Part shown: piece after piece, positions 1-64,000 of the stretch | How positions within the stretch are numbered: the stretch's first letter is position 1 | Layout of the letters: each line of letters begins with the position of its first letter | Source: Octopus vulgaris | Lineage: Eukaryota | DNA: 64,000 nt | Direction: 5' to 3' | Assembly: GCA_951406725.2 (NCBI GenBank) | Contig: OX597815.1 | Coordinates: 50,468,001-50,532,000 of the forward strand | Notes under the pieces: model-generated | The model's input: only the letters and a program-made list of their open reading frames with translations | Told to the model about the DNA's origin: nothing | Databases searched by the model: none | Program-made: the position numbers and the translations under genes

Positions 1-722
1 CTGTCATTTAAAAGAATACATGTTGATGTATGAATACAGTGTATTAGTTTCCCTACTTGGTTATGACAAATAAAAAGTGTGAAAGGAAATTTATTACTAG
101 TGTGGCACTTTATCACACTTTAGTCAGCATATAAAAAGCAGCTTTGGATAAATGCCAAAATATTCCTACTCCTTTGCATGGTGAAACATTTTGTGTGACC
201 CCCAGTCCTGTTCATAATGAGTCTTTTCTTCCCTGCAATGATGAAAGAGCACTGAATGTTTTCAAAATACAACTCACATCCGTCTAACTAAGCTATTTGA
301 TATTTCCTCTGTTTTCTAAATGATAGTCTAGCAACCAGGGGACAAAAATAGCCTGGCCCATTTGGCAAATTGATAATGATATCTAGAAATCCAATTCTAA
401 AATAGATCTGATAATCAAGCTCCTTTGATTATATTCCAAACAATTAATTAGATGAAGAAGCTTTGCTTTCAAATGGAATCATAACTAATTGTAAACAATG
501 CAAAGTTCCTATTTGCCAGTAACAGAGCTGCAATAGAGGAACAATATATGGTATCTTTCAATATCGAGTGAGCTACTTCACTATTACAGCAAAAAGAATC
601 TACCAGTTCTTCATTAAGAGCTTTGATCATTGAAATACATGTCTAACATAACAAGTCACAGTAATTGAGACACTATTTATCCCTAGTAAACCTGATCATA
701 TTATGTAACAAGTGAGATCAAA

Positions 723-746
723 TACATACATACATACATACATACA

Positions 747-775
<29 letters not shown>
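723..775. repeat. (TACA)n tetranucleotide microsatellite
   Basis: Uninterrupted tacatacataca run. Confidence 0.95.
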
Positions 776-777
<2 letters not shown>

Positions 778-983
778 GTGCATGTTAATCTTTTACGCAT
801 TTATTGACTTCAATCACTGGATTGGATTCATTCTGGGATAACAGCTTTAAGGGTTTAGTTTATTTAGTTTATTTAAATGATGCTAAAAAGTTGAAAATCA
901 AATCTGACCTCTGCCTGATTTCATTCTAATTATAGATGGATGTAACTGAATACTATATCAGTCTTTTGGTTTTGTAAATCTAG

Positions 984-984
<1 letters not shown>

Positions 985-1014
<30 letters not shown>

Positions 1015-1250
1015 GTCATCATGTTTGTTGTCATCATTGTCATCATAATCATTTTACATATGCTTTCAATGTTAGCATGGGTTGGATGTTTTGACAGGAT
1101 CCAGTGCATCAAAGGACATCTTGCTCCAGTATCACAATTTCTACAACTGGAGGCCCTTCTTAATACCAATTTACAGAATATACTGGAAGCTTATTTTCTT
1201 AGCACTATTACTAAGAGTACTTTGAAACTCACAAGACAAGCATCCTAACA
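985..1250 (-). mobile_element. Degenerate RTE-LINE 3' end fragment with (GAT)n tail
   Basis: (CAT)n run followed by gcatgggttggatgttttgacaggatcc...ggaggcccttcttaataccaa, resembling the reverse complement of the RTE terminus at 32600-32768. Confidence 0.65.
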
Positions 1251-1351
1251 ACTGAATTACTTACTCACCAAAGTAGCTGAATATTCCACAGAAACATGTA
1301 CCCTTAAGGTATTTCTCTGGAAGAATCAACATGACACAGTGTGACAAAGTT

Positions 1352-1727
1352 TTAACCCCTTAACATTCAAAGCAGCCATATCTAGTCAAAATATTTAACC
1401 TGTTTTATGTTGAAACTGGCTAAATCTGGCTTCTCACCTCAACCCTAAAATGTCATTCTATAACCAAACAATCACATCATTGAAATCTCTAGACTTCAAG
1501 ATAATACCTGATTAATTACTCTTTTACTCTTTTACTTGTTTCAGTCATTTGACTGCAGCCATACTGGAGAACCACCTTTAGTCGAGCAAATCGACCCCAT
1601 AACTTATTCTTTATAAGCCTAGTACTTATTCTATCGGTTTCTTTTGCTGAACCACTAAGTTACGGGGACATAAACACACCAGCATCAGTTGTCAAGCGAT
1701 GTTGGGGGGACAAACACAGAAACACAA

Positions 1728-1766
<39 letters not shown>

Positions 1767-2016
1767 TATATATACGACGGGCTTCTTTCAGTTTCTGTCT
1801 ACCAAATCCACTCACAAGGCTTTGGTTGGCCTGAGGCTATAGTAGAAGACACTTGCCCAAGATGTCACACAGTGGGACTGAACCTAGGACCATGTGGTTG
1901 GTAAGCAAGCCACTTACCACACAGCCACTCCTGTGCCTGATTCACTCCTAATTCAAAACAATATGAATAAACAAACATTACATTTGACAGAATAATCAGA
2001 ATACTAAAGAGTTTAA
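1352..2016. mobile_element. piggyBac-like MITE (TTAA ends), interrupted by a SINE
   Basis: TTAA-cccctTAACATTCA start and AGAATACTAAAGAG-t-TTAA end; both halves align to the uninterrupted copy at 50740-50967. Confidence 0.7.
1517..1938 (-). mobile_element. SINE family A (tRNA-derived head, CORE-like body, internal CA/TA microsatellite, AAAAGAGT tail)
   Basis: Reverse complement has A-box-like GTGGCTGTGTGGTAAG, B-box-like GGTTCAGTCCC, CTTGGGCAAGTGTCTT and tail AAGTAAAAGAGTAAAAGAGTA; many copies in the window. Confidence 0.92.
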
Positions 2017-2976
2017 CTTAGTGCAATCCATCAAAGCAGGCTTCTACACAGTTTCGCTCACAAGGTATGGGTTAGTCTACAGCTACAGCAAAAGGCACAT
2101 GCCCACCATACCAAGTAGTAGAACTGAACCCAAGATGTTGTGATTATAAAATGAATTTTTTAACCATTCGGCCAAGCTCAGTAAATAGTTGTTAAACTGA
2201 AGCACTATGGCAATGTGTTCAAATCATGATAGAGTCAATGCCAACCCCAATAACCTGCAGCCCACCTATTTTCTTTGTTTTAATAGTTCGGTCCTTTTGC
2301 AGGACCATCAGCAGTAGTGGAGAAAACTGGAGGAAAAGACCTTGATTCGTGGGTTATTGCTATAGAAAATATCATTTGGTACTGAGTCATCCTCTGAGTG
2401 GAGTCCTAATCTAAATACTTACAGTAGAATGGACCCTGCTAAGAATATTCAAGACCTAACTGATAAGATTAAATCCACACAACAGATTTAGCCTATTATT
2501 TCAGTTTCATTAGCTAAAAAACTTTCACTTTAAGTAAGAACATTTAACACTTATAACTCTTTGCTTTATCAACAAGCAAATGTTTATATTTTCAAAAAAA
2601 TATAAAAGAAAATAACTAAAAACAAATATGAAAGGTGCGTGTAAAGTGAAAACAATTATGAAGTAACACAGTAATAATAAAAAACATGTAGTTACATATT
2701 TAATTTCAGAAAAAAAATGAACATTTTATTATTATTATTATCATTATATTTTCAAGTCACAAAAGTGTGTGATGACAATTTCATTTTCCTGCAAAGTATT
2801 TTCATTATAAATGAGTTACTAGCAATCCAGATATAAACTAATAGCAAGATTATTAATTATTCATATCTTCCAGGCACAAATTTCTAGCCTTGCCTTGCTT
2901 ATTTCAGAAATTATAATTATAATTATATATATATATACATACTCACACACATGTATATGTATACATGTCTGTGCTA

Positions 2977-3014
<38 letters not shown>

Positions 3015-3256
3015 TATGCATATATATATTATATGTATTCATATGTGTGTGTGTAAATATATTTAATCAGGTAAATTAGTCAATTACTTTCAGCTACATA
3101 AATTCAAGAAATTTTAACCAACTAAATGAAAAATATAAATTCTTTATCTGCACAAATGTTGACAAGCAAGAGAACATATGATAAATTGCTACATTCATAT
3201 GGGGGCAACATCCATATAATATATCACTGTATATATATACATACACACACACATAT

Positions 3257-3306
<50 letters not shown>

Positions 3307-3622
3307 ATATATATATATTATAAAGCAATATGGTTACATATTTCTTAGTTTCACTTGGAATGAGATGACAGGCAAGCAGGAAGGAATCAAAGACTAACAT
3401 CTGCAATCAGTCAGAGACATGCAGGTGTATCAACACCAGATGTTGCCTTTGCATTCTGCTCATAATGGTAACTAACAGTAAAGTAGAATAAAATTTCAAG
3501 TGAATTCCAGAAGTGAAGAAAATATCAGTTTTATATTAAATAAAAGATCATAATACATATATATACACACACATATATATATATATATCTATAAATGCAT
3601 GTATATATATACGCATATATAC

Positions 3623-4935
3623 ATCATCATCATCATCGTTTAACGTCTACCATCCATGCTAGTATGGGTGGGACAGTTTCACAAGAGCCAGCCAGGCAGA
3701 AGCCTGCACCAGACATCTGTGACTGTTTTGACAGGAGTTTTTACAGCTGGATGCCCCTCCTAACACCAACCACTCAGCAGAGTGGAATTCATGCTTTTTA
3801 TGTGGCACAGTCACAGGTGAGGTCAGTTTTGGCAAGGATTTTACAGTTGGATTCACTTCCGAACATCAACCACTTTACAGTATGGGCTGGGTGCTTTTAA
3901 GTGGCCCCTGCACTGACAGGGTCACCAAATACTTGCAAGACAAGACATAAGAAAAACAAAAGCTTTAAAGAGGGGAAGGGGCATTGGAGGAGGTGATCTT
4001 GTATCAGATGATGAAAGGTTATAGTGAGACAAAGAGACAGAAACAGGTGTCTTGCTGTAGAGGAAGTACAATGTTACCTGACCAGAGAGAGAAAGAGAAG
4101 TCAGGAATGAAGACAGAAACAGGTGTGCCACTGCAAAGGAAATACATGGTTACCCAACCTGAGGGAAATGCAGGAGAAGGAGAATGGGGGACAGCAGGAT
4201 AGAGATGGTGGCAAAATGCCAGGCATACTCACAAGGGACAGGGATCAGAATATAAACAGGATGGTTGAGTAAAAGTAGAGAGAGATATAGATGGTGGCAA
4301 GTGCCAGGGCATACCCTTGAGGTTCAAATGCCATAATGTAAGTGGCAGGATATTACAATGGAAGTGTGATTAAAGAGTGTGGAGAGGGGAGAGAGTGGCA
4401 AAACTTGGGTATATATAGATTCAGGGGAGCTACTGAATAGCAATGATACAGAGGAACAGGACTGTGAGGGCAGGATTGAGGAGTGAGAGCAAGGCATAGT
4501 GTATGAAGGAAGAAATGTGAGGAAGAGAAGTGATGTGGAAATGTAGATTGATTTGTTGAGGTAGGATGAGTGAAAAGTTTTCTTGCTACATGTGAGTGGA
4601 ACACAGGTGCTAGCAGATAGCAATGATACAGTGAGACAGGGTGTGTGGGTGGAACAACTCAAGAGAGCAATGAAAGTGGCACAGGGCCAAGAGGACAGGA
4701 ATTTGGACAGGAGGTAAGCATAATGCATGAAGTGGAAATGTGAGGAAGAGAAGAGATGTAGAGACATAGTTTTGGTTTGTTGTGGTTCAGTGTGTGAGAA
4801 GTTTTCTTGTTAAGTGTGGGTGGGGCACACAGCCCTTCTAGAACTCAGTTTCACTAATGCAGGTGTGTCTTCTCTAGAACTTCATATAACCAGATATCTT
4901 GGTACATTGTCATTTCCTCTATAAAGCCCATATGA
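3623..4935 (-). mobile_element. RTE-clade LINE 3' fragment with long 3' UTR
   Basis: 4855-4935 on minus reads MGFIEEMTMYQDIWLYEVLEKTHLH*, similar to LGLTMEITRDRDLWKYAVREKTRQDW* at 32138; ends in the RTE terminus and (GAT)n tail at 3623-3660. Confidence 0.75.
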
Positions 4936-5419
4936 TAATATAATTATTTTAAGATGTTATTCATGTGTTTTTAAATTTTGTTAAAATTTTTGTCCTTATT
5001 TTATTGTACATTCATTCTTCCATGCAATAAGTCATAGCATTTAATATCCTATATATATATGTGTGTGTGTGGGTCAAGCAAAATTTATGCATTGATATCA
5101 TTGCCCAATGACCGGGTTCAGAAAAAAATACATATGTATGTATACCTGTATTGTATAATTTTTATCATTTGATCGTATTGATCTGATCCAATACATGTAT
5201 GTATGTATGTATGTATGTATGTATGTATGTATGTGTAGATGTATGCATGCATGCATGTATGTATTTATCAATAAAGTATGTGTGGTTGCGCATGTGTGCC
5301 TATGTATATATGTAGGTACTTATGACTGCTTGTATGTGCATGTATATGTGTCTATATGGTTATATGTAGGTACTGACGAATATATGAATGTGTCTGTGTA
5401 TGTGTGTATGTATGAATAA

Positions 5420-5612
5420 TTATCATCATCATCATCATCATCATCGCCGTCATCGTCATTGTCATTATCATCATCACTATCATCATTTAATATTCATATT
5501 CCATGCTGGCATGCCTTGAATGGTTCAACAGGATCTGAAAAGCCATAGGACTGTATTGGACTCCAATGTCTTCTTTGGCATAGTTTCTCTGGTAGGATGG
5601 ATTTCCTAATGC
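5420..5612 (-). mobile_element. Degenerate RTE 3' terminal fragment
   Basis: (CAT)n then ttccatgctggcatg...tagtttctctggtaggatggatttcctaatg. Confidence 0.6.
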
Positions 5613-6159
5613 TCACATACAAACATATATGTATATGTATGCATGTATGAATGTACATATGTATGTATGTATGTATGTATCTATCTATCTATCTATCAAT
5701 CTGTATTTACTATATGAAAGCATGGGTAAGGCTGTATGTATTTCCTGTTGTTTCATCAAGAAAAAAATGTTGTACTCTTGACATTTAACAATGCCTCCAA
5801 CACTACTTAAAAGGAGGTATCCTCAAGTTGGAACCGTAGCCTGAAATTTTCCTACAGAATGGATTCTTGTAAAGGCATTCAAAGGTATTAAAAACCAGGT
5901 TAAAGATTAATTCTACCACCCAAGAAGTTCTGGGTAAAATAGAACTCAGAATTCAAACAGCTAAAACTGCAAGATTCGTTTGCCATACTCAGAGGATTCT
6001 GTTACCATACTACCATAGAATAATATTTTATTTACTAACCTGAGAGGCAAAGGAAGAATTCATCCTAGCAGAAGTTGAACTCAAGATGTAAGGGAGCTGA
6101 ATAAAATATCACAAAGCATTTCATTGTACACTCTATCAAAATAACTAATAGATTTTGTC

Positions 6160-6720
6160 AGTTATTTTGCTAAACTGCTAAATTACAGGGACATAAACAA
6201 ACCAGCACCAGTTGTTAAGCAGTGGTAGGACACAAACACACATACACACACACACACACACACAAACACACCTTAATATATATACACATACATAGATATA
6301 TAATGATAATGGTGTGCATGGGGTATAGGGGTAGGGAACGTGTAGTGCTCTTTGGTGTAGTTCATCCACTTTGGTCCTCACCCAATACCCAGTTCTCTCC
6401 TGTAGAGCTGTACACATGCAATTGTAGCCACACTCCAGGCAACAGCTTTCACAAATTGGCTAAGCCATGCTGAAGGTAACCAATAGCTTTCAACACTAGG
6501 TGTACTAGGGCTTGTCTGCCTATGCATAGGAAGACTAGATATAAACACATTCACACACACACACACACATTATGGGCTTCTTTCAGTTACCATCTATCAA
6601 ATCCACTTGCAAGGCCTTAGTCTATAGTAAAAGACACTTTCCTCAAGGTGCAGCACCATGGGACTGAACCCAAGACTATATGGTTGAGGAGCAAGCTTCT
6701 TAACAGCACAGCCATGCCTA
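6160..6720 (-). mobile_element. SINE family A copy with a ~220 bp insert (6310-6538) in its internal microsatellite
   Basis: Body at 6160-6260 and head at 6570-6720 match family A; the intervening sequence is unrelated. Confidence 0.75.
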
Positions 6721-6855
6721 GAGCCACACCCACACCTACTAGGATAAGTTTAATGCTTTCGTTAGCATATGAATTAAAGTTCATAATGACAATGATGTTG
6801 GGAAGGGGTAATGGGATAAGAAATAACAAGAGGAACGAAGGAGAGGAGAGCAATT

Positions 6856-7070
6856 ACTTCAAATTTTGGTACCAGGTCATCAGCAATTTTAGGACGAGGG
6901 GTTAGCTGATTGTATTGGCTCTTGTACTTGACTGCTGTCTTATTTTTATGAACCCTGAAAAGATGAAAGGCAAGGTTAACCTCAACAGAATTTGAACTCA
7001 AAATCCTAAACAGCCAAAAGAAATACTGCTAAGCATTTTGTCTAGTATGCTAACGATTCTGCCAGTTCGT
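6856..7070 (-). mobile_element. SINE family B (MetaSINE-like central domain)
   Basis: Reverse complement contains gaactggcagaatcgttagc, gagttcaaattct and gcctttcatcttttcaggg; similar to 49884-50097. Confidence 0.75.
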
Positions 7071-8925
7071 TAATAAGGATGGTGATAATGATGATGTTGA
7101 TGACAATGATGATGGCAGAATAATGTCGATAATGACAACGCTGATGGCGACAATGACAATAATGATGATGGGGTGGTGATGATGAGGAGAAAAAGGAGGA
7201 GGAGAAGACGACAATGATGATGATGATGTACAACTAAAAGAACTTGCTCTGATCATGAACATTTTTCCCAACATGAAGCAGCTATATAGACAGAAGAAAA
7301 ATAAAATAAAATTTTTCAGTATGTACAAAGAAAAAAAAAAAACTAAATATATTAACAAATAAATACATAAATGAATAAATATTTTAGTTATTTCTATCTA
7401 TTTCTCTTCTTGTTTGGGTTTGTATCTAAAAGGTCTTTAATTAATGCCATACCAGAAAATGTAATGAAGAGAAAAGCATGCAAACCAATTACATCCTGCT
7501 GTCCTCTGGGAAAAATGTTATATACTCAGGTAGTTCTTGCATGGCTCAGCTCAACACGCAAAAACTGTTACAGTTACAAACAACCACAAATCAGCGCAGT
7601 CCGACTATCAGCTACAGTTAGAAATATCTTTAGGAATAGCTCTCAATTAAGTTGGAGACAGTCTGCCACTAATTAAGACCATCCATCTACATACACACAT
7701 ATACACACAGCCACACATATTTATATATGTATGTATATGTATATATTTCACGTTTGAGCAGTAGGTTTTTTTTTTCTTCTGTTTTTGGCTTGTATCTTTA
7801 TTTGTTTAATAGCAACAGTGGTGGGGAAGATAGAATATTTGTGATATGACACTCATCAGTAAGAGAGAATTTATGCTTTACAAATAAGATTTATTAGCTG
7901 AAAGTCAATAGACACCAGGGAAGTGATATGATGGATGTTTTAAAGGTATTTAATTTAAAAATAGGTGGATGATTTGTCATAGCGCCAGTACCTAGTGCAG
8001 AATAATTCTCACGCTCATCCACCATCACCACCACCACCACCACCAACACCATTATCACTTGCACATATATGCACATAGGCTCCCACATGTATACACTCAT
8101 ATTCACCTTTGCTCATGCACATATAGATGCATATATATTCACATATACTTACACCCTTACACATATGCTCCAATGCATATTCTCTGACATGTATGCTCAA
8201 ACACATATGAGCACACACACTCACACAGCAAGACAAACACATCTGTACATCTGTGTACATGTTATATTCCTAATATTCAGGTATAATTTATCTGCCAAAA
8301 GTAGAAAAAAAAATTGCTAAAAATTCCAGCATTTTCTCTTCTATCAACCATAAAGGTTTGCTGCTGATATACGTACAGATCTAAACTAAAACTGGCTGAA
8401 GGTTTTCAAATCAGAAAAAGTAAAGAACTTTTTTTCTAATATATCATAACACTTCCTGCTGCCATGTTGTTGGAGCAATGAGCAAATTCTTTCATTAAAA
8501 TTAATTTATGCTGACAAAGATAATTCAAATCGTAGAATTGTGTATAATTTATTGTCTTATTAAAATGGAAATATGAATATATATATGCTAATATATACAT
8601 ATTTATTGCTCAAGTTGAAATCACTTCAAAATCAGACCTTATTACTGAAGCAAGCCAGAAAGCACAAAGCTTTCTTCTTTTATATTTTCATATTTCTTTA
8701 TTGACAGTTTAAAAATTGAGTAATAGGTTAAGGATATGTTTTGTGTACAATTGCTTGTATGTAAATACATATATATGCATGTAAATGTTCACAGAAGGTT
8801 GAAAGTGTGTGTGCATGAGTGTGTGTGTGTGTGCATAACTGTATATTGTGTAAACTTGAATGCATATGTTCACTATCTTTGTATTTAAGCAATTTCCATG
8901 TGTATATCAATTTATATTTGCGTGA

Positions 8926-8976
8926 ATTTATATATATATAAATATGTAAATATAAATATATGTAAATAGATATATG

Positions 8977-9013
<37 letters not shown>

Positions 9014-9180
9014 GATATATGTATATATATATATATATATATTTATTTATATATATATATGGATGAGAATATATTAAACATGTGTGTGTGGATGTCTGTA
9101 TGTGTGTATGTTTGTGTGCATGTGTGTTTGTGCATCTGTCTGCATGTACGTGTCTTTGTAAATATACATATGCATGTATT

Positions 9181-9235
<55 letters not shown>

Positions 9236-9628
9236 TCCTCTAGGCATTTACATTCATGTATGAGCTGCTGTACTCACACGTACAAGTATACAGACACACG
9301 TACACATATATATTCTCTATATTACTGTATATTTCTAAATTTTTCTTTAACGTATGAATATATATTTTCACAAAAGTTCACATATCTATGTCCCTGCAAA
9401 CTGAGGCAAATGAACAGTCACACATATATGTATGTATGCATGTATGTATGTATGCCTGTATGTATGTATGTGTATGCATCTGTGTATGCATATATAGTTA
9501 GACAGTGGGATAAATAGATAGATAAAGAGAGATAAATAAATAGATAGAAGCATATTTATATAGGCATCTATAATCGCACATGTATATCATATATATATAT
9601 ATATATATACACACACACTCACATATAC

Positions 9629-9675
<47 letters not shown>

Positions 9676-9704
9676 CACACACACACATATATATATATAT
9701 ACAC

Positions 9705-9783
<79 letters not shown>

Positions 9784-9830
9784 TATATATATATATATAA
9801 ATGTATATGTGTGTGTGCATATATCTATAT
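8926..9830. repeat. Compound (TA)n/(CA)n/(TAGA)n microsatellite block
   Basis: Multiple long TA runs, e.g. 9708-9780; explains the IYIYIY ORFs. Confidence 0.95.
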
Positions 9831-11135
9831 ATTGCAAATACTTTTAGAAGAATGATAGAATCCTTCTTGCTATGCTTCAACAGCCATCCTGAATAATATG
9901 CATTATTATACATAAAGATTATTCTTGACATTCAAAGTTAAATATTAACCAAACACAAATTTTGGAACCAAGTTTCAGACTTCTGTTTCTTACATCTCTT
10001 CTTTTATCATTATTTGTTTATTTGTTTTTTTATTTTATTTTTGTTTCTTCTCCTGTAATCTATAAGTTTTATTTAAGCAAAGTCAAGATTCAATAAGGAA
10101 TAAATTGATAAAGAAATAAATATTCATAAGACCTAACTTCAAAGACAACATAAATACATGTCAATGTCAAAAAATCAAGTGAAATGTCAAAATTTATCTG
10201 AATTCAGAGTATCCATTATTTATTTACATTTTAAAATATCTGAAAAACTGGCCCCTATCGCTTTTGTGCATTACACACAGCAGAAATAGAAAATAAAAAG
10301 AACAACTAACAACAGGAAAATTACTACAGTCATTAAAGGCAAAGTGCAAAAGCGGTGAATTTAGTTGAAGGAGAATAAGTTTGTTTCTGTGAAAATATAT
10401 TCAAATCTGACAAACAAATATTGTATAATCAGCGAAGAAACAGTGTTTTGTTGTATCATAATAGTTCAAAAAAGATATTTTCCTGTATCATTTTGATATT
10501 CATTCACTCAAGAATTACTTTCTATTTATATATATTCTTACAAACATTATGCAATTCAATGTCCATTTCCATGGAGTTGTCTTTGTTGTTATTTTGCTTT
10601 TTATTTTTTCTGTTATTGTTGTTGTTGTTGTCATCATTGTTGTCTTAGTTTTTCTTTGTTGTTTTTTTTATTTAACAAAAAACAAACAAACAAATAATAC
10701 TTTTCATGGCTGTAGATATCTACAAACATCTTCTGTTTGAATTTAGAATAAATAGCTAAATAGCCAAAGTTAAACCAAGAATGAATCAAAGTTTACTCTT
10801 CACCTTTCTTAGAGCAGAACAGAAAATATCCCAAGTAGAGTAAATATAGGAATTTCAGAACCAGGTTTCTTGTAGTAAACTGAACACATAAAGATTATCT
10901 CTCTTCTTGGAATTCTTCAGCAAGGCAGAATTATTTCAATTGAAAGTAAAAAAGCATAATGTTGTGTTCTATACACTCTATGTCTACTTGTCTCATACTG
11001 CACACATTTTAGTTGGAGTATGAGTAATGAAACAAATAATTTTATATAATCTTTGCTGAAACATACAGCAACTGTGGCCTTTGCATCATCAGCATTGTTC
11101 GTCATCATCATCGTTCTCATTCACATTATCATGAT

Positions 11136-11549
11136 TCTTTACTCTTTTACTCTTTTACTTGTTTCAGTCGTGTGACTGTGGCCATGCTGGAGCACCGCCT
11201 TTAGCCGAGCAAATCGACCCCAGGACTTACTTTTTGGAAGTCTGGTACTTATTCTATTGGTCTCTTTTGCCGAACCGCTAAGTTACAGGGACATAAACAC
11301 ACCAGCATCGGTTGTCAAGCGATGTTGGGGGACAAACACAGACACACAAACATATACATGCACATTCATATACATACATATATACGATGGGCTTCTCTTC
11401 AGTTTCCGTCTACCAAATCCACTCACAAAGCTTTGGCCGGCCCAAGGCTATAGTAGTAGATACTTGCCCAAGGTGCCACACAGTGGGACTGAACCCAGAA
11501 TTATGTGGTTCGTAAGCAAGCTACTTACCACGCAGCCACTCCTATGCCT
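11136..11549 (-). mobile_element. SINE family A, full length
   Basis: Head, body and tail all present. Confidence 0.92.
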
Positions 11550-12740
11550 TTAACATGCACATTTTTGTTTGAATTAATCACATGAGACACACTGAAGCAG
11601 ATTTTTCTATGGACAGATGCCCTTTTTGTTGCCAACACTGTTTCTAAGTAACATAATATTTCTTTTTGGCTAGGTGTGTTTTCACAGAAGCTTAAAACAA
11701 ATGCTGTTGCTTGTATGACACTGATGCTTGCATACAGCTATCATGTGTTGTCCACACAAGGAGACACAAACACATACAGACACATATAACATGCGCATGC
11801 ACACACACATACACACAAACACACACACATACACACAAACACACACACATCCACAAACACACACACACACATGCTGCTCATACACATTTATACAAACACA
11901 TATATCTGATTATAATGGATTCATAATGGGTCCTAACAAAACAATTGTAGCAACACTTAAAAACCATTCATCAGTTTCTATTATATATGTATACAACAGG
12001 CTTCTTTCAGTTTCTATCTACTTTATCCACTCACAAAGCTTTGGTCAGCTTAAGCTATATCTCAAGGTGCTATGAACTGGGATTGAACTTCACACTATGC
12101 TGTTAAAGAAAGTGAACTTCTTAACCCTTTCTTGCACCTACAGTAAGTAATAATTCTTTAAGACAATAATAATTCAATAATAAAGGTCTTTACAATAAAG
12201 AAGAAAATTTTACAGTGTAGTTGAAGGATTCAGTACAATATTTGTGACAGATACAATTAATTATTTACCAACACATTTACTTGGGGTCAAAGGTGCAACA
12301 CATTCAGTTTCAGTTAATTTTCAGTCCCTTGTTCATATTAGGTGAAAGTAAATTTCTCAGTTAGTACCCCAGTCAGGATTGGTTATTATCTTCACTAGTT
12401 AACTTGGGATTCCTGTGTTGCTAGCTGAGTTCACCTCAATGAGTAATTATTGCATCAGAGGATCTGCTAGCTTGGAAACATATATAGCCAGAAATTACCT
12501 GCTCCACCCCCTCAACTTGGATTTTTATTCACATTCTTAGTGACTCAAGTTGTTCACCATGGACTATATCAATAATAATCTTTTTCACCTTATTGAACAT
12601 CAGTATTGAACATCAAAAGCCTACAACCCTCACCAATAAATTCGTGAACATAGTCTTTTTATACCTACCATGGACTGCTCAAAGCTTACAAACTCTCTTC
12701 ACCTTGGCTCTTAGAATTACATATATATATATATATATAT

Positions 12741-12860
12741 AGTTCAAACTTACAGAAAAACAAAAGATGAACAACAAGCAGGTGTATTAGTTTAACATTT
12801 TGAGCCTATGCTCTTTGACAGAAAGGGTTGAGTGGAAAAAATGGAGAGAGAAAAATGTAT
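12741..12860 (-). mobile_element. Short TA-flanked repeat with degenerate hammerhead-like motif (same family as 26115-26335)
   Basis: Reverse complement ccctttctgtcaaagagcataggctcaaaatgttaaa matches 26206-26243. Confidence 0.6.
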
Positions 12861-13360
12861 ATACGTATATGCACACACACATATGTATATAGGAATATGT
12901 ATATGTATATATGCATTAATACATAGATAATTATTTATAGTTATATAATTGTGAGTGTGTATGTGCGTATATAATTGTGTGTTTGTTTTTGCATATCTTT
13001 ACACTGCTGACTTACAGTGATTATTAAGTCCCACATGAACAAAAAGTTAACCACTTGTTGTTTCACAAGATGTCATGAAATAAATGACTTGAAAACAACC
13101 TCACTTGAAAACAACAATTGGTGTCAAAAGTCACTCAGTTTTAAACGACTGCCTCAATAAATTGCATCCGACCCATACCAACATTCAATAAGTAAACTTA
13201 ATAACCAATGAATGACAAGTGATGGACAAATTCCTGTATTTGGTTTAGATGGTAGGTGATCATAAATAGCTTTTTCTTGCAGAAGGAATTTTGTCCAGGA
13301 TTGCACTATGTTATTTTTCACAGTGCTGTCACAGATTGGCATTTCATCTTTTCTTTTATC

Positions 13361-13790
13361 TTTCACTTGTTCCTGTCTTGGGATTGTGGCCATGCTTTGG
13401 ACACTGCCTTGAAGGCTTTAGTCAGACAAATCGACCCCAGTACTTATTTTCTAAGTCTAATAACTTATTCTATCAGTCTCTCTTGCTAAACTGCTAGCAA
13501 ACCAACATAAACTAATCAACAAAAGTTCTCAAGCAATGGTGGACACAAACACAAACACAAAAACAAAAACATATGCACATATCCACACACACATACACAC
13601 ACAGATATATATATCTTTTATCTTTTACTTGATTCACTCATGAGACTGTGGCCATGCTGGAGCACTACCTTGAAGAATTTATAGTTGAATGTATCAACCT
13701 CAGTGCTTTTTTTAAAACTTGGTACTTATTCTATCGAGATCTTTTACTGAACCACTAAGTGGTGGTAGGGATAAACACAGACACGCATAC
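13361..13790 (-). mobile_element. Two partial SINE family A 3' halves
   Basis: gattgtggccatgctttgg...atcgaccccagtacttat (13361-13600) and gactgtggccatgctggagc... (13615-13790). Confidence 0.75.
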
Positions 13791-13804
13791 ATACATATAT
13801 ATAT

Positions 13805-14186
13805 AGGAGTGGCTGTGTGGTAAGTAGCTTGCTTACGAACTACATGGCTCCGGGTTCAGTCCCACTGCATGGCACCTTGGGCAAGTGTCTTCTGCTATAG
13901 CCTCGGGCCGACCAATGTCTTGTGAGTGGATTTGGTAGACGGAAACTGAAAGAAGCCTGTCGTAAATATGTATATATATGTGTGTGTGTGTGTGTGTGTT
14001 TGTGTGTCTGTGTTTGTCCCCCCAACATCACTTGACAACCGATGCTGGTGTGTTTACGTCCACGTAACTTAGTAATTCGGCAAAAGAGACCAATAAAATA
14101 AATACTAGGCTTACAAAGAATAAATCCTGGGGTCGATATGCTTGACTAAAGGCAGTCAAATGACTGGAACAAGTAAAAGAGTAAAA
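13805..14186 (+). mobile_element. SINE family A, near full length
   Basis: ggagtggctgtgtggtaagtagc...cagtcaaatgactggaacaagtaaaagagtaaaa. Confidence 0.92.
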
Positions 14187-14324
14187 ACACAACAAACAGA
14201 AAATTTTACAAAAACATAACAAACAGAAAATTGGTAGCTTATTCCTCATCAGTCAACATCCAAAAAGATCATTACAGTTTCGCACCTACACACCCACACA
14301 GTGGGCTTCCACATGGTTTCTTAA

Positions 14325-14495
14325 CAGCATTTTGTCCATGTTTACATTCCAAGTTCAAAATCTGAGGCGGTCAACTTTTCCTTTCGTTATTTTGGGGTTG
14401 ATGAAATAAGTACCAGTAGAGAAGTAGAGTTAATGTAATTGACTATCCCCCTCCCCCAAAATTTCAGGTGTTGTGCCAATAGTAGAAAGATTATA
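14325..14495 (+). mobile_element. SINE family B, 5' truncated
   Basis: gcattttgtccatg...ggggttgatgaaataagtaccag...cccctcccccaaaatttcaggtgttgtgcc. Confidence 0.7.
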
Positions 14496-14832
14496 TAGGT
14501 TTGATGTCTAAAACCATGGCTTCTCCAGTCATAATTCTCAACAATATATCCTGTGTAAGCACAAAAGATATTCCTAATTTAAATACTTAGAAAAAAAATA
14601 GATGTTTGACATGACTATAAGTCTTTTTAATCTTTTTCTAACAATTTAGGAACATTTATTTTTTTCTGAATTTGATGTCCTTACGATGGATTTTGCATTC
14701 CAATTACCATAACAGTCCAGTACATAGTTTGTATATAAATAAATCGTTTAAGAACTCAATGCTCAATATTGGATATCAATTAGGTGCCTTCACATGTCTT
14801 CAAACTTAATGAAATAACTATATATATATGTA

Positions 14833-14922
<90 letters not shown>

Positions 14923-17199
14923 TTATATATACATATATATATATACATACATGTATATATAAGTCCTTTAATGTTTTAAGCAAGTTTGGATATTCATGGC
15001 TTCCTGCAGAAATTTTGGATAAATACCATTTATACCATATTATATATGCGGCAATGATAAGAAAACAGATATCAGATGTTTACCACCACTAAATCATAAA
15101 GATTTTCAATTTTTGTCTATTTTAAAAGGGAATATGAGTAAGGTTCGTTAAATAACTGATTTATGAAGTATTTCTAAAGTTGCCTGAAGACATATTTTTT
15201 GTCACTTTTTATTTATGCAGTATGTTTCATAATTCATGGAATTCATGATTAATTAACCAGTAAGAAATAATTATTAGTTATGGTGCAAATTTGCATATTT
15301 ATTAGAATTTATATTAATTTGGCTCATATCAAAAAGAAACAAGTAATTGAAGTCTACAAGTAGAATCAGGCTTTAAAAAATACATTAAGAAAATAACTAA
15401 GAAGAGTTATTTATCTGGAAAATATATGATGAAGAAAATAAGTTTTGGAAAGAAGAAATATTTTGAAGGAAAAGAAAGTGTTTAAGATAAAGGAGAGAGT
15501 GAGAGGGTAAGTTGATTTTTGAAGGAACAAGATTGGAAAAGAGAAGAGAAGTGAGAAAGAGAGAGAGGGGAGATAGAGTGATAAAAACTATGAGTGTGTG
15601 TATGTGTGTGAGAGAGAGACAGAAAGAGAGAGTAAATGTGTTATTGGAAAAAATGACAAATAATAGAAGAAAAAGAGCATCAAAATTCATGCAAAAGTTG
15701 AAGATTGTGAAATGAGAAAAAAGTGTAAATAAGAAAATGAGATGTGATAGGAAGAGAGTGATAGAGTAAGCAGGAATAACACGTAAACAGAGAAGGTAAG
15801 AGTTATAGATACAGGGAAAAGGGAATGAAAAAAGAAAAAGTATTAGTGAGAGAGATGGGGGGGGGAGCAGAGAGAAAGACAGAAGAAAGAGAAATGAAAA
15901 TTATTTAACTGAGAAGAGAAACTTCATAAAGATAAACTTAGGTTTTAAATATGCTGTGAAGAAAACAGATTCTCCAAGAAATTTTTTCAATTTCATTTTA
16001 ATCACCACATATACAGAACAATGGCATTGTATCCTGGGTAGATTCTTAACCAGTTATTTATTTTCAAATCAATATACATATTGTAAATCCAAAGAGGAGT
16101 TTACTAAATGTCAATAAGTTGGATTGCCATGGCAATAAAAAATGAATCACTGTTGAGGTCTTTTCTAGACCTCATCAGAGATTTTTAAATGGTAGACTGC
16201 AAAATGTATCTAGGTGCACCATGAATTTTTTTAAAGTATCATTTGGGGCTCCAGAAAATCGATACAAATACTTGAATGTCTGGCAAATCATGCCATTCCT
16301 AATTTTGTTATATACATTTATGATTACTAAAACAAGGTAAGCAATAGTTTTTAAGATACTTTTTTTAAATTCTTTAACTTTATAACATAGTTTCTTTTTA
16401 ATTTATATGCAAAGTATGGCAGTAATTTTGGACTGCTTACATGAAGTAATTTAGTACGTTTTCACTTCACCCTCCAGTGTTAAAATAACTGAGAATCACT
16501 CAGCTACTTTGAAGAGCTTAGAAGACATCAGACAGTAATGGTGGTGATGGTGGTGGTAATGATGACGATGACAATGGTGATAATGATGATGCCCTTGTTA
16601 GCACTCTGCTACATTTCACAATACTGCGCTCTTCTGCTGTTTTTCATTCTGATTTCAAACATACAAATCCACATTCTATGGCTAGATAATGCTTCATTAT
16701 CTTAACACAGCTGCCATTTGTTTACATCTCAGATTCAAAATGCAAATTTGGTGTAAATCAATCAGTGACTCAAAAGTTGAATTACATAAACTCAAGTTGA
16801 AGAACATCTCACAATTTGCTGAGATCCTTAGAGAAAAAAGATGATCATAAATTTTGCTTCGTAAATTAAACATTAAAATATTTTATGAGTTTATCCAATG
16901 CAGATATCTGCAGATATACAAATATGTTTGTGCGTGTGTGTGTGTGCGTATACGTGTGTATACATATAGATATATACACGAGTGCCATTAAAGGTAAGCT
17001 TCCAAATCAGGTTGGTAAGGATATACAATCCTGGCAGGTACCATATTAGCTTTTACCTGTTGATAATGCTGGCTAACCTACGTTAGTATAGAAAAACTCC
17101 ACTTAGTTTGTTTTACTATTCACAGTAGATCTTCACATCAGTAAATCCATATATCTCTATAGAGACTGCATGTTGTTTGTAGAGAATAAATGATAAATT

Positions 17200-17511
17200 A
17201 ATGTGGAGAATAGAGATTTATATATCCAGTTTTATTCTGTTGTTAATCACGTCTTTCCATTTCTGCACCTAAATGTTTCTGCAGCAATTTTGTGCACACT
17301 GCAAAATTTTGCTTCTTGATGTGCATTTTGGTGTTAATTGCTACTTCTTCAGGCACCCTGAAGAAGCAGCAGTAACACAAAAATGCACAGCAAGAAGCAA
17401 AATTTTGCAGTGTGCACAAAATTGCAGCAGAAACATTTGTAAATGCAGAAATTGAAAGATGTGATTAACAGTAGAATAAAACTGGATATATAAATCTCTA
17501 TTCCCCTTATT
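17200..17511. repeat. ~310 bp near-perfect palindrome (fold-back element) with hammerhead-like motifs in both arms
   Basis: Arms of ~150 bp are reverse complements centred on cttcttcagg-cac-cctgaagaag (17345-17366). Confidence 0.92.
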
Positions 17512-17770
17512 GTGGAGGCATGTGGCTTAGTGGTTAGGGTGTCAGCATCATGCTCATAAGATTGTGGTTTCATTTCCTGGACTGGGCAATGCGTTGTGTT
17601 CTTGAGCAAAACACTTCCTTTCACATTGCTCCAGTCCTCAGCTGGCAAAAATGAGTAACACTGCAATGGACTGGTGTTCCGTCCAGCTGGGGAACACATA
17701 CGCCATTGAAACCGGGAAACCGGGACCATGAGCCTGGTTAGGCTTTAAAAGGGCGTATTTATTATTTATT
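17512..17770 (+). mobile_element. SINE family C (tRNA head, CORE-like TGTGTTCTTGAGCAAAACACTT, V-domain-like 3' part)
   Basis: A box gtggcttagtggttag; TSD-like tattc(c/t)ccttatt at 17499-17511 and 17771-17783. Confidence 0.8.
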
Positions 17771-17784
17771 TATTCTCCTTATTA

Positions 17785-18055
17785 TTAATGTGCAAGTGAC
17801 TGAGCACTCCACACCCACACACAAACATACACAATGCACTCTTAATGTATTTCACAGGAGATTCAGTAAGACACAGAATGTTATAAAGCTGGCCCTTAAA
17901 ATTACAAGTACAACTCCTTTTTGTCAGTTTCGTGAACTGGAGCAATGTGAAAGGAAGTATCTTGCTCAAGGACACAACACATCACCAGGAATTGAACTCA
18001 CGAACTTACAATTATGAGCTGAATACTTTAACTACTAAACCATGTGCCTTCACAT
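17785..18055 (-). mobile_element. CORE-type SINE with family C head but a different tail
   Basis: Reverse complement gtgaaggcacatggtttagtagtt...tgtgtccttgagcaagatacttcctttcacattgctccag; tail also seen at 1255-1350. Confidence 0.75.
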
Positions 18056-18561
18056 CTAGGATTACACTATTTAATATACCTTCCCTCTTTATGTCACAGC
18101 CATATCGGCATGAATCCTACTTCTTATGAATTAGATCAATGAAGAATTAACTCTTATTTAGAATTTTATGAAAAAGACCAATTGTACAAAAACACCGATT
18201 TTTATAATTTTACTCAATATGAAAAGCTAATTAATAGAAACTGTAAATTTCAGGCAGCTTAAATATGTGATATAGATTAAGTTTCATATCAAAACAATTT
18301 AGTCACTCTTCTATTTCAAGCAACATCTCTGTTAATCAAGTCTTAATTTAATAATATAAAAAGATCTAGATATTATTAATCTATTAATCTTCAATTAAAG
18401 AGATTCCTTATTCTAAATAAGAAATATGCTATAAACAATTAGAACAAAATCTATAAATACCAGTGGATAGTGTTCATAAAATTATAATCAACAAACTTAT
18501 ACACTTAACTTGTCTTCATAATCTATGGAACCAATCTTGCCATCTTTCAATATTTTAGTCA

Positions 18562-18774
18562 AAGAAAGATGGCGAGCTGGCAGAATTGTAAGCCCATTGG
18601 GCAAAAGGCTTAGGAGCGTTTTATCCATTCTTAGGTTCTAAATTCAAATTCTACAGAGGTCAACTTTACCTTTCAGCCTTTCATGGTTAATAAAATAGAG
18701 TACAAGTTGAGCAGTTGAGCATTGGGGAGTCGACACCTACCCTGGAATTGCTGACCTTGTGCCAAAATTTGAAA
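18562..18774 (+). mobile_element. SINE family B with 15-bp TSD
   Basis: TSD tcaatattttagtca at 18547-18561 and 18775-18789. Confidence 0.88.
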
Positions 18775-19147
18775 TCAATATTTTAGTCAGAAGCATTTTG
18801 TTCTTACACTTAGAACTTATAAAAAGGAAGTGCAAGGGTTACATTGTACTGAGATTGGAGATGAATTTCCTGGGGTCTCTGGAAAATATTTACATATACC
18901 AAAGGTTACTATTAAATGAAAGGAGTCCAAACTTCGCACTCCCAAATAAAATTCTTCTAAGCTCTGTTTATGCTGTTGAGTTTACAGTTCAGTTTCATAA
19001 CCCTGTATCTAGTGCTTTTTGCATGAGTGAACTGTTGAATGCACTATGAAGTGTTTGCCATTCCATCTCAAATTATATATTATAAATTGTAGAATAACTT
19101 ATCCTGCTAGTGCTAAGTGTTGACAAATTTTCCTGAGCTGAACAAAT

Positions 19148-19273
19148 TACAAGGTTTTGCTTGACCCCAAGGCTTTGGCAGATGACACTTGCCCATGGTA
19201 TCACGCAGTGGAACTGAACCTGAAGCCATTTGGTTGAGAAGCAAACTTCTTACCACACAGCCATGCCAGTGCC
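19148..19273 (-). mobile_element. SINE family A head fragment
   Basis: gacacttgccc...ggaactgaacc...cttaccacacagccatgcc. Confidence 0.8.
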
Positions 19274-20316
19274 TGTTTAGCAAAAAAATTGGGGAAGATG
19301 AATTATGTAATACATTCTTAGATACATTGTACAAAGGAGAAGACAGGAAGGTCACATCTGGACAACCAGTCAAACAATGAAAAGTTGACACAGAGAACAA
19401 AATTTTAAAAAAACATAAATGGAAAGGAAACTAGCATGCAAATCATCACCAAAAATAAGAAACATTTTGAGGAAATATTTTTGAAGTGATGACACTGCAG
19501 AAAACAGACAGTTATAATTAAAATGAAATATGTTAGTGTATAATGTTTCTTTGAGAATGTAAAAAAAAATCCCAGAATGAATGCCAAAGAATATTCCAGA
19601 TATATTCACTCATTTGTCAGAGTACCAAAAAACTTTAATTCTTTGCTACACAAAAATTATAAGCTATATTAAATGTCCCATAACTGTTATAAATGGACTG
19701 GTACTGAAGTAGGAATTCTCAAAAAGAAAGAAGAGAAATTTTTTAAAATAGATATATATACATATAAATTAAGAAAATCATTCATTTAACTCTAATAGTG
19801 AATGGTTTCTATTTTTGTCTGTAGATATGAGATAAAATAAATACAGCAGTACTTTTAAGAAACTAAAAATTTTAGCTAATCTAAATTACATTCTTATATT
19901 TACACATACACATACATACACATTTTTACTTCTATTCTCCCTTTCAAATATGGCTCTGTGAGTATTTTTTTTTGTCTTTTTAATTTTTTGTTTCTGTCTT
20001 TATTGTTATTTTTAATTTAATTTTTTACCTTTGCATTTTCTTTCTTATAAATTTTAAATATGCTTCTGTGTGATTTTTGTGTTTTGTACCTTTTGTTTTT
20101 CTTCAAGGAAATGAAATAAGAGCACAAAAATATGAAACGACACGTTTTAATGTATAATTAGATTGTAGTACAGAAGACATGGTAAGTTATGTAGTTTCTT
20201 ATCAATCAATTATTACAGTAAAAAGCAGATAATATATATACAAAGTTCATCAGTTTTTTTAGCTTCTCATAAAAATACACATAGTATTCACACTGAGATA
20301 GTCACATAAAAATCAA

Positions 20317-20317
<1 letters not shown>

Positions 20318-20356
<39 letters not shown>

Positions 20357-20653
20357 CAATACATACTATACATACATAAGTAAATGCATACATATATATA
20401 TATACACATATATATACACAGATATGCGTGCATATATACACATATCACATATATCATATATATATACATATACACACACAAATGCATATATATGTGTGTG
20501 TATAGTTGGTGCAACCATACACATGCATACATATTCTCATACACAGATTAAATATATATATATACTTGCATTATTGCACTGCAGGACAGGAATATATGCA
20601 TAGCTATATTAATATAACTAACATACACATACACATTTTGACACACATTTATA

Positions 20654-20701
<48 letters not shown>

Positions 20702-20875
20702 TATATATGTATATATATATATATACATACATACGTACACACATACACACACACATATATGCACAAGTGTACATATATGTATGTATATATATACACACAA
20801 ACACATATACATATCTTTATATATATATTTCATATACATATATATGTATGTGTGTGTGTATATATATATATATGA
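20318..20875. repeat. Compound TA/CA low-complexity block
   Basis: Directly visible. Confidence 0.9.
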
Positions 20876-23379
20876 AAGAAGAAAGAGATAGAGAAACAGA
20901 AAATTGTGTTGAAACCAAGGAAATCAGACAAAAGCTATATCACGATTGAGAAGGTGAAGACAGGCTGCTAAAATTTGAGATCCTGCTAAAATAGCTATTT
21001 TATACAAAGGACTAAATAGAAAATTGAAGAGCTTTTGATCATAATCTGAACCTTTGAAATTGAACAAAGTCCTGTAAAACATGCATTACAGATATTTCAT
21101 CATATTTCATTATCACAGTCTTGTTTCAAATAAAATTGTAATTGAAATATGTTGCTATGTAAAATTCCAGCAATAACATGTGATGATATCTTATCTTTTT
21201 TACTTTTTAATTCTAATGTAGAAAAGAATGTCCATATTCCTAACCCTTGCCGATATTTATGGAATTGTGAGATTATCATAACTAATACATAACCTGGTGT
21301 TTTTTCTTTCTTTTTTTTTTTTGATTGCTTATTAATGTTAGAAGGGCAGTGGTGCCTATCACATTTTGTAGGGCCCTCAAGCCTAATGCTAGAAATTGAG
21401 AACGATTTTACCAACCAAAGACCTGACCCAAATGCTAACCATAGAGGTAACTCTACTAAAGGCACCCAGAGACCGGATGATAGATTTAGTCTACAACCCA
21501 GGTAGGTTATAGCAAGTTTTGAATACAAAACACAAAGAACTGGCATAGTTGTCATATGGTAATCAATCCAGCATTCTAACAATTCTGCCAGACACCCATC
21601 CTAGACCAGTATATTTTATATTATCCGCAAAATATTTAAGTTAACCTTGGTGGCATTTGAATTCAGAATGCTAAGAACTGAAATCAATCCTAGAAGATAC
21701 TGCTCTGATGTTTCTGCCATTTCACACCTTATAAGGAGAAAAAGCAGTATTTGGAGAGAGGACTTAATGTTCTGATCCAAATGCTTGTAACAGTGAATCC
21801 TTCTTAAGGTTTAAAAAAAAATCAATTAGTGGTATTGAAACAGGGACTGACATGATTGATTTGGAAGTTGGATGTGCAATATCTTTGATTGAATTTAGCT
21901 AATGACTAAAAATATTTTCTCAAGTGTGATATTTTTATTCTATGATATTTAACAAAATTACTTAAAAGACTTGAAATTAATTGTTTGGGTTTTTTTCTTG
22001 CCTGATACTGAGATAAACATAATAGTCCTTTTAATTTAGTGGCAGGCAACTGAGGTTTGAATCTGAAAATAAAATATACAGAGTTTCTGGACAGGATAAA
22101 TGAAATTTGATACCCTTATACCTCCATATTAATTGAATGAATTAAACCTTGCACTTTAAGCTACCTCATTAATACTCATTAATTTTATAGTGCTTTTTAT
22201 ATTTAAAATGGTAAGCTATACATACCTATCTAAGAGTACTTATTTACGTATAAATGTAGTGAGTAATAAATATCTCAGTCATGGACATTGGGAGGTAACA
22301 ATTAGCTGGTTCTTTTAACCCTCTTGGGACACCTAGACTGATCAGCCCAAGTGATGCAAGCTGAAAGGACTTTGAAGCTGATCCATTGGTCTAATGAAAC
22401 AAACATTGTGAATGGTTGGTTTTGAAGTGTAATGGCCAATCAGAGATCGTTTTTCAATGCATATTTTTTTGGTCATTTTGAATACACATACCAAAACACC
22501 ATGTGTCTCAAAATAGTCAACACTCTATAAATTTGAATATTTGCAGCTCTCGTTATTGTGAAATCCCAAATGCAAAATAACATCGAAGTTAAGTTAACTA
22601 AACTACATTTGCAGTAAATATTTTCCTGAATCATTAAACTTCATATTACAGCAGTACTCAACTGCAGTTTTTATCATAATAGGTACATGAGAAATAAATC
22701 TACTCTGGATAGCAATTTTCATAGAGAAAACTTACCTGCCCCATGTTGTTAGCTAAATATTCTGTCTAGAAATACAATAAAACACTACAAGTAAACTGGC
22801 AAACATGGTCTCTAAGTCAACAATCCACTACCTCCTATACTATCTCATTTCAATTTATATGTGTGCGTGATGACATTAAATTTGAATTATTTTCATGTTA
22901 AAGTCATATATGACTTTCCTAGATATAATAAGTCTTGAATGTTTTTTCCTCCAAATTTAATACCCAGAATAACAATAGTATGACAGCAGATTATTTGTTG
23001 AAGTAGTAGGTTCTCATATATTATCAAATATACTTCTAACACCATTGAGCATCAAAGGTGTCATCCTATATATTAAAGAGAATCATCAAATTATCAAAGT
23101 GAGATGAAGAAGTTTGATTTGTCATCATTTATGGCTACCTGAGACAGAATCAAATTTTTAAAAAATTGAAATCAGATAAAACACTCTGAAACATTCTCAG
23201 ATTATATAGAATCAATATTTTGATAAATGATATATAAAACCTGAACAATCTATGTCTGCATAATAGATAAATTTATGTTACACAAATGGCAATGATTCAA
23301 ACTATTTTGCAACAAGCTAGAGAGAATTATATAGAATAACGTGACACATCCTAGAGCTCAGCAGTGTTTGTAGAAGGTT

Positions 23380-23530
23380 TTAGGCCAATTAACCATTGTT
23401 TGCGAATCAATTTCACAGACAACAAATTTTACATATTTATCAGTTTTGTACACTAACTCAGGTGGATATGTACTCAGAGAGTTACAGTGCACACGATAGG
23501 AATGACCTATATTATTGATGGCCCCTCTCT
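23380..23530 (-). pseudogene. Possible highly decayed piggyBac transposase fragment
   Basis: SYRVHCNSLSTYP...KTDKYVKFVVCEIDSQT loosely resembles the piggyBac catalytic-region motif PFRGRCSFRQYIPxKPxKYGIKF..xDS.T; by-eye similarity only. Confidence 0.3.
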
Positions 23531-25211
23531 GTAGAGAAATATTTAAAGACAAGTCAAGAAACAATATGACACTAAAATGTTGGATTTCTAATCATATGAT
23601 CATGGGATGAAATGTTATTGTTGGAAATTTGTGTTGTGACAAGGCACATAAATATGATACACACGGTTTACCTGACTAACATAAAACAGGTACCACTACC
23701 AGTTTACTGAAATTGGTGTCATGCTATTATGAAGTGTATTCAGTTATATAAAAATCAAGTTTTCCAGTGAGACCATTTCACTGATGCAAAAATGGAAAAA
23801 AAAATTAATGTAAAACAACCAAAATAATTTTTTTTTTAATTATTGTGTTTTTTCTTTCTTATTTTTAATTACAAAAATCAAATTCAATTTGGCATTGTAA
23901 AGGATAAGACAGCAAATATAAGATAACACCAATATAAATGTTTTATTAGTTATTCTTACCCAGGAAATTCTTGGATCATTAATGGATTATTCCCATTTAC
24001 CTCCTTCATATATCGTACCATAAATCTCACCACACAAATATTTATCAACTTATAATCTGGTAGATAAGAGAGTTAATAAATTAAACCTAGTACTAGCACT
24101 GATCTTCTGGCCAAGTGAGAGACGGGGATGGGTAAGAGGAGGAAGAAGAAAGAGATCTCTTTCAAAGTCATCAACATTAATGTTACTGTCATACCTCTTC
24201 TTCTTTATCCTCCATACTACTCTCATGCCTTCCCTGTGCTTTCTCATTACAGTTATTTATCCCACCTTTATTATCATCACCATCATTGCTTACTGTGTTT
24301 TGTCTTCCTCTCTTTAATTATCATTATCCTGAATGCTGTAATTGTCTCCAGTGCTCTTGACTGCTTGACACCTAATACACTTCGTAATTCTCAATCTCCT
24401 GTCACCTCATCTGTCTAGTCATTTCTTGTTCATCTTTACCATCACCACCACCAACACTCACCTGATATATCCTCTTCCACCACCTCCTGCTCCTCCCCCT
24501 TCTCCAGTCTTTAATAAATTGATGTCAGGATGTCTGACATGTCAAGAAATAAAATTGCAGGTAATCAGGTAATCACCATTAAAGATGTTGCCGGCGTTAT
24601 GTAAAAACGACTGCAGGTTGCTTCTTTAAACAAATACTTAGATGAGAAAACTGTCGATCAATTCGGGTGACAACAGACCTGCAGTGCCATCTGCTGAATA
24701 CATTGCACATTAAATGTAACTAAATGTACATGTGTAAGTAGATATGTGTATGTTTTGTGTGCACATATATATATATATATACGTTTATCTATTTTTGTAT
24801 GTGTGTATGTATCTATGTATGCATGCATATACTTATGTATGTTTCGATGGATGTATACACAAACCTGCAACACAGGTGCATGCTGTCATCTCTGCTTTCT
24901 AACCATCATTGCTATCAACTACTTTTCAAAGGATGCTGACACAAAATATTGATTAAATGACATTGAAGTGAGACAAAAAGAGAATGATTTAAATACATAT
25001 ATATGTGTGTATGTATGCATCAAATTTATTAGTGTGTATAAGCATGTGATGAATATTTGTGTCTGTAAATATATGCAAATATGTATGGGAAAGTATTTAG
25101 TGTACTAGACATGACAATCTGCAAAACATCAAAGAATTAATACATTAATTAATTAACAACTTTATAGTGTTTGTAAGTATATGTGAGCATGTATGTGCAT
25201 GTGTGTGTATT

Positions 25212-25262
<51 letters not shown>

Positions 25263-25424
25263 GCATATATATTATTTATATGTCTATTATATATATATGT
25301 ATCTTTTAATATATATTTATCATATATATGTTGTATACAATACATATATTATACATGTGTATTATATAATACATATTACATATATGTATTATATAATATA
25401 TATAAGATATAAACATGTGATTCC

Positions 25425-25996
25425 TAGCAAGACCAATTGCAGAACTTGAGTTAATCCAACAAAGTTACATGAGAAAGATAAACTTATGCAGCATATAAGC
25501 TACTGGGAAAGACTCGAGAGATTGAGACTCTATTCTGTGGAGCATAGGCAGAAAAGATATTCCATAATATGCATCTGGAAAATCCTTGGGTGACTTGTCC
25601 CAAACATTAGCATTGAGTTACACTAATGCTAGAATAGGCTACCTCTGCATAGTGCCAAAGACTCCAAATTTTCCATCAAAATATAGGACAAGATATTGTC
25701 CTATAAGAGCTTTAAAGGCCCACAGCTCTTCAATATCCTCCCAAAGTATCTGAGAGCCCTACATGGCTTGGATGTAGATGTCTTCAAAGCAATATTAGAT
25801 CTCTTACTGCCAAGAGTCCCAGATGAACCAACTTCACAGCAGGAAGTGTAAATGAGGGCAGCATTGCCAAACTCCTTCATACACCAAATGTTAAGTTCTA
25901 AAAAGAATTAGTGTAGTAAAAATTATGTAGTCATACCAAATGGCAGTGCCCCAGCATAGCCACAGCTCGTGAGCTGGAATTAGTTCAATTCAATTC
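25425..25996 (+). mobile_element. CR1/L2-group LINE 3' fragment (ORF2 C-terminus, 3' UTR, TTCAA tail)
   Basis: Frameshifted translation IAELELIQQSYMRKI / SYWERLERLRLYSVEHRQKRYSIICIWKILG / FKGPQLFNILPKYLRALHGLDVDVFKAILDLLLPRVPDEP, typical of the CR1-like ORF2 end. Confidence 0.8.
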
Positions 25997-26032
25997 ATAT
26001 ATACATATATATTATATGTATTTATCTATATA

Positions 26033-26040
26033 TCTCTCTT

Positions 26041-26102
<62 letters not shown>
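26033..26102. repeat. (CT)n microsatellite
   Basis: Directly visible. Confidence 0.95.
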
Positions 26103-26103
<1 letters not shown>

Positions 26104-26114
26104 ATATATATGTA

Positions 26115-26335
26115 TCTCGTGTGTGACCCTTCTGTCCGAGTCAGACGCCATGATAGATCGTTAGCCACTACACACATTTTTTTTCTCTCCTTGTTTTTCC
26201 TGTGTCCCTTTCTGTAGAAGAGCGTAGGCTCGAAACATAAAAGACTTTTTCTATTCCTGAGCATTATATTAATACACCCTGTTTGTTTTGTACACCACCT
26301 GTCTTCGTCTTTTGTTTTTTTCATAAACTCTCCCT
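26115..26335 (+). mobile_element. TA-flanked short element with hammerhead-like motif (Penelope pseudo-LTR-like)
   Basis: cttt-CTGTAGA-a-GAGC-gtag-GCTC-GAAAC-ATA-aaag at 26207-26243; second copy at 12741-12860. Confidence 0.6.
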
Positions 26336-26355
26336 ATATATATATATATATATTG

Positions 26356-26716
26356 GCACAAGGGTGGCTGTGTGGTAAGAAGTTTGCATCCCAACCACAT
26401 GGTTCTTAGGTTCAGTCCAGTTGCATGACATCTTGAGCAAGTGTCTTCTATAGCCTTGGGCTGACCAAAGCCTTGTGAGTAGATTTGGTGTATGGAAACC
26501 GAGGGAAATCCATCATGTGCGTGCGTGTGTTTGTGTGTGTGTGTGCCTTTTTTTGTTTGTTAATATCTCCATAACTTCGCAGTTCAGCAAAAGGAACTGA
26601 TAGAATAAGTACCAAGCTTAAAAAAGATAAGTACTGGGGTCAAATCATTTGACTAAACATTCTTCATGTTGGTGCCCCAGCATAGCCACAGTCTTATGAC
26701 TGTAACACATAAAAGA
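26356..26716 (+). mobile_element. SINE family A
   Basis: Head, body and tail present. Confidence 0.88.
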
Positions 26717-26905
26717 TGGGAGGTAAAAGATATATATATATATATATATATATATACGTGTATCATGCAGTTAAAAGAGGATTTAGGAATCTGGGTGGTA
26801 TTCATCCTCAGTCAGCACTGCTGTGTTGGATTATCAATTTTGTCATCATCATTGTCATCGTCATGAACATCATCATCATCATCATCATCATTATCATCAT
26901 CATCA

Positions 26906-26936
<31 letters not shown>

Positions 26937-27200
26937 TGTCATCATCATTAGTTTGGTCTTCACTTTTTAAGCTTGCATGTATCTGATATAATTTTGTTGA
27001 AACACATTTTCCTATGGTTGGTTGCGTTTCCTGTTGCCAAATCTCAACTTCTTTCCAAGCAAAGTAATATTTTCCCATATCTATGGAACAATGAACAGCA
27101 TGAACATGCTTTTGCAGAGGATTGTAAACAAACGACTCTGTTTATAAGGAGATTTCTTCCCACAATCAGTGGCATGTCAAGGCAAAGGAAATATTCACTC

Positions 27201-27233
<33 letters not shown>

Positions 27234-27290
27234 AAAACACACACATGCAAACACACACACACACACACACACACATATGCACACATGTCT

Positions 27291-27755
27291 ATATGGCTGT
27301 GTGGTAAGAAGCCTGCTTCTCAACCATATGGGTCAGTCTCATTGTGTGATACATTGGGCAAGTGTCTTCTACTATAGCCTTGGGCCAACCAAAGCCTTGT
27401 GAGTGAATTTGGTAAACAGAAACTGAAAGAAGCCCATCATATATATATATATATATATAGATGTATGTGTGTGTGCGTGTGTGTGTGTGTGTGTACGTGT
27501 CTGTGTGTATGTATATATGTATGCATGTTATATATATATATGTATGTATGCATATATCTATGTATATCTTTGTGTCTGTGCTTGTTCCCCACCTCACCAC
27601 TTGACAACCAGTGTTGGTGTGTTTATGCCTCCATAACGATAGAGTAAATACTAGGCATAAAAAATAGGTTGTGGGGTTGATCTGTTGGACTAAAACCTTT
27701 CAAGGCAGTGCTCCACCATGGCCACTGCCAAATTATTGAAACAAGTAAAAGAGTA
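27291..27755 (+). mobile_element. SINE family A with expanded internal microsatellite
   Basis: atggctgtgtggtaagaag...gaaacaagtaaaagagta. Confidence 0.85.
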
Positions 27756-27796
27756 TGTGTATGTATATGTATGTATATATATATACACACACACAT

Positions 27797-27959
27797 AGGC
27801 ACAGGAGTAGCTGTGTGGTAAGTAGCTTGCATACCAACCACATAGTTCTGGATTCAGTCCCACTGTGTGCCACCTTGGGCAAGTGTCTTCTACTATAGCC
27901 TTGGGCTGACCAAAACCTTGTGAGTGGATTTGGTACATGGAAACTGAAAGAGGACTGTC

Positions 27960-27993
<34 letters not shown>

Positions 27994-28227
27994 ATATATG
28001 TATATGTGCGTATATGTTTGTGTGTCTGTGCTTGACCCCCAAACATCAATTGACAACCAATGATTGTGTGTTTACGTCACTGTAACTTAGCGTTTCAGCA
28101 AAAATTACCGATAGAATAAGTACTAGGCTTACAAAGAATAAGTCCTGGGGTTGATTTGTCTGAATAATGGCAGTGCTCCAGCACGGCCACAGTCAAATGA
28201 CTGAAACATGTAAAAGAATAAAAGAAT
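27797..28227 (+). mobile_element. SINE family A, full length
   Basis: aggcacaggagtagctgtgtgg...cagtcaaatgactgaaacatgtaaaagaata. Confidence 0.9.
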
Positions 28228-28755
28228 ATATGTATGTATGTATAAATGTAATCTGTGAGTGTGAACATGTGTGAGTGTGTAAATTTCTTTTGTTCCATGT
28301 AGTGCACATTTATTCTCCATATCTGAGAGATTTAATATAGAAATCAATAAAACATGAGACTGAAATCACAACTGCCGTCAACATAATCAGCTCATAGTCA
28401 GTGCTTCAGCATGGCCACACAATGTAATGACTGAAACTAGTAATAGAATAAACGATCATATCCTTTCTCCTTAGAAAATTAGCTTGTGGCTATTAATTAT
28501 AAATCATTATAATTATTATTGTCACAATAGTTGTAGATGACAGAATAAACCATTATGATTTGCTGCTTGCAGTTATGCCTTTTTATTTTCTGAGTTCAGT
28601 TCCCAGTAGGATTAGATGTATCTTTCATCCTTCTGCAGTCGATAAAATAAAGGAGAAGTGAAGTACTGTGGTTGAATTGATTGACTGTGTCTATCGCCAA
28701 AATTTGTGGCATTGTGCGTATGTTAGAAATTATAAATTTGTCTCTTTCCCTCTTT

Positions 28756-28809
<54 letters not shown>

Positions 28810-28869
28810 AGTTTAGGACAATCAGTAAGTTGTCATAATATGACTCAGAGTTACAATGCATTTTCAATG

Positions 28870-29122
28870 GCTATTATGAAAGGCACTTGTCCGGGGTGTC
28901 ATTGCTGCTGAGTCTGATGTCTCAGAGGTACTCCGTGAACTGGTCAGCCAAGCAGTGTCCCATTTGACTGATGTACAGGGAGGGGCAGAAAGAGCAGGAG
29001 ATGCAGTAAATGACGTTGGTGGAAGTGCAGGTAAAGGAGTCAGCAATGCGATAGGGATGATGATGGATGCCTGTGAGGATGGTGGTGTTGGAGAGGTAAG
29101 GGCAAGTATGGCAGCATGGGTG
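28870..29122 (-). pseudogene. Penelope-like element fragment: Cys-rich linker plus GIY-YIG endonuclease N-terminus (Neptune-like)
   Basis: CCHTCPYL...YRIADSFTCTSTNVIYCISCSFCPSLYISQMGHCLADQFTEYL*DIR matches the PLE pattern FTCxSxNVIYxIxCxxCxxxYIGET.R.L..RF.EH. Confidence 0.85.
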
Positions 29123-29219
29123 ATATACACACACGCATACACACACACACACATATATATATACATACATATTACATAACTATATACATATATATATATA
29201 TATATACATATATACATAG

Positions 29220-29254
<35 letters not shown>

Positions 29255-29364
29255 ATGGATAATAAAACGAATTGTTCTCTTACTCATACATACATAAACA
29301 TATATGTACAGAGAAAGAAAGAGATTGATAGATTGGTAGAAAGATAGCTACATAAACACACCTA

Positions 29365-29572
29365 CCATGTGTGTACCGTTGGTGATTTTTTTTCCTCCGT
29401 CTTCCCTTCTCTGGATCTTTCCTTTTCCTATGTTTCTGACAAAGAGCTCCGATCGAAACATTAAACACCCCCCTTCTTCCCTTCCTTCCTGAGCATCCAA
29501 TAATACTATATTTGTTCCACGTCCTCGCGTTGTTGTGTTTTCTCTTTGTGTTTTCATGTTTGGATTAACTTT
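29365..29572 (+). mobile_element. TA-flanked ~210 bp element with minimal hammerhead-like motif
   Basis: gttt-CTGACAA-a-GAGC-tcc-GATC-GAAAC-ATT-aaac at 29432-29466; second copy at 40340-40545. Confidence 0.7.
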
Positions 29573-29616
29573 ATATATATACATATATACATACAAATAT
29601 ATACATATATACATAC

Positions 29617-29660
<44 letters not shown>

Positions 29661-29671
29661 AGAGAGAGTGA

Positions 29672-30110
29672 GAGAGGTAATGACTGGTAACCGAGACCTT
29701 TGGAGCTTCACAGAGGCAAAGTGGTTGAGTTCCTCTGAAGCATTGAGCCACACGGAGGCAAAGTGGCTGAGTATGTTTATAAATCAAGTGTTGGGCCTCA
29801 TGGAGGCAATGACCAAGACCTTTGACATTATGTTGTGCTTGAGAAGAAGATCCATCAAGCTGAGCAAAATTGCAGTCATGGCAGATACCAGTGTCATGCA
29901 AATTGGTACCCATGCTAGTGGCACGTAAAAGCACCCATTACACTCTTGGAGAGGTGTGCTTTAGGAAGGGCATCTAGTTATAAAAAGACAAATCAAACCA
30001 GACTGGAGTCTGGTGGAGCCTTCCAGTGTGCCAGCTCAGTCAAGCCAGCCAAACCATGCCAGCATGGACAATGGACGTTAAATGATGATGATGATGATGA
30101 TGATGATGAT
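29672..30110 (+). mobile_element. RTE-LINE 3' end and UTR (divergent subfamily) with (GAT)n tail
   Basis: Starts MTGNRDLW-like; ends gtggcacgtaaaagcaccc...catgccagcatggacaatggacgttaaatgatgatg. Confidence 0.8.
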
Positions 30111-30328
30111 GTATACATATATATATATATATATATATATATGTAAATGTAAGATCCAAGGATCAAGGTGTAGGAAGAACTTGAGCTACAAGCAATATGT
30201 AGAAAATATAGTGGTTTATTGAGGTGGAAGGTTGTACATTTTTTTGTATCGAACTATAAGCTGAAAACAATTACTTTATATTTCACAGTAGGCAGCCAGG
30301 GTTGCTAAGTATGCCAAAAAAAAAATCA

Positions 30329-30542
30329 AAGAGTTAAAGAATGGAGTAGATAATATCCAGGTTACATATCTTTCATAACGAGCAGAACCTTGGAAGCGGT
30401 AAATATCCAAGCGAGGTATATACCACAGGCCTGAAGAGTAGCCTGTGGTATACACCTCAGTTGAATATTTACCACTGCTATGGTTCTGCTCACAATGAAA
30501 CAGATGCAGCATGGATATTATCAACTCCATTCCTTAAGTCTT
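30329..30542. repeat. ~214 bp imperfect hairpin with CTGAAGAGTA loop
   Basis: taccacaggc-CTGAAGAGTA-gcctgtggta centre; arms pair out to aagagttaaagaatggag / ctccattccttaagtctt. Confidence 0.9.
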
Positions 30543-30584
30543 GTGTGTGTGTGTGTGCGTGTGTGTGTGTATGTGTTTGTATGT

Positions 30585-30959
30585 ATAAATACAAAATGGG
30601 ACAAGAACGCAAAACATCTGGACAGTTAGGTGATACAAAAATGAGACAACAAAACAACCAGATAGACGATACAAAGAAACCAAGGACGGGTCATTCGAAG
30701 TTTTCTTTCCTCAGTCAAGTACCAGATTATCTTCACAATTTCGGCTGATTATACTCAAGATTGCTCCAATCTGGCCAGCCCCAAGGAAAAACTAAGCTTC
30801 GAGCATTAGATTCCTTGGAAGAAAGCAGCAAATGTATACAAAAATAAGGACAGTAAAAAACGGACAATGTTACACAAATACAATAAAAATAATAACAGGT
30901 TATAACAACAGGTGTCTTTCGAGTAAGGACAAATTAAATTATGCTGGCGTGTGTGGAAA

Positions 30960-30962
<3 letters not shown>
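30585..30962. repeat. Microsatellite-flanked ~375 bp unclassified interspersed element
   Basis: Complex A-rich block bounded by (TG)n and (TA)n; no second copy in the window. Confidence 0.4.
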
Positions 30963-31002
<40 letters not shown>

Positions 31003-31109
31003 ACACACACACACACACACACATATATAGGGAATAACGTACTTTCCAATGCTTGCAATGAGCCGACTGTGATGGTGTTGATGATGATGATATATGTATG
31101 TGCCAGCAT

Positions 31110-31197
31110 AAAAGAGGTTGTCACAGTTCTAGGACAGCACTCTTTACCTTATGAGATGACATATGGTGTACCACAGGGATCTGTTCCTGGCCCCCTC
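31110..31197 (+). mobile_element. CR1/L2-group LINE RT fragment (5' part, interrupted by RTE)
   Basis: EVVTVLGQHSLPYEMTYGVPQGSVPGPL, an RT GVPQGS motif. Confidence 0.85.
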
Positions 31198-32768
31198 GCT
31201 CTAATCGCTGAGTCACTATCAGAACTGGAGGAGAAGTTCCAGGTGTGGAAGGAGGGTTTAGAATCGAGGGGCCTTAGAGTCAACCTAGCTAAAACCAAAG
31301 TACTAATAAGTAGAAAGTTAGAAAATCCACAAATATCCTCAGGAAGCTGGCCCTGCTCGATCTGTAGAAAAGGTGTAGGTAGAAACTCTATAAGATGTAC
31401 CCAGTGTAAGCTATGGACACATAAGAGGTGCAGCAATGTCAAAGGTAGGCTAACTGGGAAGATAGTTTTTGTATGTGGCAGATGCTCTGGAGCATTGACC
31501 TCCGAAAATCTGCAGAAAACAACTTCCGTCACTTTCCGGGGGAAAAACTAGAAGTAGTTGATAGCTTCCGCTATCTAGGTGACCAAGTCAGTAGTGGGGG
31601 CGGGTGCGCTGAAAGTGTAACTGCTAGAATAAGAATAGCCTGGGCAAAGTTTAGGGAGCTCTTACCTCTGCTGGTGACTAAAGGCCTCTCGCTCAGAGTA
31701 AAAGGCAGACTGTATGATGCATGTGTACGAACAGCTATGCTACATGGCAGTGAAACATGGGCCGTGACTGCTGAGGACATGCGTAAGCTTGTGAGGAATG
31801 AAGCCAGTATGCTCCGATGGATGTGTAATGTCAGTGTACTTACTCGACAGAGCGTTAGTACCTTGAGAGAAATGTTGTACCTAAGAAGCATCAGTTGTTG
31901 TGTGCAAGAGAGACGATTGTGCTGGTATGGTCATGTGGTGAGAATGGATGAAGATAGGTGTGTGAGAAAGTGCCAATCCCTAGCAGATGAGGGAACCCGT
32001 GGAAGAGGTAGACCCAGGAAAACCTGGGACGAAGTGGTGAAGCACGACCTTCGGACGTTAGGTCTCACCATGGAAATAACTAGAGACCGAGACCTATGGA
32101 AGTATGCTGTGCGTGAGAAGACCCGGCAAGACTGGTGAAACCATAATCCGTGGCCCCTACCTGGGACGTAGTCAGTCCACCTGTGCATACCTTCCTTCTT
32201 TTGACACTTGTGAAGACCTGTTGAGGCAAGTGAGAATCGAATCGAATCAAATCAAATCAAATCGAACCAAATCAAAATAGATGAACATCAATGGAATTTG
32301 TATCCTTGTGGTACCAGTGCCGGTGGCACATAAGAAAACCATCCGAACGTGATCGTAGCCAGTACCGCAACGACTGGCCTCCGTGCTGAGGGCATGTAAC
32401 AAACACCATCCGAGCATGGCCGTCCGCCAGCTCCGTCTGGCACCTGTGTCGGTGACACATAAGAAAACACCATCCGAGCGTGGCCGTCAGCCAGCCTCGT
32501 CTGGCACCTGTGTCGGTGGCACATAAAAAACACCATCCGAGCGTGGCCGTCTGCCAGCCTCGTCTGGCACCTGTGTCGGTGGCACATAAAATCACCCACT
32601 ACACTCTCGGAGTGGTTGGCGTTAGGAAGGGCATCCAGCTGTAGAAACACTGCCAGATCTGACTGGCCTGGTGCAGCCTTCGGGCTTGCCAGACCCCAGT
32701 TGAACCGTCCAACCCATGCTAGCATGGAAAGCGGACGTTAAACGATGATGATGATGATGATGATGATG
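31195..32768 (+). mobile_element. 5'-truncated RTE-clade LINE (RT C-terminal half with PHD-like finger, 3' UTR tandem repeats, (GAT)n tail)
   Basis: ALIAES...GLRVNLAKTKVL, FRYLG, LHGSETW, RRLCWYGHVVRM, RGRGRPRKTW; frameshift near 31540; stop at 32138. Confidence 0.95.
32320..32595 (+). repeat. ~62 bp tandem repeat in RTE 3' UTR (about 4 units)
   Basis: Unit caccatccgagcgtggccgtctgccagcctcgtctggcacctgtgtcggtggcacataaaa. Confidence 0.9.
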
Positions 32769-33783
32769 TTAATGACATAGATGCCAACTTAAAGAATGCC
32801 ACAGTGCTGAAATATGCAGATGACACCAAGCTGTACCTCGAAATAAAGAGGTCAGATCCTGTACACTATAGATCTCTATTGCAAGCAGACCTGGACACAA
32901 TGCAGCAGTGGATCATGGACTGGCAACTCAAGCTGGCTGTGGACAAATGTACCACCATGCATTTTGGGAGGAGAAACCCAGCGTCCACCTACTCCCTCCA
33001 CAACACTAATCTCAAAAGGTCTTCATGTGAACATGACCTGGGTGTTATTGTCGACAGTGATTTGCGTTGGACAAAACACATCACTAAAATTGTCAAGAAG
33101 GCTGAGGGTGTCTTGGCATCGCTCACCAAATCCTTTGTGAGCTGCTCTCCAACTATCTATCTGCGGCTTTATATAGCTATGGTAAGACCTCACCTGGAAT
33201 TTGCATCACCAGTCTGGAACCCCTATCTTGCCCAGGATATCAATTGTCTGGAAGCTGTTCAGCGACATGCAACCAAAAGAATACCCTCCATCAGGCATTT
33301 GCCATATCCTGAACGCCTTACTTCCCTGGGCATGGACACATTGAAACTCCGACGTTTGGCAGCTAACTTAGCAGACACCCATAAAATTATCAACCATCTT
33401 ACAAACAATAACTCTGAGCACCTTTTCAAACTCCACCCATCTAACACCCGAGGACATATTTACAAAGTCAGAAAACAGCACAGCTTCCATGACTTTCGGA
33501 AACATTTTTTCACGCTGAAAGTTGCTGAAGCATGGAACAAACTGCCGGCATCAGTTGTTAGTTGTCGAAGCACTGCATTCTTCAAAACTGCCATGCTTCC
33601 TGAGATTCGCCAACACTACACCTGATTTTCTCCCCTCCATACACACACAAGCATGTATCTGACTCATACACTGTTCACTTTCCAGACATTTATACATTAC
33701 TGCATATACTCTATACGCACTTTCTGACAAGTTGTGGTGCACCTGAGGACTGTATACAATAATTTCATTATTATTATTATTAT
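32769..33783 (+). mobile_element. CR1/L2-group LINE RT C-terminal part, 3' UTR and (ATT)n tail
   Basis: VNDIDANLKNATVLKYADDTKLY...DLGVIVDSDL...VRPHLEFASPVWNPY...TRGH...WNKLP; ORF 32804-33625. Confidence 0.93.
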
Positions 33784-34249
33784 ATATATATGCATGTGTG
33801 TGCCTCTGTTTGTGTGTACATTCATAACTGTGTGTTACTGTGAGCAACTGTGACATTATCCCCCATAAAAAAGATATGGAGCCACTTGGCAATCCAATGA
33901 GCAAAGATGTGGGATAAAGTATTCTTTACAAAATATTAAGGGTTGGCATCAGGGAAGGTATCCAGCCTTCAAAATGTTTTGCCCAACACATGCCTGTTCA
34001 GGAAAAGCAGACTGTAAGAAGACGACAACAACGACAACGATGACGATGATGATGATGATGATGATGATGATGAGAAGTAGATGGAGGAAAAGGTGCAGAG
34101 AGTGGAGGAGGAGGACAATATCAACGATGCAGAGGATGATTGGTGATGATGGTGATGTCATACTTTTTTTTTCCACTGATTCAATTAATATTTATAATTG
34201 CTAAGATTGTTCTACTCAATTGTTTATTAATGCATTGTCATTTCTGATA

Positions 34250-34273
34250 TGTTGTTGTTGCTGCTGTTGTTGT

Positions 34274-34305
<32 letters not shown>

Positions 34306-34331
34306 TTGTTGTTGTTGTTGTTGTTGTTGTT
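34250..34331. repeat. (TTG/CTG)n microsatellite
   Basis: Directly visible. Confidence 0.9.
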
Positions 34332-34951
34332 CCAGTTTGGGATGTGGCAACAGCTGCAGCTGTTTTTAATACCATTATTGTTGATGTTCAACTATTGCTT
34401 AATGTCTGTATTACTGTGATTCTTGTGGTTGTTCTCATTGTTGTTGTAGTCGTTGTTGCTTACTAGTTTCACCACCAACACCACCACCACCACCACCACC
34501 ACCACCGAAACACTATCATCAACAACAATGACAAGAGAAGCAATGTTAAAAGCAACAACAACAGCAACACAAGCAAGCACTAGCTATGAGTAGACCTTTT
34601 TATTATTATAAGTTGACAACAACAGTAAGAAAGGTGACAACAACAACAACAACAACAACAGCAACAATTGTTGGAGTATTATTAACCACATCAAGAAGCA
34701 GCAACAGTAAGCAGCAGCTATAATAACAACATCAAAGGTGACAGAAAAATCCCAGTTGGTGCGTTCTGACAGCAGCCGACAGTGAGATACACTGGTTCAG
34801 GATTAGAAGAAGAAGAAGAAGAAGAAGAAGAAGGTGAAGAAGAAGAAGAAGAAGGAGAAGGAGGAGAAGGAGAAGAAGAAGAAGTAAATGAATGTATAAA
34901 TATTATGCACAAATATAAAAGGTTTAAATAACAAAATAAATCAACAAGGTG

Positions 34952-35008
<57 letters not shown>

Positions 35009-35015
35009 ATATATG

Positions 35016-35057
<42 letters not shown>

Positions 35058-36894
35058 AGCATATATATATATGCATATATATGTATATATATATAGATAG
35101 ATAGATAGATATGTATATATACAAATTTATATACACATATACATATGCATACACATACACACACATACATATACATGCATGTGCTTGTATGTAGAGTATG
35201 TATGTATGTATGTATGTATGTGGGATGGCAGAGCAAGCCATGTTGAACTTGATATCAATCCAAGTGACATTTGTCACTTAATCACACTGCTTAACTCTGT
35301 TAGAATAAGCAATTTGGAAAATTAGATTGTGTCTCTAATTTTTACTCAATTCTTTTTTTCCTTTATTTTTATCTCTTCCATTTTATTTTTGATGTGTTGT
35401 TGTGAGATTTTTTTGGTGGGGAGGTGTGTGATAGGGTTGAGTTTAGCATTATTGTTATTATTATTTATTTATTTATTGGTCTTTATGTTTATATTTTATT
35501 TTAATTTTTCTAACATTCTTTGTTTATTCTCTAAGTTTATATTGCAGAAACCTTCTTATTGATAAAATGACAGGAATATTGAACAGTTTTTTTTCTTTTC
35601 TTATCTTCCGTTTTATTATTCTTTTTGATACTATTTTTTTTTTTCTTCTTTTAATCATTCCAGTGTGATTGAAGAATTGATTTCTGACAATACATTTCAA
35701 AAAATGAACCCCTATTGCAAGGCATTCACTTTGGTAGACTTTAAGACTGAATAAAACAAAGCCAAAAATAAATAAATAAATAAAATAATAAAAAATAAAA
35801 ATCAAGCCCCAAAAGATAACAATGAAAAAAATAATCAGATGAAAGTAAGTGAGAAAACTATATAAGGTTGGTTTTGTGCAATAAAGATATGAATTATTTA
35901 TTTAGATTGAAGAATCCTTTTGTAGTCAACGATGTTAGAGAAAGTATTGAATTCAGAGAGAGGGTAAGAGAGAGGTGGAAAGAGAGGGAGAGAGGGAGAG
36001 AGATGACAGACAGACAGTAAGAAAGAAAGAGTTTAATACTTAATATGCTCTAAGTGGTGAGATCTAAACTAGACTATATCATGTTGCTTACACACACACA
36101 CATATATTTAAATATGTGTATGTGTGTGTGAGTAATCACATATATAAATATATATATATTTGCATGTATATATGTATGCAATGTATGCATATATATAAAT
36201 ATGTGTGTGCGTGTATATATATATATATATATATAAATACACACACGCATATGTATTTGTGTATGTATATTTATATATATCATATACATATATATAAGCA
36301 TAAATACATATATTTAACACCATCATCACTATCATTATCATCATCATCAAGAATATCATCATTGTTTTGATATCCACTTTTTCATCTTGTCATGGATTAT
36401 TGAATACTATTGACAGATGCCTTTTCTTATGTCAATCCTTACTTGTAATCAAGTAGGGAGCATTTTTCCTTGTCTTAGCATATCAAACCACCAAGTTGCC
36501 AGATGTTACTGTTTTTACATCACATTAATTAGATCCCAGCTGCCTGACCAGTGTTCAATGGAGTGAACAACTGCCTTCTCTAGCAGACAGGTGTCTAGTA
36601 CTGTGGATGGGCTTAAGTGACCCAAAACCAGGCTGGTCTACTGGTCCTGTCAAATTGCTAGAAATGGTAGAAGGTTCACTCCCCTGCTTGCAATATATCA
36701 GACACAGGTTGTGTCATTAACCAGCTGGAGAAGATGTTCTCCTGGGATTAAAACATAATAGTAACATAGGTCCATACGGAACAGCGATGTTGAAGTGGCA
36801 ACCAACATAACTTTTCAGAATTGTTAATAATTACATCTCTTATAGAAATTTTAGAACTAGCTGCTTTGCTTGTTATTATACAACCGAAAGAGCT

Positions 36895-37274
36895 CTTTTA
36901 CTCTTTGACTTGTTTCAGTCATTTGACTGCAGCCATGCTGGAGCACCATCTTTAGTCGAGGAAATTGACCCCAGGACTTATTCTTTGTAAGCCAAGTACT
37001 TATTCTATTGGTCTCTTTTGCTGTACCGCAAAGTTACAGGGATGTAAACACACCAGCATCGGTTGTCAAGCGATGTTGGGGGAACAAACACAGACACACA
37101 AACACACACACATATATATACATATACATATATACGACGGGATTCTTTCAGTTTCTGTCTACCAAATCCACTCACAAGGCTTTGGACGGCCCGAGGCTAT
37201 AGTAGAAGACACTTGCCCAAAGTGCCATGTAGTGGGATTGAACCCAGAGCTATGTGGTTGGTAGGCAAGCTACT
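36895..37274 (-). mobile_element. SINE family A, head truncated by the adjacent element
   Basis: Tail at 36895; stops at gtaggcaagctact before the A box. Confidence 0.9.
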
Positions 37275-38900
37275 TTATTTTATTATATTTGCCATAAAGG
37301 CAGTACATAGAGTAGTAGCTTTGCGGGCTGGACAAGGACATTAATGAAATAAATGATAACAAAGCAAAGATGATAAGGATGGGAGAAGACAAAAAGTGCC
37401 CACCGACTTTTGCTTCTCTAAAACATTGCTCTTTAAAACCAAACACGAAATGATGTATTAAACCTCTTACAACTTTTACAACTTTTCAATTTTTGGACTT
37501 AACAGTCCATTACAAGCAACAACATAGTTCAATAATTATATATAATATATATAAATATTATACATAAAGTTCAATCATCCTCCTCCCGACCAGGCCGTAC
37601 ACTACCCTTAGGCACTACTCCAGGTCCAGGGTGGGGCTCTAGAATGCAAATCTGAACATGTCCTTCGAGAAGGCGTCCATCACCCTGAACATACCGACAT
37701 CCGATATGACCTTCGTAGTCACCTGTGAAGGCCAATCCTCATCCACTGTCCAGGGCATGGGCTCCTCTCTCCGGTCATCCAGCTTCTCTATGAAGCTCTT
37801 TACTGCCCCTCCCTTCTGGAAGAGAATAAAAAAAGTCATCTTTCATCCTTCTGGGAGGGGCTGCTGTTTCCTCTGTCGGTAGCACACATCCCACAGACAA
37901 AGTTTCCGAGCATGCCAGCAGTTCACCATCAACTGCTAGCAATGTCCCATTCTTCCTTTTTCATTTCTGCTTTTCCTTTACAACGGAAGGGTGGAGCTCC
38001 TCCATCTTGTCTGGAAGTCCTTCCATTCCTCCTGCCACCTCAGGATCCATTGATGGGCAACCATCGTTGCCCACCTTCTTTCTTTTTCTCCCATTCTTTT
38101 TTGATGGGGTTGCCTCCCCCTCGACTTCCTCCCTCTCTCCCTCCCCCTCCAATGGGGGACCAGAGGGCTTTTCTATTAACTGTTCCAGGACCTTTGCTTG
38201 GTCCCGGTAACAGTTTTTCTTTATGTGGCCCAATTCCAGGCACAGGTGACACTTGGGGAGGGTGTCCCTCAAGAATCACCAGATACCTTGTTAGAAAATC
38301 TGGCAAAACCATATCATCGGCTGATTGGGTCCATAGGGTCAAAATTGCGTTTGACTCCACCAAATCAGCCGCAAGGAGAATTCTGACATTCAAGGGCTTG
38401 GCAGTGCTGCCAACCAGACCCCCATGAGTAGTACCTTCTATCCATTCAGGCTCTATACCAGGTGGCAGCCCATACACCCAAGCACTTGTCAGTCTCCTCC
38501 CTTCATAAGTGGGGAGAAACAAAATTTTCTTCCCTTCCAAAGGTCAACTTGCGAAATCCCGAGCCTCAGCGGGTTTGTCAAACAACACACACAGTCGCAT
38601 ATTTAACACCCCTTTGGATAAACTTAGTCGTTGGCAGGTACTCCGGCAACTCTTTTTCAATATCAGTATGTGAGAATACAGTGATGGTGTCAAGAACCTT
38701 AGAATAGATACTTAACACCACCATTCTCTCAGAAAAATTTTGCAACCACTGTTTGGGGGTCACTATTTGCCATTCCAAAACAGTATTTTTTGTTGCCATA
38801 TTGACAAAAATATGATAAAATGTAAAATTTTCAACACAAAAGTTCAAAAATTTAAATAATAAACACAAAAAAAAAAGAATAGAAGGACAGAGAAGAGAGA
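37275..38900 (-). mobile_element. Tx1/L1-like non-LTR remnant with a disrupted gag-like ORF1 (RRM-like region plus CCHC knuckle) and no visible ORF2
   Basis: ATG at 38799 (MATKNTVLEW...), FLPTYEGRRLTSAWVYGLPPGIEPEW, zinc knuckle CHLCLELGHIKKNC (CX2CX4HX4C), basic/acidic tail; several frameshifts; A-rich 3' end near 37275. Confidence 0.7.
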
Positions 38901-39016
38901 CAGTCAAATGACTGAAACAAATAAAAAATAAAAGAATAAAAGAAAGAATATAAACACACAGAATAAAACTCTTCTCTGCTTATGTCTATAATTACTCTAT
39001 ATACATACATACATAC

Positions 39017-39047
<31 letters not shown>

Positions 39048-39531
39048 TATATATATATATACATACATATATAAAAGAAAATGTTTACACATTTTCAACC
39101 TTTTCTCAGTATTTTAACACACACACACACACATATATGAAGGACTTGTGGAATCACTTGTAGCCATTCTCCAAAATCTGAAAGCACTTAAGACCATAAA
39201 TGTATTCAAGAATTAATATTATTTATTTATTATGTATCCTATGACAATCTGCAGTGTGCTTTATTCCTATGATCTTATCAAATGAATATAGCACAGGGTT
39301 GCTTAAAACAACAAATAGCAATAAAATTTATCTACGAGAAAATTTTTTGAAAGAGCATCCCAGAAGAAGAACAAAGAAAAAGAGAAAGTAAAGGAGAAAG
39401 AAAAAGGGATGTGACAGAAGGAGAAAAAGTGGGGAAGAAGCAATGTCTTATATGAGGATTTTTTTTCTGTCAATGTTTCAAATCCAATGGATTTATTTGA
39501 ACATTACAAAGAGAGAAATAGAGGAATACAG

Positions 39532-39711
39532 GAAGAAGAAGAAGAAGAAGAAGAAGAAGAAGAAGAAGAAGAAGAAGAAGAAGAAGAAGAAGAAGAAGAA
39601 GAAGAAGAAGAAGAAGAAGAAGAAGAAGAAGAAGAAGAAGAAGAAGAAGAAGAAGAAGAAGAAGAAGAAGAAGAAGAAGAAGAAGAAGAAGAAGAAGAAG
39701 AAGAAGAAGAA
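39532..39711. repeat. Pure (GAA)60 microsatellite
   Basis: 180 bp uninterrupted. Confidence 0.98.
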
Positions 39712-40339
39712 TGATAGAATAAAGATAAAGAGAATTGCTGAAATAAAAAAGATGTGTAAGCATTGGAGAGAGAACTGTTAGAAGTGTATTAGGGAAATAT
39801 GTCATCAGCATAATAATTATGTTGATTGTAATAAAGATAAAAATAGGGAAAATATGGACAATAAAATTTATAGAGTCACTTGAGCTGAGATATTTTTTTA
39901 GTGTTTATGGATATTTAAACAAATTAACAAGTGTAATTCGCATTAATACCTTTTAAAGAGACATTGCAGGATACAAAGGACCAGACACTTCAAATTCAGA
40001 AAAGTTAGATGGAGAACTACTAAATATTGTTTTAAATCTTCTAAATATGTCTTCTTAGACCTTCTAAGTATGTCAATAAAGTAAACAATTGATAAAGGTA
40101 TTTAAATTGTAATAAATAATAGTAATAATAAATCTAGTGGAGTATAAATAAAGTTTTAGTATGCATGATTTTCAGAATGGGTGAAGGAGAATAAGATAAA
40201 GGAATAAAGGAATACACACGAGTGTGTGTTTGTGTGTGTGTATAAAGAGATGGGTAGAGAACGAGGGAAACTGATGCACATAAATATATACATATATATG
40301 TGTGTGTGTGTATATATATATATATGTGTGTGTGTGTGT

Positions 40340-40545
40340 GACCGCGTGTGTATCGTTGGCGATTTTCTTTCTCTGTCTTCCCTTCCTTGGACCTTTTCTT
40401 TATCTATGTTTCTGACGAAGAGCTCAGGTTGAAATGGTAAATCCTCCTTCTTTCTTTCCTTTCCTGAGTGTCCAATAACACTATACTTGTTCCACGTCCT
40501 CACATTGTTGTGTTTTCTCTTTGTGTTTTCATGTTTGGATTAACT
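40340..40545 (+). mobile_element. Second copy of the 29365-29572 element
   Basis: Shared gtttctgacgaagagctc...ttcctgag...ccaataa...ttgttccacgtcctc...catgtttggattaact then (TA)n. Confidence 0.8.
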
Positions 40546-40562
40546 ATATATATATATATATA

Positions 40563-40666
40563 CTTTATTTAAAAGTAGCAGAAATATAACAAAAGCTGTT
40601 ACTCAGAGTTTCACGTTGCCGTTCGTTGGACAGCTTTTGTTATATTTCTGGTGCTTTTAAATAAAG
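40563..40666 (-). repeat. 37-bp-arm inverted repeat enclosing a decayed hammerhead core
   Basis: Arms 40563-40599 and 40630-40666 with 2 mismatches. Confidence 0.85.
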
Positions 40667-41029
40667 CATATTACTCTACCTCTGGTATTTGAGTACTCTT
40701 ATGTAAATGTATTGTACTCAATATGTAAATGTATTGAAAAATCATCAAAAAACCATCAAAGACTGAGACCACTTAAGATCTTTTGCTATATACTGTTCAT
40801 TCATAGAGAGCTTGTAGTACAAGCTTCTTCTGATATGTGTAGGGATTGTATTTTTGTGCTGTTGTTGAATAAGTGACTTTATTGTTATCATTCTACTGAG
40901 AAGATGTTATTTTTGTTTAGTTATAAGTTATCCCATATATAGCAAAGTTATGATTAACTGCATACCTGCCTCAATCATTCCATATCGTTTTCTCAGGCTT
41001 AATATATCTCAGACTAAACTCACAATGTA

Positions 41030-41222
41030 GCATGTTGGGCAAAATGCATAGTGGCATTTTGTTCATCCTTATATTCTGAGTTCAAATTCTGTTGAGGTTG
41101 ACTATCCCTACCATCTTTTTGGAGGTTGATAAAATAAATACCAGTTGAGTACTGAGGTCACCATAATTGACTTACCTCCTTCCATGAACTTTGTGGCCTT
41201 GTATCAAAATTTGAAACTATTG
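41030..41222 (+). mobile_element. SINE family B
   Basis: gggcaaaatgcatagtggcatt...ctgagttcaaattct...gataaaataaataccagttgag...ggccttgtatcaaaatttgaaac. Confidence 0.75.
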
Positions 41223-41299
41223 TTTGATTACAATATGAAGTTTGGTTTGGGAAGAACTTTGTTACTATTTCTAGCAGGTTAAATAGTGGTTCCTTTGTT

Positions 41300-41760
41300 G
41301 GCTCTGTTGGAAGGTGTTTTGAAACTGTTTCCAAGCGTGTTGTTTGCAGAAGCAAGAGTTAAGTCTTGTATGCTTGGTCAATGTTCTATGTGGAAATTTA
41401 AGGTGGGATTAAGATAGTAACAACAAGCAAGCAAATGTAGGAGTGTTTGTTGTTAGAAGTAACATCAAAACGATTAGTAATATATATAAGGAAGAGTATG
41501 GGACATATCAACAAACTTTGAGGCATACTAGAGTTTTATAAAAACAGTGTTGGAAGTTATTGAGATGAGAAGGAAATGGACTCAAAGGGAATAAAAAATG
41601 GAGTTATTTATTAGTTTCCATCAATTTTGAGATGTTGAAAAGTGAAAGCAAAAGAACAGGAATTGTTGTGGACAGATATTTCACTTTTGGAGCACGGCAC
41701 ATACTATAACATGTTTTCAGACATTTGGGTAGATTTTCAGAAAAAAGATTGACGGGTCTT
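41300..41760 (-). pseudogene. Old, decayed LINE reverse-transcriptase fragment
   Basis: Minus-strand PVLLLSLFNISKLMET (cf. RPISLLS..SK.ME) and SSMPQSLLICPILFLIYITNRFDVTSNNKHSY (cf. SGVPQGSVLSPTLFLIYIND...HSYADD). Confidence 0.55.
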
Positions 41761-42269
41761 TGAGAAACATCACTCTCAAATGAGAGAAATTTTAACAACA
41801 TACCTAAATAAAACATAATCTCCAGAGCTAAGCCCCATTTTTGTTACTAGATAACTTGTAATTTTTACAGCATGGAGAGTTTAGCTACCATGTTTGCTAA
41901 ATGTAATATGAATAAATATGCTAAAAAGCTTCCTACTTCTAAGTATAACTTCTTGTAAACATACCCTTACTACATACCTTAAATTTTTATCAAATAAACA
42001 ACTAGCTGAATGCTACTATTTACCATGCTCCACTCTCTAACATTTTGTGTTGTGGCATTGGACATCATTAGAATCAGGGCTGTTCTTTTTCTCATTTGTG
42101 TTTTTGGAGATTTATCTTAAGTTTGTTCTTATTTATTCAATTTACTTTATTGAAAGAAAAAAAAGAAAGTTACCTGCAGACACAACATTTGTTAAGAAAT
42201 TCACTTTGGAAGTATCACTGTGCAGCAGCTTGCACAGTATCTTCTATAGATACAGACCAACCAATGCGT

Positions 42270-42590
42270 TTTGAGTGAATTTGGTCAACAGAAACTGTGT
42301 GGAAACCTGTTGTATATATGTGCATGTTTATGTGTGTCCACATGCATGTGTGTGTGTGTATGTGTTTGTTAATGTCTTTGTTAATGTATTTGTCACTGCC
42401 ACTGTGTTTGACAACTACTGTTGGTTTGTTTACATCCCCAAAACATACTGGTTTGGCAAAAGAAACCAATAGACAAGTATCAGGCTTACTTAAAAAATAT
42501 GTGTGTTACTGGGATCGATATGTTTGACTGAACCCTTCAAGGCAGTGCTCCACTTAGCAACAGTTTAAAGAGAGAAAAAAGTAAAAGATA
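42270..42590 (+). mobile_element. SINE family A, headless and degenerate
   Basis: gagtgaatttggtcaacagaaactg...ccttcaaggcagtgctcc...aagtaaaagata. Confidence 0.7.
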
Positions 42591-43412
42591 GAAACTATAG
42601 CAAAAAATTTTCAACCCAGAATCTAGCTTTGGTACTTTTACTCTTCTATTACTCTCGGAGTTTATTTTGCTTTAGTTTTTCTATTTTACACTAAACTTTA
42701 AACCATTAATCTTTATTTTCATTTATTTCAGCCAATTTTATTGACCATTTTACCAATTACCTATCTTTCCTTATACATTTATCCTACTCCTGTTATTTGC
42801 AATAATTCCATCCAATTATTAGACTTACATAACCGTTTTTTCCTGAATTTCCTTTTCACTCTAAGGTACTTTTTCCTCCTCCTGATTCAGCTCCCTAATT
42901 AATACACACCTTATCTTCAATATTATTAATTTACCTTAATATCTATTTTACCTTTAAGCTCTCTTTAAGTTCTTTCCCAATCCATAAATATCTTCATATT
43001 CCATCTTTAAATTTTTTCTTTACCTAAATTTTCTTAATCTTCAATTAACTCATACACTAACACCCATTTTGTCATGTTTTATTTCATCAATCTAGTTTAT
43101 TTAATTAATTTTCCTTTTAATTTTTAATTTAAGTGTATTATATTTTATTTTAGCTTCTTTATTTTTTCCTTTTAATATTTTAATATTTTAGTTATTTTTA
43201 AAATTTTTCAATTAAATATTTAAAAAAAGTCCTTTTCTAAAAATTCCTTTTAAAAAGAATTTCAAAAAATTTTAATTAGCTTAACTTTTCCTTTATAATT
43301 TTTCCAGTTAATTATTTAGTAACCCTATAACTGACTATAGCTGCAGCACTCTAGTTTACACAAAATTTTTATCATTCTTGCTATTATCCCGTCGCTTTAA
43401 TTTTCACTATTT

Positions 43413-43680
43413 ATCATCATCATCATCATCTTCATCATCATTTAACGTCCATTTTCCATGCTGGCATGGGTTGGACGGTTTGATCAGAGCTGGCAAGCTG
43501 GGTAGCTGCACCAGGTTCTAGTCTGATTTGGCTTGGTTTCTCCTGCTAGATGCCCTTCCTAACACCAACCACTTTACAGTGTGTGCTGGGTGCTTTTAAT
43601 GTGGCACCATGCAAGTGCTTTCATGTGGAACTGGCATGAATGCTTTTTATGTGGTACTGGCACAGGATTCTTTGCAAGCC
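43413..43680 (-). mobile_element. RTE 3' terminal fragment with (GAT)n tail
   Basis: tttaacgtccattttccatgctggcatgggttggacgg...gatgcccttcctaacaccaaccact. Confidence 0.85.
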
Positions 43681-44178
43681 ATTTCTGATTTTTTCACTTT
43701 GAGTAACTTCTTTTCCCTTGACTCACCTTCATCTTTCTCTTAAACACACACATATGTGTATATGCATATCTGTCTCTTTAGCTATATCCTTACATTTTCA
43801 AAGCAAAAGGATTAAATCCAATAATACCAAAAGCAACAAAATGTTTGGCCTTGTGCCTTCTTAACAAAAGAGAAACACCTACAGAATTGTTTACAGTTCT
43901 ACATAAATATATTCTAAACAGTAGCATAACCCTGAATTTAATCAATTAAAACTTTTCCAAGACACTTTCCATAACAACTAACCATAAAAAATTAATTACC
44001 ACCCCACTCAAACCCAAACATCTAAAGATATTTTTAGCTCTACAGAGATTATATAAAGGCAAGGCTAAATCTAATGCATCACAATCTGATAATGGCTTAA
44101 ATGGCTGAAAATTTGAAGTCACTGTCAACAACATTCTTGTTCAGTAATAAGGTGCAGACATGGGTGTGTTGATACATG

Positions 44179-44560
44179 CAGGCGTGGCTGTGTGGTAAAA
44201 AGCTTGCTTCCCAATGAAATGGTTCTGCATGGTGTCTTCTACTAGAGCCTAGGACCGACCAAACAAAGCCTTGTGAGTGGACTTGGTAGATGGAAACTGA
44301 AAGAAGCCTGTGGTGTATGTATGTATATGTATATATTTATGTGTGTGTTTGTGTTTGTAGCCCCACCCCCACTCCACCCCACCATTGCTTGACAACTGAT
44401 GTTGGTATGTTTATGTTCCTGAAACTTAGTAGTTTGGCAAAAAAGACCTATAGAATAAGTACTAAGCTTACAAACAGTCAGTCCTGGGGGTCGATTTCTT
44501 TGACTAAAGATGGTGCTCCAGCATAGCCACATTCAAATGACTGAAACAGGTAAAAGAGTA
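44179..44560 (+). mobile_element. SINE family A
   Basis: Head, body and tail present. Confidence 0.88.
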
Positions 44561-44612
44561 ATTCATATAACAGAAACAAAAGAGATGGAAAATGGAATAT
44601 GTGGAAAAACTG

Positions 44613-44718
44613 ATTACAACAATTGTTTCGACACATCCTGCATTACTCCATTGTGGGTGGGAAACTATACAATTAATTTCAGTGCATCCCACGATACAGA
44701 AGCATCTCATCAGGTGAT
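44613..44718 (-). ncRNA. Putative type I hammerhead ribozyme, intact catalytic core
   Basis: Minus strand: atcac-CTGATGA-gatgcttctgtat...atgcaggatgtgtc-GAAAC-aatt-GTT-gtaat; helix II about 13 bp, palindromic helix III ACAATTGT. Confidence 0.75.
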
Positions 44719-45117
44719 GTAATACAGTTTCTCATTATGTAAGTAATGTTTTGTTCATTCAGATTAACTACAGCATGTTGTTAGTGGTCATAGCTTAATT
44801 ACATTGTGAAGGAATGGTAAGGAACAGATTTAGCTGTGAAACTGTGGATACAAACAGGAAGTAATTAAGATATATATGTATGTTTGTGTGTGTGTGTGTA
44901 TACCTAGGTAGAGGACATACAAACATAGCAAATTTTACAACTTGATTAATTGAAAAATATAACAAATGGCCTTAATCAATTTTTTGAAACTTATTGGATT
45001 CCTTTCAGAAGTGTCTACATTATTTGACTAATCCCAAAGAAATAAGCAGCCAATCCAGTAGATTCAGGGAATCAGGGCAGATAATTTGCATACTATTAGT
45101 GTTTAACATTTTATTTA

Positions 45118-45338
45118 ATATTGGTTTCAGATTTTGGCAGAAGATCAACAATTTCAGGAGAGGGATTAAAGTCGATTATTTTGGCCCTGGAGCTCAACTG
45201 ATACTTACTATATTGACCCCGAAAGGATGAAAGGCAAAATCAACCTTGGAGGAATTTGAACTCAAAATATAAAGATGGATGAAATGTTGCTAAGCATTTT
45301 GCCCAGCATACTAATGATTCTGTCAGCTCACTGCCTTG
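45118..45338 (-). mobile_element. SINE family B
   Basis: ttgaccccgaaaggatgaaaggc...gaatttgaactc...gctaagcattttgccc...cagctcactgcctt. Confidence 0.85.
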
Positions 45339-45639
45339 ACACCTTTTTTTTTCCTTCTGAGATGGGACTTTGCACCCGAAATATAAAGGTTTTATAAAAC
45401 TTTCTGGATTGTCAGAAGCTTTCTATTTTCTCTCTTTTTTATTTTATTTAATATCAGCAGCCTGTCAATGGGGATCTCAGTCCACACAGTATCAAGGTAT
45501 GATATATGTAAAATCACATAGTAGGCTTACAAGCATGGCAAATTTATTTACTTCTCTGTTGGCTGGAAAAAAAAATGATAGACACCCTTAATTGATTTCT
45601 GAAAATTTTCTGGGCTCTCATCAGATGTGTTTACATTGT

Positions 45640-45823
45640 AGGCGTAGGAGTGGCTGTGTGGTAAGTAGCTTGCTTTCCAACCACATAGTTCCGGGTTCAG
45701 TCCCACTGAGTGGCACCTTCGGCAAGTGTCTTGTGCTGTAGCCTCGGGCTGACCAAAGCCTTGCGAGTGGATTTGGTAGATGGAAACTGAAAGAAGCCTG
45801 TCGTATATATGTATATATATATA

Positions 45824-45872
<49 letters not shown>

Positions 45873-46097
45873 ATATGGTTTTGTGTGTCTGTGTTTGTCC
45901 GCCCCCCCCAACATTACTTGACAATCGATGCTAGTGTGTTTATGTCCCCATAACTTAGCAGTTCGGCAAAAGAGACCGATAGAATAAGTACTAGGCTTAC
46001 AAAGAATAAGTCCTGGGGTCGATCTGGTCAACTAAAGGTGGTGATCCAGCTTGGCCACAGTCAAATGACTGAAACAGGTAACAGAGTAAAAAGAGTA
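45640..46097 (+). mobile_element. SINE family A, full length
   Basis: aggcgtaggagtggctgtgtggtaag...cagtcaaatgactgaaac...gagtaaaaagagta. Confidence 0.93.
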
Positions 46098-47018
46098 TTG
46101 GCATTGTTGTTTGACCCTGAGATTAGCCATTCCTAACCAATCAGACCACTGATCACAGTCATTCCAACCATGAACATCCTTTTATTCCACTGTCACAGTT
46201 CATCTTTGATAACATTATCTTATTATTTTTTTTATTTAAAAGACTGTAGTGACACCTCATGATTTGGCTACTATTTCTAGCAGACTGAATAACTACATAC
46301 AGGCTCACCTCATCACTTCATTTACAAGAATGTTTATATAATGATATATTAGCTTTAAGTTAACAGATTGTAGACATTTGAACCCATCTTACTTATTGAA
46401 ATTGAACATAACTTTAGTTCCAAAAGTTTATTATCGAACATATTAGAATTAGCTGCATATTGTTTAATGACATGCCAGTTATGCTGCTGCTGCTGCTAAT
46501 GTTGTTGTTGTTGTGGTCATTTTATTTCCTTTTAACAAACAGAAATTGTACAAAATAAAAATGATATATTATCCTTCCAAATATTTACTAATAAACAGCT
46601 ACCTAAATCAACTACCTAAATAAACAGTGAAAAATTATTTTTCATTTTGTTTGTATTGTGTTATTCTTCATTTTCATCTCTTTACTGTAGCACTGTGGCA
46701 GTCATCGGAAAACCAGTGGTGGCAGCAATGTTAGTGATGATCATGGTGATGGTTGCTGTTGTTGCTTTTTCTATTGTTGTTGTTGTCACATAAGATAGGA
46801 AACATCCTGAACATGATTCAACAATTATCGAACTTTCTACCCTATAATAAAACACAAACACCTCATATTTGGCAATCGGAAGAAAAATTTACAATAATAA
46901 ACTTTATATCTTCATCACACCCAAGTTAGCTTTATTTATTCATTTGTACATTTAGTTATTTTAGTAATATGGATAAACATTCAGATATTTGACAATATGT
47001 TTGTCTATGAAATATCTA

Positions 47019-47022
<4 letters not shown>

Positions 47023-47107
<85 letters not shown>

Positions 47108-47310
47108 TATGTATGTATACACACACACACATACTCATGCCTACATACATATAGATATATAGATATATATATGTATGTTTGCACATTTATATACATGTAT
47201 ATATATAATTCATATTACATATATATTCATCTGTATATATATGTGTATATATATTCATGTAGATACATTATTTATACCTTATATACTTGTGTGTGTGTGC
47301 ATGTGCATGT
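47023..47310. repeat. (CT)n(TA)n compound microsatellite block
   Basis: Directly visible. Confidence 0.9.
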
Positions 47311-47904
47311 CTAGAAATACTAAATATATTGAATATGTGCATGTATTTCGACATATGGACAACTTCATCTATTTTCTTCATGTCAAACATTTTAAGCCAG
47401 CATTACTTTCTTCCTGCGTAATATTCCAGAAATATGACTTTTTTTCTTTCTTTCCATTTCTCAAAGTAAAGTTAATACTCTAAAATAATTTCTCATTGCA
47501 ACTACGATATATTTATCAGTCTCACTAATATTTAATCACCTTTCTGTATTTAGTTATTATTTTTGAAACTTGAGATTTTTTATCTGGAATTTTACATATA
47601 ATGCAACAGTGGCTGATGGAGTTCAAGTTTCATTTAGTTTCAATAAATAATATGTTGTTCAATTTGGAATCCTGCTAAAACTGGCGTATTTAATAAACTG
47701 TTGGCAAACAAAAATTAGCAGCATTATAACACTTCTGATAAAGGCTGAAAGCAGGGTATCATCACTTTGCTGGAAACACAGTACTTTGACTACTGATACT
47801 AAAGTAAATATATATTTGTATAGACATGTGTGTGTGTGTGTGAGTGTGTGCACGTATATGCTTGCATGTATGTATGTGTGTATGTATGTATGCACATTTG
47901 TGCT

Positions 47905-48210
47905 TTAGTTTGTTCCTTCTTGAGCCATCCCTGGCTCATAAGAGCTGGTTTCCTGGTTTCTTTGGCATATAGGTTCCCCACCTGGATGGGACGCCGGTCC
48001 ATCGCAGGTGAGCTGCAAGATGCAGGAGGAAAGAGTGAGAGAAAGTTGTAGCGAAAGAGTCAGCAGAAGTTCACCATTACCTTCTGCCAAAGCCGTGTAG
48101 AGCTTAGGTGTTTCGCTCATAAACACACACATCGCCCGGTCTGAGATTCAAACCCACGATCCCTCGACTGCAAGTCCGTTGCTCTAACCACTAGGCCATG
48201 TGCCTCCATT
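47905..48210 (-). mobile_element. tRNA-derived SINE (family D) with 11-bp TSD
   Basis: Minus strand ggaggcacatggcctagtggttagagc...cctgcgatggaccggcgtcccatccagg...; TSD acatttgtgct at 47894-47904 and 48211-48221. Confidence 0.9.
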
Positions 48211-48482
48211 ACATTTGTGCTATGCTACCAATATTACTCTGAGTAACAGTCATCATTCTGTGAAATGCTAAATGATTTTTCTTGAGTATTCTCCTCTCGT
48301 TTATTTTTTTTGATGCATCAGAGCCATCAAAAGATTATGTTTACATTATTATATTTTCTTCTCACAGTCAAACTTTCTAATTCATTTCACTCATTTTCAT
48401 TTATACTGTGTTATGCATAAAATGTACATCGCATAGGTGTGTACTTGGAAGTGGAGTGCTTGATGTGAATGTATATATGTAT

Positions 48483-48523
<41 letters not shown>

Positions 48524-48645
48524 GTGTATTCACATTCGGCTCTGTAAATTTTGGAAGTGTTGGTTGGATATCTGTTACATGATGTCACTCGACTGTGTGC
48601 TTATTCAGCCCTAGCACTTTCAAATTTTATAAAAATTGGAAATAC

Positions 48646-48704
48646 TATACTGAAGAGAGAAGTAAGTAAAATTTAAATTACTTTAATCTCGAAACATGTA
48701 TATA
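48646..48704 (+). ncRNA. Putative minimal type I hammerhead ribozyme, intact catalytic core
   Basis: tata-CTGAAGA-GAGA-agtaa...ttact..-TCTC-GAAAC-at-GTA-tata; palindromic helix III ACATGT. Confidence 0.7.
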
Positions 48705-49883
48705 ATTAATCCTGGTCGTGTTGATTCATTGTTTTTCTCTTTGCCTTTGTAAAAACGTATGTTTTACCATCATGGAGATTCTTATAGTAGTAGAAAAGGA
48801 ATTTTTAACTCCTATTTCTAATTTTGGTATGTGGTGAAGCAGTTGGCTGAACCCTAATTATAATTATGTGTATATATATATATATAGATATATATGCACA
48901 CACATACACACACATACACACATAAGTATGTATATATGTATGTGTGTGTGTGCATAGATAGATAGATAGATAGATAGACAGACACACATACATACAGAGA
49001 GAGAGAGAGAGGGGGGGGTATACACACATATTGACAAACATATATTCACAAATGTGTACTTGTCTATTTAATTATATGTGTGTAAGTATTGGAAAGTCTG
49101 TATTTGTATATTCTATTAATTTATCCAGTTTTAAACTCTTGAAAGCTCCAATTAACTTTTGTTCAATACTATCACCAAATTTATACATTGCTTACATTCT
49201 GCCACCAGCTTTCACCTTATTGATTCAAGGCAGAAGTATGCCTAAACAATGACTATCCCACAAAAAAAATATTTTGTTATGCAACTTGCCAAGTTTCACA
49301 ACAAAATAAAACCTACAAAATTCAATATATCTATTTACTTGATGTTTTGGAATATTCACTCTTTCCTGCCAGAAATGGTAGCATGTGTAACACATCTAAT
49401 CCAAGCTGAATGCCATTAAGTTTAATTAAATTGTATGTTCCATTATAGTTTTACAGTTAAACTGAACTGTTTCTATTACATTTATTTAAGAGTAGCAGTT
49501 ACTTGCTATATATGTCAGGGCAATGACAGGCTGATAGTTTTCCAGTGAAAACTAGAAGATAATTTACCAGCAGCACATGGTCTAGAGCCAATGAGAGGGA
49601 ACCTACCATTTTCTGAAGACTTAAGTGAGGCTTTCTGTAAGAAGTGCATTATATGAAGGAAAATCATTTTCTTGATTTAATTTTATTTAAAGCCTATCTT
49701 TTCAACACGGTGTGAAATTTAGAAACATCTATTTATATTTTTCTATCTACACTAGTAAATTTCTTGTTTAAAGCAATTACAATAAAAGATAATTTAGAAA
49801 TCTGAAGAAATTTTTTGTCAAAAAATAGGAAGTTACTCTAAGCAGGACTTATTCCAAAATTCTATGATTATTACAATTTGTTA

Positions 49884-50097
49884 AGGTGGTGAACTGGCAG
49901 AATTGTTCCCCCATTGGGCAAAACATGTGGAAGCATTTTGTCCATCATTACATTCTGAGTTCAATTTCCTCCAAAGTCGACTTTGCCTTTCATCTTTTTC
50001 AGGGTCAATAAAATAAGTACCAGTTGAGCACTGGCATCGATGTAATCAAATTAACTCCTCCACCACAAATGCTGGCTTTGTGCCAAAATCTGAAACC
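49884..50097 (+). mobile_element. SINE family B with 17-bp TSD
   Basis: TSD attattacaatttgtta at 49867-49883 and 50098-50114; central gcctttcatctttttcagggtcaataaaataagtacc. Confidence 0.92.
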
Positions 50098-50739
50098 ATT
50101 ATTACAATTTGTTACAGTTTTTATGAATAATTATATTCTATAAAATAATAGACTTAGTATAAATTCTTCTTTTGAAAGCAGCTGAGTCAGATGGTAGTTA
50201 GCTTTGCAGTTGACTTCAAACATAAAAAATGTTCCCCACCTCTCCTATACGATAGCAAAATGATACTCATATAATTTTGATGTTTTGGATATGGCTAATT
50301 CTTTTCATGATTATCTGTCTTTGTGACTGAGTATCAATGTCACACAGTGTCATTTTTGCCTATTGTATAAATCTCACATTGATGCTGAGCAGAAGAATCC
50401 TAGAAGATCAACAGTCAGGATCACCAAGCTTTATCAAGAGAGTAACCAGAACATCTCTATAGGGGTGGCATTCATGGTTGCATAATCAGCTAATGAAAGA
50501 TCTACTATGATTCAAGCGGCCAATTCAAATTCATAATAAAGGAAATGGATGGCAACAGAGAGTCATGGGAATCTGCAAAAGCAACAGAAAAAAAGTTGGC
50601 TATTGTTTCAGAATGTGCATTGTACTATGGTATTGAACCTACCACTTTGGTATGATTATGATTCAGAAGTAAACATAGCCTATTTCTGAGTGTGTTATTA
50701 TTTTGAGAAAACAGAGTATCAATCCAGTATATAGTCGGC

Positions 50740-50967
50740 TTAATCCTTTAGCATTTAAACCAGATAGATCCAGCTCAAATATTCTACCTGCTTTGTGTTC
50801 AAACTGACCAGATCCAGCTTCTCACCTCTAACGTATAACGTCATTCTAAATATGAACAATTACATCATCAAAATCTCAAAGCTACAATATAAGCCATGGT
50901 TAATTTAAAATCATGTGAATAAATAAGCATTACATTTGACAAAGTAATCTGAATTCTAAAGGGTTAG
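50740..50967. mobile_element. piggyBac-like MITE, uninterrupted copy
   Basis: TTAA-tCCTTTAGCATTTA ... TGAATTCTAAAGGG-TTAg terminal inverted repeats; homologous to 1352-2016. Confidence 0.75.
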
Positions 50968-51175
50968 TCAAATATCCTCCCTCCCAAGTTAGCTTTGAAA
51001 ACAAATTATGACCTGGTTATATCATGACATGCAACAACAGAATTATGATAAAGAAAATCCGTTTCATTAAATAAATTATCAATGAATTTATACCATACAA
51101 CATAATGAATACATGATGTGTACTGGTGAAATGTTGCATATCTTCAATTCTAATTTCTGCCATTCTTCCATTAAA

Positions 51176-52386
51176 GGATAAAGATCCCTTCAGTCATGAA
51201 TGACCATGAGATTGCACCTAGAAACTTACCTGCAGAGGCACAAGTCCAGGCCAGGTTGTTTATGGAAGATTAACAGTCATTCATGCACACTAGCCTCCCC
51301 TCTCCACACCACTGATGTTATCCAAGGGGAAGGCAAAAGCTGATATACCACTGATGTTGCAACTCATTTCTACAAGTGAGTGAACTGGAACAATCATCGT
51401 CGTCATCGTTTAACGTTCACTTTCCATGCTGGCATGGGTTGGACGGTTTGACTGAGGGTAGGTAAACCAGAAGCCTGCACCAGGCTCTAATTCAATCTGG
51501 CAAAATTTCTACAGCTGGATGCTATTCATAACGCCAGCCACTCCAAGAGTGTAGTGGGTGCTTTTTACATACCACTGGCATGAGGGTCAGTCAAGCGGTA
51601 CTAGTATCGACCACACTTGAATGGTGCTTTTTACATGCCATCGGCACAGGTCCAGTCAGACAGTCAAATGGTGCTTTTTACATGCCACCAGCACAAGTGT
51701 CAATCAGGTGGTACTGTCATCGGCCATGACAACGACTTCACTTGACTCAACAGGTCTTTGTAAGCGCAGTTTATTGCCCAATGATTGAAGGGTACTCTTA
51801 AATAGGCTGATTATGCTGCACTGGCATAGGCCACAGTTACAGTCTCACTTGGCTTGCTGGATCTTCTCAAGCACAGCATATCTCCAAAGTACTCAGTCAC
51901 TTGTCATCACCTTGGTGAGGCCCAACGGTTGAAGGTTGTGCTTCACCACCTCATCCCAGGTCTTCCTGGGTCTACCTCTTCTACATGTTCCCTCTACTGC
52001 TAGGGTGTGACATTTTTTCACATAGCTGTCCTCATCCATACGTAACACATGACCATACCAGTGCAGTTGTCTCTCTTGCACACCACATCTGATGCTTCTT
52101 ATGTCCAACTTTTCTCTCAGGGTGCTTACACTCTGTCGTGTGTGCACACTAATATTACACATCCAGCAGAGCATACTAGCTTCATTCCTTGCAAGCTTAC
52201 ACATGTCCTACTCTGAGCGAGAGGCCCTTTGTCACCAGCAGAGGTAGGAGCTCTCTGAACTTTTCCCAGGCTATTGGAAATAAAATGTCTTGCTCAAGAA
52301 CACAACACATAGCCCAGTTTTGGAATCAAACTCACTACCTCATGATTGTGAACCCAATGCTCTAACCATTGAGCCATGCACCTTCA
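51176..52386 (-). mobile_element. CORE-type SINE with 15-bp TSD, split by a nested RTE fragment
   Basis: TSD cattcttccattaaa at 51161-51175 and 52387-52401; head at 52276-52386, remainder at 51176-51392. Confidence 0.85.
51393..52275 (-). mobile_element. RTE-clade LINE 3' fragment
   Basis: ORF 51893-52204 closely similar to the 31473-32138 product (RNEASML...WYGHV.RM...RGRPRKTWDEVVKH); internal deletion near 52210; RTE terminus at 51393-51440. Confidence 0.93.
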
Positions 52387-52848
52387 CATTCTTCCATTAA
52401 ATGTTGCCTTAAAGCATGGTCATACTTGACAGTTACCCAGAGGCCCTAAGGCCTAGAGGGGTTATTGTTAATCTATGTATGCTATGATTGTGCATGTAGG
52501 GGCCCTAGCGCATTGCTTAGATAGGTGGCCTAAACTGCTTTAAAGCAGTTTTGCTCCTACTATGCCACTATTTGTGCTGTGGTGCATCACAACACATCTA
52601 GCTATGAAGTGTGTACAGATATCAGAGACCAATAACCACAATATTTCATAAAAGGAGAGAGAAAAATTAGTCTTCCATTATGATCTATGATTATATTATT
52701 GAGTGAGTTCAAGATTTGTAATGTATTTTACCTTCTTTAGTCAGGGTGCAGCTCACTAAGCACACCCAGAATACACAAATCTAGATAAATGGTTTAATAA
52801 TGACTAAAGTACTGTACAGCATGGAATATGTAAAAAATAAATATATCT

Positions 52849-53040
52849 AGGTGCAGGCATGGCTGTGTGGTAAGAAGCTTGCTTCTTCCCAACCACATGG
52901 TTTCAGGTTCACTCCCACTGCTTGGCACCTTGGGCAAGTGTCTTCAACTGTAGCCTCAGGTCAACCAAAGCCTTGTGAGTGGATTTGGTAGATGGAAACT
53001 GAAAGAAGCCCGTTGTATATATGTCTATATATATATTTGT

Positions 53041-53083
<43 letters not shown>

Positions 53084-53280
53084 TCCCACCACCACCACTT
53101 AGCAACTGGTGCTGGTGTGTCTACATCCTTGTAACTTAGCAGTTCAGAAAAAGTGACCGATAGAATAAGTACCAGGCTTCAAAAAAAAAATAAGTAGTCG
53201 GGTTGATTCATTCAACTAAAAATTCTTCACGATGGTGCCCCAGCATGGTCGCAGTCTAATGACTGAAACAAGTAAAAGAT
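52849..53280 (+). mobile_element. SINE family A, full length
   Basis: Head, body and tail present. Confidence 0.92.
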
Positions 53281-53476
53281 ATATATTTAGTGTCATTATG
53301 AAATTAGGCCCTTGCGTTATTTCATAGCAATGTAGGTTGTTGATTGAACTGTCCTGTTTCTACATTATCTAACAGGATTCACTCACCTCTCTTCCCTAAA
53401 CTTATCATCATCATCACTACCACTGACCACCATTATGAACACTATCACCACCATCACCATCACCTAATTTAAATTT

Positions 53477-53630
53477 TGTGGTAAAAAGCTTGCTTATCAA
53501 AACCACATGGTTCCAAGTTCTGTCCCACTGCATGGTATCTTGGGCAAGTGTCTTTATAGCCTCAGACTAACCAAAGCCTTGTGAGTGGATTTGGTAGACA
53601 GAAACTAAAAGAAGCTCATCATATACATAC

Positions 53631-53688
<58 letters not shown>

Positions 53689-53880
53689 ATGTATCTATGT
53701 GTGTGTCCCCACCCTATCACTTGACAACCGATGTTAGTGTGTTTATGTCCCCATGACTTAGCAGTTTGGCAAAAGAGACCAATAGAATAAGTGCTGGGGT
53801 CGATTTCTTCAGCCAAAAAACCCTTCAAGGTGGTGCTCCAGCATGGTCTCAGTTAAATCAAAGAATAAAAGAATAAAAAA
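53477..53880 (+). mobile_element. SINE family A
   Basis: tgtggtaaaaagcttgc...ggtggtgctccagcatgg. Confidence 0.85.
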
Positions 53881-54415
53881 ACAATAAAAATCAAGACATT
53901 CTTATGAACACCCAGTGCCTACTCTTGTAGTACATCCTTGAAAGTTGCCTCTCCCAACCCCCTTGTAAGCTCACAATGCCCCCTGGGGTGTCATTATTAG
54001 CCCAGGTTAAGACCCACTAGATTAGAGTATCAAATCACTGTGTTAGAAATAAAGTTTTTGAGTTTGAACCTGGTTCTAAGAAACATGTTCCTTTAGTAAT
54101 AGATAAGATATCTGAAGATTGTAAGAACATAGACAATTCAAAGCTTATTGCAGACTGAAAGACAAAATATATGGTTAATGATCCAAAACCCCTATATTAC
54201 CATGTTTAGTATGATTTGTTTTGGCACTTAAAAACAACTGATTCTAATGATAAGGTTCCTACTTTTATATCTTGTTGATCTCTACTTGATAGGTATAAAT
54301 TTTCACTTGCCATTGCCAGGCTGTCCACTACAAAAAAAATCATTGAGGAGATGAAAATAGGGCAATCAACTAATAATAGATACAGCCAGCTAGAGTAAAT
54401 CAATACAGATAATAA

Positions 54416-54497
54416 TGGTGGTGGTGGTGGTGGTGGTGGTGGTGGTGGTGGTGATGGTGGTGATGGTGGTGGTGTTGTTGATGGTGGTGATGGTGGT
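54416..54497. repeat. (TGG/TGA)n microsatellite
   Basis: Directly visible; explains the poly-Pro ORF 54206-54538. Confidence 0.9.
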
Positions 54498-54651
54498 CCG
54501 GTAGCGATGATGACATTAATGCCAATGACACTAATCATGCGTGATTATAATGATGATTGTGATTATAATGAGACTGGCAATGACAGAGAAACATTATGTG
54601 AACAAATTAAAAATAATCTTGATTAGTCTTGTTCGATAAACTTGGTTCTTA

Positions 54652-54699
<48 letters not shown>

Positions 54700-54815
54700 C
54701 AGTCTATATAATATATATATATATGTATGTCTATCTATCGATCTACCTGTCTCTATTTATCTAAATATAGGTCTATCTATTTAGTTTTATCTCACTCTCG
54801 CTCTCTTTCTCTCTT

Positions 54816-54854
<39 letters not shown>

Positions 54855-56017
54855 GCCTAACAATCTATCTATTTATCTATTCTCATACACTTGAAAAAGA
54901 AGGAAGGAAACTAAAACACACACCTCTCAAAAAAAAAGGAACCATTTTCAGAATGTACCACTTTGGTATTATTTGGAACCATTAATCATATATTTTCTTT
55001 TAGTCTTTGACTTGCTCCATCCAGTAGGCTGTAGCCATGTCAAAGCATTGTCCTCCTTTATTAAAATAAAATAAAAATTATGCCCAGCATTTTCCAGCCA
55101 TTAACAGAAATGTCATTAATAAAAATCTTTGAATAAATTTCCAAAATCATGCTGAACTAAAGAGATTCAAAGAGAAAGATGCTTTCACTCAGCTTTCTCA
55201 GAGTTAAGTTTGTTAAGAGACATCATCTATCTCCCTCACTAGAATAGATTGCCAGACTTATACATGATAGTTATAAAGACTGTTAGAGATTTTATTATCA
55301 CCCAGAGGAATAAGAGTTTCAGTCAACTAGGTGAGATTTCACTTGCATAGCATTAAGCACTGAAATAGCAAATATCAGTAACAAGATTTTTGCCAAATGT
55401 GCCAAATTCATCTCTCCTTTGGGTGTGTTTTAAAGTTATGGCTGTTGCTGATGTTGATTATTTTTACTACTCATGTTGCTTTAAAATAATTAACGATATT
55501 TATATTACATAAAACCAACAGTATAATCGCAATATACAGTATCGAGACAGAAGGAAAGCATTATTGTACTTTGCTATCAAAATACATATACTATTGTGTT
55601 TTACTATCAAATAAAATATATTATTGAACTGTGCTATTGAACACTTCTCTTTAATTTCTTCTCATAAATTTAAATGCATACGGGTATGGATTTAGAGTAA
55701 AGATGTTGGCACTAGATAAGATTTTTATGAGAAATTTTGGCATATTCAAAAAAATATTTCTGCTATACCCCAAATGCATTCAAATTTACATTCACTTTAC
55801 ATGTATGTGAAATTTTATATTCTATTTACTTATCATTAACAAATTGTTGTTTGTTGCTAACTTGAGAAAAACAGTTTTAAGTCTCACTGTTTCTGCAGCA
55901 TGAATTTTAAAATACAAGAGGGGGAACCAGCTTCATTACCTGATGAAAGTAATAAATGTATTTTATAAAACTACAGGAGTTTAACATCTTCAACAATAAT
56001 CTTCTGGCTAAGAACAC

Positions 56018-56232
56018 AGTGAGCTGGCAGATCCATTAGCATGTCGGGTAAGATGCTTAGTGACACTTTGCTTGTCTCTGTTCTGAGTTCAAATTCTGCT
56101 GAGGTCGATTTTGCCTTTTATGCCTTTGGGGTCAATAAAATGAATAAAGATTGAGCACTGGGGTTGATGTAATCGACTTAACCCCCTCCGGCAAAATTGT
56201 TGGCTTTGTGCCAAAATTTGAAACCAATATTA
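56018..56232 (+). mobile_element. SINE family B
   Basis: gtgagctggcagatccattagc...ctgagttcaaattctgctgaggtcgattttgcc...gtgccaaaatttgaaaccaata. Confidence 0.85.
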
Positions 56233-57344
56233 TGCTTCATTGATATGAACATATGAATAGAAGTAGTTACAAATAAGAAAACAGAGTATCACTCAGAAGC
56301 AGGTTTGTTATAAAGCAGTAAAACATGAGTTGAGGCTGAAGTGAAATAAAGTAAGCTTGATCCAAAGGCAGACGTGTATAGAAGAAATGACTGGACAGTT
56401 ATGGACATGTAGTGCAAAATGAAAACTGTTTGCTATTAGTGGAAAGTACTTGTAGAAGAGGGAATCTAAGAGAGATGCAAGAAGGGTTGGTGATGTTACT
56501 TCACAGACAAGATGTCAATAGACCAAAATGATCAGCTGCATATGATGATATACTAACCCATACCAGCATGAAGAAAAAAAGAACATATGATAAATTGTTA
56601 ATGTTGTTAAGGACAAATAAAAAGTTGAGTTTTTAGATAAATACTAGGAACTAAATACAGTTGGAAGATGATATTATTTAAATGTATCACTTTTAGTGTC
56701 AATGTAACCTCTGAAATCATAAGCCTAACTTTTTGAAGATCTTAGATTATCTGACAACATACACAAACATATACACTCATATCACCTTGACCTTGACTCA
56801 TATATACACTCATATATACTGACTGTCATTCCAAACTAATTTACAAAGCATACAGTCCACTCAACTAAAACACAGCTTGTGTACAATATTGGTTAAAGCT
56901 TGGCTTGTTTAGTGTGTAAGAAGATATAGTTGAATTACTAGTAAAGCTAACTGGAGCTACTTAACAAGAACATTTTGTCCCATTTAGCTTACTGATATGA
57001 TTTTACTCACATAAATCTTTCACACATAACTGCAGGTATTTTATGTCATGTTTATTACATTTTTAAGTTAATGATAATCATCTGAAATGTATCTTTATAC
57101 CCAATGTGAAACCAGCAAATGTTTTTATTTTATGCTAAACATTTTTAAAACTTTATTTTCTGTCAGAAATTAGTTTATTAATATCTATTACCCTCTCTCT
57201 TTTCTTCAATCATCCCCTCACCCACCACATCAATATTCCCTTCACCCAACCATTCTGGTTCTTCTTGTCATCACTCTCTCTTTTGTTCATCTTCTTGGTC
57301 AGGTTGCCCTCAGTGAATAAACACAACATAGAGTGGTGAAGACA

Positions 57345-57490
57345 CCAACGTAGCTAGAGGAGCAGGGGTGGTCCACCCCAGGCAGCACCACTTTTGGGTA
57401 TGCTGCAGAAGCAATCTGTAATTTTTGTGTGGGTTTTGGGGTGTAAAAATGAAGGGCCACCCTGGGCGGCTCACACTCTAGCTACACTAG
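57345..57490. mobile_element. Small GC-rich MITE-like element
   Basis: Perfect 10-bp inverted repeat gtagctagag (57350-57359) / ctctagctac (57476-57485). Confidence 0.5.
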
Positions 57491-58094
57491 TAAGTGAAGA
57501 AGCTTTACTCTTACAGGGCACAAGTCAATCTCATTACTGCAGGTAACATGATAACATGTACCATTTATGTTCTTTGAAAAAGTTGGAAAATCAGAGGCAT
57601 GAGGTGAAGATGAGCAGTTAATCTTGTTGAGGACATCACAACCTCTCCAGTGCACATTGTACCTAGTATACTCTGTAAAGTAGTTGGTGAGAGAAAAGAC
57701 ATCAAAGAACTCAAGCCAAAATGAAACATACAAAGACATGATTCTTTGATCTTATTAGGATGGCATTTATTCCAAATAAAAACATTGGCTGCAACGTCAA
57801 GTAACAAATGAATTGTTAGTTATGCACTAGACATTGAATACATTCTAAAAGATGATACAACTTAGTCTTTCATATTTAGTGATATGGCCATGATGACTCG
57901 AGCAATTGATGACAATGTGAAAAGCAAGCATAAAATAATGATGCATCAATGACAAAACAGGAAAATAGATAGATAAATAAATAAAAGGCACAAAAAAATA
58001 CAAATCAAAACATTTTCATAAAATAAGGCTAAGGCTTATTTTGTGTTTTTATTTCCTTGGTAAGCTTTTTATTTAGAAATTCAGAAAGTTTTTT

Positions 58095-58480
58095 TTTATT
58101 TGCTTCAGTCATTTGTCAATGGCCATACTGGGGCACCCCCTAGAAGAATTTTAGTTGGCTGAATCAACCCCAGTACTGTTTTTTAAGCCTGGTACTTATC
58201 ATAATGGTATCTTTTTACAGAACAGCAAAGTTACAAGGATGTAAACATGCCAACACCGGTTGTCAAGCAGTGATAGGTACAAACCAAACACAGACACAAA
58301 CACAAAGAGACACACACAGTTATTTATATATGACAGGCTATTTTCAGTTTCCAACTACCAAATCAGTTCACAAGGCTTTGGTCAGCCTGGGGCTAGGGTA
58401 GAAGACACTTGGCCAGGGTGCCATGCAGTGGGACTGAACCTGGAACTATGTGGTTGGAAAGCAAGCTTCTTACCACACAA
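58095..58480 (-). mobile_element. SINE family A
   Basis: ttcagtcattt...ggccatactggggcacc...gggactgaacc...cttaccacaca. Confidence 0.85.
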
Positions 58481-58942
58481 CCACCATTATTTTGTATGGG
58501 GGAAATGTTTTTTTTACCATGGATTCAGATTAATCAAAGCTTTTTGAAGGATATTTGGTAATCAAAAAAACTGCCAGAGGAAATATTTCTGTTCTTCATT
58601 GGTAGACTCATTTTGTCATCTGTTTTACCACCAGTTGGCATTTGTATGCTTTTAGCAATTATTTAGGCCAGGTAACTTTCCACCAGTCACAGAGACCCCG
58701 ATAAAAAGATCATGGACACACCATTTCCTCTTCTGGGTAAACAATTAAAAATGAAAAGAAAAGGTGAAATAAATATATAGAGGTACAACACCAACTTTCT
58801 GGGCACAGACAGTCTGAAATCTTTCATAATCTACACTAATGTACAAGCAAGAACCCCAAACTCCTGTGATTGCCAGATTAGCTTACTGGCACCTTGCACA
58901 GTGCAGGATTAATAAACTTGTATCATTGATATTACTGCACAA

Positions 58943-59200
58943 TAGTAGTTCTCAACCAGGGTCCATACACCCCTTAGGGGTTGATATATGATTTTGCTGC
59001 TAAAATTTATTGTCAATAAATTCGATTTCCTTCTATAATACACAAAATATTTTAACAATTTTTTTGTATACAATTCCTAACAATATTTAATTATTAAAAT
59101 ATAATAGGATTTTTTAAACATTGAATGGCTTTGAGGGTCCGCTGGAGTAAAATAAGAATCAAAGGGGTTCATAGATAAAAAAAATGGTTGAGAAACACTA
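58943..59200. mobile_element. hAT (Charlie-like) MITE
   Basis: TIRs TAGTAGTTCTCAACC / GGTTGAGAAACACTA resemble CAGTGGTTCTCAA; 8-bp flanks ctgcacaa / ttgtacag match 5 of 8. Confidence 0.75.
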
Positions 59201-60677
59201 TTGTACAGGTACCTTTATTTCATTTAATTATTTAAGTAGCTTTAACATTTGTTTAATTTAGAGTGTGCATACAAGGTGAACACTCCTGTTCAGAAAATAG
59301 TCTGAATCAAGAAAGTATTTGGAATCAAAGTTTCCAAATGTCGCACCTGTAATAAGTGTTGTTGTTCAAAATTAGTTTTGGTCAATCATAAGTTTATGAA
59401 GATTAAGCATTTTTTGTTGAATAATCAACACATTTTCATTTATTTGTACTAATTACAGTATTCAAATTAATTTCAATCATTCTAAACATATTTTCAGATT
59501 AATTCTAAACATTCATCTCTACTTGAAATCTGGAAGAAAACACTGAAAATCTCAGATTAATTCTTTACTTTACAAAGATATTATTGACACTGTTTGGAAA
59601 TTGGTTTAAAATTTATTGTGTGGCTCAAAAGCTAACAGACTAGATAATAAACATTGTGATAATTAGCCACTTTGACAAGTAGTATAAACTGCAGAGATTC
59701 TTAGTATGAGCAGAAAGCCTGTTAATGAACTATTATTGATGGTATTATTGAGTCAAGATGTATATTTACACCAACATTAAATATTTGAAATACTGCAAAA
59801 AGATAATGTGAAATAAATTAATTATGGAAATTCTAAAACCTAACAAAAGTCTAATTTTTAAAACAAGCTTTCATAGAAATAAATCAATAAGTAGAAAGAA
59901 GAAATTACTCATAAATCATACCTGAAGAATAGCGTTGAAACTTGAATTAATAACAGCAGTCTATAAAGCTCATTGATTCTGTAATAATAATATTATTATA
60001 ATGTATGTAAACTTTTTTAAGGGTTATTTCATAAGTGTTGAGCTTGTGAACTTAAAGACCTGAGGTGAATTAATTGATAGTCTATTAGGTGATGAGAGAT
60101 CAGTATTTATTAATTAGTTCATGACATGGTTTTTGTTTCTAGATATGCCATTTGAATTCACTTATGTTACTAATGACCTGAAGAAAGGTCTGAATGTCAT
60201 CGTCTCTTGTTTCTCCTCAAAATATTGAGCTTTTGTAAAAAGAAAGAGAAAAGAAAATCATGACTAATACTCTTTAAGTTGTGTTGTATCGGTCTACTTT
60301 AAAGGAAACCACAGAGACTGCTAGTCCTTGGTGGACTTGATGGACACATAAAATATGAGTAATATGTTAGCAATTCAGTTGAAGAAGCATAAATGTATGC
60401 CATATAATTGACATTATTAAGTGTTCTAGAAAGAGGACAGTAGATTGGTAAAATCTTTAGAAACAGATAAAATACCTAGTTTGGTTTACTTAGGGTTTTT
60501 TTTAATGTTCTGAGTTCAAATACTACCAAGGGACTGTGATAAAGTACCTGTCATGTACTGGAATCAACTTAATCAACTAACTCATTCTCCTAAATTTCTG
60601 ACTTTCTGTCAGTTTAAAAATTATTGTTTGCCCAGCAAGGGACTGAAACTTCCTTTGTTCTACTTAATTAATAACAA

Positions 60678-61010
60678 AGGTACAGGGGTGACTGTGTGGT
60701 TAAGAATATTGCCTCCTAACCAAATTGTTCTGGGTTCAGTTCCATTTCATAGTGCCTTGGGGAAAATATCTTCTACTATTGCCCCAGGCTGACCAAAACC
60801 ATGTGAGAGGATTTGGTTGATGGAAACTGTATATATGTGTGCATATGTGTGCGTATGTATGTGTTGGATGCATGTGGCTTAGTGGTTTAAGTGTTGAACT
60901 CACAATTGAAAGATTGTGGTTTTTATTCCTGGACCAGGCAATACATTGTGTTCTTGAGCAAAACATTTCATTTCACTTGGCTCCAGTCTACTCAGCTGTA
61001 AAAATGAGTT
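60678..61010 (+). mobile_element. SINE family A head (60678-60830) followed by a family C head and CORE (60868-61010)
   Basis: gtgactgtgtggttaag...gggttcagttcc; gcatgtggcttagtggtt...ttgtgttcttgagcaaaacatttcatttcac. Confidence 0.75.
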
Positions 61011-61714
61011 TATCCTAGAGAAGGATGGGCTCCACTAGGCTTTCTTGCCCAAAATATGCTGCATGGCTGCAGTGCCCCTGCCATGAAACACACGTCTGAC
61101 CACTGGGAAAGATTACCTTGCTTGGAAACAAGTGAGGGCTGGTGACAAGGGCACCCAGCCACACAAAAAAATCCATCAGCAAATTCCATCTGATCAATGC
61201 AAGCATGGTGGGGGGGATGGACATTAAAACGATAGTGGTGAATAGGAAAGAACAGAATGAGAGAATAATTTACTTGTAGTACTAACAAGTATGTAAAACC
61301 TGGAGTCTATCAGCCAATCATCTTTGATAGCAAGTTCAAATCATATCACTCACAAATGAATAATGATGATTAAAAAATGATATCATGCAGATTTATAAAA
61401 GGATGTTGAAATCGTAAGCAATAAAATAGGCATAAGAAAAGATGTAATGATCATATATGACAGCAGACAAAATAATAAACAAAGGAATTTGGTATGGTAG
61501 TTTAGGATATTTTTGTTAATATCTTGATTTTACTTTTAAATTTGAAAATTAAACTTTCATTAAATTTAGTCCATGATTTACTTTAAGTAAAATTTTGAAT
61601 TGATCATTTGAGTTTTATAATTTTACAAAAATGGATAAATGCTCTTTTTACAAAAATGGATAAATGTAAGTATATCTTAATAATCAGCTACAAAACCACC
61701 ACCACTACTACTAC

Positions 61715-62035
61715 TGACGAAATTGCAAGAATGTGAGCAATGAAGAGAATAACTATTATCCAAATTGTTGTGGAGGTACTTGGACCACTAACAGCCAACT
61801 TTGAGAAGTATGTCAGAAAAAATGAAATTGACATGAGGGCAGAGCATGGGGACAGTAAAGATTTTGAGTTTGATACTTAGGTGTTGATTATCTTTCACTA
61901 TGCTTAACACCTAAGTACCAAGTCTTATAATTTGTGGAAAGAGACCCTGTGAGACCTTTTGACAACAGGATGTTGTCTGATTTCACAGAATTAACCAGAG
62001 CAAATAAGACCAAGAGTGCCGATAAATAAGATATG
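61715..62035 (+). mobile_element. Decayed R4/Dong-like LINE 3' end
   Basis: DEIARM*AMKRITIIQIVVEVLG (cf. EI.R.W....I.PIVVGALG), then a 3' UTR and (AAT)n. Confidence 0.55.
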
Positions 62036-62095
<60 letters not shown>

Positions 62096-62098
<3 letters not shown>

Positions 62099-63619
62099 GA
62101 GGAAAACTAGTTAAGAGTAACAACATCACACTAGATAAAACCAATGAAATAAAAGAATTAGACCAAAGTCAAACTTACAAATACTTAGGAATCCATGAAC
62201 TAGATAAGACACAACACACACAAATGAAAGAGAAAATAAAAAAAAGAATATTATAGACGAGTTAGATCAATACTAAACACAGAGCTCAATGCTAAAAACA
62301 AGATAATAGGTATCAACACTTTAGCTGTCCCAGTTATAAGTTACAGCTACAATATCCTTAACTGGACACGAAATGAACTGACCAAAATAGATAGGAAAAC
62401 AAGAAAAATAATGACAGGATCTAGGATGCATCACCCAAAATCTGACATAGAAAGACTATATATACAACGTATAGAAGGTGGTAGAGGCCTTATACAGCTG
62501 GAAAACTACTATAAAATAACCACCATAGGACTGCAAAAATATCTACTTCAGAAGGAAGGAAAACTGATCCAGATAGCGGCAAAACACAAGCAAAACAAAA
62601 AACTGTTCTCAGTATTTAAGGAAGCTGACAAATACAAACAAGAAATCATACCACCTAATAAACATGAAGAAGAAGAAGAAGATGAAGAAACAACAAAAGC
62701 TATAAAACAAATGAAATCCAAACTAAAAATAGAACAGCAACGAACCATGATAAAACGATGGCAAGAAAAGCCCCTTCATGGTAAATACTGGACTAAACTA
62801 AACGCAAAAGAAATAGACAAAGAAAAATCCCAGCAATGGTTGAGAAGCTCAGGACTCAAAGCAGAAACAGAGGGATTTTTAATTGCAGCACAAGACCAAA
62901 GCCTCCCCACCAGAAATTACCAAAAACATGTAATGAAAAGAAATATTACAAGTAACTGCAGAATATGTGGAGATGGACAAGAAACAATAAATCATATTAT
63001 CTCTAGCTGCCCAGTCCTGGCTAAGAAGGAATATATTTACAGGCATGACAGAGTTGGAACCTACATACATTGGAAGCTATGCCAACATTATGGAATAACA
63101 ACAGAAAAAAGATGGTATAGGCACACACCAGAAAAGGTCACAGAAAACGAGAAAGCAACCATACTCTGGGATATGCCGATACACACAGATAGAGAAATTA
63201 AGGCCAACAGACCAGATATAGTTGTCAGAGATCATGAAGAAAAAAATGCTTTCTAATTGATGTATCAATACCGGCTGATGACAACGTGTCTCTAAAAGAA
63301 ATGGAGAAACTCTCAAAATACAAAGACCTGGAAATAGAGGTAACCAGAATGTGGAATCTGAAAACATAAACAATTCCTATCATAGTAGGTGCATTAGGCA
63401 TGATAAAAAAATATTCAGACAAATACATAACAAAAACACCAGGACTTACAAACACATATAACATACAGAAAATTGCACTACTAGGCACTGCACACATCCT
63501 ACGCAGAACACTTTCCATACAATAACCATCAGAGCATCACAACAAATCACAGCACATACCCAAGGCACACAGAGCTGCGCTCGGTAGTGAAGTGAAAGCA
63601 CGCTATAAAAATAAAACTA

Positions 63620-63622
<3 letters not shown>
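62096..63622 (+). mobile_element. 5'-truncated R4/Dong-like non-LTR retrotransposon (RT end, CCHC finger, restriction-like endonuclease) in an (AAT)n array
   Basis: YKYLGI, GGRGL, AAQDQSL, CRICGDGQETINHIISSC, RHD, RPDIVV...IDVSIP...KLSKY, PIIVGALG; frameshifts in A-runs near 62240 and 63245; (AAT)n on both sides. Confidence 0.92.
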
Positions 63623-63656
<34 letters not shown>

Positions 63657-63657
<1 letters not shown>

Positions 63658-63885
63658 AAACTGTAAAGGTCATGCTTTTAATAATTGGTGCATTGGGAAT
63701 TACAATAGAATGCCCTGTAGAGCTCCTACAGAAAGTTTGTCTCTTAGGGACAGCAAGGATTATCAGGAGGGTACTAAGCACTTGAAAGACTACTGAAAAC
63801 TTGTGGTCACCTAAGGATACAGGTAGCAACCTGCTAGCCACATAAATCCTATCAGGAATAAGACCAAATCTGAGTCAAACTAAAA
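63657..63885 (+). mobile_element. Short R4/Dong-like 3' fragment of another subfamily
   Basis: VMLLIIGALGI...LQKVCLLGTARIIRRVLST* followed by a UTR and (AAT)n/(GAT)n. Confidence 0.7.
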
Positions 63886-64000
63886 TAATAATAATAATGA
63901 TGATGATGATGTTGATGATACTAATAATAATAATAATAATAATAATGATAATAATAATAATAAATACTGTCATACCATACATCCAGACGGAGGACATAAC

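What the first reader, a model, noticed from the sequence alone, without database searches (positions are those of the whole stretch)
48646..48704. Second intact-core minimal hammerhead
Plus strand CUGAAGA (48650-48656), helix II GAGA/UCUC extended by AGUAA/UUACU, GAAA (48691-48694), palindromic ACAUGU and a GUA site (cleavage after 48700). Helix I is only uaua/uaua and weak. It lies in a ~300 bp unit starting at a (TA)n tract (48523), unrelated in sequence to 44613-44718.
Basis: partly seen in the sequence, partly recalled or inferred. Interest (0 to 1): 0.72.

Follow-up and report, generated by a model that had tools for sequence, protein, structure and literature searches.

The report
Hammerhead ribozyme in Penelope-type repeat
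A complete hammerhead (self-cutting RNA) motif sits in one shortened, mutated copy of a many-copy, non-coding 535-base repeat that was likely spread by Penelope-type jumping genes; intact copies are predicted to cut only in pairs, this lone copy probably does not cut, and the kind is already known from many animals.

Summary
The motif is real and not chance. All core bases are where stated. It lies in a 350-bp, 5'-truncated copy (48521-48870) of a dispersed 535-bp non-coding unit. A family-type pattern hits the genome 80 times against 0 for the control; a 20-mer from the unit's 3' end, shared with sister subfamilies, hits 1,094 times. Helices I and II co-vary across subfamilies (11 of 15 pairs). 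The family majority has a 6-bp helix I plus 3 more pairs, and the palindrome ACGCGU. This copy has a C.A mismatch in helix I and ACAUGU, which fits two CpG decays. Copies have scattered 5' ends, two fixed 3' ends at (TA)n, partial tandems and 5' inversions, the anatomy of Penelope-like elements. No linked reading frame was found. Folding predicts an inactive monomer and a favourable dimer for intact copies, but not for this one. Cleavage and expression are untested. The scan noted a similar element in another genome (e1-9560060). Verdict: new member of a known kind, low interest.

The parts
48521..48870 (+). 5'-truncated copy of a 535-bp non-coding repeat unit (unit positions about 196-545)
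   Evidence: 89-93% identity to 39 other scored copies
48484..48522 (.). (CA)n(TA)n tract on the left of the insertion
   Evidence: sequence
48871..48896 (.). (TA)n tract at the 3' end of the insertion
   Evidence: sequence; (TA)n within 25 bp of the 3' end in 62 of 84 arms
48638..48649 (+). Helix I, 5' strand: GGA (outer 3 bp), AAU internal loop, ACUAUA (C48645 is mispaired in this copy)
48650..48656 (+). Core box CUGAAGA
48657..48690 (+). Helix II: GAGA/UCUC, 3x3 internal loop, AAGUAA/UUACUU, 8-nt loop
48691..48694 (+). Core box GAAA
48694..48699 (+). Palindromic helix III ACAUGU (family majority ACGCGU); predicted dimer interface
48698..48700 (+). GUA triplet; predicted cut after 48700
   Evidence: position from hammerhead rules, not assayed
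48701..48712 (+). Helix I, 3' strand: UAUAAU, UAA loop, UCC
48822..48841 (+). 3' motif shared by the subfamilies (one CpG change in this copy)
   Evidence: 1,094 exact genome matches vs 0 control

Best explanation
The window holds a complete type I hammerhead motif inside a 5'-truncated, mutated copy of a dispersed 535-bp non-coding repeat that is likely a non-autonomous derivative of Penelope-like elements, whose intact RNA is predicted to self-cleave only as a pair and whose copy here is probably inactive. Shown: motif, multi-copy family, covariation, scattered 5' ends, two fixed 3' ends at (TA)n, partial tandems, 5' inversions, no reading frame. Inferred: a source copy is transcribed as more than one unit; two hammerheads pair through their ACGCGU palindromes and cut; a Penelope-type RT/GIY-YIG protein supplied in trans primes cDNA at a nicked (TA)n site near unit position 540 or 665 and copies an RNA whose cut site is intact (uncut or re-joined, possibly circular); inserted copies then decay neutrally.
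For: Family: 40 of 40 scored candidates match (39 besides the window copy, 89-93%), out of 1,392 first-look candidates. Structure: on 42 hand-picked of 103 motif copies, 90.9% of cells are paired and 11 of 15 pairs change on both sides; slid controls pair 23-45%. At 48645/48705, 84 arms read U-A 39, C-G 25, U.G 12, C.A 3, other 5. Non-CpG core positions differ in 8 of 330 cells against 383 of 7,156 elsewhere (Fisher p 0.016). Anatomy (84 arms in 80 loci): 3' ends at 530-569 in 50, at 630-679 in 28, elsewhere in 6; 5' ends spread from -189 to 319; 13 arms run back into the previous unit; an inverted piece was flagged at the 5' side in 25 and at the 3' side in 0; longest open frame 65 codons. 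This matches the structure described for Penelope-like elements (PMC8557442 passages). Dimer: the active dimer of copy L024 scores -31.5 against a best dimer fold of -31.8 kcal/mol; this copy scores -20.8 against -32.6. Helpers exist: many 781-aa frames with a C-terminal GIY-YIG match.
Against: No cleavage or expression data. No Rfam hammerhead match. No autonomous element sharing this sequence was found among the loci tested, so the helper is unidentified. No sampled copy holds two complete hammerheads in direct tandem, which the dimer model needs in the source RNA. The first pair of helix II is unpaired in 21 of 42 sequences. The covariation set was chosen by a pattern that fixes the core, helix III and the first 3' bases of helix I, and the sequences are related, so the shuffle control overstates support. 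A few of the 25 inversion flags are hits to an internal palindrome.
Confidence: 0.72

Rival explanations
1. The copies are detached pseudo-LTRs or 3' fragments of an autonomous Penelope-like element that was not sampled; the hammerhead is an ordinary pLTR hammerhead.
For: Most PLE hammerheads occur as single motifs in truncated elements (PMC4209133). PLE frames lie within 1-2 kb of some copies. Only about 250 loci were read, out of more than 1,000 arms.
Against: Unit ends read straight into the start of the next unit, not into a frame (13 arms extend upstream, 28 downstream). The nearby PLE frames that I read have their own 3' ends, are separated from the unit by (TA)n or unrelated DNA, or face the other way. 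No tblastn hit upstream and in sense among 90 loci picked by the 3' motif (one hit, in L250, on the other side of the check: a 49-codon fragment about 240 bp beyond the 3' motif).
Confidence: 0.15
2. The fold is kept for another job, such as an RNA-processing or splice signal or an RT binding site, and the family no longer cleaves.
For: PLE hammerheads cut poorly in vitro and the authors leave other functions open (PMC4209133). A splice-donor-like motif lies in helix II in 50 of 63 family-A-like and 30 of 40 other copies. At most 1 of 95 arms begins at the cut site.
Against: Core bases are the most conserved. The palindrome is kept across subfamilies. No copy among 251 loci lacks a segment starting at the donor. 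Copies that read through the site are also expected from uncut or circular templates.
Confidence: 0.07
3. This particular copy is an active ribozyme used by a host transcript.
For: All core bases are intact (true of 23 of 33 unbiased copies), and the two helix III changes keep the palindrome.
Against: Both changes are at CpG sites, which differ at 14.6% against 5.4% elsewhere. The C.A mismatch breaks helix I. The active monomer fold lies about 11 kcal/mol above the best fold. There is no second copy of the unit in the 64 kb.
Confidence: 0.05
4. Chance match in AT-rich DNA.
For: No Rfam match; the helices are short and AU-rich.
Against: Multi-copy family with covariation.
Confidence: 0.01

Closest known systems
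Hammerheads of Penelope-like element pseudo-LTRs, variant with a small palindromic helix III (Cervera and de la Pena 2014, PMC4209133)
   Same: Type I fold, intact core, short palindromic helix III, predicted dimer action, extended helix II, many variable families per genome, mostly single motifs in truncated elements, some in close opposite-strand pairs.
   Different: Helix I is 6 bp with an internal loop and outer stem, closer to the canonical type. This subfamily lacks the extra base between A9 and G10.1 that some sister copies have. No RT/endonuclease frame is attached.
Metazoan non-LTR retrozymes (Cervera and de la Pena 2020, PMC7229834; bioRxiv 10.64898/2026.07.22.740005)
   Same: Non-coding, low GC (29%), one type I hammerhead per unit, head-to-tail junctions, found in a genome with PLEs.
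   Different: The unit is 535 bp, against about 170-400 nt reported. No array with two whole hammerheads was seen; copies are dispersed partial tandems with inversions. Circular RNA is not shown.
Insertion structure of EN+ PLEs (Neptune, Hydra, Naiad; Craig et al. 2021, PMC8557442)
   Same: 5' truncation, partial tandems, inverted 5' copy, a tail at only one end, bias for (TA)n.
   Different: The one-sided extension is about 125 bp here, against 30-40 bp described. The element is non-coding, so no clade can be assigned.

Membership tests
Type I hammerhead ribozyme | Core CUGANGA, GAAA and NUH in order | tested here: met
   intact in 23 of 33 similarity-selected copies
Type I hammerhead ribozyme | Helices I and II supported by covariation | tested here: met
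   (with the selection and relatedness caveats)
Type I hammerhead ribozyme | Match to an Rfam hammerhead model | tested here: not met
   0 of 8 matches at E<=10. That Rfam models miss short-helix-III forms with a long helix II is my recollection, not tested.
Type I hammerhead ribozyme | Loop 1-loop 2 tertiary contact | not tested
   Internal loops exist in both helices; contact bases were not analysed.
Type I hammerhead ribozyme | Site-specific self-cleavage | not testable with these tools
   Folding predictions only.
PLE min-HHR in the strict sense | No helix III or loop 3 | tested here: not met
   A 6-nt palindrome is present; this is the small-palindrome variant of the same paper.
Penelope-like element (autonomous) | RT plus GIY-YIG frame between pseudo-LTRs | tested here: not met
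   Longest frame 65 codons; no linked frame in sampled loci.
PLE-mobilised non-autonomous element | 5' truncation with fixed 3' ends, partial tandems, 5' inversions, microsatellite targets | tested here: met
PLE-mobilised non-autonomous element | Sequence shared with the pseudo-LTR of an autonomous PLE | tested here: inconclusive
   No match to the 781-aa family or the other PLE loci tried (26 loci); most PLE families of the genome were not sampled.
Non-LTR retrozyme | Tandem repeat with two or more complete hammerheads | tested here: inconclusive
   None among the fetched loci; two copies cross the cut site twice but lack the second core. No genome-wide count was obtained.
Non-LTR retrozyme | Expressed as unit-length linear and circular RNA | not testable with these tools
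   Only assembled contigs were available.

The most novel reading that the evidence does not exclude
The family is a 535-nt circular-RNA retroelement, and its genomic copies record the mechanism. Reverse transcription starts at two fixed sites about 125 nt apart, one for each arm of an inverted insertion (11 of 24 loci with an inversion row show one arm of each class). It reads through the hammerhead cut site, twice in two copies, and almost never stops there (at most 1 of 95 arms). That would make it a compact test system for the proposal that Penelope partial tandems come from ribozyme-made circles.
Probability: 0.3. Interest if true: 0.5.

Novelty: new member of a known kind. Interest (0 to 1): 0.25.

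Why it matters
The local copy is an ordinary decayed transposon insert. The family adds one more example of hammerhead-bearing non-coding elements riding on Penelope-like retrotransposons. Its modest value is as a small, many-copy substrate for an open question: whether PLE hammerheads cut in vivo and whether circular RNA is the template (proposed in PMC4209133; function called unclear in PMC8557442).

Tried and rejected
Rfam, whole window and local: microsatellite-driven miRNA hits only among those listed, no hammerhead (85 lower rows were not shown). Host exon at 48609-48661 (AG...GTAAGT): rejected, since it lies inside the repeat and no copy lacks a segment starting at the donor. Search for an autonomous partner: GIY-YIG scan, flank ORFs, tblastn with 8 PLE-type proteins, DNA comparison with 26 PLE loci: none shares the unit. 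Pile-up of 5' ends at the cut site: not seen; of 95 arms about 42 cross the site, 1 starts at it (ambiguous, inside a TA tract) and 52 start 21 nt or more downstream (some long alignments are inflated by TA tracts, and ends of diverged subfamilies are underestimated). Expression: no RNA holder listed. Contigs of runs guessed to be RNA cover parts of the unit but not this copy's unique left flank, and contigs cannot show ends, strand or level: no verdict. A genome-wide count of two hammerheads one unit apart was not obtained, so a tandem source copy stays open. L121 (a sister-subfamily copy) was dropped from the 85-row family alignment before the counts.

Full report
Observation. The motif is far beyond chance: one hit in the window against a mean of 0.005 in 200 simulated windows. 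Rfam does not recognise it (0 of 8 local matches).

Family. A DNA search of the own genome (2.8 Gb, 227 contigs) gave 1,392 first-look candidates; all 40 scored ones match the 336-bp query over all or nearly all of its length, 39 of them other loci at 89-93%. The pattern CTGANGA-N(26-42)-GAAACGCGTATATA has 80 hits against 0 for the control, a looser one 150 against 7. A 20-mer near the unit's 3' end has 1,094 exact hits against 0; it counts arms of several subfamilies, not copies of this one. The unit is 535 bp, 29% GC, with no frame over 65 codons. The window copy spans 48521-48870 between (TA)n tracts and is the only one in the window. The host is probably an octopus; this is recalled from genome size and repeats and was not tested.

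The family ribozyme versus this copy. In 33 copies chosen by DNA similarity rather than by motif (mean divergence from the majority 5.8%), the core is intact in 23. Helix III reads ACGCGU in 15 and ACAUGU only in the window copy; a strict pattern with ACATGT hits only this locus. Both changes are CpG transitions, and CpG sites differ at 14.6% against 5.4% elsewhere, so the kept palindrome is most simply luck. The window has C48645 opposite A48705, whereas 76 of 84 arms pair at that position (U-A 39, C-G 25, U.G 12). Across sister subfamilies helix II changes (GAGA/UCUC, GGA/UCC, GGAG/CUCC, GGG/CCC), and so does the outer helix I (G-C to U-A). On 42 of 103 motif copies, picked by hand for diversity and leaving out the most distant families, 11 of 15 pairs show two-sided changes and 90.9% of cells pair, against 23-45% for slid controls. 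The pattern used fixes the core and helix III, the sequences are related, and the first helix II pair is open in 21 of 42.

Predicted activity. As monomers, all four copies folded prefer a rod in which core bases pair with helix III; the hammerhead fold of the window copy is about 11 kcal/mol higher. As dimers joined through the palindrome, three intact copies come within 0.3-3.5 kcal/mol of their best dimer fold at 37 C and beat two monomers. The window copy is 11.8 kcal/mol off and loses to two monomers. This fits the dimer model of PMC4209133 (parts 1-2 of 4 read), where a single minimal motif did not cut and dimers cut weakly. These are energy-model predictions without tertiary contacts.

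How it moves. In 84 arms (80 loci) the 3' ends cluster at unit positions 530-569 (50) or 630-679 (28), 62 with (TA)n next to them. The 5' ends scatter from -189 to 319, and inverted pieces were flagged only on the 5' side (25 against 0, a few being palindrome artefacts). In 11 of the 24 loci listed with an inversion, one arm ends near 540 and the other near 665. This is the structure described for Penelope-like elements: truncation, partial tandem, inverted 5' copy, one-sided tail, (TA)n bias (PMC8557442 passages), with a longer tail here. It also marks the hammerhead strand as the likely template strand. Among 95 arms chosen by the 3' motif alone, about 42 run through the cut site and at most 1 begins there; two copies cross it twice. 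So the integrated cDNAs came from RNA with an intact site, either uncut or re-joined. Sequence cannot tell these apart.

Helper. The genome is rich in GIY-YIG frames, including a young 781-aa family with direct terminal repeats. None of the PLE loci examined shares sequence with the unit. Mobilisation in trans is inferred and the helper is unknown.

Comparison with what is known. It works like a PLE pseudo-LTR hammerhead, or like a non-LTR retrozyme (PMC7229834, passages; bioRxiv 10.64898/2026.07.22.740005, part 1 of 5 and passages, which argues that such retrozymes are non-autonomous PLE derivatives). It fails the autonomous-PLE test, and the retrozyme tests (two hammerheads in tandem, circular RNA) are open. 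Searches for hammerhead + Penelope + octopus and cephalopod + hammerhead listed no paper on this family. A repeat annotation of Octopus vulgaris lists recently active Penelope-like families and has no occurrence of 'ribozyme' or 'hammerhead' in its main text (PMC13282606 passages). PMC11662667 was seen in the listing only. No supplements or repeat libraries were seen, and they may already hold this family. The scan's earlier notes e1-9560060 and e1-7368186 describe the same kind in other genomes (not checked); a sequence look-up found no look-alike.

Verdict. Real motif, known kind, probably dead local copy. Novelty: new member of a known kind. Interest 0.25. The boldest open reading, a circular-RNA template recorded in the copies, has probability about 0.3 and would deserve 0.5.

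Noticed in passing
L097 2745-5090 and 5717-6172; L098; L099 (546-844, 6096-6394): A young PLE family with many 781-aa frames carries in its terminal repeat a hammerhead-like fold with first box UUGAUAA, i.e. the U3-A8 core variant mentioned in PMC4209133, and the palindrome ACAUGU. A candidate helper, but it shares no sequence with the unit.
   Followed up: partly
window 44613-44718 (-): A second hammerhead candidate (CUGAUGA ... GAAACAAUUGUUGUA) with a long helix II; no similarity to this unit or to any of the fetched loci.
   Followed up: partly
window 48662-48667: A splice-donor-like GTAAGT inside helix II, with similar motifs in 50 of 63 family-A-like and 30 of 40 other copies on the ribozyme strand (1 and 2 on the other strand); no spliced genomic copy was found. 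It may be a remnant of the PLE pseudo-LTR intron, or just pairing sequence shared by descent.
   Followed up: partly
L031, L040, L114, L115, L129, L136, L020, L131: 9 of 84 arms have their 5' end at unit positions 314-319, at the 5' edge of helix I, several at a fold-back junction; a possible RT stall or snap-back site. Selection for an intact motif may contribute.
   Followed up: partly
L143, L144, L145, L155, L048, L057, L085: Other, unrelated hammerhead families in the same genome, some downstream of PLE frames; one has ACAUGU natively.
   Followed up: no
window 32723-33622 (+) and 62240-63253 (+): Fragments of LINE-type reverse transcriptase frames (Pfam RVT_1 and zf-RVT).
   Followed up: no
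window 30796-31548 (+): Open frame with a PHD-finger match (E 5e-5) just upstream of another open frame at 31449-32135; probably part of a retroelement.
   Followed up: no
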